64,000 nt of DNA from Flavobacteriales bacterium (GCA_040377305.1 JBEIPA010000010.1:1-64000); one strand, 5' to 3'; positions 1 to 64,000 are shown, counted from the stretch's first letter. The notes: a model not told the origin generated them from the letters alone. Numbers and translations: made by a program.

Positions 1-96
1 CTGGTCATCAACGCAATCAGAAATAAGATTGTGCTGAGGGCATGTGCTGTTTTAAGAGGAGAAACTTTTTACACTCCTCCCTTGACTTTGTCATAG
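1..96 (+). mobile_element. 3' end of a probable IS110-family transposase (truncated by the window start)
   Basis: Frame 1 reads LVINAIRNKIVLRACAVLRGETFYTPPLTLS* (stop 94-96). It resembles the C-terminal (V/I)NA(I/V)RNK helix I recognise from Bacteroidota IS110 transposases. Only 31 codons are visible and it is not in the ORF track. Confidence 0.65.
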
Positions 97-99
97 GAA

Positions 100-137
100 T
101 CGGTCTGACAAGATTCATATTAAACTGGTCAGACCGA
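100..137. repeat. REP-like inverted repeat abutting the IS end
   Basis: TCGGTCTGAC (100-109) and GTCAGACCGA (128-137) are a perfect 10-bp inverted pair. They match the 3' half of the palindromic element at 2386-2409 (...GCTCAGTCTGACA). Confidence 0.65.
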
Positions 138-194
138 GTAGACTTAAAAAACTGCGGAGCAGCTTGAGAAAAATACCGTCGTACCGAGGGCTGA

Positions 195-716
195 TCAGAA
201 ACCTGCAAATCCTTCCGCATGTTTCTGTATCGCAACCCGCGTATTCTCATCATGAAGCACACCGTTCTGGTCGATCACATCATTCACTTTCGAAATCGGA
301 AGATGAAACGGATACACGGTGATGCCGAGATAATGAAACGCACCGCTGAGATGATCCATGCCGCGAAGATTTCCAGCGCGACCGGCTCCAAGTCCGACCA
401 TCGCCATCTTTTTTCCTTTGAGATCGTTCGGATGAACAGCGTCGAAAACAAGTTTCAGAATTCCCGGAAACGTGCCTTGATATTCAGGAACAACCAGCAG
501 CATTTTACTGATTCCACGAAAATACGTTTCAACTTGTTTCTGAAAATCAGGTGATTGCTTATCGCGGGTCCAGGCCGAGGAAAAATCTGCCGGCAAGGTC
601 TGCAAATCGTAAAGCTGAGCCTCGACTCCGGTGGCTCTGTAATGCGCCAAATACTCTTCGGCAATCTTAATCGATTTATTACCAGTGCGATTGGTTCCGG
701 AGACGATGGTGATCAT
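195..716 (-). CDS. NADPH-dependent FMN reductase (flavodoxin-like fold)
   Basis: N-terminal SGTNR phosphate loop, PEYQGTFPGILK and GRAGNLRG motifs. Start placed at the ATG of MITIVSG. Confidence 0.9.
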   Translation of the reverse strand: MITIVSGTNRTGNKSIKIAEEYLAHYRATGVEAQLYDLQTLPADFSSAWTRDKQSPDFQKQVETYFRGISKMLLVVPEYQGTFPGILKLVFDAVHPNDLKGKKMAMVGLGAGRAGNLRGMDHLSGAFHYLGITVYPFHLPISKVNDVIDQNGVLHDENTRVAIQKHAEGFAGF

Positions 717-869
717 TGTTAACGAATCAGCGTTTTTGTTCAAAAGTCCCGTCCTGCCCTTGTCCGTGGATTCATTACCTTCGAGACAGTAAAATCGGGA
801 GATATTTCCTGCTAATTAACGAAAATCCCGCGATTATTCTCGTGAAACAGAAATCGTGGAACATCATAG

Positions 870-1553
870 ATGAATATTACTTACTACGGTCATTCTTGTT
901 TTGGAGTTGAAGTAGCAGGCAAAAACCTGTTGTTCGATCCTTTCATTACGCCCAACGGACTCGCTTCCGGTGTAGACGTGAATACCGTTCCGGCGGATTT
1001 CATTCTCGTTTCTCATGGTCATGAAGATCATATCGCCGATTGCATTTCCATTGCAGAGCGCACGAATGCGTGGGTGATTTGTTCGTACGAGATTTATCTC
1101 TGGCTGAAGAAAAAAGGATTGAAGAATATTCGTCCGATGGGCATTGGCGGAAAATGGATTGCTCCTTTCGGAAAAGTAAAAGCAGTTGTAGCTGTTCACT
1201 CGAGCAGTTTGCCTGACGGAAGCTACGGTGGCGCAGCAATGGGTTACGTAATCGAAAGCATGGAAGGTAATTTCTATTTCGCAGGAGATACCGCGTTGAC
1301 ACTTGACATGAAACTGATCGGAGAATACCGCAAAGTCGATTTCGCATTTCTTCCGATCGGCGACAATTTCACGATGGGTGTTGACAATGCCATTATCGCG
1401 AGTGACTTCATCGGGTGCGACAACATTGTTGGAATGCATTACGACACATTCGACATTATCAAAATTGACCACGATGCTGCGAAGAGAAGCTTCGCGCGTG
1501 CTGGCAAACAATTAACGCTGATGACAATCGGCGAAACGATTTCAAAATCTTAA
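870..1553 (+). CDS. Metal-dependent hydrolase, metallo-beta-lactamase fold (UPF0173-like)
   Basis: GHSCF, DPF, SHGHEDH metal motif, AGDT, LPIGD and GMHYDT. Confidence 0.92.
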   Translation: MNITYYGHSCFGVEVAGKNLLFDPFITPNGLASGVDVNTVPADFILVSHGHEDHIADCISIAERTNAWVICSYEIYLWLKKKGLKNIRPMGIGGKWIAPFGKVKAVVAVHSSSLPDGSYGGAAMGYVIESMEGNFYFAGDTALTLDMKLIGEYRKVDFAFLPIGDNFTMGVDNAIIASDFIGCDNIVGMHYDTFDIIKIDHDAAKRSFARAGKQLTLMTIGETISKS

Positions 1554-1561
1554 GTGGAGAC

Positions 1562-2374
1562 ATGGGAAAAATCATTGCTATAGCAAACCAGAAAGGCGGA
1601 GTTGGAAAAACAACTACTGCAATCAATCTTGCCGCAAGCTTCGCAGTATTGGAGCATCGCACACTATTGGTTGATGCCGATCCACAGGCAAATGCAACTT
1701 CAGGTGTTGGTTTCGATCCGAAAAATGTAAAGACGAGCATTTACGAATGCATCATCGACGGAAAAGATCCGAAGGATATCATTCTTCAGACAACTACACC
1801 TAACCTGGATATTCTACCGGCACACATCGATCTCGTTGGAGCGGAAATTGAAATGATTAATCTCCCGAACCGCGAGCGCATGATGAAAGGTGCATTGGAG
1901 AAAATCAAAAAAGATTACGACTTCATCATCATCGATTGTTCTCCTTCCCTCGGTTTGGTAACGGTGAATGCATTGAGCGCAGCTGATTCAGTAATCGTTC
2001 CTGTGCAGTGTGAATATTTTGCACTCGAAGGATTAGGCAAGCTTCTGAACACAATCAAAATCATTCAGACGCGTTTGAATCCGGAACTCGCAATCGAAGG
2101 AATTCTCTTGACGATGTACGATATTCGTTTGCGTCTCAGCAACCAGGTTGTGGAAGAAGTGAAAACACATTTTCAGTCGATGGTGTTTGATACTATCGTT
2201 CAGCGCAACACGAAATTGGGTGAAGCACCGAGCTTTGGTGAAACAATCATCATGCACGATGCTACGAGCAAAGGAGCAATCAATTATCTCAACCTCGCGC
2301 GTGAGATTCTGCAGAAGAACAATCTAACGCGGTTGTCGGATGAAGAGAAGATTATCAATATTACTCAAGGTTAG
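1562..2374 (+). CDS. parA: Chromosome partitioning ATPase ParA/Soj
   Basis: Deviant Walker A KGGVGKTT, DADPQANAT, IDCSPSLG and PVQCEYFALEG. Confidence 0.97.
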   Translation: MGKIIAIANQKGGVGKTTTAINLAASFAVLEHRTLLVDADPQANATSGVGFDPKNVKTSIYECIIDGKDPKDIILQTTTPNLDILPAHIDLVGAEIEMINLPNRERMMKGALEKIKKDYDFIIIDCSPSLGLVTVNALSAADSVIVPVQCEYFALEGLGKLLNTIKIIQTRLNPELAIEGILLTMYDIRLRLSNQVVEEVKTHFQSMVFDTIVQRNTKLGEAPSFGETIIMHDATSKGAINYLNLAREILQKNNLTRLSDEEKIINITQG

Positions 2375-2385
2375 ACCGCTCGTCG

Positions 2386-2409
2386 CCTTCGACTACGCTC
2401 AGTCTGACA
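2386..2409. repeat. REP-like element (CTTCGAC..GCTCAG family)
   Basis: CCTTCGACTACGCTCAGTCTGACA. Related copies at 46569-46587 (CCCTTCGACAAGCTCAGGG) and, partially, at 100-137. Confidence 0.7.
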
Positions 2410-2432
2410 AGCGACCAATACATCGATCCTTT

Positions 2433-2459
2433 TGATAACCGCGCGGCTTCAGCCCGCGG
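2433..2459. repeat. REP-like hairpin (GGCTTCAGCC family)
   Basis: TGATAACCGCGCGGCTTCAGCCCGCGG, 24/27 identical to 29957-29983, with a compensatory stem change. Confidence 0.75.
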
Positions 2460-2536
2460 ATAGCAAAAGATAAAAAATATAAATTCCGATCTGCCGAAGG
2501 CGCAACCCGTCTCGACGGGTGAAACAAAAGACGAAA

Positions 2537-3433
2537 ATGAGCATCAAACGCAACGCATTAGGAAAAGGGCTTAGCGCCTTGTTGGAGAACGCCAATACGG
2601 ATATCACCGCAAATCGATTGAGTGGTGATGTTGGCGCTGTAGTTGGTAACGTGAGCAATATTCCGCTCAAGCAGATTGAAGCGAATCCGTTTCAGCCGCG
2701 AACGCATTTTGAAGAAGAAGCGTTGCAGGAACTTGCTGATTCATTGAAGCTACACGGTATTATTCAGCCGGTTGCAGTCCGCAAAATGGGTTACGATAAG
2801 TTCCAGCTCATTTCTGGTGAACGTCGTTTCCGTGCGGCACAATTGGCGGGATTGGAAATGATTCCTGCGTATGTGCGTGTTGCGAACGATCAGGCGATGT
2901 TGGAGATGGCGCTCGTGGAAAACATTCAGCGCGAAAATCTCGATGCGATTGAAATCGCAATCAGCTACAAACGTTTGATTGATGAGTGCCACCTTACACA
3001 GGAGCAACTCGCCGATAAAGTAAGCAAGCAGCGTGCAACGGTAACAAACTACCTGCGTTTGCTGAAGCTACCTGCAGAAGTACAGAAAGGCATTCGCGAT
3101 AAAATGATTTCTATGGGTCACGCCCGCGCGTTGATCAACGTAGAACGTCAGACCGATATGCTGGAACTCTATCACCGCATTGTGGAAGAGAATCTATCTG
3201 TTCGCGATGTTGAAGAACTTGCCCGCGACGTGAAGAAGATTGAACCGCGTGTGAAGCACAAGAATCTTCAGGGCAATCTCGACGAGAAGTATGCCGACAA
3301 GCTGAAGAGCCTTTCGAAGCAATACAAGGCGAAGATTTCGCTGAAGAGCAATAATGATGGGAATGGGAAGATCATTATTCCTTTCACCACGGAAGAGGAG
3401 TTGGATAAGATTCTGGATGCACTTGACATTTGA
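2537..3433 (+). CDS. parB: Chromosome partitioning protein ParB/Spo0J
   Basis: ALGKGLSALL N-terminus, NPFQPR, GERRFRA box, ENIQRENL and an HTH. Follows parA. Confidence 0.97.
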   Translation: MSIKRNALGKGLSALLENANTDITANRLSGDVGAVVGNVSNIPLKQIEANPFQPRTHFEEEALQELADSLKLHGIIQPVAVRKMGYDKFQLISGERRFRAAQLAGLEMIPAYVRVANDQAMLEMALVENIQRENLDAIEIAISYKRLIDECHLTQEQLADKVSKQRATVTNYLRLLKLPAEVQKGIRDKMISMGHARALINVERQTDMLELYHRIVEENLSVRDVEELARDVKKIEPRVKHKNLQGNLDEKYADKLKSLSKQYKAKISLKSNNDGNGKIIIPFTTEEELDKILDALDI

Positions 3434-3434
3434 T

Positions 3435-3608
3435 ATTCGAAGATTCGAAGATTTGAAAATTCAGTCCTCTGTATGAAGCGAATTGCTTTGCTTGTTGTAT
3501 TAGTAATGTGTACAGCATTTCAGCTTCGCGCTCAAATTGCTTTTGGATACTCAGCTTCGAATCAGCACGGAGCCCGCTTCGAATCTTCAAATTTTCAAAT
3601 CTTCAAAT
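3435..3608. repeat. Inverted arrays of 8-nt repeats, right arm inside a CDS
   Basis: Left arm ATTCGAAG ATTCGAAG ATTTGAAA (3435-3458). Right arm CTTCGAAT CTTCAAAT TTTCAAAT CTTCAAAT (3577-3608). Confidence 0.75.
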
Positions 3609-4096
3609 CGCCTCTTGATACAGCTAAAGCCGACACCGTAGTTGAGAAATTGCACTCTCCGAAAAAAGCAGCTTTGCTAAGCGCACTCGTTCCCGGCCTT
3701 GGACAGATTTATAACAAGAAATACTGGAAGCTTGCCATCATCTATCCTGCAATGGGCGGAATCGTGTATGGATTTTCCTTCAACCAGAAAAACTTCAAAG
3801 TGTACCGCGATGCATTGCGTGTTCGCTATGATGGTGATCCGAACACGATTGATCAATTCGCGTTGTACTCCGACGAGCGCATTGTAACAATGAAGAATTA
3901 CTACCAGCGTTACCGCGATTTATGCGTGATTGGTTTCGCTGCAGTTTATTTGCTTCAGGTCATTGATGCGGCTGTTGATGCGCATTTGTATTACTTCGAT
4001 GTGGGTCCGGATTTGAGTTTGAGATGGAGTCCGCAGGTAACACCGGGTGCGAGTGGTCCGACTTATGGTGTGGGATTTCAAATGAGTTTTAGATAG
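3473..4096 (+). CDS. DUF5683-family membrane protein
   Basis: PKKAALLSALVPGLGQIYNKKYWK and IDAAVDAHL motifs; customary position after parB in Bacteroidota. Confidence 0.88.
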   Translation: MKRIALLVVLVMCTAFQLRAQIAFGYSASNQHGARFESSNFQIFKSPLDTAKADTVVEKLHSPKKAALLSALVPGLGQIYNKKYWKLAIIYPAMGGIVYGFSFNQKNFKVYRDALRVRYDGDPNTIDQFALYSDERIVTMKNYYQRYRDLCVIGFAAVYLLQVIDAAVDAHLYYFDVGPDLSLRWSPQVTPGASGPTYGVGFQMSFR

Positions 4097-4157
4097 CTCA
4101 GCGGCAGAACTAAAGTGGGTATCATTGCACTCCACCAATCATTAACCAATAACAATC

Positions 4158-4571
4158 ATGAACAAAAATCTATTTATCCTGCTGGTCGCTATTCTCTCTT
4201 TCGGCTTTACACAAGCTCAGACTACAACTAAGCGAGAGCACGTCGTAAAAGACGTAAAAGCTCAGGCAGTTGGTGCACAACGGGGAGCTTCAAAAATTGT
4301 AAATGATGTTCCGACTACGGATATAGCGCTTCCACCGTCGGAAAGTTGTGGCGGATGCTATTCGAAGGCTACGTTCGACAACTATACAGGATATTGGATT
4401 AAGGTTTATGTGGATGGCGATTTCAAAGGTTCTGTAGAACCGTGGGGAACTGGCTCATGTGACATACTTTCCTCATGGCAGTCCTGGTATTGCGAAACTT
4501 CCGGTGGTACGCTGTCGTGGGAAGGCAAAAGCGATGGTGGTTCAGATTTGTGGGTTAATCTGCGCGAGTAA
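4158..4571 (+). CDS. Secreted hypothetical protein
   Basis: Sec signal peptide ending AQ; beta-rich C-terminal domain with four Cys. Confidence 0.75.
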   Translation: MNKNLFILLVAILSFGFTQAQTTTKREHVVKDVKAQAVGAQRGASKIVNDVPTTDIALPPSESCGGCYSKATFDNYTGYWIKVYVDGDFKGSVEPWGTGSCDILSSWQSWYCETSGGTLSWEGKSDGGSDLWVNLRE

Positions 4572-4643
4572 AAAATAGGACGAGTTCGCTTTCTGGATTA
4601 GAATGTTAGAATTACACATGATGAGCATTATTATGTTATCTCA

Positions 4644-5798
4644 TCAGAAAAAATTCACCTCTACACCCGTCTCCCTCGCCGACGACGGAACTTCAATATC
4701 ACGTATCGAATCGTATGACCCCACATGTTTCCGATCGTAAACAGTTCCGATGTAGTCAAACTCTTCAAACGTATAACTCCTCTCGCGTTTGAGCAAATTA
4801 CGCACACTATCTTCCGAAATACTCCACTCGTGAGCAAGATGCATTGCAGTCGGTTCCATATAGGTGATGTAGAGCAACTCCGCCAACGTATGTTCCCGGT
4901 GATTCTCGTAATTCATGTCGCTCTTCAATGAGAAACGATAACGTTGCAGACTTGCCTGCATAGAATCGCGGTACTCCAAAAACTCCTCATTCGTCATCAT
5001 TCCAACAACCGGTGTATTCGGGATGAAAAGTGGTTGTATAGAAGTTTCATGGCACCATAAGCATTTGGCAGGCTTTCCGGCATCACCGAATTCCGCAGGT
5101 GTTCCGCTGACCAGTTTGCCATCTTCATTGTACACCATAAAACGCAATTGTCCATTGCGCATAATATCAAAACACTCATAATGCGTAGGCATAAATGTTC
5201 CTGAATCCAGAGAGCCGTGACCTTCCATAGCTAAAAAACCATAATTGAAGAGTGCCGTATCAACGGAAAAATAAATCAGGCGATTTCCCTCTGCTATTGA
5301 AGAATTAGTAACTCCGAACGCATTAAAATTCCAATCCAGCTTATACTTTCTTTTGAAATCATTCAGTGTAAGGGGAACGTCCACAATGCTGTAATAATGA
5401 TAACTACTCCCGAGAGTGAGCATTACAAATTCACCAATGTCAATTCCACCGCGCCTTGTGTATTCTTCTGTACGGCAAATACTATCACATATTTTATCGA
5501 TCGCAATCAGTGAGTTGTATGAAAAACCGAGGTCGCTTATAGTTACTGTAAATCTTGTACTATCGGTAGTTTGAACGGCTTTCGCGAAACATCCTTCCGG
5601 CAGTTCTGCTCCTAACCAGGAAAATGTCCAGATCATTCCCCTGACAACATCCTGCGATGTTTGCTTTTCATACCCTTTATTCCAGATCAGTACTATTTTG
5701 GTTTCGTTGTGTCCTTCCTCAGGATATGGAATGCATTCAAATTCCATAGAGGCAAAAAGCACCGTGATCAAGATAACAATTGAAGTTTTCGTTTTCAT
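4644..5798 (-). CDS. Exported protein with a single CxxCH heme-c motif
   Basis: Signal-like N-terminus and KCLWCH motif. ATG at 5798 overlaps the upstream stop (ATGA). Confidence 0.7.
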   Translation of the reverse strand: MKTKTSIVILITVLFASMEFECIPYPEEGHNETKIVLIWNKGYEKQTSQDVVRGMIWTFSWLGAELPEGCFAKAVQTTDSTRFTVTISDLGFSYNSLIAIDKICDSICRTEEYTRRGGIDIGEFVMLTLGSSYHYYSIVDVPLTLNDFKRKYKLDWNFNAFGVTNSSIAEGNRLIYFSVDTALFNYGFLAMEGHGSLDSGTFMPTHYECFDIMRNGQLRFMVYNEDGKLVSGTPAEFGDAGKPAKCLWCHETSIQPLFIPNTPVVGMMTNEEFLEYRDSMQASLQRYRFSLKSDMNYENHREHTLAELLYITYMEPTAMHLAHEWSISEDSVRNLLKRERSYTFEEFDYIGTVYDRKHVGSYDSIRDIEVPSSARETGVEVNFF

Positions 5799-7360
5799 TT
5801 TGCGATGGCTTCGAATTCCCATTTGGAAATAGTGTACAAATGAAATAAACCGGGGCCACGGTGGTAATCGGAAAGTACCAGATAGTTTTCTCCATCACTT
5901 CCGATCCTTTTTAGCCGGACACCATTCAACGCAAAGGGTTCGTTTTCTTCCATTCCACTCCATGCACCTTCCATTGTGAAACCGTATTGACGGTTGAAAT
6001 CATCTACAAAAGAAATGTAATACAATTTATTATCGATGACCGCAGCGTCGAGCACATAATGTTGTGTTACTAAATCTGGTTTGTAATATTTCAGCGGTAA
6101 CGACTCCGGACGCTGCGCGAATTTGAACACGATCACCACCATAAAGATTGTGGCGAGCACCAACTGCGGTTTTTCAATTCTCCGAAAACCAAAGGATGGT
6201 TTGCTTTCCATGATGAACAAGGCAATGAAGATCCATAACTTGTATTCCTCCAGAAATGGAGAATAACCATCAAGGATCCGCGGAGGAAGAACCATCACCA
6301 TTCCGTACAACATCATCCTCATCCAATCCTGGACTGAATTTCCGAAACTGATAAATGGTACCAGCAACAGCAGCGAGTATGTAGATGTATAACCGGAAGT
6401 GATGTTCACCAGCAAAAGCAATAACAGAATCTTCTTTCTCCAATCAAGCGCATTCTTCCACGCACCAACCAGGATGAAAGAAATCAGAATAAAGAAAAGT
6501 GTATTGATGAGCTGAATGAGACGTTCACTTCCGTTAATCAGGGCATCCGGATTCAGAATCGTATCGGGCAACATGAGTTTCCGTAAGAACACGATGAATC
6601 CTTGAAACGATGATGAGTACGGATCACTTACGAAACCATTCATCATTCGCGGCATTGAATCGGTATAGAAAGTTGTAAACGCGTCAATGGCGCTCATGTA
6701 AAATAGGAGCGTTAAAGCAGTAATTATGCACCAGAACAAAACGGTCCATCCTATAATTCTGAATCTCTTTTCCGAGATGAGCCACACGAGAAAAATTGCA
6801 GGACTAATTTTTAATGTAATTGCAATTGCGAGTGAAAGTCCGGCCAGCCATTTGTGCTTTTCCAGACACAGAATCATGATCATCATGAGGGCCGTGATGA
6901 TCAGGTAAGTTTGTCCGAAAATAATGTTGTAATAAGCGGGAATAATAGCCGCAATGAGAATCAACATTGTTTTGACATCTGGCTCTGGTGAATATTTCTT
7001 CAGGAATCGGAATAACACGCCGACAAACAGGATGATGCTCACCCAATTGAACACGCATTTTGCCCAAAGAACTTCCTCGAAGAAGACAAACGGAAGGTAG
7101 AGGAAATCAGTTTGAGGAGAAACCGTGCAATGATTCAGGAACACCGGCATTCTACCAACCAGTTGTGCATAATCGTTAAACAAGCCAACATTATTGAGAA
7201 AATCTGCCGAAGCTGAAGTAGTCCCAATCAGGCGTGCTCCGTAATAGTAGTTCCCGAAATCGGAAACCGGCATGCGGAATACACTCAGTGTGTTGACGAG
7301 TCCGAATAGTATGAGAAGCGCAAAACAAATAACGGCGGGAGTAATTTTCAGCGACTTCAT
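5795..7360 (-). CDS. GT-C membrane glycosyltransferase, GT87/DUF2029-like
   Basis: Polytopic protein with DFGNYY, a NIIFGQ loop and a LKISP motif. ATG at 7360 overlaps the FkbM stop. Confidence 0.8.
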   Translation of the reverse strand: MKSLKITPAVICFALLILFGLVNTLSVFRMPVSDFGNYYYGARLIGTTSASADFLNNVGLFNDYAQLVGRMPVFLNHCTVSPQTDFLYLPFVFFEEVLWAKCVFNWVSIILFVGVLFRFLKKYSPEPDVKTMLILIAAIIPAYYNIIFGQTYLIITALMMIMILCLEKHKWLAGLSLAIAITLKISPAIFLVWLISEKRFRIIGWTVLFWCIITALTLLFYMSAIDAFTTFYTDSMPRMMNGFVSDPYSSSFQGFIVFLRKLMLPDTILNPDALINGSERLIQLINTLFFILISFILVGAWKNALDWRKKILLLLLLVNITSGYTSTYSLLLLVPFISFGNSVQDWMRMMLYGMVMVLPPRILDGYSPFLEEYKLWIFIALFIMESKPSFGFRRIEKPQLVLATIFMVVIVFKFAQRPESLPLKYYKPDLVTQHYVLDAAVIDNKLYYISFVDDFNRQYGFTMEGAWSGMEENEPFALNGVRLKRIGSDGENYLVLSDYHRGPGLFHLYTISKWEFEAIAK

Positions 7361-8316
7361 CTTCTCCTCTTCGCCCTCCATTGCTGCACTGCTGGTGGTG
7401 TCCAGCGACGAAGAAAATGTTTGAATCCCGATTCACGTGTTGGTGCGGAAAGCGTTCGGAATAAATGGTTCTGTTCTTCTGCAGTCAGAATTCCTTCGAG
7501 CAGATACTTTGCTTCGCTGAAATATCCTTCGCAGGCTAAAATGTTTGCAGCACGTTTTCGTTGATCAGCCACTGATGAATCTGCATTATCATATCCGAAA
7601 ACATACCATGCATCTCCAACCGGTGCTTTTTTCGGACGTTCGTACAATTTGCTTCCAGCGGAGAATTCATCTTCACGATTCATAACATCCGGATACGATC
7701 TGCATTCGAGAAAACGGAATCCGCATGCACGCAAGAAAATATCGATGTCGGAAAAATAGCTTTGTCCTTTGTAGATCGGGAAGTAGGCAACTTCGGTACA
7801 GATCACTCCCACTCTTCCCGACTTCAAAAGCTGTTCGCCGCTTCTCAGAATCTCGAGTTCGTTGCCTTGCGTGTCGAGCTTCAGAAAATCGATGAAGTCA
7901 GCACCAATTTTCGAGTGAAATCCGGAAAGCGTTTCTGTCTGAACATCTACCGTAATCGCGATTTTCATTCCAGCGCCCCAGTCATTCGCATTTTTCATTT
8001 CTCCGAAGCCGCGATTGAATTCTTCCCGTTCGGGTTCCAGCAAAGAACTCATGCTGGCGTGTTCGGTGATGTTCAGTTGAGCCGTTCCTTTCGAAGATGA
8101 AAGGGCCAATTGATCAATTGTGGACTTCCGAAAGTGAGAAAAGTCGGAATTCTTAAGCATCTCAGCCGAAGCCGGATCCGGTTCAATCATATACACGCTA
8201 ATAAATTCGTGCAGAGCCGGCAGCAGGGTGAATCCGCCACGGGCGCCGACATCCAAAACGGTTGCCGCGTGATCCTTATAAAGCGTGGACAGGAATTCTG
8301 AGGTTTTCAAGCGCAC
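7357..8316 (-). CDS. FkbM-family SAM-dependent methyltransferase
   Basis: LDVGARGG motif I, IEPDP and FLKLDTQGNELEIL. Confidence 0.9.
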   Translation of the reverse strand: MRLKTSEFLSTLYKDHAATVLDVGARGGFTLLPALHEFISVYMIEPDPASAEMLKNSDFSHFRKSTIDQLALSSSKGTAQLNITEHASMSSLLEPEREEFNRGFGEMKNANDWGAGMKIAITVDVQTETLSGFHSKIGADFIDFLKLDTQGNELEILRSGEQLLKSGRVGVICTEVAYFPIYKGQSYFSDIDIFLRACGFRFLECRSYPDVMNREDEFSAGSKLYERPKKAPVGDAWYVFGYDNADSSVADQRKRAANILACEGYFSEAKYLLEGILTAEEQNHLFRTLSAPTRESGFKHFLRRWTPPAVQQWRAKRRR

Positions 8317-8322
8317 TAAATT

Positions 8323-8516
8323 AGGGATAAGGGATGAGGGATGGGGTATGAGGGAATGAGGGACGGGGTATGAGGGAATGAGGGACGGGGTATGTGGGAG
8401 AAGGGACGAGGGACTGGGTAGTGTGGATGACTACTTTTCTAGTTGTAATTCGCTGGTTTATACCTATTCCCACATTCCACATTCCTTATCCCCCATCCCT
8501 CATCCCCGATCCCCCT
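8323..8516. repeat. G-tract ~7-mer repeat array with an inverted C-tract arm
   Basis: GGGATGA-like units at 8323-8420, including a perfect 22-bp tandem repeat (8343-8364, 8365-8386, partial 8387-8394). Complementary CATCCC/ATTCC units at 8461-8516. Confidence 0.85.
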
Positions 8517-8617
8517 TTTCCACGAAAAAACTTGTCAGATCAGTGTCAAGGCAGTACTTTCGCCTCAGAATGTAAAAGGCATTCTTAACCCGAAAAAACA
8601 CCATTCAACCACACACT

Positions 8618-9220
8618 ATGCGTAAACTTCTTATCCCTGTAGTAGCTGTCCTCGCGCTGGCTTCATTCACAATCAGCGGTTGCGGTAACAAGGCAACAAC
8701 TCCTGAAGACCGTAACAACCTCCAGGCTGACGATTCATTTGAAGAAGTAAAGATCAACGGTCTTTACTCAATGAAACTTCCTGATTACCTGACTCCAGGC
8801 GATGACCTGAACGACGAAGCTTCACTTCAGTACCAGAACATCTACAAAGAAGTTTATGTAATTGTTATTGATGAGCCGAAACAAGACTTCATCGACGTAT
8901 TCATGTCTTTGGATGATTATGATTCTACAAAGAGCGCTGTAGATAACTATGCAGACGCACAAATGGAGTCTATCGAAGGCAACATGTCTACGGTTACATC
9001 TAAGTCTACAATCCGTAAAGCTAAATTGGGTGGTTGCGATGCGCGTATTGCAGACGTAGCAGGAACTCAGGAAGGCATCGACGACGCAATGGGATTCACA
9101 GTTGCATTCGTTGAAGGAAAAGAAACTCTTTACATGGTTATGACCTGGACTTTCGACAAAACGAAGGCTGAATACCAGGAAGACATGGACAAGATGATCA
9201 ACTCTTTCAAAGAGCTCTAG
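8618..9220 (+). CDS. Lipoprotein, possibly PsbP/DcrB-like fold
   Basis: Lipobox ISGC. The ending LYMVMTWT...MINSFK pattern is typical of PsbP-like domains (fold is an inference). Confidence 0.75.
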   Translation: MRKLLIPVVAVLALASFTISGCGNKATTPEDRNNLQADDSFEEVKINGLYSMKLPDYLTPGDDLNDEASLQYQNIYKEVYVIVIDEPKQDFIDVFMSLDDYDSTKSAVDNYADAQMESIEGNMSTVTSKSTIRKAKLGGCDARIADVAGTQEGIDDAMGFTVAFVEGKETLYMVMTWTFDKTKAEYQEDMDKMINSFKEL

Positions 9221-9244
9221 TCTGAATTTCTTCTGAAAAAACTT

Positions 9245-9279
9245 AAATCCCGGTTCGAAAGAATCGGGATTTGTTTTTT
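9245..9279 (+). terminator. Intrinsic terminator
   Basis: AAATCCCGGTTC-GAAA-GAATCGGGATTT followed by a T tract. Confidence 0.85.
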
Positions 9280-9309
9280 CATAAATTTAAATTGCAATAC
9301 ACCGCTGTT

Positions 9310-10380
9310 ATGAAAAAAAGTCTGATTCTTGCCGCCCTTCTTGTTGTGGCTTTGGGTACACCTCCATTTGCGAATGCGTTCGATAAAAAACCGAAGACGA
9401 TTGTTCGTGAAGTCAATATCGAAGGAAGATATTCGATGATGTTGCCCACATATCTAACTGAAGGTGATGACCTCAATGACGAAGCCTCACTTCAGTATCA
9501 GAACATCTACAAGGAAGTTTACATCATCGTTATTGACGAGCCAAAACAGGATTTCATTGACGTTTTTATGGATCTCAATGATTACGATACCACGAAAACT
9601 CCGTTAGAAAATTACGTCGAGGCTCAGATTGAGTCTATTCGCGGGAACATGAATAAAGTGATAAAAGAAAAGCGCAGGTCACTTCAATCGGGCTGCGGAC
9701 AGGCTGTAATTTACGATGTTACAGGTACGCAGGATGGTATTGACGACGCGATGGGATTCACAGTTGGTTTTTATGAAGGAAAACTGAATTTGTACATGAT
9801 CATGACATGGACATTTGCCAATTCACAGAAGGAATATCAGGAAGACATGGATAATATGTTGATCTCATTTAAAGAACTTTCAGGTGCTATTGGGGTGAAA
9901 GAAGCAGCGTATACAACTCCTCAATACAATTTTGACATTACGATTCCTGCGTTCATGGATCGGGATACAACAATTCCAAATGCGACTATTGAATTCTATG
10001 GAAGTACTTTGGATTATCATATCGCTGTCCTTGAAGAACCGACTGCGAAATGGGACAGCCTTTATGCTTCATCCGGATCCAACACCATTTCATTTCTGGA
10101 TTTCTTCTCGCTAGCACAAAAAAAGCAGTTCGAAAAAAACCTAAAAAGCATTCATAATGTTTCTGAATTGACAAAGTCAAGGACATCAGGCCTGGATGCC
10201 CAGACGTTTACGTGTTACGGGATTCCAGCCGGTCAAACCACTGAGATGTATTACAAAATCAGGCTCGTTCAAGGGAAAAAACAATTGTACATCATTCAGG
10301 CATGGACACCAACTTCGAAACAGGCGGGTAACAATACACCGATGAATGAGATTATGGATACGTTCAAGGAAGTGGAGTAA
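9310..10380 (+). CDS. Secreted two-domain paralog of the upstream lipoprotein
   Basis: Shares GDDLNDEASLQYQNIYKEVY.IVIDEPKQDFIDVFM and GIDDAMGFTV with 8618-9220, plus a second diverged domain. Confidence 0.8.
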   Translation: MKKSLILAALLVVALGTPPFANAFDKKPKTIVREVNIEGRYSMMLPTYLTEGDDLNDEASLQYQNIYKEVYIIVIDEPKQDFIDVFMDLNDYDTTKTPLENYVEAQIESIRGNMNKVIKEKRRSLQSGCGQAVIYDVTGTQDGIDDAMGFTVGFYEGKLNLYMIMTWTFANSQKEYQEDMDNMLISFKELSGAIGVKEAAYTTPQYNFDITIPAFMDRDTTIPNATIEFYGSTLDYHIAVLEEPTAKWDSLYASSGSNTISFLDFFSLAQKKQFEKNLKSIHNVSELTKSRTSGLDAQTFTCYGIPAGQTTEMYYKIRLVQGKKQLYIIQAWTPTSKQAGNNTPMNEIMDTFKEVE

Positions 10381-10503
10381 TTGCCCTTGAAAAATGGCCG
10401 CTTGATCAAAACTAAGCTGGCGAATTAACACTGTTAATAATTCTGGATTTCTTCTCAAGGGTTTTGCCTTATTCGTTACCTAACTTTAAGGTTCGCGTTT
10501 TCC

Positions 10504-10636
10504 TTGTTCATTGACCGTTGTGCGTTGATTATTGACACTTTACTGCACACCCGAGTAAAGTGACAACGCACAATGTTCAAGTGTCAAGGGTCAACAATAA
10601 AGGGACAACGCTCAATGTTCAAGTTTCAAGTGACAA
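10504..10636. repeat. Inverted heptamer array upstream of dnaE
   Basis: Five TTGnnnn units, central hairpin CACTTTACT/AGTAAAGTG, then eleven nnnnCAA-phase units ending 7 nt before the ATG. Confidence 0.9.
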
Positions 10637-10643
10637 GTAAAAA

Positions 10644-13600
10644 ATGATCTTCAACCATCTCCACGTCCATACGCAGTTTTCTCTCCTCGACGGAGCAGCA
10701 TCTATTTCCGGTCTTTACAAGAAAGCCGTAAGGGATAACATGCGTGGAATTGCAATCACCGATCACGGAAACATGTTCGGGGCATTCAAGTTTGTGGCGG
10801 AAGCTGCGAAATACAATACAGCGGAGAATCCGAATACGATTAAGCCGATTGTAGGTTGTGAATTTTATCTCGTTGAAGATCGCACGAAAAATAAATTCAC
10901 CCGCGACGAGCGCGACCAGCGATTTCACCAGCTTTTCCTTGCGAAGAATGCAGAAGGCTACAAGAATCTGGTGAAGCTGTGTTCGAAAGGATACACGGAA
11001 GGGATGTACGGAAAGTATCCGCGTATTGACAAGCAATTGGTTCTGGAACATCACAAAGGATTGATTGCAACGACGTGTTGTCTCGCTGCATCTGTTCCGC
11101 GCATGATTCTCAAAAAAGGAGAAGCGGAAGGTGAAAAAGAATTCAAGTGGTGGCTCGATCTGTTCGGTGAAGACTATTACATCGAGTTACAGCGCCACGA
11201 TATTCCGGAACAAAACACCGTGAATGAAGTCCTGCTCAAGTGGGCCATCAAATACAATGTGAAAGTAATTGCGTCGAACGATTCGCACTACGTGAACGAA
11301 GACGATGCAAATGCGCACGACATTCTCTTGTGCATCAACACCGGCGAGAAGCAAAGCACTCCAACTGCGAAAGACTTTGATGACGAAGGTGGCATGAAAG
11401 GAAAGCGTTTCGCATTCTGGAACGATCAGTTCTATTTCAAAACAACGGAAGAGATGACTACGTTGTTTGCTGATGTTCCGCAAGCTATTGACAACACGAA
11501 TGAAATCGTAGACAAGATTGAGCCGCTGAAATTAAAACGTGACGTGCTCCTTCCCCATTACAAGATTCCACCGGAGTTTGTAAATCAGGATGAGTATCTC
11601 AAACACCTCACGTTTACCGGTGCGAAGAAACGTTACGGCGAAATCACTCAGGAAATTGAAGAGCGACTCAACTTCGAATTGTTCACGATTAAGTCCATGG
11701 GATTTCCGGGGTACTTTCTCATTGTACAGGATTTCATCAACCACGGAAAAGACATTGGCGTTTTCGTTGGACCGGGTCGTGGTTCTGCAGCAGGTTCCGT
11801 TGTGGCGTATTGTATCGGAATCACCAACATCGATCCGATCAAGTACAATTTGCTTTTCGAGCGATTTCTCAATCCCGATCGTAAGTCACTTCCCGATATC
11901 GATACGGACTTTGATGATGAAGGCCGACAAAAAGTAATTGATTACGTTGTTGACAAATACGGTAAGAATCAGGTTGCACAGATCATCACGTACGGAACGA
12001 TGGCTGCGAAAATGTCTATCAAAGACGTTGCGCGTGTACTCGATCTTCCGCTCGATCAGGCAAACGGATTGGCGAAACTGGTTCCGGACAAACCGGGAAT
12101 TGAATTAGGTCGCGTCATCAATGCACCACTCGATGGTGAGAAATCGCTTCGCGAGAAAGAAGGCCTCGGTGGCGACGATATCGAGAACGTGAAGAAGCTG
12201 CGTCAGATTTCAATTGGCAACGACGCGCAGGCAGCCGTAATCAAAGAAGCGTTGCGCCTCGAAGGTTCTGTTCGCGGAACCGGAATTCACGCGGCGGGAA
12301 TTATCATCGCTCCTTCTGATCTTACTGACATTATTCCGATTGCGACTTCGAAAGATTCCAATCTCTACGTTACACAGTTCGATGGAAAAGTAATCGAAGA
12401 TGCCGGCGTAATCAAGATGGACTTCCTTGGTTTGAAAACGCTGACGATTCTTCGTGATGCGTTGCGCATGATCAAGGAAAATCACGGTGTAGAAATTGAT
12501 CTTGATACACTTCCGCTCGACGACAAGAAAACATTCGAACTCTATCAGCGGGGTGAAACAAACGGAACATTCCAGTTTGAATCTCCGGGAATGCAGAAGC
12601 ATTTGATTTCACTCAAGCCAGATAAGTTTGAAGACTTGATTGCGATGAACGCGTTGTATCGTCCGGGTCCACTCGAATACATTCCGAACTTCATTGCACG
12701 TAAACACGGACGTGAGCCCATCAAATACGATTTGCCGGAGATGGAAGAATATCTCGGTGACACGTATGGAATTACCGTTTATCAGGAGCAGGTTATGTTG
12801 CTCTCCCAAAAGCTTGCAGGTTTTACCAAAGGCGATGCCGACGTTCTGCGTAAGGCAATGGGTAAGAAAGACAAATACACCCTCGACAAAATGAAAGGGA
12901 AATTTGTCGAAGGTGTAACGGCGAAAGGTCACGATGCAAAAACCTGCGAGAAAGTCTGGACCGACTGGGAAGCATTTGCACAATACGCGTTCAACAAATC
13001 GCACTCTACGTGTTACGCGTATGTTGCGTATCACACCGCATACCTGAAGGCGCATTATCCGGCCGAGTACATGGCGAGTGTACTCACGCATAACCTGGGC
13101 AACATTGAGAAGATTACATTCTTCATGGAAGAATCGAAACGTGCAGGAATCCCGGTTTTGGGTCCTGACGTGAATGAATCCAAGAAGAATTTCTCCGTAA
13201 ACAGCAATGGTGAAATCCGTTTTGGCATGGGCGCCATCAAAGGTGTTGGAGAATCGGCTGCAGAAGCTATTATCGAAGAGCGCACGAAGAACGGACCATT
13301 CAAAAACATTTTCGATGTCGTTAAGCGTGTGAATTTGCGTGCCGCGAATAAGAAGTCATTTGAGAATATGGTTTTCGCCGGTGTGTTTGATTCGTTTACG
13401 GATTTACACCGCGCAGTCTATTTCGCTAACGAAGGAGAGAACACGCCAACTTTCTTAGACAAGCTTTTGAAATTTGGACAAGCGAGTCAAGGAGGTGACA
13501 CCGAATCAGCTCCCAAATTGTTTGATGACGTAGATGACGATGCAACTAAAATTCAGGAGCCGGTTATTCCAATTGCTGAAGAGTGGGCTGTTTTGGCTAA

Positions 13601-14243
13601 ACTAAAAGCTGAAAGAGAAGTAATTGGTATCTACATCTCGGGACACCCTTTGGAAAATTTCAAGATAGAAATGGAAGTATTTTCCAAAAACAAACTCAGC
13701 GACATTAAGGATCTTTCACAGTGGAAAGGTATGGACATGCATTTTGGTGGCATGATAGTGTCTGCTCAAAAACGAATGAGTAAAACCGGACGAGAATTTG
13801 GCGTTTTCATGCTCGAAGACTACACTGATTCTCATGAATTTGCATTATTCGGAAAAGATTTTACCGAACATGGTAAAAGTCTAGATAATTTTCAGGGGAT
13901 CAGATTTGTTCTAGTGCACGGAAGGGTTCAACCAAGATACGGTATGCCAGATCAACTCGAATTCAAAGTGTCCAATATTGAACCGCTCACCGAATTGATC
14001 GAGAAAATCAAGTTCTGCAACCTGCATCTTCCACTCTCTTCCGTAAACGATGAGAAGATTGCCAAGCTGAATGAAGTCATCAGCAAACACTCCGGAAAGT
14101 CTCAGCTACGCTTTTCGATTTTTGATGTAGCGGAAAATATTCGTTTGGAATTGCCTTCACGCAAAATTCGCGTGCGTCCGGACAAAGCGCTGTTGGAGGA
14201 ATTGCAGAGTGTGTTGCCGGAGATTAGTTGGAAATTAAATTGA
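10644..14243 (+). CDS. dnaE: DNA polymerase III alpha subunit
   Basis: PHP domain HLHVHTQFSLLDG and TDHGNMFG, GRGSAAGS, catalytic PDIDTDFD, KMDFLGL, YAFNKSH and a C-terminal OB region. No intein seen. Confidence 0.98.
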   Translation: MIFNHLHVHTQFSLLDGAASISGLYKKAVRDNMRGIAITDHGNMFGAFKFVAEAAKYNTAENPNTIKPIVGCEFYLVEDRTKNKFTRDERDQRFHQLFLAKNAEGYKNLVKLCSKGYTEGMYGKYPRIDKQLVLEHHKGLIATTCCLAASVPRMILKKGEAEGEKEFKWWLDLFGEDYYIELQRHDIPEQNTVNEVLLKWAIKYNVKVIASNDSHYVNEDDANAHDILLCINTGEKQSTPTAKDFDDEGGMKGKRFAFWNDQFYFKTTEEMTTLFADVPQAIDNTNEIVDKIEPLKLKRDVLLPHYKIPPEFVNQDEYLKHLTFTGAKKRYGEITQEIEERLNFELFTIKSMGFPGYFLIVQDFINHGKDIGVFVGPGRGSAAGSVVAYCIGITNIDPIKYNLLFERFLNPDRKSLPDIDTDFDDEGRQKVIDYVVDKYGKNQVAQIITYGTMAAKMSIKDVARVLDLPLDQANGLAKLVPDKPGIELGRVINAPLDGEKSLREKEGLGGDDIENVKKLRQISIGNDAQAAVIKEALRLEGSVRGTGIHAAGIIIAPSDLTDIIPIATSKDSNLYVTQFDGKVIEDAGVIKMDFLGLKTLTILRDALRMIKENHGVEIDLDTLPLDDKKTFELYQRGETNGTFQFESPGMQKHLISLKPDKFEDLIAMNALYRPGPLEYIPNFIARKHGREPIKYDLPEMEEYLGDTYGITVYQEQVMLLSQKLAGFTKGDADVLRKAMGKKDKYTLDKMKGKFVEGVTAKGHDAKTCEKVWTDWEAFAQYAFNKSHSTCYAYVAYHTAYLKAHYPAEYMASVLTHNLGNIEKITFFMEESKRAGIPVLGPDVNESKKNFSVNSNGEIRFGMGAIKGVGESAAEAIIEERTKNGPFKNIFDVVKRVNLRAANKKSFENMVFAGVFDSFTDLHRAVYFANEGENTPTFLDKLLKFGQASQGGDTESAPKLFDDVDDDATKIQEPVIPIAEEWAVLAKLKAEREVIGIYISGHPLENFKIEMEVFSKNKLSDIKDLSQWKGMDMHFGGMIVSAQKRMSKTGREFGVFMLEDYTDSHEFALFGKDFTEHGKSLDNFQGIRFVLVHGRVQPRYGMPDQLEFKVSNIEPLTELIEKIKFCNLHLPLSSVNDEKIAKLNEVISKHSGKSQLRFSIFDVAENIRLELPSRKIRVRPDKALLEELQSVLPEISWKLN

Positions 14244-14248
14244 GTAGT

Positions 14249-14875
14249 GTGAAAACACAACTTCTCATTTTCGTTCTACTGATATCTTGCGTTTCAAACG
14301 CACAGAAATTCTGCGAACAGATTTATCGTCCGGACTCCGTTTCCGAATCTGCAGTTTATGATTGCCTGATGACGCTGAACCTGTTTACGGATGGCGCACC
14401 GGATTCCTTATTTGTGCACTTAGGTAATGACACAAATATTGTACATCCTGATACGTTGCGAAAATACTCTGCATTGCATTTGAAAGAATACGATTATGAT
14501 AATGGAGCCACAAAAAATCCTCGAAAATGGATTGTCAGCCCAACCAGCTTTTACAGCAAACGAACGTATGTTGGGATTGGTCAGCGGGAAGGGGATTCGA
14601 TAACATTCAACGGCGCATTAGTTGTGACTACTGAAATGTCGTACAGAAACGGCAAAGTTATTATCACCAAAATCCGATTCAGAATCACCGACGTTACAAA
14701 GGAGGTTTACGATACCTTGATCGTGAAGCGGGAGAAAAACAAGACCGAGATGAAAGGAATTGACCCAGGCGATCTGGATCCTAAAGATTATGAAAGGAAT
14801 ACTCCTGCTCCACCCATCTATAATCCACCTTACGGTTCCCCTGGTCATAGACCGAGACAGATTCAAATAAATTAG
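14249..14875 (+). CDS. Secreted hypothetical protein with Pro-rich tail
   Basis: GTG start 5 nt after the dnaE stop; signal peptide ending SNAQ. Confidence 0.7.
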   Translation: MKTQLLIFVLLISCVSNAQKFCEQIYRPDSVSESAVYDCLMTLNLFTDGAPDSLFVHLGNDTNIVHPDTLRKYSALHLKEYDYDNGATKNPRKWIVSPTSFYSKRTYVGIGQREGDSITFNGALVVTTEMSYRNGKVIITKIRFRITDVTKEVYDTLIVKREKNKTEMKGIDPGDLDPKDYERNTPAPPIYNPPYGSPGHRPRQIQIN

Positions 14876-15124
14876 AGGTTTAAAACTGTTCTTCTGTCTG
14901 TGAGCTTCCTGAGTGAAGAATGAATGGCAATCTTGTTTTCAGTTGCCACAATATTTGCTTGATACTGTAGGTTCTTCCATGGTTGACCTCAACTGAGAAC
15001 CTGAAATGAGATATGATCCAGGCCTACGCCGATAGTGAAACCACCTGAGCCTCCAAAGTTTGATCCACTGCCGACTTACAATCAACCACGCTATTTACCA
15101 CCGGTGCTAAAAAAATAAGTCAGG

Positions 15125-15586
15125 TTACCCATTCGAAATCGTCAACATCTCGTGCGCGATTTCAAGTGTATCTACGGCTACTTCATTCCCATCGGACTTA
15201 AGATCTGTGCTGGATATTTTTGTCGGCCAGGCATTTTGTAACGTCCACCTCATCGTTACTTTTCCATTCTCATCGAGCAACTTAATGATTACCGTGCGGC
15301 GCTGAATGGTGTTCATGGCAACTTGTTGGTGCCAATTCCAAAATGCATTGTCATTTACGAAAACGCCACGCTTCATGGTAACGTTACCAAACTTAGTAAT
15401 GCCGGGCATCTTTTCCGTGGAGAAAATCGGACTGTTACTCTTTCGGTACTCGATGATCTGATTCTCAACATCCATTCCGGAAACTTCCTGAAATGCAACA
15501 CCTTTAAGTTCGCTGCCGAGATCTACTTCGAAACGGAACTTCGGCATTGGCCATGTTGTTCCTTCATTGCTTCCATCATCTGCCAT
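15125..15586 (-). CDS. Phage tail tube protein, T4 gp19-like / eCIS Afp1-Afp5 type
   Basis: FRFEVD..FQEVSG, IEYR, KMPG...GNVTMKRG, WTLQNAWPTK and NEVAVDTLEIAHE, the characteristic pattern of this family. Confidence 0.92.
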   Translation of the reverse strand: MADDGSNEGTTWPMPKFRFEVDLGSELKGVAFQEVSGMDVENQIIEYRKSNSPIFSTEKMPGITKFGNVTMKRGVFVNDNAFWNWHQQVAMNTIQRRTVIIKLLDENGKVTMRWTLQNAWPTKISSTDLKSDGNEVAVDTLEIAHEMLTISNG

Positions 15587-15610
15587 AGGTAAATCTGTTT
15601 TAGGGTAAGA

Positions 15611-18007
15611 TTAGAATGCGCATTTCCGTTCTGCAAATTTGCAGGCCGTGATAGTGTCTGTGTGCTGTTCACCCTCAGCGAAAATCTGTTGAGTGATTAC
15701 ATATTGCTTACCTGCAGCATCAGTACATCGCAATTGCACGTGATAACTTCCGGCATCAAATATCACATTCGTATTTTTTTCTTCCCGCACAATACCGTTC
15801 CCGAAATCCCACGCATACCTAAATGTTCCCAACGTATCCATCGGATGATTTCCAAAAATCGGAATCACTTCTCCACTGACAACAGTATCCTGTGGTAATA
15901 CAATCATTGTTGTACTTAGCAAATTATTATCCCTACTCTCCAATTTGAAAGCATAGTCGGGGTGACCATGACTCCAAAATATTTTAGCCGTTCCAAAGAT
16001 ATTCGTTGTCACAATTCCTTCCGTAAGAGGACCACCCCCATCACGTGTTGAGTATGTCAAATAATAATAGGAGGTGCCGTTCGCCAGATCATGAATCTGA
16101 AATTTTATCCCGCCGTGCAATTCTGTTGGTGTGGAAATATTCGCGTCGTCTCCCGTGCGGGAATTAATTTCCATCGTCTTTCCGTTTCTGTCTTTTACGT
16201 TCTGCGAAATATTGCCCCACCAATAAGATGCATTGTGAACCCAACCTGCACAATAGCGACGCGAGTCATTGGCGATGTAAAATGTTTCAATGGAAACTTT
16301 CGACGGACGATTCGCATCTTCCCAATGTCCGGAGTGAATCATGCCACTCATGTCGACGTCGGTGAAGAATCGTCGAAGTGCAGGAAAGTTCTGTTCGCGA
16401 TATTCATTGCTGCCCCATCTCCACCAGTACAATCCTGCGCCTGCAGTTCCGGAAAAGGCAGTTGACCATAACGCGTTGTGGTAAGTAACATCATTGTTCG
16501 CGTCAATGTCGTTGGGATCGGCTCCGTTAGAACCAAAACCCATTTCATCGAATATGGCAGCTTTGCGTGGAAAGAGATTGTGAATGCCGGGTTCCGCTAT
16601 GTTCTTTCCGTTCACTTCTTCCCAGCGACGAAGATTATCGTGGCGTTGCGTGAAGTAGCAGTGACGCGGACAAACCACATCGCAGAAAGGAGAACTGTAC
16701 GCGCTGATGCTGAAATCCCGTGGAGCATCTCCGTACGAAGTGCTCGTAAGCAACGGGCGATACTTCACCTGCTGTTTCGCGAACGACAACATTTCATTGT
16801 GCCACTGCAGATTAATTCGCTGCAACTCTTTGCTGTCTTCGAGTTGTGTTGCGGGTTTTCCGAATGTCCAGTTGTCCATCTCACTCAGTATCTGAAATAT
16901 TCCGAGACTGTTTGAATAACCCCAACGCGCAAAGAAATAACGCAATTTATTCCTGTAATTCACGCGCGCAACTTTATCAGTTAAGAAATCTTCCGGATGA
17001 TCTACTCCAGGAATGAATCGGTTGTACGGATGCTTCGTCCACGTCAAATGTTCTTCATACCAAGGATACTCTGTGTACGTTCCGTGCTCCATGCAGAACA
17101 CCATCTTCACTTCACTGGCTTCGCACGTTTTGAAAAGCTGATCGAGTTCCCAGGCACGTGCCATGTTGTAAACGCCAACGGTGTCCCACTCATATTCGTA
17201 CGTCCACGGAACATTGACAACGCGAATTGTATTTCCTCCATTCTGTGCGAGATTTTTTGTCCAATCATATACATCCAAATAACCACCTGCTACCATTGCA
17301 GGAGCATTGGGATTAACGCCACCTCTGAAGCGAGGTCCATCAGTCCACGCAATGTTTTGTCCGAGCATGAAGAATGATTTCAGCTTTCCGGATTCCCGAA
17401 AATGAAGTCGATCGGAAGTAAGTTCGAGAAAGCCGGAGTTGGTTGATGAAACAACGTTAAATGAGGTTTCATCAATACTGTACCAAACATTCCGAAAATC
17501 AGTTGCAATTTCAGGATGCACCTTCACGCGAATGTTCACTTTCCAGGTGCCCGTGTCACCCGTTGCGAAACGCACACGAAACGGATACTGTGTCGGTTGC
17601 TCAATCCATTTTGCTTCGGGACAATTATCGAATACGCTCTTGATTGTTGATTCATCACGTAAATAATCCGTGTAATAGAAGCCGTAAATAGTATCACTGA
17701 TTGTGCCTTTGGAGAAGACTACTAGTATATTGAGTTGTTCAGGATCGAATGGATTTATTCCATTTTTCTGGTCGGCGAATTTTTCCTGCAGTGTTGCGGG
17801 TAGTTCAAATCCGAATTCAACCATTTCGAATTGCTTCACGTTGCGTTTCGCGCCTTCGTGAGAAAGGCAAACGGGAACGGAGCTCCAGGAAAGATTAGAG
17901 TGTGGCGAGAAGAAGTTGCGCGTTTCACCAGTTGTTACGATGCATAGTGCGGCAATTACAACCAACTCTATTTTGCCGCAGATTCGCAGATTGCGCAGAT
18001 TAAACAA
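15611..18007 (-). CDS. Multi-domain clan GH-A (GH5-like) glycoside hydrolase with N-terminal DUF5060-like and C-terminal PKD domain
   Basis: NPFDP...GFY...RVRF..GTW N-domain, RYFFARWGYS, ILSEMD (acid/base-like), FDEMG (nucleophile-like) and YAWDFGNG PKD motif. Start uncertain because it runs through a repeat. Confidence 0.72.
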   Translation of the reverse strand: MFNLRNLRICGKIELVVIAALCIVTTGETRNFFSPHSNLSWSSVPVCLSHEGAKRNVKQFEMVEFGFELPATLQEKFADQKNGINPFDPEQLNILVVFSKGTISDTIYGFYYTDYLRDESTIKSVFDNCPEAKWIEQPTQYPFRVRFATGDTGTWKVNIRVKVHPEIATDFRNVWYSIDETSFNVVSSTNSGFLELTSDRLHFRESGKLKSFFMLGQNIAWTDGPRFRGGVNPNAPAMVAGGYLDVYDWTKNLAQNGGNTIRVVNVPWTYEYEWDTVGVYNMARAWELDQLFKTCEASEVKMVFCMEHGTYTEYPWYEEHLTWTKHPYNRFIPGVDHPEDFLTDKVARVNYRNKLRYFFARWGYSNSLGIFQILSEMDNWTFGKPATQLEDSKELQRINLQWHNEMLSFAKQQVKYRPLLTSTSYGDAPRDFSISAYSSPFCDVVCPRHCYFTQRHDNLRRWEEVNGKNIAEPGIHNLFPRKAAIFDEMGFGSNGADPNDIDANNDVTYHNALWSTAFSGTAGAGLYWWRWGSNEYREQNFPALRRFFTDVDMSGMIHSGHWEDANRPSKVSIETFYIANDSRRYCAGWVHNASYWWGNISQNVKDRNGKTMEINSRTGDDANISTPTELHGGIKFQIHDLANGTSYYYLTYSTRDGGGPLTEGIVTTNIFGTAKIFWSHGHPDYAFKLESRDNNLLSTTMIVLPQDTVVSGEVIPIFGNHPMDTLGTFRYAWDFGNGIVREEKNTNVIFDAGSYHVQLRCTDAAGKQYVITQQIFAEGEQHTDTITACKFAERKCAF
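17971..18001. repeat. CGCAGATT periodic repeat (8-9 nt)
   Basis: TTTTGCCGCAGATTCGCAGATTGCGCAGATT; near-identical to the arms at 26181-26200 and 26241-26270. Confidence 0.8.
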
Positions 18008-18053
18008 ATTGATTTTGTTTTTCTTAAAAATACGAAATCTGACTTAACCGAAC

Positions 18054-19460
18054 TTAAGCCAACAAAGTCTTACGCGTCGCCTCAAGAATAGCAAATGCTT
18101 CTTCCTTACTTGCAGCTTCTGCATACGTGCGCAACACGGGTTCTGTTCCGCTTGCGCGAATCATCACCCAGGTTTCGTCGTTGAGGAAAAATTTCCAGCC
18201 GTCGAGATCTTCGACGCGTTGTACGTTGTACTTGCCGAATGATTTGTGCTTTCCGCCTTTTACGTCAGCAACAACTTTGTTCATCACAGCCTGATCAAGG
18301 TGCAAATCAATTCGCTCGAAAGAGAATGGTCCGGTGATCGCGTACACTTCGTCGATGAGCTGCTTCAGTGACTTCCCGCTCTTCGCCATGAATTCCCAGA
18401 TCACAAGTCCCATCCAGATACCGTCGCGTTCAGGAATGTGTCCTTTGATTGCGATTCCACCCGATTCTTCTCCGCCAACGAGAACATCTTCTTTCACCAT
18501 GATGCCGCAGATGTACTTGAATCCGATTTTCACCGTTTCAAGTTCAAGTCCGTAATGTTCGCACATCTTTTTAATCTTCACGGTTGTGCTGAATGCCGTA
18601 CACACTTTTCCGCTCATCTTCTTGTACTTCACGAGATAGTGAATGAGGAGAAGAATGATGTGGTGAGAATCAATGAAGTTTCCTTTGTCGTCGAAAAGGC
18701 CAATACGATCTGCGTCACCGTCTGTTGCAAGTCCGCAGTCGATATCACCCGATACACGAATCACATCTGCAAACTCCTGCAGGTTGCGAAGAATCGGTTC
18801 CGGAGCTTGTCCGTCGAATGTTGGATTGTGTTCGCAGTGAAGCAAAGTTGCATCGGGGAACAAACGACGAACTACGTTTTGTCCGGCTCCGTACATGGCG
18901 TCGTAAGCAAGATTCAATCGTGAATTGCGGATCGCATCGAGATCAAAGTTTTTCTCCACGTGTGCAACATACTCGTCTTCGAGATTGACCCACTGCAACA
19001 ATCCTTTCGCTTCGAAATCTTCGAGCTTCAACGATTCAAGCGGAGTTGCGCTCACTTCGGGAATCAATGGTTCAATCACGGCAATGCTTTCCGGATCAAG
19101 TGGTCCACCGTAACCGGCTTTCAGTTTGTAACCGTTGTATGCAGGTGGATTGTGACTCGCCGTAACTACAATTCCAAGGTCGGTGTTGTAATTTCTTGCA
19201 CCCAATGAAACCATGGGTGTGCTCACAAAATCTTTTGCGAGATAAACTTTGATACCGGCATTACAGAAAACCTTCGCTGTTGTTTCAGCAAACAATTCTC
19301 CGGCAAAGCGGCAATCGTGTCCGACTACCACCGATGGATTTTTATAGTTAGCGAGTAACCATTTTGCAGTTCCTTCAGAAACACGTGCAACGTTCTCGAC
19401 TGTGAATTCTTTTGCAATGATGGCACGCCAACCGTCGGTGCCGAATTTGATTTGGTACAT
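18054..19460 (-). CDS. Phosphoglucomutase/phosphomannomutase family protein
   Basis: FGTDGWR, catalytic TASHNP, metal loop DGDADR, GGEESG and RASGTEP. Confidence 0.96.
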   Translation of the reverse strand: MYQIKFGTDGWRAIIAKEFTVENVARVSEGTAKWLLANYKNPSVVVGHDCRFAGELFAETTAKVFCNAGIKVYLAKDFVSTPMVSLGARNYNTDLGIVVTASHNPPAYNGYKLKAGYGGPLDPESIAVIEPLIPEVSATPLESLKLEDFEAKGLLQWVNLEDEYVAHVEKNFDLDAIRNSRLNLAYDAMYGAGQNVVRRLFPDATLLHCEHNPTFDGQAPEPILRNLQEFADVIRVSGDIDCGLATDGDADRIGLFDDKGNFIDSHHIILLLIHYLVKYKKMSGKVCTAFSTTVKIKKMCEHYGLELETVKIGFKYICGIMVKEDVLVGGEESGGIAIKGHIPERDGIWMGLVIWEFMAKSGKSLKQLIDEVYAITGPFSFERIDLHLDQAVMNKVVADVKGGKHKSFGKYNVQRVEDLDGWKFFLNDETWVMIRASGTEPVLRTYAEAASKEEAFAILEATRKTLLA

Positions 19461-19739
19461 AGAGTTTTAAATAGGGCGTAAAAGTACGGAATATCGACTC
19501 TGAAATTGTGCTGGGTATAAGCGGATTTAGCTCAATTTCACGCAAAATCCCACTTATTGATCTGATTTATCGCCAAGCGAACATCAGTCTTCAATAAAAT
19601 AGTTCTAATATTGAAATCATTCTTACTCGTGATTAAGGCCGACATAAAATTCACAAATTCGCATACCTGAACAACACCGTAGGAAATCGGGACCTTATCG
19701 TGAATTCCAATTAATCCAGACCAGAACACTGCTTGTCTC

Positions 19740-20207
19740 ATGGCTATTTCAAATAATCGGGAGCAAATTATTACGCTGATCACCACTGCTTTTGAGGGCG
19801 TAACACTCGAAGACGGTGTTGGCCTAAGTGAAGCAGACGCTATTGATTCTTATGCTTCTCCCGAAACAAGAAAAGCTCTCCGGGAAAACGATGAGAAAAA
19901 CGAATGGGCCAAAATTTCTGTCGCGTCCATTAACGCGCATTATTCCAACTTAAGCTTTTTCGATGCTAAAGGAATGCGTTTTCACCTTCCCGCTTTTCTC
20001 CTTGCTGAAATAAACGGCGAATTCAATTTTGGGATGACGTTCCCTTTAGCACATCTGTCAGAATACAGAATACGGCAGTATGCTTTGCTGAACAGTGATC
20101 AACGAACAGCTGTCAGAATGTTTCTGAACTATCTTTCCGATCATCCGGATTATACGTCTGACAAACCGGAAATTGAAAGAGCGATTGAAAGGTTCTGGTC
20201 AAAGTAA
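19740..20207 (+). CDS. DUF6714-like hypothetical protein
   Basis: AFEGVTLEDGVGL and LSFFDAKGMRFHLPA motifs. Confidence 0.7.
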   Translation: MAISNNREQIITLITTAFEGVTLEDGVGLSEADAIDSYASPETRKALRENDEKNEWAKISVASINAHYSNLSFFDAKGMRFHLPAFLLAEINGEFNFGMTFPLAHLSEYRIRQYALLNSDQRTAVRMFLNYLSDHPDYTSDKPEIERAIERFWSK

Positions 20208-20264
20208 TCGAAGAAACGAAACAACATCTTAATCCATTACCAATTCAGGTACAAACTATACCTC

Positions 20265-21359
20265 ATGAGCTTTCTAAAAAACATATTCGGTGGTTCCGGT
20301 AAGAAGATCAGTTCCAACAAAGAGTTTTGGGATTGGTTTGGACAGAACCAAAGTAAGTTCGCGGAATCACTCCGGAATAACCGAAACGTTCAGGATGAAT
20401 TCATCGTGCCAGTAAACACGAAACTGAACGAGCTGCGGCAAGGATATTCTTTTCTGGCTGGTCGGGATAAAGAGGGTACGCTCGAACTCATCATTACTCC
20501 CGATGGAATTGTACAGAACGCGGTTTTCTGTGAAGAATTGGTTAAGGTAGCTCCAACAATTCCCGGGTGGACATTTCTGGCTTTGAAAAGAGAATTAGAT
20601 ATTACAAATGTGAACATTGAAATGGGCGGTGCCGTTTTTGGAAGAGAATCTCTTTCTTTCTATCCATCCGTCATTGAAGGTAAACCCGACATCATTGAAA
20701 TTTGCGTGGTGCACAATCAGTACGACAGCAAAAAACATGACCTATTCTTCAGTGGCACGTGTATCTTTCTCGATAATTATTTAGGAGAAATACGTGTAAT
20801 GACGATGATAGATAATCTGAAGGTGGAAGGTCCGGGCGGCAATCATCCGGAATTAATTCCTATTGAGAAATTAAAAGACTATTTGATTTGGAGGGAAAAG
20901 GAATTTGTGGAGAAATATTCGGGATCGCGCCGGGACACAGATAACGATGCGCATTCCACATACGAAGCAGAATTAGGTAACGGAACACCTTATATCGCAG
21001 TGATCAATACGGACGCAATAAACTGGGACGCTGTTGCTTCTCATCCGTGGATATTGCAAATCGAATCAGGTTATAATGGCAGCAAGAATAACGGACTTCC
21101 CGACGACGCCACTTATCAGCAGCTAGTTCAAATGGAAGAGGCGTTGATATCCCAATTGAAAGATGCTGATGGATACATCAATGTAGGAAGAGAAACAGGT
21201 GACAATTCGCGTATCACCTACTTCGCTTGCAAAGAATTCAGAAAGCCCGTATTAGTTGCAGAACAAATTTCAAAGCAATTTGGTATTTCGCTGGACATAA
21301 AATTTGAAATGTTCAAAGACAAGTACTGGCAGACGTTCGATCGGTTCAGGAGTAATTAG
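20265..21359 (+). CDS. DUF695-domain protein
   Basis: FWDWF, ELIITPDG, LDNYLGE, NNGLPD and terminal DKYW pattern. Confidence 0.78.
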   Translation: MSFLKNIFGGSGKKISSNKEFWDWFGQNQSKFAESLRNNRNVQDEFIVPVNTKLNELRQGYSFLAGRDKEGTLELIITPDGIVQNAVFCEELVKVAPTIPGWTFLALKRELDITNVNIEMGGAVFGRESLSFYPSVIEGKPDIIEICVVHNQYDSKKHDLFFSGTCIFLDNYLGEIRVMTMIDNLKVEGPGGNHPELIPIEKLKDYLIWREKEFVEKYSGSRRDTDNDAHSTYEAELGNGTPYIAVINTDAINWDAVASHPWILQIESGYNGSKNNGLPDDATYQQLVQMEEALISQLKDADGYINVGRETGDNSRITYFACKEFRKPVLVAEQISKQFGISLDIKFEMFKDKYWQTFDRFRSN

Positions 21360-21379
21360 TGGGAGTTAACATTTAAAGC

Positions 21380-21793
21380 TTGCTGAAACATTTTACCAGG
21401 TATCTACTTGTTAACCTCCTGCTCCTTACAATTATGGGAGCTGGTATTCTCATTCTTGTGGGTGCAAGATGGTTTGAAATATTTCATAGCAACTTGCTGA
21501 TTGGATTGTGTGTAATCGGAATGGTGGTTCTCTCCCTTCAGTATCCTTTACTGTTGCTTACAAAGAATTGGCTTGTGCGTTTTCTAATCTTCTTGCTGGG
21601 CATGGTATTAGGACTATTTCTTTTCGGAATGTTCCTCAGTTATGATTCCGTTGGGCACTCATTTTCGCAAATGCTCAGCGGGTGTGTACTGGTTATGATG
21701 TTCGGTGGAATATTCGGATTTCTCCCGTATGGAGGTATTGTTCTGATCAATTGGTGGCTGGAAGATCATTTCTTTCCAAAAAGTAAATCTTAG
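21380..21793 (+). CDS. Small four-TM membrane protein
   Basis: Four hydrophobic segments; co-oriented with its neighbours. Confidence 0.65.
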   Translation: MLKHFTRYLLVNLLLLTIMGAGILILVGARWFEIFHSNLLIGLCVIGMVVLSLQYPLLLLTKNWLVRFLIFLLGMVLGLFLFGMFLSYDSVGHSFSQMLSGCVLVMMFGGIFGFLPYGGIVLINWWLEDHFFPKSKS

Positions 21794-21880
21794 TCATCAA
21801 TTCTATTCCTAATTTAGTCTGACATATCGTGTATCAGTAACGGGCTAGTTCACACCTGCGCCGCTTTTTGAAACCCAAAA

Positions 21881-23236
21881 ATGAAACATACTTTCTCACT
21901 TCTGGCAATTTCCATAACCGCCTTGTTCCTCTCCCCTTCTGCAAACGCACAAATTACTCCTGCGAACAACAAGCTAGGACTTGCAGTGTACACTCCACCT
22001 CAAAACCCTTCGTTTGATTTCGATTCCTGCTTTCATCTTGGTCAGATTTCCGGAATGAATGAATATCAATTTTCACTCGACTGGTCGACACTTGAACCCA
22101 CTGCTGGAACATTCGACTTTACGTACATAGATGTAGCCAATTACTATTTTCCGCTGTATAACATGCCTGTGAATCTGGTGCTGGCACCAATCAGTACAAA
22201 CGTAAATGAATTGCCCGCCGACCTGACCGCTGTAGCATTTAATGATACTGTGATGATCAATCGCTTTAATGCGTTACTGGACAGCATTCATGTTCATGCA
22301 CCGGCGTTAACCATTTCATCATTGGTAATCGGGAATGAAATCGACGTCTATCTTGGTAGTAACGCGACCAACTGGGCAAATTACACCACCTTCCTTGCTG
22401 CTACATCTGCACACGCACAAACCTTGTGGCCCGGAATCAAAATCGCCTGTAAAATTACTTTCAAAGGGTTGATGAATAATCCTACCGCAACCTATGCGCA
22501 GCAAATCAATACGTACTGCGACTATATTGGTACAACGTACTATCCGCTGAACAACGATTTTACAGTGCAACCGGTGTCTGTAGTTGCCAACGACTTTGAT
22601 AGCATTGTGGTTGCGTATCCCAACAAACCCATTTGCTTTTACGAATGTGGTTATCCATCATCTCCTGCCTGCAACAGTTCTGATTCGTTGCAGAAAGAAT
22701 TCGTGACGCAGATTTTTGCAAGTTGGGATGCGCATGCGTCCAATATCCGGATGGTCGATTTTCTATGGCTGCATGATCTGGACACCGCAACGATCAACTT
22801 CTTTGCGCTGTACTACGGAAGCAGCGACACCGTTTTCCTTGAATACCTGCGCACGTTGGGGCTCCGCACATGGGGTGGAAACGGTACGGATAAACCGGCT
22901 TTTGTTGAATTGCAGTGTCAAGCCCGGCAGCACGGATACAACAACCTTCCTATCAATTGCACAACCGGAATTCCCGAAGCGCATGATGAAAATTCACAAC
23001 AATTAATCCTTAGTCCGAATCCGGCACAAAACGACTTGACTATTCAATCATCAGTCGAATTAATTGATGCCGACCTGAAAGTCTTCAACTCGACCGGTCA
23101 ATTGGTGATGTGCATACGCTCAACCAGCCAAACAGTAGTTCATGTTAACACCAGTGACTTGAGCAGCGGAGTGTATTATCTCACACTTAACTCGGGTGAT
23201 CAGCAGTTCAGCAATCGCTTTATCATCTCTAAATAA
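21881..23236 (+). CDS. T9SS-secreted clan GH-A glycoside hydrolase-like protein (type A CTD)
   Basis: Signal peptide, GNEID and FYECGY catalytic-like motifs, C-terminal SPNPA...LSSGVYY...RFIISK. Confidence 0.82.
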   Translation: MKHTFSLLAISITALFLSPSANAQITPANNKLGLAVYTPPQNPSFDFDSCFHLGQISGMNEYQFSLDWSTLEPTAGTFDFTYIDVANYYFPLYNMPVNLVLAPISTNVNELPADLTAVAFNDTVMINRFNALLDSIHVHAPALTISSLVIGNEIDVYLGSNATNWANYTTFLAATSAHAQTLWPGIKIACKITFKGLMNNPTATYAQQINTYCDYIGTTYYPLNNDFTVQPVSVVANDFDSIVVAYPNKPICFYECGYPSSPACNSSDSLQKEFVTQIFASWDAHASNIRMVDFLWLHDLDTATINFFALYYGSSDTVFLEYLRTLGLRTWGGNGTDKPAFVELQCQARQHGYNNLPINCTTGIPEAHDENSQQLILSPNPAQNDLTIQSSVELIDADLKVFNSTGQLVMCIRSTSQTVVHVNTSDLSSGVYYLTLNSGDQQFSNRFIISK

Positions 23237-23335
23237 TTGCGAACAACTCTGTCGTCTCAGCACCTGATCTTTGTCACTTGCATTGTTATTAATTAAGACA
23301 ACCTTTGTACATAACACTGAACCGATACAAAGCCC

Positions 23336-24241
23336 ATGGAATTCATCGATTACTACAAAATTCTTGGGTTAAGCAAAACGGCTTCTCCTGACGAAATTAA
23401 GAAAGCATACAGGAAACTTGCGCGGAAGTATCATCCTGATCTCAATCCCGGCGATAAAGAAGCCGAGAAGAAATTCAAAGAGATCAACGAGGCGAATGAA
23501 GTACTGAGTGATGCGGAGAACCGGAAGAAATATGATCAGTACGGAGCCGATTGGAAACACTCCGAGCAGTTTGAAGCAGCGAAGAAACAACAACAATCAC
23601 AGCGGAGTTCGCAGCAGCAATCGTATACCGGCGGATTCGGTGATGAAGGAGATTTTTCCGAATACTTTGAATCCATGTTTGGTGGCGGAGGACGACAGCA
23701 ACGTAGTAATACTCGATTCAGAGGACAGGATGTTCGTGCAGAACTTCACTTGAAGCTGACGGATGTTGCGACCACACAAAAGCAAACGATCACGGTAAAC
23801 GGAAAAAGTATTCGCCTTACGTTTCCTGCGGGAATTGAAAACGGTCAGGTGATTAAAATTGCCGGACACGGTTCTCCTGGTTTGAATGGTGGTCCGAACG
23901 GAGATTTGTATATCACATTCTCTATCGAAAACAATACGAAGTTTAAGCGCGATGGCGGCAATCTATACGCGACAGTGAGCATTGATCTTTATACAGCACT
24001 TCTCGGCGGAGAAATTCAGGTGGACACTCTGGATTCTAAAGTGAAACTGAAGGTCGCACCCGAAACTCAATCGGGAACCACGGTTAAACTCAAAGGAAAA
24101 GGATTTCCGGTGTACAAACAGGAAGGACAGTTCGGCGATCTATTTGTTACGTATCAGGTAGACTTACCGAAACAGCTCACCGATGAAGAGAGAGAATTAT
24201 TTCAGCAACTTAAAAAACTGAGAACCTATGGCAACTCGTAG
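23336..24241 (+). CDS. cbpA: DnaJ-class co-chaperone CbpA
   Basis: J domain with HPD, no zinc finger, DnaJ C-terminal domain; followed by a cbpM-like gene. Confidence 0.9.
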
Positions 24242-24521
24242 TCTCATTCAGATCGAACAGGTGTGCATGCATTGCGGGGTTGATGTTACATTCATTCACT
24301 CCCTGCACGATCTCGGTCATGTCGAAGTGATTATTGAAAACGACAATCACTTTATAGACGAGTCACAACTGAAAATGCTGGAGCAGATGATATACTTCCA
24401 TTCGGAACTTCAGATTAACCTGGAAGGAATAGATGCCATAGCCCACCTGCTCAGAAAAATCGAAAATCTGCAAGAGGAACTGATTGCTACGCGGAATAAG
24501 GTGGATGCACTTTTACGGTAA
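24228..24521 (+). CDS. cbpM: Chaperone modulator CbpM (MerR-like)
   Basis: 97 aa with [12 protein letters not shown] and a coiled-coil tail; overlaps cbpA. Confidence 0.85.
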
Positions 24522-24533
24522 TGTTCCAGGAAA

Positions 24534-24584
24534 CTACTTCTTAATTCCCGCTTTATCCAACGCCGCTCTAAATTCCCGCGCATT
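24534..24584 (-). repeat. Duplicate of the last 17 codons of mltG
   Basis: Encodes NAREFRAALDKAGIKK*, 46/51 nt identical to 25109-25159; all differences are silent. Confidence 0.92.
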
Positions 24585-24734
24585 CCTGTCAAGTTGAGGC
24601 AGTCCGCAGAAAAAAATTGGCGTTGCCCCAGCGTTTCTGGTGAGGTCAACATACTCTGCGAGCAGCAAGTTGCTGTCAAGTTCTGAGAAACCGTAACTTA
24701 TCTCGCCTCCTGCATTATACCATAAATCAGAAAT

Positions 24735-25094
24735 ATGATTAAACTATACCTTACGTCACTTCTCAGTGTAATGTGCATTTCACTAAACGCGCAAAACGTA
24801 GTCGGAACTTATGTGGACCTTACACAATCTGATAAAGAAATCGATAGCCTGATTCTTCTTTCCGACTCCACCTACCGCTATGCTTTTTACTATCCAAAAT
24901 ATGCGGTGTCGGAATATTATACGGGTAAATGGAATTATGTCAATGGCGAAATCATTCTGGAAAACGCAGGATTATCCAAACCCGCATTTATTCTGACCCC
25001 TTTGATCAATCAGGAAAAAGTAATCCAGTTGCAGATGAGAGAAGCAAAACTTCGTAAGAAGAAAAAAGGTCAGGTGCTGAAGCGATCAGAATAA
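24735..25094 (+). CDS. Small secreted hypothetical protein
   Basis: Signal peptide ending NAQ; GTY...L.LLSDSTY...GKW pattern of small beta-barrel (lipocalin-like) domains. Confidence 0.7.
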   Translation: MIKLYLTSLLSVMCISLNAQNVVGTYVDLTQSDKEIDSLILLSDSTYRYAFYYPKYAVSEYYTGKWNYVNGEIILENAGLSKPAFILTPLINQEKVIQLQMREAKLRKKKKGQVLKRSE

Positions 25095-25108
25095 TTTCGG
25101 GTGTACCG

Positions 25109-26164
25109 TCACTTTTTAATCCCCGCTTTATCCAACGCCGCTCTAAACTCCCGCGCATTCTTCAGGTGCTGATCGTAATCGGCAGTGAAGTTGTGCAAGC
25201 CCGTTCCGTATTCTGCGCACATGAAGATGTAATTGTTCTCGTCGCGATCGAGCACAGCGTCAATGCTTGCTTTCTCCGGAAGAAGAATGGGTCCCGGAGG
25301 TAAGCCAGCGTGCAAGTATGTGTTGTACGGCGATTCGAATTTCAGATCGGCGGAGAGGACACGGTTGATAGAGAAATCACCAATGGCGTAAATCACGGTT
25401 GGATCTGATTCGAGTCTCATGCCCTTTCTCAGTCGATTGAGATATAATCCTGCAATGATCTTGCGCTCTTCCACGTGATTGCGCTGTTCGGATTCAACAA
25501 TTGAAGCCAACGTTGAAACTTCACTTTGTGTTAAGCCAAGATCCTGTGCTTTCTTCTTGCGCTCATCGGTCCAGAACTTCTTGTACTCATCGGCCATGCG
25601 CGTGAAGAATTCATCGGCAGTTGTGTTCCAATAGAACTCATACGTATCCGGAATGAACATGGTAAGGAAAGTTTCATCCGTGAATCCATACTTCGCTGCA
25701 TACGAGTCGTCTTCAAGGAGCGTCACAATCTCCAGTGAATCGCATTCGAGGTAACGGGAAACCTGTCGCGCGAGATCCTGCTTCGTACGAACGGTGTTGA
25801 ATGTGATGTTGACTGGTTCCTGCAATCCCGCCATGAACATGTTGATGAGCTCACGATACGTCATTCCCTCCCGTATGCGGTAGCGACCCGGTTTTGGATT
25901 CTCAAACTTCTTCAGTTTGGCAGTGAATTCAAAATCTTTGCGGCTCTTGATGATCTTCTTCACTTCGAGATCTTCTACCAGTTGATCGTACGTCGTTCCG
26001 GTGTGAACATAGAACACGCCTTTCTCCTCGCCGAGATTCGTGCCGGATTTGTAGTAGATCTTATAGAGCCACCACGCACCGTACGCGCCGGGAATGCTGA
26101 GAATCAGCAAGGCAATTAATGTTATTTTCTTCCAGCGTTTCACTCTCTCTTCTACTCTACTCAT
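25109..26164 (-). CDS. mltG: Endolytic transglycosylase MltG
   Basis: N-terminal TM, PDTYEF, LASIVESE, NRLRKGMRLESDPT and SPYNTY..GLPPGPI. Start moved to MSRVEE. Confidence 0.96.
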   Translation of the reverse strand: MSRVEERVKRWKKITLIALLILSIPGAYGAWWLYKIYYKSGTNLGEEKGVFYVHTGTTYDQLVEDLEVKKIIKSRKDFEFTAKLKKFENPKPGRYRIREGMTYRELINMFMAGLQEPVNITFNTVRTKQDLARQVSRYLECDSLEIVTLLEDDSYAAKYGFTDETFLTMFIPDTYEFYWNTTADEFFTRMADEYKKFWTDERKKKAQDLGLTQSEVSTLASIVESEQRNHVEERKIIAGLYLNRLRKGMRLESDPTVIYAIGDFSINRVLSADLKFESPYNTYLHAGLPPGPILLPEKASIDAVLDRDENNYIFMCAEYGTGLHNFTADYDQHLKNAREFRAALDKAGIKK

Positions 26165-26180
26165 ATTGCGCCTGCGGCGC

Positions 26181-26270
26181 TTTGCCACAGATTCGCAGAT
26201 CACAACAATTATCAATCAACACTCAAACAAAAATTTGCGCAATCCGCGTAATCTGCGAATCTGTGGCAAA
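26181..26270. repeat. Perfect 20-bp inverted repeat with periodic arms
   Basis: TTTGCCACAGATTCGCAGAT (26181-26200) / ATCTGCGAATCTGTGGCAAA (26251-26270). Confidence 0.9.
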
Positions 26271-26280
26271 AAGCGTAGCG

Positions 26281-28320
26281 CTACGGGTTACGCAACATCT
26301 GCTGCAACTGCGTTCTTGTTTGCGTGGCGCGAAGATCGGATGGATTCCTCGCCAATACAACATTCACATACTTTAATGCTTCCTGGTAGTCTTTTCTAAA
26401 AATATAAAGTCCTGCGGTATTCATGAGCGCATTTTGATCATCCGGATCGTATTTCAGAGCATCTGTATACATTTTTTCTGCCATTGCATCGTTTCCTGCA
26501 CTCAGCCAGAGATATCCCAAACTGGATAACGCAGAAACATACATGGGATATTGTTTAATCACTTCTTCGTATTGCGTTTTAGCTTCTGCGTTTTTTTGTC
26601 CGGTTGCGAGCGCTAACGCATACTTCGCTCGGAAGTCGGGAATGAATTGCGCAAGATCCACAGCCTTTTTATAAAACACTTCAGAAGTTGCAGCATCACC
26701 TGAATTGAAATACGCCTCCCCTATTCTGTACGCTGTCCATGCATCTTCGTTGTCGAATGAAGTATGTGTGAGCAATGTGTCGTTGATCCACTGACGATCA
26801 ATCCCGGTGACGAAAGAACGCAGGGAATTGTAATCGCCGCGCAGAAAATAATAATGAACGAGCGATGAAAAATTCTTCTTCGAATCCTGCATCGACTGCG
26901 AAGGCAGATATTTGATTGCGGAATCGAGCAACTGACGATCGTGATCGAACTTTTCGTAATGCTGCAAATAGGCTTTTGCAACAATATCTGCCGAAGGATT
27001 TTTCTCGTTCACCGCGTACAAACCGAGAAACTTTGAAATGCTGTCGGCAGTACTCTCTGCAATTTCTGCTTTTGCATTTCTGCGGATGTAGTGATCATGC
27101 ACTGTTACGTGTGGAATGTCAATTGAACCCGTGCTCGGCATGTGGCAACTCACGCAATTATTTTCTTCGGCAACAATCTTCGCCGGATCTTCCGTGCATT
27201 TCACGAGTTTACTTCTGCCGCCTTCGTGACAACTCACGCACTTCGCATTAAATGTTGCATCGCCGGTTGATTTTACTGAAACGTGCGGATCATGACAAGT
27301 AACACAGGTCATTGCATTCTTGTACGGACGCAATGAATCTGTAGTCGCTACACGATTCCTTTCCGTTTCCAGAAAACACGGACTCATTTTTAATCGCTCA
27401 GCGTGGGATGCCATGATGAATTGATCTTCCGCTCCTTCGTACTTCGGCATGAAGACTGTCATCACCGTGTTCAATTCCATTCCAGGGCGGAAATCATAGA
27501 AGGACTTTCCGGGTTTGAGAACAGCATTACCTTGCAAATGACATCGTTGACAAACATCGAACTGTAGTTCCGGCGAAAGCTTCCCTGGATTTACAATCGT
27601 GTAGTCGATGTACAACGAAGTATCCACTTTATTATTCGCAAGTTTATCGGTAACGTGAATAGATCCCGGACCGTGACAACGTTCGCAGCCAATTCCGTTT
27701 GGAACAGATTCGTATTTGTTCTCTGAACCTTTCACGAAATCGGGAAGAGAATTGTGACAACTCATACATTCTAATCCGATCTTGCGAGAGAAACGGGAAT
27801 TGTATCCGTTCTCAAATCCCGGAGGTAAATCCCAGTGCTCCTTCTGCGCGTAATAGGTCATCGGCATCTGAAAGAAGAAGCCGTTTACGCTGTACATGTG
27901 CGAGTTCGTGTGTTGTCCTGAACCAACGATGTATTCCACTTTTTCTGTTCTCGAATACGTTGTGTCCTTTCCGGCGAGTCGGAACTCGTGAATGTACATG
28001 ATAGAGTCTTTGAAATAACTCTCGTACCAGAAGTCGCTGTACTTGTCGTAAATGATGGATTCGCTTCCGAAATGCGCAACAGATTTCTCGGCCGTTGCAT
28101 GTTCGAACGACTGCCCCATTCCGGTTTGAATGAAAGTCTCGTAAACTTCCTGATGACATGAACGGCACTGATCCATGCCTACATACTCAGCACTGTCGTG
28201 ATGGTTCAGCCAGGGATCATTCGCGATTACAACATCGTCTGCAGGATCATCGCCGCAAGAATAGAAAAATCCTAATCCGGCAATAGCAATAAGTGTTATG
28301 ATCCCCCAGGTTCGCTTCAT
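26281..28320 (-). CDS. Multiheme c-type cytochrome lipoprotein with C-terminal TPRs
   Basis: Lipobox FYSC; seven CxxCH motifs (CRSCH, CMSCH, CERCH, CQRCH, CVTCH, CVSCH x2); TPR-like helical repeats. Confidence 0.9.
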   Translation of the reverse strand: MKRTWGIITLIAIAGLGFFYSCGDDPADDVVIANDPWLNHHDSAEYVGMDQCRSCHQEVYETFIQTGMGQSFEHATAEKSVAHFGSESIIYDKYSDFWYESYFKDSIMYIHEFRLAGKDTTYSRTEKVEYIVGSGQHTNSHMYSVNGFFFQMPMTYYAQKEHWDLPPGFENGYNSRFSRKIGLECMSCHNSLPDFVKGSENKYESVPNGIGCERCHGPGSIHVTDKLANNKVDTSLYIDYTIVNPGKLSPELQFDVCQRCHLQGNAVLKPGKSFYDFRPGMELNTVMTVFMPKYEGAEDQFIMASHAERLKMSPCFLETERNRVATTDSLRPYKNAMTCVTCHDPHVSVKSTGDATFNAKCVSCHEGGRSKLVKCTEDPAKIVAEENNCVSCHMPSTGSIDIPHVTVHDHYIRRNAKAEIAESTADSISKFLGLYAVNEKNPSADIVAKAYLQHYEKFDHDRQLLDSAIKYLPSQSMQDSKKNFSSLVHYYFLRGDYNSLRSFVTGIDRQWINDTLLTHTSFDNEDAWTAYRIGEAYFNSGDAATSEVFYKKAVDLAQFIPDFRAKYALALATGQKNAEAKTQYEEVIKQYPMYVSALSSLGYLWLSAGNDAMAEKMYTDALKYDPDDQNALMNTAGLYIFRKDYQEALKYVNVVLARNPSDLRATQTRTQLQQMLRNP

Positions 28321-29234
28321 TACTTAAAATAAAGTTCCTTGAACCGCTCGATGTAATACTTATTGGTCAGTTCCTCATCGGCTGGAACCGTAATGAGCGC
28401 ATATACTTTCTCATCCGTTCCAACTTTCGCCGGCAATAAATCCCCTGGTTCAAGTACGCGCGAATTGTACTTTGCGTCTGCAGGCACTTGCGGTTCCATA
28501 AACGATTTACCGTCGTACACCTTCACCACCTGTTTTGTCCAATCGTAATCTTTCAGGTTGGTCGTCGTGAAATCTGCCGGCATCATAGGCGTAACATCGA
28601 TCAATACTAGCTTGTGTCCGCCATTGTCCAATTGAATCCATCCCGATTCATAATCCATTTTAGATGCGGATGGTTCTTCGAACTTTTCAGCCGAATACGT
28701 TGCCAGGATGTTTCCTTTTCGATCACTCACATCGAAAGAATATTTGTCGATCACCAACTCCATGGGTTGCCATGAGTGAGGGTTCACCGTAACAGTTTGC
28801 GACGCCTTCCCTGCTTTCATAATACAGTCGAGTGTATCGTCGCTGGAGTTCAGAAAATTTACGGTGCGGTAAACTTTTTCTTTCTCCGGTTCCTTCTCAT
28901 CATCCGTTTGTACAACAGGAGCAGTGTCTTCTTCTGAAGGTGTTGGATCACGCTGAAGCAGAACGTATGTGCATAAAGCACCAAGTCCTAATGACCAGAA
29001 CAATACCGGAATGAACATGAAATCATGGTGTCGTTTGGTTCCATCATCTTCGTCCTTGGAGCCCCACAATCCGAGTCCTGGCAATAGCAACACAATCGCT
29101 GTATAAAACATGGACCAACCCATGAAGGATGCATTACCTAGGCGTGTGTCTTCGTAAAAGAAGGATACAATCCATGCGCAGATAAAAAATACGATCGGAA
29201 CAATGAGGCCGAATCCTCTCCAGATAAATACCAT
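28320..29234 (-). CDS. Membrane protein, three N-terminal TMs plus soluble domain
   Basis: FIWRGFG...HDFMFIPVLFW hydrophobic module; stop overlaps the next start (TAATG). Confidence 0.75.
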   Translation of the reverse strand: MVFIWRGFGLIVPIVFFICAWIVSFFYEDTRLGNASFMGWSMFYTAIVLLLPGLGLWGSKDEDDGTKRHHDFMFIPVLFWSLGLGALCTYVLLQRDPTPSEEDTAPVVQTDDEKEPEKEKVYRTVNFLNSSDDTLDCIMKAGKASQTVTVNPHSWQPMELVIDKYSFDVSDRKGNILATYSAEKFEEPSASKMDYESGWIQLDNGGHKLVLIDVTPMMPADFTTTNLKDYDWTKQVVKVYDGKSFMEPQVPADAKYNSRVLEPGDLLPAKVGTDEKVYALITVPADEELTNKYYIERFKELYFK

Positions 29235-29263
29235 GTGTCAGCGGTTTTTGGGTTTGTGTGAAA

Positions 29264-29800
29264 TTAATGTCCTTTGCGAATCAGCTGCATGTGCAATTCA
29301 TCCACGAACGTATCTCCCACACGAATCCAATCTTTGCGAATGCCGGTGATTGTGAAACTGTTTTTTTGAAAAAGCAGAATACTTTCCTGATTATCTGCAG
29401 TCACCGAACAATACAGCTGGTGCAGATGTAACTGGTGAAAACAATACTGCGCCAGCACTTGTAATGCTTCTGACGCATAACCTTGTCCGCGGTCCTCGGC
29501 AGCAATGAGAATTCCCACGCCTGCACGCTGGTGTTGAGGATCGAAATCGAAAAGGTCAATGGCACCAACGTCTTTTCCGTCGCGATTCGTAATCATCAAA
29601 CGAAGTTGTTTGTTCGCGTACAAGTCCATGTGCGATGAGGCGATGTACTGCTCCAATACGAACTTGGAAAAAGGTGTGGTGGTATTACTGGCTTTCCAAA
29701 TGGTCGTATCATTTTCCCATTTGTAAAGTGTTTCAACATCCTGGGGTTCCAATGCACGCAGGCGAATACGTGTACCGAGCAAAAGTTGGATTTGAGTCAT
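29264..29800 (-). CDS. GNAT N-acetyltransferase (RimJ/RimL/SpeG-like)
   Basis: IRLRALEP, GAIDLFDFDP, RGQGYA acetyl-CoA loop and GIRKDW. Confidence 0.92.
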   Translation of the reverse strand: MTQIQLLLGTRIRLRALEPQDVETLYKWENDTTIWKASNTTTPFSKFVLEQYIASSHMDLYANKQLRLMITNRDGKDVGAIDLFDFDPQHQRAGVGILIAAEDRGQGYASEALQVLAQYCFHQLHLHQLYCSVTADNQESILLFQKNSFTITGIRKDWIRVGDTFVDELHMQLIRKGH

Positions 29801-29855
29801 GGATTAAAGATAAGATTCTGTTGCGGATTGGAGAATGTAGTTTAGCTTTTGTGCC

Positions 29856-29983
29856 CCGTGGGCTAAAGCCACACGGTTATCATTTGGACTACTACGGAAT
29901 TTGGTGCAAAAATGGCTTCGCCATTTTTGCACTTCCCTTACCCAAATGACTAAAAGTGATAACCGTGTGGCTTCAGCCCACGG
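29856..29983. repeat. REPIN-like element: two inverted REPs around an inner hairpin
   Basis: 27-bp arms 29856-29882 / 29957-29983 (one mismatch); inner 12-bp stem GTGCAAAAATGG-CTTCG-CCATTTTTGCAC (29904-29932). Confidence 0.88.
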
Positions 29984-30001
29984 CGTTAAGCCACTAGCAA
30001 A

Positions 30002-30565
30002 CTACGACTTACTCTCCGCATACTGCCTCGCAGCCTCTCTGGTCGCCTCTGCAACATCTTCCGCAGTATATACGGGCATAGCCAGATTCTTATCTGCATC
30101 GAGATGCGAATCCAGATAGAAACCGTAATGCTTCCCGATTCCTCCATTGAGTTGAATACCGGGAATGAGTTCAAAAATGAAGCGGGCATGATTCAGTGAT
30201 TCACCAAAAACTTCAGCAGCCACATCACGAATTGGATCGAGACACGTGGTTTCGTTTGCATGAACCTCCGGATACCGACTTACGGCGTCGTTGAGCATCT
30301 CACAGAAACGTTCTGGAGCAACGTTCTCTGGCAAATGCAGTTCTGAAAAAATGGTCGGAACCTGCTTACGATGAATGTATGCGAACAGTTTCTCCAATGG
30401 CTCCGCCGGAAGTTGTCCGGAGACAGAGATAGACCATGTTCTGCCGTTTACTGCGATGAGCAAATGTGGGGGGACACGAACAGTTTGTAAAACAACTATG
30501 TAATTTCCCTTCATCAGTTGCTCTTCGTTGGCCGGAGCAACATTATTAAATACGAAATGATTCAA
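30002..30565 (-). CDS. Hypothetical protein
   Basis: 187-aa ORF co-oriented within the gene run; PPHL and TTCL motifs. Confidence 0.7.
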   Translation of the reverse strand: MNHFVFNNVAPANEEQLMKGNYIVVLQTVRVPPHLLIAVNGRTWSISVSGQLPAEPLEKLFAYIHRKQVPTIFSELHLPENVAPERFCEMLNDAVSRYPEVHANETTCLDPIRDVAAEVFGESLNHARFIFELIPGIQLNGGIGKHYGFYLDSHLDADKNLAMPVYTAEDVAEATREAARQYAESKS

Positions 30566-30595
30566 TTTTAGATTCTGTTAGTTGTGAATTACCGT

Positions 30596-33427
30596 TTATT
30601 CACGATAGCGCAAGATAGTAACGAATCCGGTTTGTGATTCTATTTGCTGAACCTGGCAACCACTTTGGTAATTGGCAATCCAGTAATACACGCCTTCCGA
30701 AACATTCTTTCCATCAGGCGTTTTTCCGTTCCATGCAGGATTAACTCCCTCTGCTTCAAATACAAGTTGTCCCCAACGATCAAAGATCTGCATGTGTACT
30801 GATCCCCTAAAATAATTTAGCGGCACAAAAACATCGTTGATTCCATCTTCATTGGGTGTGAATATATTCGGATACACAGGCGGATCACCAGCTCCTTCCA
30901 GAAACTCCACGTCAACCACTTCTGTGTTGTTGCAGTTAGCTGTGGTGGCAGTTACGGTATACGATCCCGTTGCATTTACTACAATGCTTTCTGTGATTTC
31001 GCCGGTTGACCATAACATTCCTGCGCCGGTTACTCCTGAGCTTAACATCACTATCGAATCGCACGTAATAATTGAACCCCCAAGATTCATTGACACATCA
31101 TCGATTGATACAAGGATCGTATCGCGATCGGTGCATGTCCCGGTTGATCCGGCTACCCAATAAACGCCCGAACCTGACACGGTAATGGTCGATCCGATCG
31201 CGCCAGTCGACCAGGCATAAGATGTTGCACCGGATGCAAACAATAGTGCGGGTTGCCCGTTGCATTCAACAATATCGGGAGGTAGTGTTACTTGTGGAGG
31301 AGCTTGGAATTGTACGCTTATAGTATCGTTACCGGTACAGCCCAATGCATTCGTTACCAACACGGAATACGTCCCACTGGTAGATACATTGATGGTCGAA
31401 GTGTTCGCTCCGGTGTTCCATTGGTATGTTGTTCCGCCTGAACCCGCATTCAACGTAAGGGAGCCGTTTCCGCAGATCACCGTGTCCGGTCCCAGCGCAA
31501 CCACCGGACCATTACTGATAAAAGAAATGGTATCCGCTGCGGTGCATCCGGATCCGTAAGAAACGGTTACCCAAAAGATTCCGCCCGTGGAAACAGTGAG
31601 CGTTTGCGAAGTAGCACCGGTACTCCAGAGATAGGTCGCGCCAGGATTACCGGCATTCAGTAAAACGCCCCCCACGCAGTATGTTGAATCATTTCCAAGA
31701 TCAACGATAGGTACCGGCGCGAACGTTACTGAAATAACATCGGAGCCTGTGCAGCCCTGACTGTCTGTAACCACCACACTGTAGGTACCGGAAGTGGATA
31801 CGGTAATAGAATTACTTGTATCGCCAGTATTCCATTGGTAAGAGTATCCGGCGAATGTTGCAAGCACAACTTGTCCCGGTCCGCAGATCACTGTATCCTG
31901 ACCGAGCGCAACAATTGGTCCTCCTGTGAATGTAATAGTATCAGTGGCTACGCATCCCGATGCACTTGTAACCGTCACCCAAAACGTTCCATTACCCACA
32001 GTGATAGTTTGCGTAGTTGCTCCTGTGCTCCACAAATAACTTGCACCAGGATTTCCCGCATTCAGTACAACGGTGTTGCTGCAAAAAGATGAGTCGTTGC
32101 CTAAATTGACGGATGGTGCAGGCACTGTTCCTTCCGCGATGACAAGATTAAAAAGCTGTCCGGTTGCCGAGCCGCCAGGCGTAGCACCGTATGACTGCAA
32201 GTAACATGAGGACGAAGCATTCAGATCAATGCCGGCTGTACCAGGTAGTGTAATCACATTCACACTTCCAGGCATAGATGATTGCGAAACCCAGACTACG
32301 CCAACACCTCCGCCACCACCAGGACCAAAACATGAACTGTACGCTGTGTTCTGATCACCTCCATCACCACCACTGGCTTTCACATTTACATTCGAAGAAT
32401 ACGTGCCTACGTCAAGCAGGACAGTTCCCCCTGCACCTCCGCCACCAGCACCATCGCCAATGCCGTTTACAATAATTCCTACCGATTCTCCATTCGCAAG
32501 AATTGAATCGTTGTTACCTGCAAGTGTTCCTGCACGAATGATAACGATGCCGCCACCATCGCCGCCAATCGTGCCAACTGAGTTGTTGTTATCGCTGCAT
32601 CCTCCGCCTCCGCCCATAAATATCTTGTTGTTGTATGTAAGCGCGTATCCTCCAGTTCCGCCCATCGGCACTACCGGGCAGAAGTTTGCCTGATTGCCCC
32701 CATGGCCGCCAACGGAAAAATTACTTCCTCCGCCTCCGCCGGAATTGTGTTTGTTACCTCCACCACCACCATTCGCCCAGGCACCTCGTCCGCCACCGTT
32801 GGCGACAACAGGAACAGCAATCCCTTCACCTTTCTCAGCACCAAAACCGGAACTTACAGGATAGGAGTAATCGGTGTAACCGCTTCCGCAGCCTCCGTCA
32901 GGATTCGTGCATTGTGAACCACCCCGGAATCCCTGCCCGCTAACATCGATACGCGCATTCATTGTGAGTGTACCGGAAATTTCCATGACCACGACACCGC
33001 CGGTTATACCATTCCATGGTGCAGCAGACACTGCACCCACAACAGTTGCATTGGTGTATTGAGGAACACGGATCAATTGAACGTGTCCCTGCGGACCCGG
33101 CGTATATGTCTTTACCAGACCAAACTGGAAATTTATAGTTAACCCAACAATAGATGAGATTGTAGCAAACTCATAATTGCCTGCGTTGTTATATGCAGTG
33201 ATCGAACCAAACGTAGAATTATTGGGATTCGCGACCATGGCTCCCTGCATCTGTATGATGAGCACCCGATCTCCAACTGAAAAGGCAGCAGGACTCACCA
33301 CTGCTACATAATTACAACCTACAGCTGTAACCGCAGTATAATCATTAACAACTCCGCTTATGCTTTGCGCATAAATTGTGTGTTGAATAATCAACCCCAA
33401 CACAACAAACAGTTTTCTGTAATACAT
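30596..33427 (-). CDS. Large T9SS cargo/adhesin with Gly-rich domain, Ig-like repeats and type B CTD
   Basis: Signal peptide, GGGGG-rich region, repeated LG.D...C...W(S/N)TG units and C-terminal PNIFTPNEDGIND...IFDRWG...WNG...GFVTILR. Confidence 0.9.
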   Translation of the reverse strand: MYYRKLFVVLGLIIQHTIYAQSISGVVNDYTAVTAVGCNYVAVVSPAAFSVGDRVLIIQMQGAMVANPNNSTFGSITAYNNAGNYEFATISSIVGLTINFQFGLVKTYTPGPQGHVQLIRVPQYTNATVVGAVSAAPWNGITGGVVVMEISGTLTMNARIDVSGQGFRGGSQCTNPDGGCGSGYTDYSYPVSSGFGAEKGEGIAVPVVANGGGRGAWANGGGGGNKHNSGGGGGSNFSVGGHGGNQANFCPVVPMGGTGGYALTYNNKIFMGGGGGCSDNNNSVGTIGGDGGGIVIIRAGTLAGNNDSILANGESVGIIVNGIGDGAGGGGAGGTVLLDVGTYSSNVNVKASGGDGGDQNTAYSSCFGPGGGGGVGVVWVSQSSMPGSVNVITLPGTAGIDLNASSSCYLQSYGATPGGSATGQLFNLVIAEGTVPAPSVNLGNDSSFCSNTVVLNAGNPGASYLWSTGATTQTITVGNGTFWVTVTSASGCVATDTITFTGGPIVALGQDTVICGPGQVVLATFAGYSYQWNTGDTSNSITVSTSGTYSVVVTDSQGCTGSDVISVTFAPVPIVDLGNDSTYCVGGVLLNAGNPGATYLWSTGATSQTLTVSTGGIFWVTVSYGSGCTAADTISFISNGPVVALGPDTVICGNGSLTLNAGSGGTTYQWNTGANTSTINVSTSGTYSVLVTNALGCTGNDTISVQFQAPPQVTLPPDIVECNGQPALLFASGATSYAWSTGAIGSTITVSGSGVYWVAGSTGTCTDRDTILVSIDDVSMNLGGSIITCDSIVMLSSGVTGAGMLWSTGEITESIVVNATGSYTVTATTANCNNTEVVDVEFLEGAGDPPVYPNIFTPNEDGINDVFVPLNYFRGSVHMQIFDRWGQLVFEAEGVNPAWNGKTPDGKNVSEGVYYWIANYQSGCQVQQIESQTGFVTILRYRE

Positions 33428-33569
33428 ACGTTCTTGTTTTCATGGGGAGATGTTAAAACTTATTACACGCGATTACACTAAAGTTAAACATTCGGCTTTT
33501 CCTGATACGGCACATTGTACAATCGTGCATTTTCTATGATTAGTCGTACAAGGTAATTCATGCGCCGTC

Positions 33570-34577
33570 CTATTGAGGACGCGAACTTCTCTTATTGGTG
33601 GCCAGACCTGAAAATATACCGGTAAACGTAATGCGGTTGAGAGGAAATTCGAGGAATACATGCATGAGGCTTAATAACAGCAGCACATAGAATCCAATTT
33701 CAAATTTCCACCAGTATAATAACACGGCTGATGTCCAGATCACAGCAATCCAGATCATTCGCTGTCGGGGTATTTTATGCCAACCGATAATCCCGGTTTT
33801 GGAAAACCAATTGAGATAATGATACGTGTATGCAAACGCAATGAAACGCATAACAGCAACTCCCGCCGGGGAGTGGTATAAATCATTCACAAAAGTCGGC
33901 TCCCCCGAAGTGAAAAAACCGATCACCTGAAGTATCCATCTGTTCAGATGCTCGAACATGGTGTAATGTTCCAGGGCATACCCGCCCGGTGCTATATAGC
34001 CAGTGGGAATTGCAATAAAAAGCACGGGGCAGACCAGCAGCAAAGCGAATGCAATATATCCGCTCCTGCTCCTGCCTTTCATCGCACCGTAGAGCATGAA
34101 AAGCCCCGTAAAAACGTAAACATGTATCAGCGTGGGAACAAAAACAGCAAACAATACCACCATGTTTTTCGAAACTAACACACCTGCACAGATTACGAGG
34201 AAGGCGATAAAACGATGACTGATACGCTTCAGAAAAATCATGCAGAATGAGACTACTGCTCCAACAATAATAAGAATGGTTTTCACAGCGTTTGGAACAT
34301 GTAGTTCAAGGCTTAAATCAGGCAGGATATAAATTACCAGGAAGAGAACGAAACATGAGCTGAGCAGGAAGAGCAGATCATATCGTTCTTTCGTAAAGTA
34401 CCGACGTTCATGCAACCATGAAATTTCTGTGAGATAATGTCCGGGTCCCAGAATACCATATGCCAGCAGGAACAATTCGAACGGAACAAAGAAAGCAACA
34501 GCACAAGACAACAAAAGCAAACCAATGTTGAGATAATTGATCCGGTCCGTGTTCCGGACGTCGTCAATTGCACTCAT
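33570..34577 (-). CDS. Polytopic membrane protein with four spaced His motifs
   Basis: About 8-9 TMs; GHYLTE, IHVY, YHYLNW and MHVFLE. Start overlaps the dapF stop. Confidence 0.75.
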   Translation of the reverse strand: MSAIDDVRNTDRINYLNIGLLLLSCAVAFFVPFELFLLAYGILGPGHYLTEISWLHERRYFTKERYDLLFLLSSCFVLFLVIYILPDLSLELHVPNAVKTILIIVGAVVSFCMIFLKRISHRFIAFLVICAGVLVSKNMVVLFAVFVPTLIHVYVFTGLFMLYGAMKGRSRSGYIAFALLLVCPVLFIAIPTGYIAPGGYALEHYTMFEHLNRWILQVIGFFTSGEPTFVNDLYHSPAGVAVMRFIAFAYTYHYLNWFSKTGIIGWHKIPRQRMIWIAVIWTSAVLLYWWKFEIGFYVLLLLSLMHVFLEFPLNRITFTGIFSGLATNKRSSRPQ

Positions 34578-35356
34578 AAAACAGTTTCACCCTTGAAAAC
34601 AAAAGTAGCCGGTCCTTCGAGCCAGATGTTCTTAAAGCCCTGACCCGCTTTCTCAAAATGAACCAGTAAGTTTCCTCCTCGCGTTTTCACTTTACACGAC
34701 TTAGATGCACCTGCAACACCAACCATAGATGCAACCAGCGCACAAGCCGTAACACCCGTTCCGCAGGAAAATGTTTCATCTTCTACTCCACGCTCATAGG
34801 TGCGTACGAAAATTCCTTCGGGACCTGCTTCTACAAAATTCACGTTAGTACCTTCCTTCGCAAAACGTTCGTTGTATCGAATCTTTCTTCCTTTCGAATA
34901 CACGTCAAGTTCAGCAACATTCATTTCCAGCTTCACATAATGCGGTGAACCTGTATCCAGCCAGAAATATCCTTCTCCCGCTTCAACTTCATCCACATCT
35001 TTCATTTTAAGCTTGATCGTTTGCGGACCAATGATGGCCTCGTGCATTCCATCGATTGCCAAAAACTGAATGTGATCTTTTGTGATTGCACCAATGTCTG
35101 CAGCGAAACGGGAAATGCATCTGCCGCCGTTCCCACACATGGAAGAAAATTTTCCGTCGGAGTTGAAATAAACCATCTCGAAATCATAGGACGGGTGATT
35201 TCTCAGCAACATCAATCCATCAGCACCAATTCCAAAACGACGATCACATAAATGCTCAATGAGCTCTACGTTATCCGCAGGGAAAGTTTTGGAACGATCG
35301 TCCACAAGAATGAAATCATTCCCGGTACCGTGATATTTTGAAAACGATAAAATCAT
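34574..35356 (-). CDS. dapF: Diaminopimelate epimerase
   Basis: KYHGTGNDF, GIGADG, MCGNGGRC, TGSPH and ERGVEDETFSCGTG. Confidence 0.97.
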   Translation of the reverse strand: MILSFSKYHGTGNDFILVDDRSKTFPADNVELIEHLCDRRFGIGADGLMLLRNHPSYDFEMVYFNSDGKFSSMCGNGGRCISRFAADIGAITKDHIQFLAIDGMHEAIIGPQTIKLKMKDVDEVEAGEGYFWLDTGSPHYVKLEMNVAELDVYSKGRKIRYNERFAKEGTNVNFVEAGPEGIFVRTYERGVEDETFSCGTGVTACALVASMVGVAGASKSCKVKTRGGNLLVHFEKAGQGFKNIWLEGPATFVFKGETVL

Positions 35357-36048
35357 TGTAATCTCGCCAGCAAGCTTTCGTCTGTAACTCTTTCCAGCTG
35401 ACGGAAATCAGCCGTATTCTCTAAGCGAAATACTCCGCCGTTTGTTTTCATAAACATACTTTGGTCAAGACGATAGAGCGCAATATTTTCATCCGTACCA
35501 AAACCAAACAGCACAAGACGACTGCGGCTCAATGTATATCCTTTGTAATTGAGAGGCGATCGCCAGAACTCAACGGTCACCGATTTCCCCGGTTCTTCTT
35601 TGATGCCCGCTTCCTTGCTGCGAATACTGTCGATTGCTTTTATGCCATCGAGATTCACAAGTGAAATCACTTTCTCGCCGAGAAGTTCATTGGTGCGAAC
35701 CACAATTTCTCCATTCGGATCGGTGATAAACACATTACCGGTTGTATCATCGCTCGATAAAGAGTCGTTTACGTCGGTCACATCATTTTCATCGGAAACG
35801 TCGGTCGTAGTGTTGTTCTTCTTTGGCTTGACTTGTTTGTCTGTCGATTGGTCCTGCGTAGAAGTCTCGTCTTCCTCTTTGTCGTCCTGGTTCACAAGCG
35901 GATTATTCATCGCGAAATCTTTCACGTAATCGTCGAGTTTCAAGAGGAAGAATCCACCGGAAAGCACAATTCCGAAAAGCAGTCCAAGCAGAAACACCTG
36001 GAGGCGGTTTCCAAACTGGTGGAGACGGTAACGTGTGCGTAGAGACAT
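35353..36048 (-). CDS. Membrane-anchored hypothetical protein
   Basis: One TM, acidic linker, VEFWRSPLNYKGY domain. Start moved to MSLRTR; TAttTTTG promoter-like motif on the minus strand at 36058-36065. Confidence 0.75.
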   Translation of the reverse strand: MSLRTRYRLHQFGNRLQVFLLGLLFGIVLSGGFFLLKLDDYVKDFAMNNPLVNQDDKEEDETSTQDQSTDKQVKPKKNNTTTDVSDENDVTDVNDSLSSDDTTGNVFITDPNGEIVVRTNELLGEKVISLVNLDGIKAIDSIRSKEAGIKEEPGKSVTVEFWRSPLNYKGYTLSRSRLVLFGFGTDENIALYRLDQSMFMKTNGGVFRLENTADFRQLERVTDESLLARLQ

Positions 36049-36099
36049 TTTGCACGTCAAAAATACAAAATCGCACCTTACCGCCGTTGGCGGGTTTTC

Positions 36100-36337
36100 A
36101 CCACGGTGGCACAGCGAGCACGGCGATTTGAATTTTCTTAAAACACCACACCCCCGGTAAGTACTATACCGAGGGTGTTGTTGAGTCAGAATTTCTTCCA
36201 ACCGAGTACTCTGGTGCACCAATCCAGTTACCCTCATCGGGTCCAACGGTCCAGAAACCAGTCGCGCATTGCGAAAGGCCCCGAGTTTGGTATCTAAATA
36301 TAAAAAACTTTCGCCGTGCTCGCTGTGCCTCCGTGGT
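36100..36337. repeat. 27-bp inverted repeat (nonamer-periodic arms) enclosing ~185 bp
   Basis: ACCACGGTGGCACAGCGAGCACGGCGA (36100-36126) vs 36311-36337, 26/27 complementary. Confidence 0.88.
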
Positions 36338-36484
36338 AAAGCCGCGACAGAATGTCGCTCTGGAAGTGAAGGTTTGTCAGTGAGAAGCCACCTTTCCGTA
36401 ATTGTTGTTAAATGCCCGCTGCCAAATGAAACATCTGCACGGCATTTGCGGTTATACAGTCAGTTAATAAATTCTCACAGACAT

Positions 36485-37936
36485 ATGAAACGCTACATCA
36501 TTCCTTTTGTAATGGCACTTGCGGGCGGAGTTGGTGCCTTGACTCTTGACAGGATGTTTTTATCCGATAACGACTCTGCCTTAACAGTCGACAGCACTAC
36601 ACCGGTGCAATTTGCATCAATCAACGGTGAGCCACTGCCGGTATTCACTCCGGCGGCAGAGCAAACAGTTAATGCGGTTGTACACGTGAAGACAAAGTTC
36701 ACGACTACACAGACGTATTTTGATCCGTTCCAGGGCATGTTTGGTGGTAACGGAATGCAAACGGTACCTCAGGAACAACAAGCAGCGGGTTCGGGCGTTA
36801 TTATCTCGAAAGACGGATACATCGTAACGAACTATCACGTAATTGAACAAGCGGAAGAAATTCAGGTTACACTGAATGACAGACGTGTGTACGACGCTGT
36901 GCTGGTTGGTTCCGATCCGAATACAGACATTGCTGTGCTGAAGATAGAAGACGAGAAAAATTTCCCATACATGAGTTGGGGAAATTCGGACAAGGTGAAG
37001 ATTGGTGAGTGGGTTCTCGCTGTAGGAAATCCGTTTAACCTTACCTCAACTGTTACTGCCGGAATAGTAAGTGCGAAAGCGCGCAACATCAATATCATTT
37101 CAGGAAACGGCAGTGGAGTTGGTGCGGTGGAATCGTTTATTCAGACAGATGCAGCTGTTAACCCAGGAAACTCCGGTGGTGCATTGGTGAATACTGCCGG
37201 TCAGCTCATAGGAATCAATACGGCAATTGCTTCTCAAAATGGTTCGTTTGCGGGATATTCGTTCGCAGTTCCTTCCTTGCTCGTAAAGAAAGTAGTGACC
37301 GATCTCGTTGAGTTCGGCATGGTTCAACGCGGTTATCTCGGTGTAAATATTCAGGATGTAGATGCTGATCTCGCGAAGGAACATGATCTGGACAAGCTTT
37401 CCGGTGTGTATGTGCTGGGTGTTATCAAAGATGGTGCTGCAGAAGATGCCGATCTCGAAATAGGAGACGTGATTACCGCTGTTGATTCTGTCACCGTTGG
37501 AAGTGTTGCTGAGCTTCAGGAGCAGGTTAATCGTCACCGCCCCGGAGAGAAAGTGACCATTACTTATAATCGTAATGGCAACGCGGAGAAAACAGTTGCG
37601 ACTTTAAAGAACAAGAACAACACAACAGATTTGCTGACGAAGGAAGATGCGGTGAACAATGAAGTTGTTGAGGCGTTGGGTGCAACATTAGAGCCCGTCG
37701 ATGCCGTTGAACTACAGAGACTGCGAATTAAGGCTGGTGTCGAAATCTCGAAACTAAATGCCGGCGTTTTGCGTAACTCAGGTATAAAGGAAGGATTTGT
37801 CATTACTAGCGTTGACAAGGTCCCGGTAAGCAGTCCGGAACAACTGAAGGAGCTGTTAGAAACGAAGAAAGGAGGAACACTGATTGAAGGGGTATATTCG
37901 AACGGACAACGAGCGTATTATGCCCTGGCTCTCTAA
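36485..37936 (+). CDS. degP: DegP/HtrA (Do-family) serine protease with two PDZ domains
   Basis: GSGVII, TNYHV, DIAV and GNSGG triad motifs plus PDZ repeats. Start moved to MKRYII. Confidence 0.95.
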   Translation: MKRYIIPFVMALAGGVGALTLDRMFLSDNDSALTVDSTTPVQFASINGEPLPVFTPAAEQTVNAVVHVKTKFTTTQTYFDPFQGMFGGNGMQTVPQEQQAAGSGVIISKDGYIVTNYHVIEQAEEIQVTLNDRRVYDAVLVGSDPNTDIAVLKIEDEKNFPYMSWGNSDKVKIGEWVLAVGNPFNLTSTVTAGIVSAKARNINIISGNGSGVGAVESFIQTDAAVNPGNSGGALVNTAGQLIGINTAIASQNGSFAGYSFAVPSLLVKKVVTDLVEFGMVQRGYLGVNIQDVDADLAKEHDLDKLSGVYVLGVIKDGAAEDADLEIGDVITAVDSVTVGSVAELQEQVNRHRPGEKVTITYNRNGNAEKTVATLKNKNNTTDLLTKEDAVNNEVVEALGATLEPVDAVELQRLRIKAGVEISKLNAGVLRNSGIKEGFVITSVDKVPVSSPEQLKELLETKKGGTLIEGVYSNGQRAYYALAL

Positions 37937-38035
37937 ACTTTATCGGAAGAATAAGACCTTTCGTCGAAGTCGACACCTTGTTACCGTGTCATTATCAACC
38001 CGTTAACGAATTGTTGTAAAAAGTAGAGATTGCCA

Positions 38036-38066
38036 TTGACTTGCCTGTATTGGCGACGTAACTTTG
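38036..38066 (+). promoter_or_regulatory. Bacteroidota housekeeping promoter for rpoD
   Basis: TTG (38036-38038), 20-nt spacer, TAACTTTG (38059-38066), matching the -33/-7 consensus. Confidence 0.6.
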
Positions 38067-38132
38067 TAACCGGAAAAAAGCATGGAAATAGCGGTTTTTC
38101 GCGTTCTTTTCATAGAACCTAATAATTTATAG

Positions 38133-38996
38133 ATGAGACAACTAAAAATCACCAAATCGATCACCAACCGTGAGAGCGCGTCGTTGGACAAGTATTTACA
38201 GGAGATCGGTCGTGAGGATCTGATTACCGCTGAAGAAGAGGTAATTCTAGCTAAGAAGATTCGTGACGGGGATGAAGTGGCACTAGCTAAATTGGTTAAA
38301 GCCAACTTGCGTTTCGTAGTTTCAGTATCTAAACAATACCAGAATCAGGGACTTAGCCTCCCCGATCTTATTAATGAAGGAAATCTTGGTTTGATCAAGG
38401 CTGCAAAACGCTTTGATGAAACACGTGGATTCAAATTCATCTCTTACGCAGTATGGTGGATTCGTCAGTCAATTCTACAGGCTTTGGCTGAGCAATCACG
38501 TATCGTGCGTCTTCCATTGAACCAGGTTGGTTCTTTGAACAAAATCAACAAAGCTTATTCACGCCTCGAGCAGGAGTTTGAGCGCGAACCGACTGCTGAA
38601 GAGTTGTCGCGCGTTCTCGAACTTCCTGAAGACAAGGTTGCAGATACAATGAGAGTTTCTGGTCGTCACGTATCAATGGACGCTCCACTTCTCAATGGTG
38701 AAGACAACTCACTTCTCGACGTAATCGTTAACCATGATTCTCCGCGTGCCGATCGCATGCTGATGAACGAATCGCTTCAGCGCGAAATTGAGCGTAGCTT
38801 GTCTACACTCACAGAACGCGAGCGCGACGTTATCAAACTGTTCTTCGGAATCGGATGTCAGCATGGCTTAACACTCGAAGAAATTGGAGCGAAGTTCGAC
38901 CTTACACGTGAGCGTGTTCGTCAGATCAAGGAAAAAGCAATCCGTCGTCTGCGCCACAGCTCAAGAAGCAAACTTCTTAAGACGTATCTCGGCTAG
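38133..38996 (+). CDS. rpoD: Primary sigma-70 factor, short Bacteroidota type
   Basis: [11 protein letters not shown] start, [22 protein letters not shown] and [12 protein letters not shown]; lacks region 1.1. Confidence 0.96.
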
Positions 38997-39019
38997 AAAA
39001 TGGACTGAGTAAATGATCT

Positions 39020-39114
39020 GAGCCGCAAGGAAATTGGTTAGCGAAAGCGCCAGGATCTTTGCGGCTCTCTCTTTTCTTTTTGTGTCGCGGGATTAATCCC
39101 GCGACACAAAAAGA
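39020..39114. terminator. Tandem stem-loops after rpoD, including a 40-bp perfect palindrome
   Basis: GAGCCGCAAGG...CTTTGCGGCTC (39020-39067) with a pyrimidine tract, then palindrome 39075-39114. Confidence 0.7.
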
Positions 39115-39221
39115 GTTTGATAATTGACTAATAACATTCGACGAGTTTTTCACTGGAGAAATTCAGTATTGCGAAATTTGCATTCACACACAGATCATAA
39201 ATCTCAAATACTCATTCATAA

Positions 39222-40697
39222 ATGACTACGATGGCGCCGGCACAAGGCAAAGCAAATGCATACGAGCATGAATTGAACGACTGGATCAACAATGAGAAAG
39301 CTGCATTGGCTTTGATCAGTTGTATCGGAACACTTTGGTTCGAAAAGTCAGTAGAGCTGGTTATTTTCCGTAACCAATTGATCGACCGCAGTCCTTCTGA
39401 GGTGATGAACCTTCACCAGTACGCAAAAGATGTAGTGAAGAAACCGCTGAACGTAAAAGACACGGCACTTCTCGCAGCAGAATTGGTGAAGTTGGATCTT
39501 GCCCCATCGCGTATCGATATCGGTCGTTTGGGTGCTGAGTGGACAGAAGAACACGCGAAGTTCAAGTCTATGACCGATTTCGTAACTGTGAAACTGAAAG
39601 ATTTCATCGGCGAAGAAAAACACCACATTACTCCAAAGGATGTTGTGTTGTTTGGTTTCGGACGTATCGGTCGTTTGGCTGCACGCGAACTTATCGCACA
39701 GGCAGGTAAAGGGGATCAGCTTCGTCTGCGTGCAATCGTAACGCGTGGCAACAGCGACGAAGAAATTGTGAAACGTGCAGATCTTCTGCGCATGGATTCT
39801 GTTCACGGACCTTTCCCTGGAACTGTAATCGAAGACTTCGCAAACAAAGCGCTTATCGTGAATGGACACACAGTTCACATGATCAACGCAAACAATCCGG
39901 AAGATGTAGATTACACGGCTTTCGGAATTGATAACGCATTACTCATTGACAATACCGGTGTGTTCCGCGATCGCGAGGCACTGAGTCGTCACCTCAAAGC
40001 AAAAGGAATTTCGAAAGTGCTTCTTACAGCTCCTGCAAAAGGTGATGTTCCGAACGTTGTTTACGGTGTCAATCATGAAAACGTAGCACCAGGTGCAGAC
40101 AACATTTTCTCTGCAGCTTCGTGTACTACAAACGCAATCATGCCGATTCTTTATGTGATCGACAAAGAGCTTGGAATCCAGAAAGGTCACATCGAAACGG
40201 TACACTCGTACACGAACGACCAGAACCTGCTCGATAACTATCACAAGAAATATCGTCGCGGCCGTTCTGCTGCAATGAACATGGTCATTACGGAGACTGG
40301 TGCTGAAAGTGCTTTGAAGAAAGTCCTTCCGCAGTTGTCGGGTAAGTTCACTGCAAATTCTGTACGTGTTCCAACACCAAACGTTTCATTGGCGATTCTG
40401 AACATCACGATCAACAAAGAAACGTCGAAGGAAGACGTAAACGAGATCATCCGCAAATACGCATTGAAAGGAAATCTAGTTGAGCAAATTCAATATTCAC
40501 TTTCGAATGAGCTTGTGAGTACTGACGTAATCGGTAATCCTTGTTCATCGGTATTCGATAGTCCGGCTACGATTGTTTCTCCTGATAAGAAGAGCATCGT
40601 GCTTTACGTATGGTACGATAACGAATATGGCTATACACGCCAGGTGATGCGTTATTCGAAGTATCTCGCGGAGGTAATTCGTTTACGCTACTACTAG
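39222..40697 (+). CDS. gap: Glyceraldehyde-3-phosphate dehydrogenase, N-terminally extended form
   Basis: GFGRIGR, AASCTTN catalytic Cys, RVPTPNVS and WYDNEYGY; about 135-aa N-terminal extension. Confidence 0.95.
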   Translation: MTTMAPAQGKANAYEHELNDWINNEKAALALISCIGTLWFEKSVELVIFRNQLIDRSPSEVMNLHQYAKDVVKKPLNVKDTALLAAELVKLDLAPSRIDIGRLGAEWTEEHAKFKSMTDFVTVKLKDFIGEEKHHITPKDVVLFGFGRIGRLAARELIAQAGKGDQLRLRAIVTRGNSDEEIVKRADLLRMDSVHGPFPGTVIEDFANKALIVNGHTVHMINANNPEDVDYTAFGIDNALLIDNTGVFRDREALSRHLKAKGISKVLLTAPAKGDVPNVVYGVNHENVAPGADNIFSAASCTTNAIMPILYVIDKELGIQKGHIETVHSYTNDQNLLDNYHKKYRRGRSAAMNMVITETGAESALKKVLPQLSGKFTANSVRVPTPNVSLAILNITINKETSKEDVNEIIRKYALKGNLVEQIQYSLSNELVSTDVIGNPCSSVFDSPATIVSPDKKSIVLYVWYDNEYGYTRQVMRYSKYLAEVIRLRYY

Positions 40698-40728
40698 TAT
40701 ATAAACAACCGACACAACTAAGAATATC

Positions 40729-40759
40729 AGGATCGGTCTCATTGGGATCGATCCTTTTT
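40729..40759 (+). terminator. Intrinsic terminator
   Basis: AGGATCGGTCTC-ATT-GGGATCGATCCT followed by Ts. Confidence 0.8.
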
Positions 40760-40850
40760 ATTTGATGCAAACAATTGAGGCGCAGGACATGCAGAGAACT
40801 GCGTTTGTGTTTTTCATTGGTATCTTTGCTCCCTTTTTTACTCAAACTTT

Positions 40851-42890
40851 ATGAAACAAATTTTCGCGCTTCTCTTTGCTTCCTGCCTTTCAGTTCTTGT
40901 TGCGGCACAGAACTACACGATGAGCACTAGTTCCGTGAGCACCTGCTCCGGTGCCTTTTTCGATTCGGGCGGATCTTCTTCAAATTACTACAACAGCGAG
41001 AACGACACAATGACTTTTACCTCATCGAATGGTAACCGTCTTGTTTTCACGTTTGTTTCATTCGATGTGGAAATCTATGATCAGTTAAAGATCTACAATG
41101 GCCCCAGCACTTCATATCAGCTGATTGGTAGTTACTTTTCAAATCCGGGCACGATTACATCAACCGGATCTTCGCTGACTTTCGTATTCACTTCCGACAA
41201 CAGCCAAACGTATTCAGGTTGGGCCGCGTCTATTAATTGTGGCGGTCCGGCAATTCCCTTACATCCACTCACCAGCGGCACAGTTACGTTGTGCGAAGGA
41301 TTATTCTTCGATAGTGGCGGAATGTTCGGGAATTATGGGAACAACGAAGACAGAACAATGACATTCACATCAGCGAGCGGTGAATACCTGAAGTTTGATT
41401 TCAATCCGGCTTACTACAATATCGATGTCAATGATTCTCTGTTCATTTACGACGGCGCTTCCACTTCTGCTCCGTTGTATGCAATTTTCACCGGCTCCAG
41501 CAATTGGCCAGGTACCGTTTCATCGAACACGAACAGCATGACGTTCCGCTTCAAAAGCGATGGAGTAAATAATCACACCGGTTGGCAGGCGTGGATCACG
41601 TGTGTGAATGTTCCTGATAACAACGCATCGATCCCTATGACAAACGGGGTTCGATATGTTTGTAGTGGCGGCTTTTTCGATCCGGGCGGTCCTTACAGCA
41701 ACTACGCCAGCAATGAAGATCGTGTGCAGACTTTCTATTCGAACAGCGGCTGCGGACTCGGATTTACATTCACCCAGTTCCATACCGAAGGGCTGTACGA
41801 TATGTTGTATGTCTACGACGGACCAACGACAGCTTCCCCACTCATCAATGCAGTTTCCGGAGGCGGAGTCCCACCACCAGCTGTAGCGACGGGTAACGCG
41901 CTTACGTTCCGCTTTGTATCCGACGCTACTCAAACCTACCCGGGCTGGGGCGGGTACTTTTTCTGTCCGAACCAACCGACCGTAACAGTAACCGCTAACG
42001 GCCCCACTTCGCTATGCGGTGGGGATACCGTTATCCTGAATGCGTCACCGAATACAAACTATCTCTGGAACACCGGAGAAACAGCACAGAACATGGACGT
42101 TACCACAAGCGGTTCGTATTGGGTAACAGTAACGAATACGTCGAACTGTTCGGCGATATCGCCAATGACAATCGTCAATGTAAGCGCTCCGGCAGCAGTC
42201 GTAACTGCGGGTGGTCCGACAACCTTTTGTCAAGGCGACAGTGTTGCGCTCATTGCAAGCGGTGGGGCCACCTATAGCTGGAGCAACAACAGCACCAACG
42301 ATACACTTAATGTTTCCCAGTCGGGCACGTACTACGTGATTGCGGAGCTCGGCGCGTGTGTGGACACCTCTGCAACCATTACTGTCAATGCAAATCCATT
42401 GCCCGTTGTAGCGCTCTCCTTGCCCATGGATACATTCTGTACTTCCATTCAATTGTTCACACTCAACGGTGGTTCACCGGCAGGAGGTGTGTATTCAGGT
42501 CCTGGCGTTAGCGGTGGACAACTTGATCCGACCGCGGCAGGTACAGGCACACACACGATGACCTACACCTACACCGACGCCAATAGTTGTCTGAATACGG
42601 CAACCCAAAGCTTCGTAGTGGATTTCTGCAACGGCATCGGAACTCCTTCTGGAAACGGCGCACTCAGCGTGTCTCCAAACCCGACCAGTGATCAGCTGTT
42701 GATCACTTTCACCAATGAAAAGGCCGTGAATCAGATTCGGCTTATAGACGTGACCGGGCGTATAGTACTCGAACAATCGACCAACGGACAGGCTCAGGTG
42801 ACGATCTCAATGAAAGCCCTGCCTGCTGGAATGTACTTTCTGCAAACGAGTGGAGGAACAAACGAAACAGTTCGCGTGGTAAAAGAATAA
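40851..42890 (+). CDS. T9SS cargo with three CUB domains, Ig-like repeats and type A CTD
   Basis: Three C.G.FFD.GG...D.L.(I/V)Y.G...F.SD...GW units; SPNPTS...LPAGMY...RVVKE tail; TATCTTTG promoter motif at 40821-40828. Confidence 0.9.
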   Translation: MKQIFALLFASCLSVLVAAQNYTMSTSSVSTCSGAFFDSGGSSSNYYNSENDTMTFTSSNGNRLVFTFVSFDVEIYDQLKIYNGPSTSYQLIGSYFSNPGTITSTGSSLTFVFTSDNSQTYSGWAASINCGGPAIPLHPLTSGTVTLCEGLFFDSGGMFGNYGNNEDRTMTFTSASGEYLKFDFNPAYYNIDVNDSLFIYDGASTSAPLYAIFTGSSNWPGTVSSNTNSMTFRFKSDGVNNHTGWQAWITCVNVPDNNASIPMTNGVRYVCSGGFFDPGGPYSNYASNEDRVQTFYSNSGCGLGFTFTQFHTEGLYDMLYVYDGPTTASPLINAVSGGGVPPPAVATGNALTFRFVSDATQTYPGWGGYFFCPNQPTVTVTANGPTSLCGGDTVILNASPNTNYLWNTGETAQNMDVTTSGSYWVTVTNTSNCSAISPMTIVNVSAPAAVVTAGGPTTFCQGDSVALIASGGATYSWSNNSTNDTLNVSQSGTYYVIAELGACVDTSATITVNANPLPVVALSLPMDTFCTSIQLFTLNGGSPAGGVYSGPGVSGGQLDPTAAGTGTHTMTYTYTDANSCLNTATQSFVVDFCNGIGTPSGNGALSVSPNPTSDQLLITFTNEKAVNQIRLIDVTGRIVLEQSTNGQAQVTISMKALPAGMYFLQTSGGTNETVRVVKE

Positions 42891-43186
42891 GCGGCCCCCT
42901 GAAGTACACGACTTCTACTTGACTCGTTACTGCGTTGTAAGTGGAGTACGTGCAGATGCCGTTATGGTCGTGTGACCGTTGTAAAGTATAACGAGTTTCT
43001 ATTGCAGTATAGAAAGTAGTTAATGACTAACATATCATCTGCTGTGTTTCAGCTTATTATGAACAACCTGCCACTCTGTCGTGCATAACTCAACGGCATG
43101 TGAATTGCAGCCTTCGTTTATACAGAATGTTTTCTCTTAATTTTGAAAACAGAAAGAAACCAACACTTATATAAAATCAAATTATT

Positions 43187-43504
43187 ATGGCAATTCAAAT
43201 CACAGACGCCAACTTCGAAGAAGTAGTATTGAAATCAACTAAGCCGGTCCTTGTAGACTTCTGGGCAGAATGGTGCGGACCTTGCAGAATGGTTGGTCCT
43301 ATCGTTGAAGAAATTTCAAACGACTTTGGTGACAAAGCTGTTGTAGGAAAAGTTGACGTTGACAACAATCCTGAAATCTCTATGCGTTTCGGAATCCGCA
43401 ACATCCCGACCATTCTCTTCTTCAAAGGAGGTCAGGTTGTAGACAAGCAAGTTGGAGCGGGTCCAAAGCAGGCGCTTGTGGATAAGCTGAATGCGCACAT
43501 GTAA
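43187..43504 (+). CDS. trxA: Thioredoxin
   Basis: DFWAEWCGPC and IPT; TAATTTTG promoter motif at 43138-43145. Confidence 0.97.
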   Translation: MAIQITDANFEEVVLKSTKPVLVDFWAEWCGPCRMVGPIVEEISNDFGDKAVVGKVDVDNNPEISMRFGIRNIPTILFFKGGQVVDKQVGAGPKQALVDKLNAHM

Positions 43505-43505
43505 C

Positions 43506-43577
43506 ATTTGAGATTTGATATTTATGATTTGAGATGTAAAATCACAAATATTAAATATTAAATATTCAATCATAAAT
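43506..43577. repeat. Inverted AT-rich heptamer array
   Basis: ATTTGAG ATTTGAT ATTTATG ATTTGAG, then CACAAAT ATTAAAT ATTAAAT ATTCAAT CATAAAT. Confidence 0.75.
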
Positions 43578-43580
43578 GAT

Positions 43581-43606
43581 AAGGGGTCCTGAGGGGCTCC
43601 TTTTTT
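43581..43606 (+). terminator. Intrinsic terminator of trxA
   Basis: AAGGGGTCC-TGAG-GGGCTCCTT plus a T tract. Confidence 0.75.
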
Positions 43607-43733
43607 GTTGGGTCAAAGCCTACACTTGAACGAATAAAGGCTCCGTTCTCCAATTGAAGGTATTTACTTGATCTACAGGTGGACGAAATACGGCTTGAAT
43701 GAATAAATCCGTCGCAGAAATTTCAACCAAAAA

Positions 43734-44405
43734 TTAATGATCGCCAGCAGTAACAGCAACGTTTGGAATCGTTCCCATCGCATACTCATCGAACTTTAGC
43801 GTGAGATCATTTGGTTTGGAGAACTTGATCCAGCCATAGTAATAGTCAGTACCAACTTTACGTGAAATGCCTATGTAATTATCTCCGATCACATCCTGAG
43901 ATGGCGGACTGCCTGGAGCCGCAAATTCAATATCGAAGTAACAGAAGTCATGTGTTGCCCACACGCCCCAGTTCGGTCCGTTGAGTGCATTCACCGTTTG
44001 TGATCCAAAAACTTCTCCAGAGTCAACCAATAACGCGAGATACCACATGGTGTCGCCGGTTTGCAAAAACGAGTAACTCGAATCTAAAATTTGAATTGCC
44101 GTGTGCCGCGCATCGCGATAAGAAGGTGCATACCAAACATGGTAATGAGTCGTTAGGAACAGAAAATCATCATGTCCATCCTGATCGATGTCTAGCGTAT
44201 AAGTTGCAGAAGAATCATAAGGAACTCGTTGACTTGTCCAAACTCTGCTCGAAGAAACAAGCTGATCAGGAATAATATCGTTGTACGTATAAGCCTGTTG
44301 AACAACTAGCGTCGGTGGATACTGAAGAATATCCCGTCTGCAGGAATTGAGGGCTAAAGTTCCAGCAATTGCAATGAACAAGATGAAATAGTTTACTTTC
44401 CTCAT
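43734..44405 (-). CDS. Lipoprotein with DxDxDG and YGWI motifs
   Basis: Lipobox LNSC; YNDIIPD, DIDQDGHDDF and YYGWIKF. Confidence 0.78.
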   Translation of the reverse strand: MRKVNYFILFIAIAGTLALNSCRRDILQYPPTLVVQQAYTYNDIIPDQLVSSSRVWTSQRVPYDSSATYTLDIDQDGHDDFLFLTTHYHVWYAPSYRDARHTAIQILDSSYSFLQTGDTMWYLALLVDSGEVFGSQTVNALNGPNWGVWATHDFCYFDIEFAAPGSPPSQDVIGDNYIGISRKVGTDYYYGWIKFSKPNDLTLKFDEYAMGTIPNVAVTAGDH

Positions 44406-44466
44406 GGTTATACTAAGCTATGGAAAACCAGATACAATTGACGTTGATTTCGGAAAGACCACTCAC

Positions 44467-45054
44467 TTAACGTACGGCTGTCGTTATCGGTGAATCTGAA
44501 CTGTATGTAAAATCCCGAATACAAACAGTATGGTAATCGTGATAAATCCTGATCCAACCATAATCATAAGTTCCATGGTCGTTTTCTATCCGATATACGA
44601 AGTACTTCTCGCCGGAATAGTTACTTGCATCAGAGTAAGGATGACCTGAAGAAACAAAACTCAAATCTGTTCGTTGCCAATATGTATCTGCACCATAAAT
44701 TTTGTCCCCGGCATTATGTGAACGTGCAGAATTATCGCCGTATTCGATTTCTAAACGAGAGTTTAAGCGTATCAGAGTTCCGGTATATACAATGGGCTGA
44801 GTCAATGGAGAAATAAAATACCTAAACTGCTTGAACTCTACCCTCAAGTCATTAATTCCGTTACCGTCCAGATCAACATCTCTTTGAACAGTCGAGTCAG
44901 TTCTTGCTGGCAATGGCATAGTAGCCGGTGTTGAACACATACAGGAATCAGGGTTGAGGTCCGTGTATTTTGTAACGATGGGAGCTGAATCGTTTTCGCA
45001 GGAAACAAATATTAACAATCCGAATGCTAGGACAGAGCTTACTGTGATTCTCAT
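44467..45054 (-). CDS. Paralogous lipoprotein with DxDxNG and YGWI motifs
   Basis: Lipobox FVSC; YTDLNPD, DLDGNGINDL and DYGWIRI. Start moved to MRITVS. Confidence 0.78.
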   Translation of the reverse strand: MRITVSSVLAFGLLIFVSCENDSAPIVTKYTDLNPDSCMCSTPATMPLPARTDSTVQRDVDLDGNGINDLRVEFKQFRYFISPLTQPIVYTGTLIRLNSRLEIEYGDNSARSHNAGDKIYGADTYWQRTDLSFVSSGHPYSDASNYSGEKYFVYRIENDHGTYDYGWIRIYHDYHTVCIRDFTYSSDSPITTAVR

Positions 45055-45083
45055 AATATTAAAGATACGTACCTTTAATTTCA

Positions 45084-46010
45084 ATGTCAATAGAACCACA
45101 CAACTTCCAGCAATTCACCCACCTTGAGCTTCTCGCGCGACAAGTGGTGGAAGGATTTATTACGGGTCTGCACAAAAGTCCGTTTCATGGATTTTCGGTG
45201 GAGTTTTCGGAGCATCGCATTTACAATACCGGTGAGCCAACGAAGCATATCGACTGGAAACTGTACGGTCGCAGCGACAAAATGTTTGTGAAGCGTTTCG
45301 AGGAAGAAACGAATTTGCGCTGTCACCTGATTATTGACCATTCGTCTTCGATGTACTTTCCCGAAGATGCACCATCGAAAGAACTCGACAACAAGATTAC
45401 TTTCTCGGTGAAGTGCGCTGCGTCAATGATAGAATTACTGCGCATGCAACGCGATGCAGTTGGACTGACGGTTTTCGCTGAAGAAATTGAAGTTCACACG
45501 CCGGCGAAGTCGACAACATTGCACACCAAGTTGTTGTTTCATGAACTGAATAAGCTCCTCACTCCTATTCCGGAAGAAAACAAGAAGAAAACATTCGCGA
45601 TTGATGCGATGCACCGAATTGCAGAAAGCATTCATCGTCGTTCTTTGGTGATGATATTCAGCGATATGTTTGACTCGAATCAGGACACCGATAAATTGTT
45701 TTCTGCGCTCCAGCATTTGAAGCACAACAAGCACGAGGTGATTCTGTTTCATGTTACCGACAAGAAACACGAAATGGAATTCGAATACGAAAACCGTCCG
45801 TACACTTTTGTCGATATGGAATCGGGTGAAGAAGTGAAAGCGCATCCTGCAGAAGTGAAAGATGCTTATCTCTCCGCGATGCAGAAATTCCACCACGAGC
45901 TAAAACTGAAGTGCGGGCAATACCGCATTGATTTTGTAGAAGCCGATATCAATGAAGGCTATGCCCAGGTGCTGATGCCGTATTTGCTGAAGCGGACCAG
46001 AATGGTCTAG
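45084..46010 (+). CDS. DUF58 family protein (vWA-like)
   Basis: GLHKSPFHGFSVEFSEHR, IDWK, EEETN and DHSSSM MIDAS-like motif. Confidence 0.93.
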   Translation: MSIEPHNFQQFTHLELLARQVVEGFITGLHKSPFHGFSVEFSEHRIYNTGEPTKHIDWKLYGRSDKMFVKRFEEETNLRCHLIIDHSSSMYFPEDAPSKELDNKITFSVKCAASMIELLRMQRDAVGLTVFAEEIEVHTPAKSTTLHTKLLFHELNKLLTPIPEENKKKTFAIDAMHRIAESIHRRSLVMIFSDMFDSNQDTDKLFSALQHLKHNKHEVILFHVTDKKHEMEFEYENRPYTFVDMESGEEVKAHPAEVKDAYLSAMQKFHHELKLKCGQYRIDFVEADINEGYAQVLMPYLLKRTRMV

Positions 46011-46026
46011 CAATCATTTCTTTTTC

Positions 46027-46091
46027 ACCACTAAGTTCACTAAGACACAAAGGCTTTGCCTCTTCTTTGTGAACTCCGTGTACTTCGTGGT
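46027..46091. repeat. Inverted nonamer-periodic repeat
   Basis: ACCACTAAGTTCACTAAGACACAAAG / CTTTGTGAACTCCGTGTACTTCGTGGT; same architecture as 36100-36337. Confidence 0.65.
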
Positions 46092-46334
46092 CAATATTAT
46101 TCTGTATCCTTTGGACTGCCCGCGGTTATATCTGCAAACCTCCCGGATGAAACAACCTTACGCAACCAAATTGTATCCTCATCATGTTGCGATTCAAAAG
46201 TTGTTTTCTAGTTCCCCATTTTAAAATACGATCAGGATAGCAATCGCGCTTGTTTGGTTTGCACTAATTGCACAACGAACAATTCGGGTTGACCGCACGA
46301 ATTGATAACGGTGTGTGAAATGTGTTTGCCGACT

Positions 46335-46507
46335 ATCGCTTCAACAAACCAGCGAAGGCACGCTTAGATGGCGAAGACTTGCCCAAGCTGGTTATTGGGG
46401 CGACATTCATCCTGACGTAAGGTTTGGATGAATGAGGAAGGATGGCTGTGTGGGAGCCGGAGACTACTACTTGTTTGCTCCCACTCGCCTCTTTCCGTTG
46501 AAGTGAT
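46335..46507 (+). ncRNA. Candidate structured non-coding RNA (multi-way junction), family unknown
   Basis: 11-bp closing stem 46335-46345/46497-46507 enclosing four hairpins. G-U pairs and a C-GTAA-G loop favour the + strand. Confidence 0.55.
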
Positions 46508-46522
46508 TTCTGTTGAAACGCA

Positions 46523-46550
46523 AAATGCCTGAGTAAAAACTCAGGCATTT
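46523..46550. terminator. Perfect 12-bp hairpin, possible bidirectional terminator
   Basis: AAATGCCTGAGT-AAAA-ACTCAGGCATTT between convergent transcription units. Confidence 0.7.
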
Positions 46551-46568
46551 ATGCGTTCTCACTAAACA

Positions 46569-46587
46569 CCCTTCGACAAGCTCAGGG
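46569..46587. repeat. REP-like element (CTTCGAC..GCTCAG family)
   Basis: CCCTTCGACAAGCTCAGGG, related to 2386-2409. Confidence 0.65.
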
Positions 46588-46672
46588 CATGCCTGCACCA
46601 TAGGAGCGTAATGCTCACACGCAGATTTTTAAACTTACGTATCACGATAGATCGCGTGATGAACGTAAGCAA

Positions 46673-47455
46673 CTATTGCAGCTCCGTCACTGTATTCGCG
46701 GAGACAATTATATTTTCAAATACTACTGCCCGATCTGAATCCGGATAGTACACTTTCACGGTGTATGTTCCTGCAGGCAAACCACGCAGAACGAATTCTC
46801 CCGTTGTTCTGTCGGTATATGTTGTAAAAGTTGTGGTAGAATTCAAGTCAGCAATGACCGCAACACTTCCACCGGCCACCACAGTTGTAGTGCCGTGAAT
46901 GGATCCTGCACGTTCCAGAATTACTCCACGAATCACAGGCTTCAGATGGTAATCGCCATTTCCTTGCACATTGATGGAGTGAGCGGCGTCGAAGTCAAGC
47001 ATTAATGTCAGATCACTGCCGTTGCCAATTTCTTCATCCACTTTAATCTTAAGACCGGATGTAGAACTACCCGGTACTATCAACTCATGAGAAATACCAT
47101 TCACTACAATTGTATTTCCATCACCCAGAATCAATCGTATTTCCTGAATTCTTCCCGAAGGAATTTCCTCATTCGCCAGCAGTACATCTGTACCGTTTAC
47201 CAACGTAAGCACGTCGTAAACACCCGCGCCAGTAGAAAGCGAAATCCACTTTTCGGTTCCGCCATCGGGATTAACTTTTACTTCGACTCCAGTAACATCC
47301 AGATAGATTGCATCATAATCATAAGGAGATGGCGCATCCATCATTTTCACATGAATCCTTCCGGTACCACCGTCGGTACGCGTACAGGAAGTTGTTGCAG
47401 TTGCCAATCCTATCAGCAAAACACCTACTGCACTAAATAATCTCGTCGTCTTCAT
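46673..47455 (-). CDS. DUF4382 lipoprotein with C-terminal beta-sandwich domain
   Basis: Lipobox TTSC; MDAP, EIRLILG, SGLKI, LDFDAAHSI, LKPVIR and LPAGTYTV. Confidence 0.88.
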   Translation of the reverse strand: MKTTRLFSAVGVLLIGLATATTSCTRTDGGTGRIHVKMMDAPSPYDYDAIYLDVTGVEVKVNPDGGTEKWISLSTGAGVYDVLTLVNGTDVLLANEEIPSGRIQEIRLILGDGNTIVVNGISHELIVPGSSTSGLKIKVDEEIGNGSDLTLMLDFDAAHSINVQGNGDYHLKPVIRGVILERAGSIHGTTTVVAGGSVAVIADLNSTTTFTTYTDRTTGEFVLRGLPAGTYTVKVYYPDSDRAVVFENIIVSANTVTELQ

Positions 47456-47522
47456 GGTCTGCGTAATTAAGTTTTGCTATTCGTGAAATGCTGTGCACTC
47501 ACATCGCTTTGGTTAATATTCA

Positions 47523-48038
47523 TTAAAACAACACGCGCACGCTAAATGCACCGTCAACATAAGTATGTGCATGTCCGTAATGGAAATCAATTGCCGGCTT
47601 CAGATCCAGTCCGAGATTCAATGGAATCTCCGTGAAATCGTATTCGAGTCCGATAATTCCGTCAGGTCCGAAACTCGCATGAGACTCCGTGTAGATTACA
47701 TCGCCATGATGATTGTGATTGTGGTGGTGAACACGAACATAATGATTGAACACGCCCAGGTGTGCCCCTAAACCTGCATAGAACTTAAATCCAGGTGCAC
47801 TTGAAAGGGGCGTGTGCCACTCATATAATCCAGTTACTTGTAGTCCACGATAACCCGTATGAAGAATACCTTCAATAGCTCCACGCTCGGTAACAAAATG
47901 TTTAACAGTAATGCCCGGATCGGTTCCGAGTCTTATACCAACCCCAGTCTGTCCCTGTTGTGCGTGCAGTTGGGTAGCTCCTGCAAACAAACACACTGCT
48001 ATCGCAAGCGTGCGGACGTGGTTGTTGAACTTATTCAT
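47523..48038 (-). CDS. Small outer-membrane beta-barrel protein with His-rich loop
   Basis: Signal peptide, GIRLG..GITVKHF, GLEY...IPLNLGLDLKP, terminal F and a HHHNHNHH insert. Confidence 0.82.
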   Translation of the reverse strand: MNKFNNHVRTLAIAVCLFAGATQLHAQQGQTGVGIRLGTDPGITVKHFVTERGAIEGILHTGYRGLQVTGLYEWHTPLSSAPGFKFYAGLGAHLGVFNHYVRVHHHNHNHHGDVIYTESHASFGPDGIIGLEYDFTEIPLNLGLDLKPAIDFHYGHAHTYVDGAFSVRVLF

Positions 48039-48184
48039 AGCCTTCTGTTTCTAGTACAATTCTACGCCGCCGGCATGCGTGGATATGGAGTTTTCGACCC
48101 TTGAAGATGGTACGTCGATTTGTGGCGCGGTTTTTTAGATGCTTTGGTACGACTAACTAAACCCGAACATAAAAATCTAACGCT

Positions 48185-48889
48185 ATGAGTAATAATGTAA
48201 TCAAGTGCCTGATTGTAGATGATGATGAAATGGTTAGACTGGATCTGGAGTCCCGATTGAGTGCATGGCCAGGAATGCAGGTATTAGCGAGCTGCGGAAC
48301 TGCCATGGATGCATCCAAGCTTCTGGTTGACGGTAACCCCGACCTCATTCTTCTTGATATTAATCTTCCCGGCATGAGCGGATTTTCCTTCGTGGAGAAT
48401 GTGGATCTAAAAGACACGCAGGTAGTTCTTATTACCGGCAATAAGGATCATGCGGCAGACGCGTTCGAGTTTGACGTGACTGACTTTCTGGTAAAACCCT
48501 TCACTGATGCACGCTTTATGAAAGCCATGATGCGCGTTTCAAAGAAAAAGTACATCAATGGAAAAGGCGGCAACGCTGTCGATCACATCTTTGTGAAAGT
48601 GAATTCTGTATTGGAGAAAATAGTCCTTACCGACATTCAGTTCATTGAAGCCATGGCTGACTATGTTTCCATTCAGACCATGACGAAGAAATACACGATT
48701 CACTCAACTATGAAGAGCATCGAGAAGAGCTTGCCGGAGTCTGAATTCATTCGTGTTCACAACTCCTATATCGTTCGTCTCGATCAGATCAGTCGTGTTG
48801 AAGACAATTCTGTGATCATTGGTCAGAAGCTCGTTCCAATCAGCAGAGCGCGTCTGAAGCCCTTAATGGATCGACTCAATCTCCTCTAG
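48185..48889 (+). CDS. LytTR-family response regulator
   Basis: REC domain (IVDDD, LDINLP, KPF) and LytTR motif FIRVHNSYIV. Confidence 0.95.
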   Translation: MSNNVIKCLIVDDDEMVRLDLESRLSAWPGMQVLASCGTAMDASKLLVDGNPDLILLDINLPGMSGFSFVENVDLKDTQVVLITGNKDHAADAFEFDVTDFLVKPFTDARFMKAMMRVSKKKYINGKGGNAVDHIFVKVNSVLEKIVLTDIQFIEAMADYVSIQTMTKKYTIHSTMKSIEKSLPESEFIRVHNSYIVRLDQISRVEDNSVIIGQKLVPISRARLKPLMDRLNLL

Positions 48890-48905
48890 TACCGAAATCC
48901 ACTTG

Positions 48906-48949
48906 CAACAAGACATCAGGTAGATGTATTTTACCTGATGTTCTTGTTG
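48906..48949 (+). terminator. Long stem-loop after the response regulator
   Basis: CAACAAGA-CATCAGGTA / TACCTGATG-T-TCTTGTTG. Confidence 0.65.
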
Positions 48950-49172
48950 TTCCTGCCTGTAAAAAATACCCAGTCGCGTACAGGAAATCGCTGATGTTGG
49001 TCTAAGCATCGAATGTTCGGAAGATCATTCCTTAATTAAACGTACAATTGCGTAGTTGTAGTGGCACATAATTTCCCCAGTTCTGTGGATAATATTCCAC
49101 ATATAGTACACAGTGGGAATGCTTTGGACAATGTGCAATAAAAATTAGTGAACACCGTACTAACAAAGGAGT

Positions 49173-49529
49173 ATGATCGGTCACAGTCATCTAAACCTCA
49201 GTTATATCCGCAATCTGTCGGGCGGTAACAACCAATTCCTCGTGCGTATGCTGCAAACTTTTTGCAAAAATGTCCCCCCTGGTATTGATCAGCTTTTGAA
49301 AGCCGCGGATTCCGGAGATTACGACGAAGTAAAGCAGGTTGCGCACAAATTGAAAACTATGTTCCGATACGTTGGTGTAGATCACGTGGCAGAACACCTT
49401 GAGCGGCTAGAATTCCGAAGCCGTGATTTAACAGACACAGAAAGAAAAAATCTGCTTTCTCATATAGAGACCGCATCGAAACGCGCATTAATTGAGGCGC
49501 AGGACGTAATTTTGACTACCCCTGTTTAG
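49173..49529 (+). CDS. Stand-alone Hpt phosphotransfer protein
   Basis: LSYIRNLSGGN...F and AHKLK His motif. Confidence 0.88.
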   Translation: MIGHSHLNLSYIRNLSGGNNQFLVRMLQTFCKNVPPGIDQLLKAADSGDYDEVKQVAHKLKTMFRYVGVDHVAEHLERLEFRSRDLTDTERKNLLSHIETASKRALIEAQDVILTTPV

Positions 49530-49542
49530 GGTCAAAAGATAC

Positions 49543-51753
49543 ATGTCGGGATTTGCAAATAACATTACCGCGAAAGCGTTCGTAGGCTTTCTGATTCTCG
49601 CCCTTGTATTCGGTGTGGGAACCTATTTGATTTACGTTCGGTTAAACGATCTCGATCCTTCTGTTCAGCGCATCAGAGAACCAAACAAACTTATCCGCCT
49701 TTATCGGGAAACCACCAGGAACTCGAATTCTGCAATAACACTTATGAGACGATTTCTGCTCACAAGTGATACAAATTTCCTGCGCGAATTCGATGGGGTT
49801 TGTTTGCAGATTGACCGTGACCTCGATTCGATGCGAAATTTTGCTGCAGAAGATCCGGTGCGTCTTGCCCGTGTGGATTCATTCGCGGTGTTGATCGATC
49901 AGAAGTTGGAGGAATCTACATACGGCATTGCCATGCTGCAAGGCACTAAGCAGATGAGTATGGCTATTGACAATGCATTGCAGATGCTGGCTGTTGCCGA
50001 ACGGAAACGCGAACAAGTGACTGATCAGGCGGACCGCATAGAAATGACCAGTGGAAAAACGGATGTGAAATCTGAAAGCGATGAACAGGCTTCCGTAATT
50101 CCAAAGAATAATTTATGGAGACGAATTCTCACGAAGCGACAGAAGGAAAAAACGGACACATCGTTAAGCATTGAAGCGATTGCATCGATGCTTGATTCAA
50201 TTATTGCCGATACGAATGTTGTAGCGGGGAACAAAGTTACACCACCAACTCCCGTAGAGGTAGACACGATCAATCGCGCAATGCAAATCGCAGACGAACT
50301 TACCCGGGCTAAAACAGAAGATTACAAAGCGCGCGAAGCTCAACTGGAAAGTGAACTTCAACTTCTTGCTCAGCGGCGTACAACTGATAGTTTGATCACT
50401 GAGTTAGGTATACGAATTTCTCAGGCCGAGAACCAGGCGATTGCCGACCTGATCGGAGACGCATCTGTTGAAGTACGTTCCGCAACGTCTAACATTATCA
50501 CCATTCTGGGTATCGGCGCAGTTGTTCTGATTCTTTTATTCACGATACTCATTCGCGCTGATGTTAAACGTAATGCGAAGCTTCAGGAGCAAATGTCGGA
50601 AGCACGTTTAGCGGCTGAAAATCTCGCTAAAACCAGAGAGGAATTTGCCGCAAATATGAGCCATGAAATCCGGGGTCCATTGAACTCCATCATGGGTATT
50701 TCAGAACAACTCACCAAGAATCCGGGTACTGGAAATCATAAACTCGTAGAAGGATTATTAAGTTCATCACAGCATTTGCTCGGACTTATTAATCCGGTTC
50801 TTGATGTAACCCGATTGAATTCCGGAAAGATCGAATTCGAAATTCATCCCATTGATGTGCGGGAAACTCTGTCCGACGTTCACCGTGCATTCCGGGTATC
50901 TGCAGCAGAAAAGGTAGTGGCACTTGAAGTACTGGTTGGACACGACGTTCCAAAAACGGTAATGGGCGATGATGTTCGCTTGCGACAAATCTTATTCAAC
51001 CTCGTTGGAAATGCAATTAAGTTCACCGATAAAGGCAGTGTTACAATTGCGTGCGAGAATCTCGGATCCGGAAAAAACAATACTATTACTCTGCGTTTCA
51101 AAGTTACCGATACGGGCATTGGAATTGAGCCAAGTGCAATCAATCGCATATTTGACGAGTATGCACAGGCCGATAGCACAATCACACGGAAGTTTGGAGG
51201 AACAGGTTTAGGATTATCTATTTCAAGAAAACTCGTTGAACAGCAAAACGGAAAAATTGCGGTGAAGAGTGAAGTTGGCGAAGGAAGTGAATTCTGTTTT
51301 GACATTCCGTTTGAAGTTGCACCACTGGTCGCTGCAACCTTTGAGAAAAAAACGGTACACGCACAAGTGTTCAAAGGAAAAGAAATCCTGATCTGTGATG
51401 ATGATGAAATGAATCGATTGCTCGCTGGAATGATCATTGCTAATCACGGCGGAACAGTAACAGAATGTGGCGACGGAGAGGAAGTTGTAAAAAAACTCAA
51501 GTCCAATAATTACGATTTGCTGGTACTGGATATCAACCTTCCGGGCATGGATGGAAAGGCAACTGTAGCTGAGTTACGTTTAATCGGAAAGAAACTCCCA
51601 GTGATTGCTGTAACCGGTAACGCTCATGAGGAGGCCCACTTCAGAGAAGCCGGTTTTGATGGGATAATTATAAAGCCTTATCAGGAATCAGAACTGATTT
51701 CGGTCATGAATTCCTTCATTGGTACACAGGAAGACCAAAAAATCGGCAATTAA
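49543..51753 (+). CDS. Hybrid sensor histidine kinase (periplasmic helical sensor, HisKA, HATPase, REC)
   Basis: Two TMs; NMSHEIRGPL, NLVGNAIKFT, DTGIGI, GGTGLGL and receiver LDINLPGMDG. Confidence 0.95.
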   Translation: MSGFANNITAKAFVGFLILALVFGVGTYLIYVRLNDLDPSVQRIREPNKLIRLYRETTRNSNSAITLMRRFLLTSDTNFLREFDGVCLQIDRDLDSMRNFAAEDPVRLARVDSFAVLIDQKLEESTYGIAMLQGTKQMSMAIDNALQMLAVAERKREQVTDQADRIEMTSGKTDVKSESDEQASVIPKNNLWRRILTKRQKEKTDTSLSIEAIASMLDSIIADTNVVAGNKVTPPTPVEVDTINRAMQIADELTRAKTEDYKAREAQLESELQLLAQRRTTDSLITELGIRISQAENQAIADLIGDASVEVRSATSNIITILGIGAVVLILLFTILIRADVKRNAKLQEQMSEARLAAENLAKTREEFAANMSHEIRGPLNSIMGISEQLTKNPGTGNHKLVEGLLSSSQHLLGLINPVLDVTRLNSGKIEFEIHPIDVRETLSDVHRAFRVSAAEKVVALEVLVGHDVPKTVMGDDVRLRQILFNLVGNAIKFTDKGSVTIACENLGSGKNNTITLRFKVTDTGIGIEPSAINRIFDEYAQADSTITRKFGGTGLGLSISRKLVEQQNGKIAVKSEVGEGSEFCFDIPFEVAPLVAATFEKKTVHAQVFKGKEILICDDDEMNRLLAGMIIANHGGTVTECGDGEEVVKKLKSNNYDLLVLDINLPGMDGKATVAELRLIGKKLPVIAVTGNAHEEAHFREAGFDGIIIKPYQESELISVMNSFIGTQEDQKIGN

Positions 51754-51844
51754 CTTTTCCTGATCTAAGTTATTTTCGAAACTGACGACCGTCATAGGTG
51801 TGTGATTGAGGCGCATATAATTTCGCTTTATCAAATCAACTCTT

Positions 51845-52093
51845 ATGAACAAGAACAAAATTGTTGCAGCGATTATCGCAATCCTCCTTTACGTAGGACC
51901 ATTCTATTACCTGTTTATCCGAAACAATGGAAGCGACATTGTTGACACCGGAAAAGAAATGCTGGTCGGTGTAAGTTGGATACTTGGAATGATTGTGGCA
52001 TTTTATTTTGCCGTGAACCAACCACTCAAAACGAAGAGCGCCGCATCTGCCGTTAAAAAACACACTGCAGAAAAACTCAACAAAGCTGCATAG
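51845..52093 (+). CDS. Small two-TM membrane protein
   Basis: 82 aa with two hydrophobic helices and a basic tail. Confidence 0.65.
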   Translation: MNKNKIVAAIIAILLYVGPFYYLFIRNNGSDIVDTGKEMLVGVSWILGMIVAFYFAVNQPLKTKSAASAVKKHTAEKLNKAA

Positions 52094-52249
52094 TCCACTC
52101 TGAACGTTTGTATATTGTCGTATGCAATTCGCCAATGCGACCCAGGCTGATGCCGAATACACAAACGGATTTCGTGAAACTATTTCGGTTGTGTAACGAT
52201 ACTTCGACCTGGAGCCAGGTTCGCAACAGCTATATATTCACGGATATTT

Positions 52250-52420
52250 ATGAGTGAACAGAAAAAAGAATGTCCTTCTTGTGCTATGCAGATTGGAGCC
52301 GAATCCAAGGTGTGCCCCATTTGTGAATATGAGTTTCCTGTCCACACCAAATATCAGTGGATAGCAGGAATCATGCTTTTTACCGGCATTTTAGTGATCA
52401 TCTACTATTTGATCAGGTGA
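52250..52420 (+). CDS. Small zinc-ribbon membrane protein (not in the ORF track)
   Basis: MSEQKKECPSCAMQIGAESKVCPICEYEFP...WIAGIMLFTGILVIIYYLIR*: two CPxC motifs plus a C-terminal TM. Confidence 0.8.
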   Translation: MSEQKKECPSCAMQIGAESKVCPICEYEFPVHTKYQWIAGIMLFTGILVIIYYLIR

Positions 52421-52476
52421 TAATCTTGCAGTTCTGCGGAGCCTTCGTAAATTAGGTCCGTAACTGCTGGTCCACA

Positions 52477-53475
52477 ATGAAGAGATTATTTCGCTTAACA
52501 CTTCCCGTAAGTGTTTGTAGCACTTTTTTACTGCTCACGTTTAGCGGGTGCAACAAAGAAACGATGGAAGTGGATGTGCAGTTTGTTGAGGCAACTGCGA
52601 GCAGAACTTTTACCACACCTATCACAGAAATTTCATTCGGTTATAGTTCCGATGGGATGCTGGTCACAAGCAACCGGAAAAAAATATACGAGACCGGTAA
52701 CTATGGAACGACTTGGGCCCTTTGCACAACTTTCACTGCGACCAGCTGTTTTGTTGATCAAGTTAGATATACAAACACCGGCACTCTACCCTACTTCATT
52801 TATCATCCCAGCTCCGGCGGACTCGCTCAGATGTACACGAGTATAATCGGGAACTGTTCATACAATGATCAGATCATCTCTTCAGGGAACACGATCGTTC
52901 ACAGCTTTTACAATTCTTCGAGTGGCTATGCATATATCAAGCTTCCGTCGAATAATTATGGACTCGCACAAACTACCGACTTTGGTCAAACGTATACTTA
53001 CCTCTATCCGTCTCCGGTTATTGGCCCGTTCATGCAGTTCACCAGTTCTACTACGGGTTATGCAATAACAGATCAAGACAACTTTTCCAGAACCACTAAC
53101 GGAGGTCTTACGTGGACCGCCACGTTTGGAACCGTTAAGGAGTGCACCAAAGTCACACCAAACGGATTGTGTTTTCTGATTGGTGATGACGAAAAAATAC
53201 GCAAGTCAACCGATTTCGGATTAACATGGACGATATGTTTGAGCGATCCGGGTGGAAATAATTACGAAGCCATTGCGTGTTCAGACAACGGACTTGTAGT
53301 TGTAGCAGCACAAGGTCAGTTGTTGTGTTCACGAGATTTCGGTGCAACATGGAAGTATCTGAAATTCGGAACTTCTTCCATCACACTTACACGCTTGTTG
53401 ATACTTAGTGATGGTTCTGTAATCGGTATCAACGGAAAGACAGTGAGCAAGTACATAATTCCGGAAACGCTGTGA
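52477..53475 (+). CDS. BNR/Asp-box (YCF48-like) beta-propeller lipoprotein
   Basis: Lipobox FSGC; repeats TTDFGQTY, TTNGGLTW, STDFGLTW and SRDFGATW. Confidence 0.85.
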   Translation: MKRLFRLTLPVSVCSTFLLLTFSGCNKETMEVDVQFVEATASRTFTTPITEISFGYSSDGMLVTSNRKKIYETGNYGTTWALCTTFTATSCFVDQVRYTNTGTLPYFIYHPSSGGLAQMYTSIIGNCSYNDQIISSGNTIVHSFYNSSSGYAYIKLPSNNYGLAQTTDFGQTYTYLYPSPVIGPFMQFTSSTTGYAITDQDNFSRTTNGGLTWTATFGTVKECTKVTPNGLCFLIGDDEKIRKSTDFGLTWTICLSDPGGNNYEAIACSDNGLVVVAAQGQLLCSRDFGATWKYLKFGTSSITLTRLLILSDGSVIGINGKTVSKYIIPETL

Positions 53476-54167
53476 AAAAATTCCTCGTACTATTTTTTCT
53501 CACCTGCGGCTCTTCATTGTTTGCTCAGGCGTTCCGTATTGAAATTGGATATAGTCAACTGCGGTATTCACAAATTGGTGCTCTATATTTTGCAAGTCCG
53601 AGCCATGTGCCCACCTGGTACGATATAGCAACAGTAAATCGCGAACTGAAAAGTCCAGGCTTTATATTCAATGGTTATTACCCATTGAATTTTGGAAAGA
53701 AATCGTATGAGATTTTTTCATTTGGTCCTCAAATCGGATTGGCGATGAACGTGTCACACACCACATATTCGGTAGATCTGAATTACCGTAAGTTGCCTTC
53801 TAAAATGAACATGCGCATCCCGCTGATGTTTTCGGTTCGTCTCGGAAGTACTAGTGCTGTGTATCAACGAAAACTTGGAATCGCCATTGCAGGTGGAATT
53901 GAAATGATGCAGCTCCAGTTGGCTGATCAGACTGGTACATTTTACCTGCCGGTAATTCAATCAAGCTTTGCCATCAACCGATTTATGTTCAATGTGAATG
54001 CGTATCCCATGGACATTGAAAGTATGTACACAATCAATGGTGCAGACGTCCCGCGTCTTACCACATCGTTACTTGAGTTTCAGTTTGTGATCGCAATTGA
54101 CGGTAATCCACCGCGCTATCACAACGATGCTCCGAAGAAAGGGAAAAACCGATCGCGCAGGCGTTAA
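53472..54167 (+). CDS. Predicted small outer-membrane beta-barrel protein
   Basis: Signal peptide ending FAQ, amphipathic beta strands, basic tail; GTGA overlap with the upstream gene. Confidence 0.68.
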   Translation: MKKFLVLFFLTCGSSLFAQAFRIEIGYSQLRYSQIGALYFASPSHVPTWYDIATVNRELKSPGFIFNGYYPLNFGKKSYEIFSFGPQIGLAMNVSHTTYSVDLNYRKLPSKMNMRIPLMFSVRLGSTSAVYQRKLGIAIAGGIEMMQLQLADQTGTFYLPVIQSSFAINRFMFNVNAYPMDIESMYTINGADVPRLTTSLLEFQFVIAIDGNPPRYHNDAPKKGKNRSRRR

Positions 54168-54224
54168 GTCCAGGTAGTTTTGCCATGTATTGGCAAAAGG
54201 CTAATTTCGGGTTGCTCGTTTCTC

Positions 54225-55223
54225 ATGACAAATAACCGCACTTTTCATTCTTTACGGTATGTGTTCATTGCTGCATGCATTGCATTCTGTGTCAATTCCT
54301 GTCGTACAGATGAGGTAATCGAAGTGGATATCAAAAAAGCGTCTGTTGTGGTATTGGAACCATTTACTCAGGCTCTTTACAATTTGACGTTCGTGGATTC
54401 CATGCGTGGAATGTTAATCATGAACAGAAGAGTTTACAGAACAACAGATGGCGGACTTACATGGTCCATATCGTACACCCCGGTGACGAATGCTTATGTA
54501 GACAAAATCAGATATGTAACTCCGACCCAAGCGTATTTCGTTTATTACTCTAACTCTTCTGCATTTGGCCGAATGTATTCCAGTTCCAATGGAGGAAGTT
54601 CATGGCAACCTCAATTTCAGTTTGGTGGCGCCTCACTAACTCCTGCATTTTATTCGGCAACGTCTGGTTACGCATATGGCAGAGTACCATCTGGTAGCTA
54701 CGGATTTCATTCCACCGTAGATGGTGGTGCGACATACACGTACCTGTATCCATGCAGTGTCCTCGGTCCACAAATGTACTTTACCAATTCACAAACGGGA
54801 TACGCTATCATGGACTCTGAAGCTTTTGCCAAAACCTCGAATGCAGGGCAAACATGGACTGCAACATTTCATGGGTGCAGAAAATTTACAGAAGTTACTC
54901 CAGTGGGCACCTGCTATCTCATCAACGATCAATTCAAAATTTACAAGTCAACAGATTTTGGCACTACATGGAATCTATGCTTCGAAGATCCCGGCGTTGA
55001 TTATCTCCGCGATATTGTTTGCCTGGATAACGGACTCGTGGTTGTTTCTGCCGATGAAAAACTATTGTGTTCACGTGATGGTGGTGTTTCCTGGTCGTAT
55101 TTGAGTCTGGATGAAAACGTACAATACCTTGACGATTTATATATCCGGAACAATACGACAGTCATCGCACGTAGTTCTGTTACAAACACAGTTGTACGTA
55201 TATCTATACCTGCAGATTTGTGA
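54225..55223 (+). CDS. Paralogous BNR/Asp-box beta-propeller lipoprotein
   Basis: Lipobox VNSC; TTDGGLTW, SSNGGSSW and STDFGTTW; shares YTYLYP..V.GP and LLCSRD with 52477-53475. Confidence 0.85.
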   Translation: MTNNRTFHSLRYVFIAACIAFCVNSCRTDEVIEVDIKKASVVVLEPFTQALYNLTFVDSMRGMLIMNRRVYRTTDGGLTWSISYTPVTNAYVDKIRYVTPTQAYFVYYSNSSAFGRMYSSSNGGSSWQPQFQFGGASLTPAFYSATSGYAYGRVPSGSYGFHSTVDGGATYTYLYPCSVLGPQMYFTNSQTGYAIMDSEAFAKTSNAGQTWTATFHGCRKFTEVTPVGTCYLINDQFKIYKSTDFGTTWNLCFEDPGVDYLRDIVCLDNGLVVVSADEKLLCSRDGGVSWSYLSLDENVQYLDDLYIRNNTTVIARSSVTNTVVRISIPADL

Positions 55224-55915
55224 GAAAGCTATTAATCATATTTCTCGTTGTGTCTGTGCAATCGCTGATGGCACAACTCGTACGCATTGAATTTGGCGGA
55301 AGTTTCCTGATTAATTCTCAGTCTGGAACTGTTTTCGCGCAGGATGTATCTCATTCTCCGGCGTGGTATGATGAGATAAAGATTGAACGACGTTTGTGGC
55401 AACCAACATTCAGTGCACTACTGTATTACCCGATCAACTTCGGCAAACAGTCTTACGAACGGTTTTCTTATGGAATACAAACTGGAGTAGCATTAGGACT
55501 CACGACTCCCGGAAGAGCGTACGACCAGGCGCACTTTACCGAAAACAGCACAGTTCCATTTAGAATTCCGCTTATGGTGATGTTAAGAACCGGCAGCTGC
55601 AATGCACTCTATGATAAAAAACTCGGGCTGGCTTTTGGAGGAGGTGTTGAAATTATTTCATTGAGCTTTGCTGACGAATATGCCAAATTTATTGCTCCGG
55701 TAATTCAGATCGGTTTCGGGATCAAGCGTTCGACAACTTCATTAAACATTTTTCCAACTGCGCTTACAAGCAGCTATCTGAACAATGGTTCTACAACGAA
55801 ACGACTCACGAACAAGCTCATCGAATTCCGGTTTTCGTTAGCGATCGAGTGTACATCCAGTCGCTACCGACGATCGACCGGGATGAAACTTTACCGGAAC
55901 AGATCAGGCAGGTAA
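55220..55915 (+). CDS. Paralogous predicted beta-barrel protein
   Basis: 231 aa like 53472-54167; shares SH.P.WYD, YYP.NFGK.SYE.FS, RIPLM and KLG.A..GG.E. Confidence 0.68.
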   Translation: MRKLLIIFLVVSVQSLMAQLVRIEFGGSFLINSQSGTVFAQDVSHSPAWYDEIKIERRLWQPTFSALLYYPINFGKQSYERFSYGIQTGVALGLTTPGRAYDQAHFTENSTVPFRIPLMVMLRTGSCNALYDKKLGLAFGGGVEIISLSFADEYAKFIAPVIQIGFGIKRSTTSLNIFPTALTSSYLNNGSTTKRLTNKLIEFRFSLAIECTSSRYRRSTGMKLYRNRSGR

Positions 55916-56178
55916 TAGTCCAGATATTACGCTGAATCATCGCCAGTAAAATAGCGCGTTTACACAATTTTACACCTTCGAAATTTCACGTTTTTAGGTT
56001 ACAACAATTCGGTTAAATGAGGTGAAAAAATCACCTTTACTTTTCCCCGAATTTGAGTCCAGTTGTACCAAAAAATGCCCAGTTACAAACTGGCAAACCG
56101 ATTTAACGAAACTTAAACGCCATTTTATCGCCGCGGCATAGTTTTTCCACGTTATATAAGTGAGAAATACCCTATGCC

Positions 56179-56565
56179 ATGAACTATCAGGACAACGAAG
56201 ATTGTATAGCGGTTTGCTTGGGCACTGCATCATTCTGCAATCACACCGCACTCTGGTGCACCGATGTTGAAACACATCGCGTAGAAATGAAGAAATGTAT
56301 TGAGCTTACACTTGAATGTGCAGCGCTATGTGCCGCCACTGCTCAACTCATCAGTATGGGAAGTGAACGCGCGAAAGACTTGTGCCGGTTGTGCGCCGAA
56401 GTTTGCGAAGCCTGTGAAGCACAGTGTAGCAAATTTAACAGCGAAACTTTAATTGCGTGCGCTGAGCTATGTCGTAAATGCTCGACAATATGTCGCGCAG
56501 TATATTCAAAACATTACACCGATTGGTTTCCTGGATTTGATCAGGACAGAATCGGATTGAATTAA
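56179..56565 (+). CDS. Cys-rich four-helix-bundle copper storage protein (Csp3/DUF326-like)
   Basis: 16 Cys in CxxC/CxxxC helical spacing; no signal peptide. Confidence 0.85.
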   Translation: MNYQDNEDCIAVCLGTASFCNHTALWCTDVETHRVEMKKCIELTLECAALCAATAQLISMGSERAKDLCRLCAEVCEACEAQCSKFNSETLIACAELCRKCSTICRAVYSKHYTDWFPGFDQDRIGLN

Positions 56566-59500
56566 ACTTTGAATCCGGCGATGAGTACATCGTCGCATTG
56601 TTCTTCAGTGCCTTTCCAGGTATTGAAAGCGTCTCTGATTGTGTTTCCTTGTTCTTCCATGGGGAGAGACGCAATCATTTTGAGCAGACCTCTCAGATTC
56701 GGCGAAGAGAATTTACTCTGACGTGCTCCTCCAAACTGATCTGTGAAACCATCGCTGTACATGTAGAAGCAGTCGCCGCGATGAAGTTCCAGGGTTATTT
56801 CATCAAACACAGGAGTTGCCCGGGTATACACTCCTCCCAACCCTCCCTTGTGCGTTTTATACACGGTCACTTCTCCTCCGCGCACATGCAAAAGCGGACG
56901 ACCTGCTCCGGCAAAACGCAATATGTTTGTTGCTTTGTCAACCACGCACAAAGCAACGTCAAGTCCATCATGCGAAGAGTCACTGGATGCCTGCTGATGC
57001 AATGATGTTTTTATTTCTTTATTCAGGCTTTCCAGAATAACTGCAGGATTCGAATGGCCCTGATCAAAAACAACTTTGTTGATCAACGTTGAACTGATCA
57101 TGGACATAAACGCTCCAGGAACACCGTGACCCGTACAATCTGCAATCGCTATGAAGAAAAGATTGTCGCGCTCCGCAAACCAATAGAAGTCGCCACTCAC
57201 AATATCTCTTGGCTGGTAAAACACAAAACTATCCGGGAAATTCCGCTGAAAGATTTCCATATCGGTTAGAATCGCGAGCTGAATCCGTTTTGCATAACGT
57301 ATTGAATCGGTAATGTCTTTTGACTTCTGTTCAAGCTCTACATTAATTCGTGCTACACTTTCCTTTTCGGTCTCCAGCAAAAATGTTTTTTCCTTAACCA
57401 GCACTTGCAAACGTTCATTCATATTGACCAATGACACTGTTCGTATCCGTATGATGCTATAAACCAACATGGGCACAACGAGTATCAACATGACTGTGAA
57501 CCACGTTTTCTGCCAGAAAGGAAAGTCTATTGTAATGCGAATTGAATATGGCGTAGCTCCTGTTAGCATTGCGTTACGGGACGGCAAAACCTGAAGTTCA
57601 TAATTACCAGCCGACAATTGAGGAATAACAATCGAGCGGCCAGTTGCACTTCTCCACACGGTATCTGCCCCCATTATGCGGTAGTAAAACGGTCCGAGTG
57701 TATTCGCGGAGAACAGGATGCGATTGAATTCGAAAGTCAGATTGTATGAGCCCGGCTCCAGATTAATAGACCTGGATGGCACGCGCTCACTACCATCTAT
57801 AAAAAGACTGGCCAATGAAATGCGCGGATCCTGTCGGAGGTATTCTTTCGAGTCAGGCATCACTTCTATCAATCCGTTCTCCGAACATAAATACACAGAG
57901 CCTGACACATCATGAAAGACACATGGATTCAGTTTGTCGAAAAGCTTATTGTCGGTGCCGGTGAAGGAGTAAAAAAATGAGTCGCCCGGAAATTTCATAC
58001 TGATACCACTCCGGTGAATGATCCAGAGAATTCCGGCCTCGTCTGTACTTGCTGCAATACAATGATCGGAACGCAAACCGTTTTGCATCGAGTACATTTC
58101 ATTAACCTGCGAGCCTCCTGAAGGCGATAACGTAAATGAAAAAACACCGTCACCATCGGTGGTTACCCAATGCTGACCAGATGCATCGTCACAAACAGAA
58201 TTGATGACGTACGATTGCAGGTTAACAATATCATTCACCACTTTAACCTCACCGTGTTGCATCATATATGGCGGACTACCTTGCGAAGCAAACCAAACGT
58301 TGCCCGATGCATCGGCATTAAGCTGTCTGATATTGTTATGCGCCAGGCCATTTAATGTCGTATAGTACTGAGGTGGCGTACTGATATCCGCAAAAATGTA
58401 TAAGCCGTCTGACGTACCAACATATACTTCACCATTCGCTGCGTTCACGATGCCCGTAATTACTCTCGAATTCAGATGATACTTTTGAGAAATGTTTTCA
58501 AATCGGTCTGTGAGACGGGAATAGACATAAACGCCCTTCCCTTCCGTTCCAATCCACAACCTACCCGAGGTATCAATCGAAAGGCAAGACACTACTTCGT
58601 TAACGAATCCGTTACTTGCATCAAACTGTTTCGAATCTGACGCGCTTATTCGTGACACACCCGAGTCAGTTCCAATCCACATGTCGCCCAGATCATCTTT
58701 CAATACACAATTCACTTCGGGTCGTAACAAACCATTCTGTGTGGTATAGAACCGAAACACAGAATATGGAATCTCGACGAGGCCACTACCGAATGTTCCT
58801 ATCCACAGGTTATTCTCCGTATCAACAAACAGAGATTGAATATTATTATCGATCAACCCGGATGTTTCATTGAATACCTCAAAAGTGCGCGGCAGAAATG
58901 CAGGCGTAAAATCGAGTTTGTACAATCCATGTCCCATTGTACCTATCCACACCGTGTTGTCGTTGTTAAACTCAATGGCAGATACACTTACATCCGCACG
59001 AATCTGTGGTGCACCTAATTTACCTCTGAGCTCAAATGACTCTTGTCCGGCTGTGTAGTAGTAGACACCATCGTTCTCAACTGCAACAAAAAGAACGTCC
59101 TGCTGAAACATTTTCCCCAGGCAAACACTGGTGATATTTCGATTCTGAGTTTCCGGGAGTACATACAACAGATGCACCGAAAGATCAGCGAGCACTTCGT
59201 ATATACGTACGCCTGATTCGCTACCCACAACGAGGTGATCATTGAACGACACTACCGTGCCACGAAGAATATCACCACCCGACACCATGTTAACTTTATG
59301 GGTAAATGGATCAACGCGAAATAATCCGTTCCCTTCAGAAACACCCCACACGTTTCCATAGGCGTCTTCTGTAAAGGAATTTATTCGGCCTCGCACCTGC
59401 GTAGTTGAATCAACTATACTCGCGACATTCCGGTTGATAGAAGTAATTCCCGATTGAAAATGACCAACCCAAACCGTGCCATTGGTCCCCGAGCACACTT

Positions 59501-59741
59501 CCGACACCTGTTGTTCAGCCAGAGATTTTACCGGAGCCGCTTTCGAGAAGAAGTCTCCGTTGTAACTGATGACACCGGATTCAGTGCCCAAAATCAGTAC
59601 ACCATTCGTATCCTGATCAATAGAGAAAATGAATTTTTGCTCGAGACCTTTGTCTTCTGAGAACACACGCGTCGAAAATACCTGCGCATCCAATTGGCTA
59701 CATACAAGAAACAACAGCACATTTACAATCCAGTAACGCAT
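56562..59741 (-). CDS. Membrane sensor phosphatase: beta-propeller (Reg_prop) repeats, Y_Y_Y-like domain, TM, coiled coil, SpoIIE/PP2C
   Basis: D..G.(L/M)WIGT repeats, PFWQKTWF, IVSGDFY, ADCTGHGVPGA, YSDGFTDQFGG and DDVL. Confidence 0.93.
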   Translation of the reverse strand: MRYWIVNVLLFLVCSQLDAQVFSTRVFSEDKGLEQKFIFSIDQDTNGVLILGTESGVISYNGDFFSKAAPVKSLAEQQVSEVCSGTNGTVWVGHFQSGITSINRNVASIVDSTTQVRGRINSFTEDAYGNVWGVSEGNGLFRVDPFTHKVNMVSGGDILRGTVVSFNDHLVVGSESGVRIYEVLADLSVHLLYVLPETQNRNITSVCLGKMFQQDVLFVAVENDGVYYYTAGQESFELRGKLGAPQIRADVSVSAIEFNNDNTVWIGTMGHGLYKLDFTPAFLPRTFEVFNETSGLIDNNIQSLFVDTENNLWIGTFGSGLVEIPYSVFRFYTTQNGLLRPEVNCVLKDDLGDMWIGTDSGVSRISASDSKQFDASNGFVNEVVSCLSIDTSGRLWIGTEGKGVYVYSRLTDRFENISQKYHLNSRVITGIVNAANGEVYVGTSDGLYIFADISTPPQYYTTLNGLAHNNIRQLNADASGNVWFASQGSPPYMMQHGEVKVVNDIVNLQSYVINSVCDDASGQHWVTTDGDGVFSFTLSPSGGSQVNEMYSMQNGLRSDHCIAASTDEAGILWIIHRSGISMKFPGDSFFYSFTGTDNKLFDKLNPCVFHDVSGSVYLCSENGLIEVMPDSKEYLRQDPRISLASLFIDGSERVPSRSINLEPGSYNLTFEFNRILFSANTLGPFYYRIMGADTVWRSATGRSIVIPQLSAGNYELQVLPSRNAMLTGATPYSIRITIDFPFWQKTWFTVMLILVVPMLVYSIIRIRTVSLVNMNERLQVLVKEKTFLLETEKESVARINVELEQKSKDITDSIRYAKRIQLAILTDMEIFQRNFPDSFVFYQPRDIVSGDFYWFAERDNLFFIAIADCTGHGVPGAFMSMISSTLINKVVFDQGHSNPAVILESLNKEIKTSLHQQASSDSSHDGLDVALCVVDKATNILRFAGAGRPLLHVRGGEVTVYKTHKGGLGGVYTRATPVFDEITLELHRGDCFYMYSDGFTDQFGGARQSKFSSPNLRGLLKMIASLPMEEQGNTIRDAFNTWKGTEEQCDDVLIAGFKV

Positions 59742-59745
59742 AAAC

Positions 59746-60708
59746 TTATTTAGTTTGTTTCATTCCAATTTTATAGCGGTAACGAGGAACACCACCGATT
59801 GGTACAGTGTAAAAAGGCAACAGCTCGCCGTACTGATTCGTGATGAACACCACTATGTTATTATTCCGAACTGCATTCTGCTTAACAAACTGTACATCAA
59901 GTGAGGTATTGATTTCGTCCATCACTGTAGGATGTGTAGTGTCGACCCACTTTCCATCACCGTCCGCTTTGAAAAGCTCTCCCTTTTTAGCAACAGAAAT
60001 AATACGGACCATTCCATCCCGGTCGTAGTCGAAAATATTAATCTTAACTGCGATTACATTTTGAGAGACAAACGGGTATATGTGTGAGATGGATCCGACA
60101 GCATCGGGCAGGCGAAAGCAGAACTCGTATGCAAAAGAATTACCACCTTCCAATTCCACATTCGCATCGCGCTTCGACGACAAAAACAATTTGTACAGGT
60201 TGCCATCATCCCCCTCAAGTCCTTCAATGATGAGTTTGAAAACATATCCGCCGAACTCTGGCTGTAACTCCCCTTCAATCGGACTGAACGGTCCGAACGT
60301 ATACCATTTTCCATCATAGGCAGTGTCCTGACTGAACGTCATCGATTTCAATTGCACACCAATTCTGAAATTTCCAACGGGATCTTGTTTCCGTGCATCC
60401 GCATTTGAGTGACAACCTTCGCCACCATATACAGTAAAACGCGTCGTGGTATTAAAGCCTCCCTTATTTTCATCACACCCTCCGCCTGCATCAGCATCAA
60501 AAACCCGTATGTATAAAGGTTGGTTGGAGCTTTTAGGAATACAGAAGAAAAATGTCTGCACGAAATCGTCATCACCCCACGATTTGTCAGCTCCATTACC
60601 GAATGTGACAAGAAACGGAAAGTTCTGATCCAGGGCCGGAACCTGTTGCCCATATATGGTAGAACCAAGAAGGGAGAATACGAGGATTGGGAGTAAACGC
60701 TTTTTCAT
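59746..60708 (-). CDS. Secreted hypothetical protein
   Basis: Signal peptide ending YGQ; SWGDDDF, IRVFD and GDDGNLY motifs. Start moved to MKKRLL. Confidence 0.78.
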   Translation of the reverse strand: MKKRLLPILVFSLLGSTIYGQQVPALDQNFPFLVTFGNGADKSWGDDDFVQTFFFCIPKSSNQPLYIRVFDADAGGGCDENKGGFNTTTRFTVYGGEGCHSNADARKQDPVGNFRIGVQLKSMTFSQDTAYDGKWYTFGPFSPIEGELQPEFGGYVFKLIIEGLEGDDGNLYKLFLSSKRDANVELEGGNSFAYEFCFRLPDAVGSISHIYPFVSQNVIAVKINIFDYDRDGMVRIISVAKKGELFKADGDGKWVDTTHPTVMDEINTSLDVQFVKQNAVRNNNIVVFITNQYGELLPFYTVPIGGVPRYRYKIGMKQTK

Positions 60709-60712
60709 AATT

Positions 60713-62140
60713 TCAATTGACCACAGTTTTTTTGACAACACACCGACTCTCGGTTGCGCCCGTTTCTTTGTTCTTCAGTAATAAATAAATACGCGGATAG
60801 TAAACTCCAGTGCGGTGATAAGCATGCGTAAGTACGATACCTGTTCCGGTTGTACCATTGTCCAGATCATAGTACGCACTTAACAATTCATATTGCTTAG
60901 GATCAATCACCGCAGTGCCAATCGTAAACAATTGATGTTGCTTAATGGAATCCGGCGAATTAATATTCATGTAATTGGGCTGTGCGATACTGAATTCATA
61001 ATTCGTCTCGCTAATGATTACATCACCGCCCGAACTATCCCGCACGGTAAGAAGTATGGAGTACTCACCGGTTGTGTCAAAACACTTTTTGAGTTCATAT
61101 CCGTAATGAACAGTCCCGTCACTGAAGTTCCAGGTATATTTCATCTTCGCTGTGTCTCCGTTGCGCACGGTTGCTTCTTCGAAAAAGTCATAACAAAGTT
61201 CCACGGGCACAATCGTATCCTGTCGGTCTGCCGCGGGCCAGGAGTACGTGAAGTAGTAAATATCATCGTCTGCTTTTTCGTTCCCCCGATTGGAGGAAAA
61301 GAATCCTTCGGTATTCGTCGCATTCACGTAAAATGCAAAATCGTCTGCCGAAGAATTGATAGGATATGAAAGTCGTTGCACAGTGGAGTACGCTGTATCA
61401 GCAATTGCAATCGCAAGAATATCAAGTCCACCTGAACCGCCTGAACGGTTGCTGCTGAAATACAATACACCTGTTGCGGAACAGAATGGGAACAATTCAT
61501 TGTAGGGAGAGTTAATCTTTCTGCCCGCATTAATTGGCTGTGACCAGTTCGATCCGACTTTGTATACATAGTAGATGTCCATTCCTCCAAAGCCTCCGGG
61601 ACAATCCGACGCGAAGAATAACACAGAATCGCCTGAAGCAAATGATGGATGCACGTAATTGAAATCAGGGCCACAGAAAGCCAGTGCGCCTGCCTCCGTC
61701 CACTTGCCTTTCACGCGTAGCGATTGTAAAAGCGTCAACGTATTCTTATTTCTTGCGTTGCCGGTGTAGATTGCTGCCTGATGATCGCTGCTGAATGTTA
61801 CGGGACCTTCATTATAGGAACGCGTATTCAGTGCTTCTGAAAATGCAACCGGATGTGAGAATTCACCAGACCTTGTTTTCCGCACATAATACAAATCAAG
61901 CAAAGGATTATCGCGATCAGCGCTGAAGAAGCGCACTGCCAGATCATCGGAACGGCCAGAAGAGAAAACATATCCCTGATCATAAGGAGTCGCCGCGAAA
62001 TCTGAAACCTTCGAATTGAATTCAGGTTTAATACACTTGAACCAGGCTGTATCCGTGTTCATTCCTAATAACACACTGCCGTTCTGCGCAGAAAGAATCT
62101 GCACGCACAGCAAAGCGTGAATCAGGAACAGTGTTCTCAT
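60713..62140 (-). CDS. PorE-like PD40 beta-propeller protein with PKD domains, no OmpA domain
   Basis: NEGP, LFFASD.PGGFGGMDIY, LYFSSNR.GG.GGLDI and INSSADDF, then WNFSDG and YDLDNG PKD motifs. Confidence 0.82.
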   Translation of the reverse strand: MRTLFLIHALLCVQILSAQNGSVLLGMNTDTAWFKCIKPEFNSKVSDFAATPYDQGYVFSSGRSDDLAVRFFSADRDNPLLDLYYVRKTRSGEFSHPVAFSEALNTRSYNEGPVTFSSDHQAAIYTGNARNKNTLTLLQSLRVKGKWTEAGALAFCGPDFNYVHPSFASGDSVLFFASDCPGGFGGMDIYYVYKVGSNWSQPINAGRKINSPYNELFPFCSATGVLYFSSNRSGGSGGLDILAIAIADTAYSTVQRLSYPINSSADDFAFYVNATNTEGFFSSNRGNEKADDDIYYFTYSWPAADRQDTIVPVELCYDFFEEATVRNGDTAKMKYTWNFSDGTVHYGYELKKCFDTTGEYSILLTVRDSSGGDVIISETNYEFSIAQPNYMNINSPDSIKQHQLFTIGTAVIDPKQYELLSAYYDLDNGTTGTGIVLTHAYHRTGVYYPRIYLLLKNKETGATESRCVVKKTVVN

Positions 62141-63015
62141 CGGAATCGTGGATTAGCACGCTGAACAGTGTAACCAAAGTCATAACGCAACAGTATTTCA
62201 TGCGAACCGGAAGAGTATGACCTCAAATTCGATGTCGAAAAATCGTAGGAATAACCAACGGAGCACTGATCATTCACCCGCACATTCGCCATCGCAACCA
62301 TTGCGTCTTTGTGACGGTAACCCACGCCGAAGCCAATGCGGTCGCGTAACATGCAATTCGCATTTACATCAAATTGGTGGTAGCCTTTCGTCATGACTCT
62401 TCCCAACGTAGAAATGGTGAAGCGCGCTTTCTGCACATCTCCGAAACGAACTCCGGTAAATACCTGAATGGGCTGATCGGAAATACCACCCGGTTCACCC
62501 ATCACCGTGCGATTCGAAATACCGAAAAAGAAATGTTCGGAGTTCATTGACACTCCGTAACCAATTGTGAATCGTGTGTATTGGTCATTCGCACTGAACG
62601 CAGCATCTCCCTGCGCATTGGTTACAATCTCACTCCAGTTGTTTCTGAATAACTCTGCTCCCGGCGCAATTCCTGCAGCGAATGAAACGCGAGGAGTAAT
62701 AATTCTGTATGCGTACGAAAGACTTACCTCTGAGCGATGAATAACAGCAAGATTATCCTGCGCAGCAATCAAACCGATGTTATGATGCAGGTTCTTTACC
62801 GGAGAATGAATGGTAAACACAAATGTTTCCGGTGCACCATTAAAGCCGAGCCACTGCTTACGCGCGCTGAGTGTTGCCGACATGTAACCAATTTCTCCCG
62901 CGTTTGCCGGATTAATGGTCATTGGATTATTCATATACTGCGTCTGCAAAGGATTGAATTGCGCAATCGCAGCGAATGAGATGAGAACAAAAACAAACGT
63001 CAACGTTCTTTTCAT
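62137..63015 (-). CDS. Type IX secretion system membrane protein, PorP/SprF family
   Basis: QYM.N...INPA.AG, RKQW.G..GAP.T, GYSYD and GSHEI.LRY. Confidence 0.93.
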   Translation of the reverse strand: MKRTLTFVFVLISFAAIAQFNPLQTQYMNNPMTINPANAGEIGYMSATLSARKQWLGFNGAPETFVFTIHSPVKNLHHNIGLIAAQDNLAVIHRSEVSLSYAYRIITPRVSFAAGIAPGAELFRNNWSEIVTNAQGDAAFSANDQYTRFTIGYGVSMNSEHFFFGISNRTVMGEPGGISDQPIQVFTGVRFGDVQKARFTISTLGRVMTKGYHQFDVNANCMLRDRIGFGVGYRHKDAMVAMANVRVNDQCSVGYSYDFSTSNLRSYSSGSHEILLRYDFGYTVQRANPRFR

Positions 63016-64000
63016 AGCGTTGTTCGTTTTATGGCAATGAAGCCGGTGAATACTTTTGCTTCGTCCGCTTTCAGCACGTAATAATAAATGTCATCCGGAA
63101 GCTGTTCTCCGTTCATGCCGGTTCCATTCCAGTTGTTCTCGTAGTGTTGCGACACATAAACCTGATTTCCCCAGCGATTGAACACTTCAAATGCCGGACT
63201 TTCGAATTCATCGAGGCCAGTGACTTCAAAATATTCGTTCACACCATCTCCATTTGGGGAGAACCCACTCGGCACGATTAACTGCAGAATTTCAATGCGC
63301 ATGTCATCTGAATTTTCAGGACACGTTCCGTTCGAACTCCTCCATCTCAGAATATTTACACCGGGCGACAAATTTGAAACACGTGTGAATGGATCGTGAA
63401 TGTCATCGAATGTTCCTGAACCCTGAACGAAAGACCAAGTGCCCAATCCTGTGTCAATTGGATTTGCAGCGAGTTGAAACGACGTATTGTATCCTACAAT
63501 ATCCGGCCCGGCCAGCGCAACAGTTGGAGGTGAATACACCGTAATAGAAACAGTATCGGGTTCAGAGATGCAGAAACCATTTTGTGTGGTCCACTGGTAA
63601 TTCCATGTTCCGGCAGATAGTGTTGGCAGAATAGCGTTCGCATTTGTGGAATCCGGAATTGCAGGACTACCGTTAATGCTTTGCCAAAAACCTGTACCCA
63701 ATGATGGAGCTTGTGCCTGCAATGAAATTTGTTCTCCGCAAGCAAATAGATCTGACCCGGCATTTGCAAGCGATGGAAGTTGATTGTAAGTGATAACCAC
63801 GGTGTCTGTATTAGAAGCACAACTACCATTGGTGATGGTCCAAACGAAAATGTTCTGACCTACAGAAAGATTATTCACTTCGCATTCCGGTGACAACGCA
63901 TTGCTTAATGTTGCACCACCGCCGATCACGCTCCATACGCCATCGCCAATGACCGGTGTGTTTCCGAACAACGTGTCAAGCGGCAAACAACTATTCACAT
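63012..64000 (-). CDS. T9SS type B CTD cargo with Ig-like repeats (5' part outside the window)
   Basis: A.AG.D...G.W repeats; PSGFSPNGDGVNE...FNRWG...Y.N.W.G...G.I.IKR. Confidence 0.92.
   Translation of the reverse strand, partial: VNSCLPLDTLFGNTPVIGDGVWSVIGGGATLSNALSPECEVNNLSVGQNIFVWTITNGSCASNTDTVVITYNQLPSLANAGSDLFACGEQISLQAQAPSLGTGFWQSINGSPAIPDSTNANAILPTLSAGTWNYQWTTQNGFCISEPDTVSITVYSPPTVALAGPDIVGYNTSFQLAANPIDTGLGTWSFVQGSGTFDDIHDPFTRVSNLSPGVNILRWRSSNGTCPENSDDMRIEILQLIVPSGFSPNGDGVNEYFEVTGLDEFESPAFEVFNRWGNQVYVSQHYENNWNGTGMNGEQLPDDIYYYVLKADEAKVFTGFIAIKRTTL

What the first reader, a model, noticed from the sequence alone, without database searches (positions are those of the whole stretch)
56562..64000. 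T9SS adhesin-PorP-PD40/PKD operon wired to a transmembrane SpoIIE sensor phosphatase
Seen: five tightly packed minus-strand genes (ATGA overlaps or 4-bp gaps): type B cargo, PorP/SprF, PD40 protein, unknown secreted protein and propeller-Y_Y_Y-TM-PP2C. Known: type B cargo/PorP/PorE-like triplets display surface proteins, PorE proteins usually end in a peptidoglycan-binding OmpA-like domain, and SpoIIE/RsbU phosphatases drive partner-switching control of sigma factors. Here the PorE-like protein has PKD domains instead of OmpA and no clear lipobox. Inference: a trans-envelope surface-sensing chain from adhesin through barrel and periplasmic adaptors to an inner-membrane phosphatase. This is the best protein-level candidate for an undescribed system in the window.
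Basis: partly seen in the sequence, partly recalled or inferred. Interest (0 to 1): 0.72.

Follow-up and report, generated by a model that had tools for sequence, protein, structure and literature searches.

The report
Adhesin-linked sensor feeding a SiaC switch
Five tightly packed genes join a surface-adhesin anchoring set to an unnamed, highly conserved secreted protein and a membrane sensor-phosphatase; the last two travel together across many Bacteroidota and likely signal through a SiaC-type protein switch, which would be an undescribed way for these bacteria to sense their envelope or surface.

Summary
The five genes and their junctions are confirmed: type B T9SS cargo (1803 aa, runs past the window), PorP, PD40-PKD, an unnamed 320-aa protein (UNK) and a propeller-Y_Y_Y-TM-PP2C sensor. 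Three corrections follow. (1) The conserved core is UNK plus sensor. In a class-wide sample the sensor follows UNK in 49 of 56 judgeable loci, but all five genes occur in only 19; 20 loci have the pair alone. (2) PKD does not replace OmpA: 35 of 84 relatives carry both. (3) The phosphatase is SiaA-type. siaC follows it in 16 of 97 loci and no STAS gene does. SiaC is in 61 of 64 UNK genomes, and the three without it are those whose sensor ends in a histidine kinase. This genome has no GGDEF gene, so the output is open. UNK is a predicted double jelly-roll, twice as conserved as its neighbours, also fused to PKD arrays and BlaR1-like transducers: likely a co-receptor. No physical contact was shown (co-folding unavailable); surface sensing is untested. 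The scan found this cassette before in two other genomes. I found no description in the papers searched.

The parts
63012..64000 (-). 3' end of the type B T9SS cargo gene. Whole protein 1803 aa (G000:C15:63012-68423): signal peptide, SBBP-type propeller head, about 15 PKD-like units of 83 aa, type B C-terminal signal
   Evidence: CHU_C E 1e-22, TIGR04131 above cut-off, NF047494 SBBP partial match below cut-off; 14 motifs at 83-aa period with one double gap
62137..63015 (-). PorP/SprF-family outer-membrane barrel, 292 aa
   Evidence: PF11751 E 3e-55; TIGR03519 above cut-off
60713..62140 (-). PorE-like secreted protein, 475 aa: PD40 propeller (about residues 40-299) plus a cassette-specific pair of PKD domains (300-475); no TPR, no OmpA and no lipobox in this copy
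   Evidence: the PKD pair folds as two complete beta-sandwiches, pLDDT 90.7
59746..60708 (-). UNK: unnamed 320-aa secreted protein; predicted two jelly-roll domains (about 19-179 and 193-293), conserved acidic motifs, and a short C-terminal tail that the model leaves unplaced; likely periplasmic co-receptor
   Evidence: no family; 3012 homologues among 3611 candidates; model pLDDT 86.8; fold comparisons; invariant residues
56562..59741 (-). Inner-membrane sensor, 1059 aa: signal peptide, HTCS-type propellers and Y_Y_Y domain, one TM helix, coiled linker, SiaA-type PP2C phosphatase
   Evidence: NF038263 SiaA E 7e-58 on residues 794-1059; PDB 6K4E E 3e-37; PDB 4A2L E 2e-121 for the family profile
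57444..57500 (-). Predicted transmembrane helix of the sensor (residues 748-766)
   Evidence: hydropathy scan

Best explanation
The five genes encode a type B adhesin with its PorP anchor and a PorE-like protein, an unnamed secreted protein (UNK) and a membrane sensor with an intact SiaA-type phosphatase domain; UNK likely acts as a periplasmic co-receptor that gates the sensor and likely docks on the PKD pair of the PorE-like protein, so that the state of the anchored adhesin complex would set how much of a SiaC-type switch protein is dephosphorylated. Step by step: (1) the cargo is likely exported by T9SS and held by PorP, with the PD40 propeller on the periplasmic side (inferred from the P. 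gingivalis PG1035-PorP-PorE complex); (2) UNK likely binds the PKD pair through its C-terminal tail (inferred from fusions and tail change); (3) UNK likely binds the sensor's propellers (inferred from linkage and co-loss); (4) the phosphatase likely acts on SiaC, opposed by SiaB (inferred from homology, gene order and co-occurrence); (5) SiaC's target is not a diguanylate cyclase in this genome and is unidentified. The UNK-sensor-SiaC core is modular: some lineages run it without the adhesin set, and some swap the phosphatase for a histidine kinase. My odds: core with SiaC output about 0.7; physical tether to the adhesin complex about 0.45; the cue being mechanical surface contact about 0.25.
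For: Linkage: sensor directly after UNK in 120 of 137 de-duplicated loci, 11 other, 6 cut by contig ends; 49 of 56 judgeable loci in the class-wide sample. Dedicated sensor: 65 linked sensors fall in one branch (FastTree support 94 and 96) that holds only one of 21 unlinked ones, itself a displaced copy in a UNK locus. Co-loss: six family genomes with UNK have a 704-909 bit sensor at the locus, while 13 without UNK reach at most 615 bits; the cassette-type PKD pair scores 149 bits or more in 8 of 43 genomes, all with the cassette, and at most 68 bits in those 13. PKD link: UNK is fused directly to PKD arrays in many other proteins; its tail is short in PKD-linked loci (median 14 aa, 1 of 99 at 22 or more) and rebuilt in PKD-less loci (median 27, 18 of 26 at 22 or more), in two separate branches; two M56 fusions lack the tail. 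Sensory role: UNK 53% mean pairwise identity against 28% for the sensor periplasm and 30% for the PKD pair; UNK is the extracytoplasmic domain of two BlaR1-like M56 proteins; UNK-PKD fusions follow a FecR-Ig gene or a kinase in 10 of 18 distinct loci. Output: SiaA residues D457, D474, C475, G477, D600, G601, D653 (PMC7647112) match D851, D868, C869, G871, D997, G998, D1050; siaC directly behind the sensor in 16 of 97 loci, 7 of them with siaB in between; SiaC in 61 of 64 UNK genomes against 155 of 337 others; 5 of 6 genomes with kinase output have no SiaC.
Against: The adhesin set is dispensable: 29 of the 49 judgeable sensor-bearing class loci have neither PorP nor cargo, and 20 lack the PKD gene too; a close PKD pair was not found elsewhere in 21 of 24 genomes with a PKD-less locus. 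UNK plus PKD persists with no sensor found at E 1e-100 in four genomes (G641, G549, G567, G517), so the UNK-sensor pair is not obligatory either. The first PKD domain is modelled with its own first strand, which does not support tail-as-donor-strand. This copy has no lipid anchor and no OmpA domain, so its ability to transmit load is doubtful. No siaB or siaC lies at this locus, and 81 of 97 phosphatase loci have no siaC directly behind; 52 similar phosphatases share four SiaC proteins in this genome, so specificity is unclear. One kinase-output genome keeps a SiaC. The tail change rests on two events and the kinase swap on about three. Kin are not independent, and most genomes are incomplete assemblies.
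Confidence: 0.42

Rival explanations
1. UNK is a ligand-binding co-receptor for a chemical cue in the periplasm (metal ion, sugar or cell-wall fragment) and signals through the sensor to SiaC; the adhesin genes are only co-expressed or are a regulated output, with no signal passing from adhesin to sensor.
For: UNK plus sensor alone in 20 of 56 loci; UNK far more conserved than its protein neighbours, with invariant Asp-rich motifs; weak fold matches to collagen-binding, pre-peptidase and carbohydrate-binding jelly-rolls, Z 8.4 or less; M56 fusions and tip positions on membrane-anchored Ig stalks; the closest solved sensor domains are of the HTCS type, which bind sugars (recalled).
Against: The five-gene order is kept in both deep branches of the UNK tree while the cargo varies from 563 to 2465 aa; the PKD pair occurs only with UNK; the tail changes when PKD is lost; no ligand was identified.
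Confidence: 0.33
2. UNK is a structural, chaperone-like or enzymatic part of the periplasmic adhesin-anchoring complex, and the sensor is a long-standing operon neighbour that works independently of it.
For: UNK plus PKD without a detectable sensor in four genomes; 11 of 137 loci have another gene after UNK; UNK-PKD fusions lack a signalling neighbour in 8 of 18 distinct loci; invariant Arg, His and Asp residues could be catalytic.
Against: The pair survives loss of all adhesin genes in 20 loci and two lineages; the sensor branch is specific to UNK loci and was not found in 13 UNK-less relatives; the link survives a swap of output domain.
Confidence: 0.15
3. One reading: the phosphatase acts on a STAS anti-anti-sigma protein and controls a sigma factor through an RsbW-type kinase.
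For: The genome has two STAS genes and one RsbW-like gene; the domain is Pfam SpoIIE; SiaC is itself structurally related to STAS (PMC8457831, passage).
Against: The best solved relative is SiaA at E 3e-37, the next at 3e-4; no homologue of this genome's STAS genes occurs in any locus, and the four RsbW hits lie about 6 kb from the sensor behind an unrelated gene, as at the housekeeping site in this genome; siaC/siaB adjacency and co-occurrence point to SiaC.
Confidence: 0.07

Closest known systems
Type B cargo / PorP(SprF) / PorE-like triplets (P. gingivalis PG1035-PorP-PorE; F. johnsoniae Fjoh_3952-3951-3950; PMC9143113, PMC12618676)
   Same: Type B C-terminal signal, adjacent PorP barrel and downstream PD40 propeller protein in the same order; many relatives keep the OmpA domain.
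   Different: The PorE-like protein has no lipobox, usually no TPR, a PKD pair after the propeller, and no OmpA in this copy. Two further genes (UNK, sensor) follow. The passages I read give known triplets an anchoring role only.
SiaABCD of Pseudomonas aeruginosa (PMC7647112, PMC8457831; PDB 6K4E)
   Same: SiaA-type PP2C with all named active-site residues; SiaB (DUF6272) and SiaC (PF09345) in the genome, and directly behind the sensor in some relatives; all four SiaC here keep the Asn-Thr of the T68 site.
   Different: The input is a propeller-Y_Y_Y periplasmic domain plus an accessory protein, and the SiaA model matches only the cytoplasmic part. There is no SiaD and no GGDEF gene in the genome. 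siaB and siaC are not at this locus.
Bacteroides hybrid two-component sensors (PDB 4A2L, 3V9F, 3OTT)
   Same: Reg_prop propellers, Y_Y_Y domain and one TM helix (profile E 2e-121).
   Different: The output is a phosphatase, or in 6 of 137 loci a histidine kinase; there is no AraC fusion; neighbours are T9SS and UNK genes, not glycan-utilisation genes.
Accessory-protein sensors such as LuxP-LuxQ, NlpE-CpxA and RcsF-IgaA (recalled, no call)
   Same: A separate extracytoplasmic protein would gate a membrane signalling enzyme; NlpE and RcsF report surface contact or envelope state.
   Different: No sequence or fold relation was tested or found; a functional analogy only.
LipL32 family (PF12103)
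   Same: Language-model features of UNK residues 21-192 are closest to LipL32-family clusters (score 0.93); LipL32 is a calcium-binding jelly-roll (PMC8951592, passage).
   Different: Profile-profile probability 4% or less, no PDB sequence hit, and not among the top 50 fold matches. A lead only.

Membership tests
Type B cargo/PorP/PorE triplet | Cargo with type B C-terminal signal | tested here: met
   CHU_C and TIGR04131 above cut-off; SprA present in the genome
Type B cargo/PorP/PorE triplet | Adjacent PorP/SprF barrel | tested here: met
PorE family | PD40 beta-propeller homologous to PorE | tested here: met
   NF052230 residues 40-299, E 3e-46, 158 bits against cut-off 600
PorE family | Lipoprotein with N-terminal TPR | tested here: not met
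   No lipobox by inspection and no TPR hit
PorE family | C-terminal OmpA-like peptidoglycan-binding domain | tested here: not met
   Absent in this copy; present after the PKD pair in 35 of 84 complete relatives
Type B cargo/PorP/PorE triplet | Physical cargo-PorP-PorE complex | not tested
   No co-folding job was run
SiaABCD | SiaA-type PP2C with intact metal-binding residues | tested here: met
   motifs kept in 91-101 of 101 sensors
SiaABCD | Full-length SiaA architecture | tested here: not met
   NF038263 matches profile positions 395-657 of 658 only, 197 bits against cut-off 700
SiaABCD | siaB and siaC in the same operon | tested here: not met
   Not at this locus; elsewhere in the genome; adjacent in 16 of 97 related loci
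SiaABCD | SiaD diguanylate cyclase output | tested here: not met
   No GGDEF match in a genome rated 99.99% complete; control rang in 8 of 14 genomes
SiaABCD | Dephosphorylation of SiaC | not testable with these tools
   Needs an enzyme assay
Hybrid two-component system | Propeller-Y_Y_Y-TM sensor | tested here: met
Hybrid two-component system | Fused kinase-receiver-AraC output | tested here: not met
   The C-terminus is PP2C
RsbU/SpoIIE-STAS-anti-sigma switch | Linked STAS and anti-sigma genes | tested here: not met
   None adjacent in any locus searched with this genome's three genes as queries; unlinked copies exist
LipL32 (PF12103) | Detectable homology or matching fold | tested here: inconclusive
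   Atlas lead; not confirmed by hhalign with a shallow profile or by fold search of the two-domain model

The most novel reading that the evidence does not exclude
A continuous trans-envelope relay: a T9SS-displayed adhesin on PorP, a PorE-like propeller-PKD protein, the UNK co-receptor and a propeller sensor-phosphatase convert surface attachment or load on the adhesin into dephosphorylation of SiaC, which drives a c-di-GMP-independent lifestyle switch in Bacteroidota. UNK would define a new sensory domain family reused with kinases, cyclases and BlaR1-like transducers in other phyla.
Probability: 0.25. Interest if true: 0.87.

Novelty: new variant of a known kind. Interest (0 to 1): 0.63.

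Why it matters
Type B cargo-PorP-PorE complexes are described as anchors; a link to a cytoplasmic phospho-switch would give T9SS adhesins a sensory role. SiaC occurs in about half of the sampled class (216 of 401 genomes), here without any diguanylate cyclase, so its inputs and output are open; this locus names one input and gives testable parts. UNK is an unnamed family of thousands of proteins that recurs beside several kinds of signalling enzyme, so its ligand or partner is worth finding even if the adhesin tether proves wrong.

Tried and rejected
Inter-protein mutual information on 102 paired rows (effective number 68): top z 6.2 against 5.5 and 5.8 in two shuffles that also destroy relatedness; inconclusive. 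Mirror-distance correlation UNK versus sensor r = 0.74, with no control gene; not used. Tail as donor strand for PKD1: the model has its own first strand; dropped as a specific mechanism. LipL32 homology: not confirmed. Fold searches: no clear match; Foldseek TM 0.24 or less, best Z 8.4 over about 100 residues, rmsd 3.1; single domains were not folded separately. UNK-sensor or PD40-PKD-UNK fusions: none among 42 longer hits from 7997 scored candidates or among the hits over 340 aa in the 150 representatives; weak evidence. One UNK-PorP and one cargo-like-UNK chimera (P0146, P0275) carry half a domain each and were treated as probable assembly artefacts. RNA runs: no RNA holder listed. Promoter/terminator scan: promoter-like sites below the shuffle mean, nothing usable. 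The IQ-TREE run did not finish; trees are FastTree only and unrooted. Literature searches that returned no description of this module in their listings; the library lacks most subscription papers, and no supplements were read.
Full report
1. Observation. The five minus-strand genes, their ATGA overlaps and 4-bp gaps are as described. The window is G000:C15:1-64000. The cargo continues to C15:68423 and is 1803 aa: signal peptide, an SBBP-type propeller head, about 15 PKD-like units of 83 aa and a type B signal. PorP is above its family cut-offs. The third protein matches the PorE model only over its propeller and ends in two PKD domains. UNK has no Pfam or NCBIfam family. The sensor has Reg_prop, a weak Y_Y_Y, one TM helix and a SpoIIE-type domain. 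By inspection the last three have ordinary signal peptides followed by Gln, and none has a T9SS C-terminal signal, so the PD40-PKD protein and UNK are predicted to stay in the periplasm. The genome has SprA, 19 PorP genes and 52 SpoIIE-type genes, and one UNK.

2. How conserved is the cassette? I used two samples. The 80 best of 498 confirmed genome loci are biased to close relatives: 52 of 55 loci not cut by contig ends have all five genes, and 3 lack the adjacent sensor. The less biased sample came from 401 genomes drawn across the class, of which 64 have UNK. I fetched 66 loci from 61 of these; the window's own genome and two with only fragments were left out. Of 56 judgeable loci, 19 have all five genes, 20 have UNK and sensor only, 9 have a PKD gene, UNK and sensor, 1 has PorP, PKD, UNK and sensor, and 7 have no adjacent sensor. 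So the sensor follows UNK in 49 of 56, a PKD gene precedes it in 35, PorP in 22 and cargo in 20. Distribution is patchy: 10 of 29 genomes in the order (this tally includes one unpublished genome) and 15 of 401 in a phylum sample. With nine shared contigs removed, the two samples give 137 loci: sensor next in 120, another gene in 11, cut in 6; output is a phosphatase in 104, a histidine kinase in 6, other or cut in 10. OmpA follows the PKD pair in 35 of 84 complete PD40-PKD proteins, and its presence changes at least 10 times on the UNK tree. PKD is therefore an addition and OmpA is optional.

3. UNK and the sensor are a dedicated pair. On a tree of 86 periplasmic sensor regions, all 65 UNK-linked ones lie in one branch (FastTree support 94, and 96 without the longest row). 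The only one of 21 unlinked sensors inside it is a displaced copy in a UNK locus. The outgroup is mostly this genome's paralogues, which limits the test. In the window's family, six genomes with UNK have a 704-909 bit sensor hit at the locus. Thirteen without UNK reach 393-615 bits, in a class that also appears as the second hit in five UNK genomes; I call these paralogues from score and span, not from a tree. Against a strict pair: four genomes keep UNK and a PKD gene with no sensor at E 1e-100, and one keeps sensor and UNK apart.

4. The PKD link. The cassette-type PKD pair scores 149 bits or more in 8 of 43 genomes, all with the cassette. It scores at most 68 bits in the 13 UNK-less relatives, and at most 81 in 21 of 24 genomes with a PKD-less locus; two others have a second, full cassette and one has an 89-bit partial hit. 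Only 77 candidates per genome were scored and divergent partners score low, so a distant partner is not excluded. UNK's tail follows the PKD gene: median 14 residues in 99 PKD-linked loci, median 27 in 26 PKD-less loci. These are two branches on a UNK tree built without the tail. In the larger branch a TPR protein follows the sensor (Pfam-checked for 3 loci, the rest judged by size); in the smaller a thioredoxin-domain gene lies upstream. Many other proteins fuse UNK directly to 1-16 PKD domains. The model of the PKD pair has both domains complete, so strand donation is not supported. Tail binding remains an inference from two events.

5. What UNK is. The model (pLDDT 86.8) has two beta-sandwich domains with only generic jelly-roll matches, Z 8.4 at best. 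It is much more conserved than its neighbours: 53% against 28% and 30% mean pairwise identity (the PKD alignment has 79 rows, the others 102), with invariant acidic motifs. That suits a ligand or metal site better than a plain adaptor (inference). The domain recurs as the extracytoplasmic part of two BlaR1-like M56 proteins, at the tip of membrane-anchored Ig/TIG stalks, and at the head of PKD arrays; named sources of the last include Desulfonema, Thiorhodococcus and a planctomycete. I looked at 20 loci of the PKD-array form, 18 after removing two that appear to be duplicates; three of the 18 are near-copies of each other. Eight have a FecR-Ig gene directly upstream, six of those with a membrane kinase or cyclase before it where visible; two have a kinase directly upstream; eight have no adjacent signalling gene. 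A LipL32 resemblance from the language-model search was not confirmed.

6. The output is SiaC-type. The cytoplasmic part matches the SiaA model (E 7e-58), and its best solved relative is P. aeruginosa SiaA, 6K4E (E 3e-37; next 3e-4). The residues that PMC7647112 names as conserved are all kept, and the motifs are kept in 91 to 101 of 101 sensors. In 16 of 97 phosphatase loci with room to judge, a Pfam-confirmed siaC follows on the same strand, in 7 with a siaB-type gene between. No STAS homologue was found in any locus, using this genome's two STAS genes as queries. SiaC is in 61 of the 64 UNK genomes and in 155 of the other 337 (the 401 include two unpublished genomes). The three UNK genomes without it are the three whose sensor ends in a kinase; of three further kinase-output genomes two lack SiaC and one has it. 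This genome has four SiaC, two SiaB, two STAS and one RsbW-like gene, none at this locus, and no GGDEF domain. In P. aeruginosa SiaC activates the cyclase SiaD (PMC8457831), so the target here must differ.

7. Mechanism and odds. Shown: gene content, order, co-occurrence and an intact active site. Inferred: T9SS display and PorP/PorE-type anchoring, by analogy with PMC9143113 and PMC12618676; UNK binding to the PKD pair and to the sensor; SiaC as substrate. Untested: any contact, the cue and the final output. I favour a co-receptor tethered to the adhesin anchor (0.42) over a purely chemical co-receptor with co-expressed adhesin genes (0.33), a structural UNK with an independent sensor (0.15) and STAS/sigma output (0.07).

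8. Comparison and novelty. The parts belong to known kinds: the type B triplet, the HTCS-type sensor domain and the SiaABC switch. The third protein fails the PorE tests for lipid anchor, TPR and OmpA; the locus fails the SiaABCD tests for operon and cyclase. The combination and the UNK family were not found in the listings of seven literature searches. What I read: PMC9143113, part 1 of 6 of the text plus passages; passages only of PMC12618676, PMC7647112, PMC8457831 and PMC8951592; all others as search listings. Supplements were not read; operon tables there could list such loci. HTCS sugar sensing and the LuxP, NlpE and RcsF analogies are recalled. Two earlier notes of this scan describe the same cassette in other genomes, and others describe SiaB/SiaC without a cyclase in Bacteroidota; they are not independent evidence. 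Verdict: real, conserved, a new variant of known kinds with one unnamed component; interest 0.63.

Noticed in passing
L100:3639-12611, L107:3368-11971, L108:5998-14646, L178:3464-11132, L181:3651-11213, L182:3586-12752: A second, separate module: dCache/HAMP histidine kinase or adenylate/guanylate cyclase, then a (LysM)-FecR-Ig protein, then a UNK domain heading a long PKD array. Looks like another undescribed signalling cassette.
   Followed up: partly
proteins P0133 and P0272 (no locus fetched): BlaR1-like peptidase M56 proteins whose C-terminal extracytoplasmic domain is UNK without its tail.
   Followed up: partly
proteins P0152, P0186, P0191, P0197, P0209, P0226, P0258 (no locus fetched): Proteins, several with an N-terminal membrane anchor, carrying Ig/TIG stalks and a UNK domain at the C-terminal tip; taxonomy and context not determined.
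   Followed up: no
G000 genome; e.g. C45:120015-125603: 52 SpoIIE-type phosphatases (51 scoring over 200 bits with the cassette profile) but only four SiaC, two SiaB and no GGDEF; a paralogous propeller-phosphatase lies 1.3 kb upstream of siaB-siaC on C45.
   Followed up: partly
L127:2847-3848, L141:2731-3762, L148:2835-3791: In PKD-less lineages a TPR protein with an apparent signal peptide follows the sensor and UNK gains a longer tail; possible partner replacement.
   Followed up: partly
L033:4713-9089, L114:4662-10169, L121 upstream of 10386: Two PD40-PKD-OmpA genes in tandem between porP and UNK.
   Followed up: no
L137:7923-8708; L160:7966-9798: A peptidoglycan-binding M15 peptidase gene takes the sensor's place in one full T9SS locus; a cytoplasmic hybrid kinase gene sits between the PKD gene and UNK in L160 and L169.
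   Followed up: no
window 52477-55915 (+): Two tandem pairs of a BNR-repeat probable lipoprotein (332 and 347 aa) and a 231-aa secreted protein with no Pfam family (only the BNR proteins had hits).
   Followed up: no
window 56179-56565 (+): 128-aa Cys-rich protein with no Pfam hit, convergent with the sensor and overlapping its stop by 4 bp; resembles four-helix copper-storage proteins (recalled).
   Followed up: no
window 48185-51753 (+): LytTR-type response regulator, Hpt-like protein and CHASE3 hybrid histidine kinase in a row (for the kinase; the first two labels are from sequence inspection).
   Followed up: no
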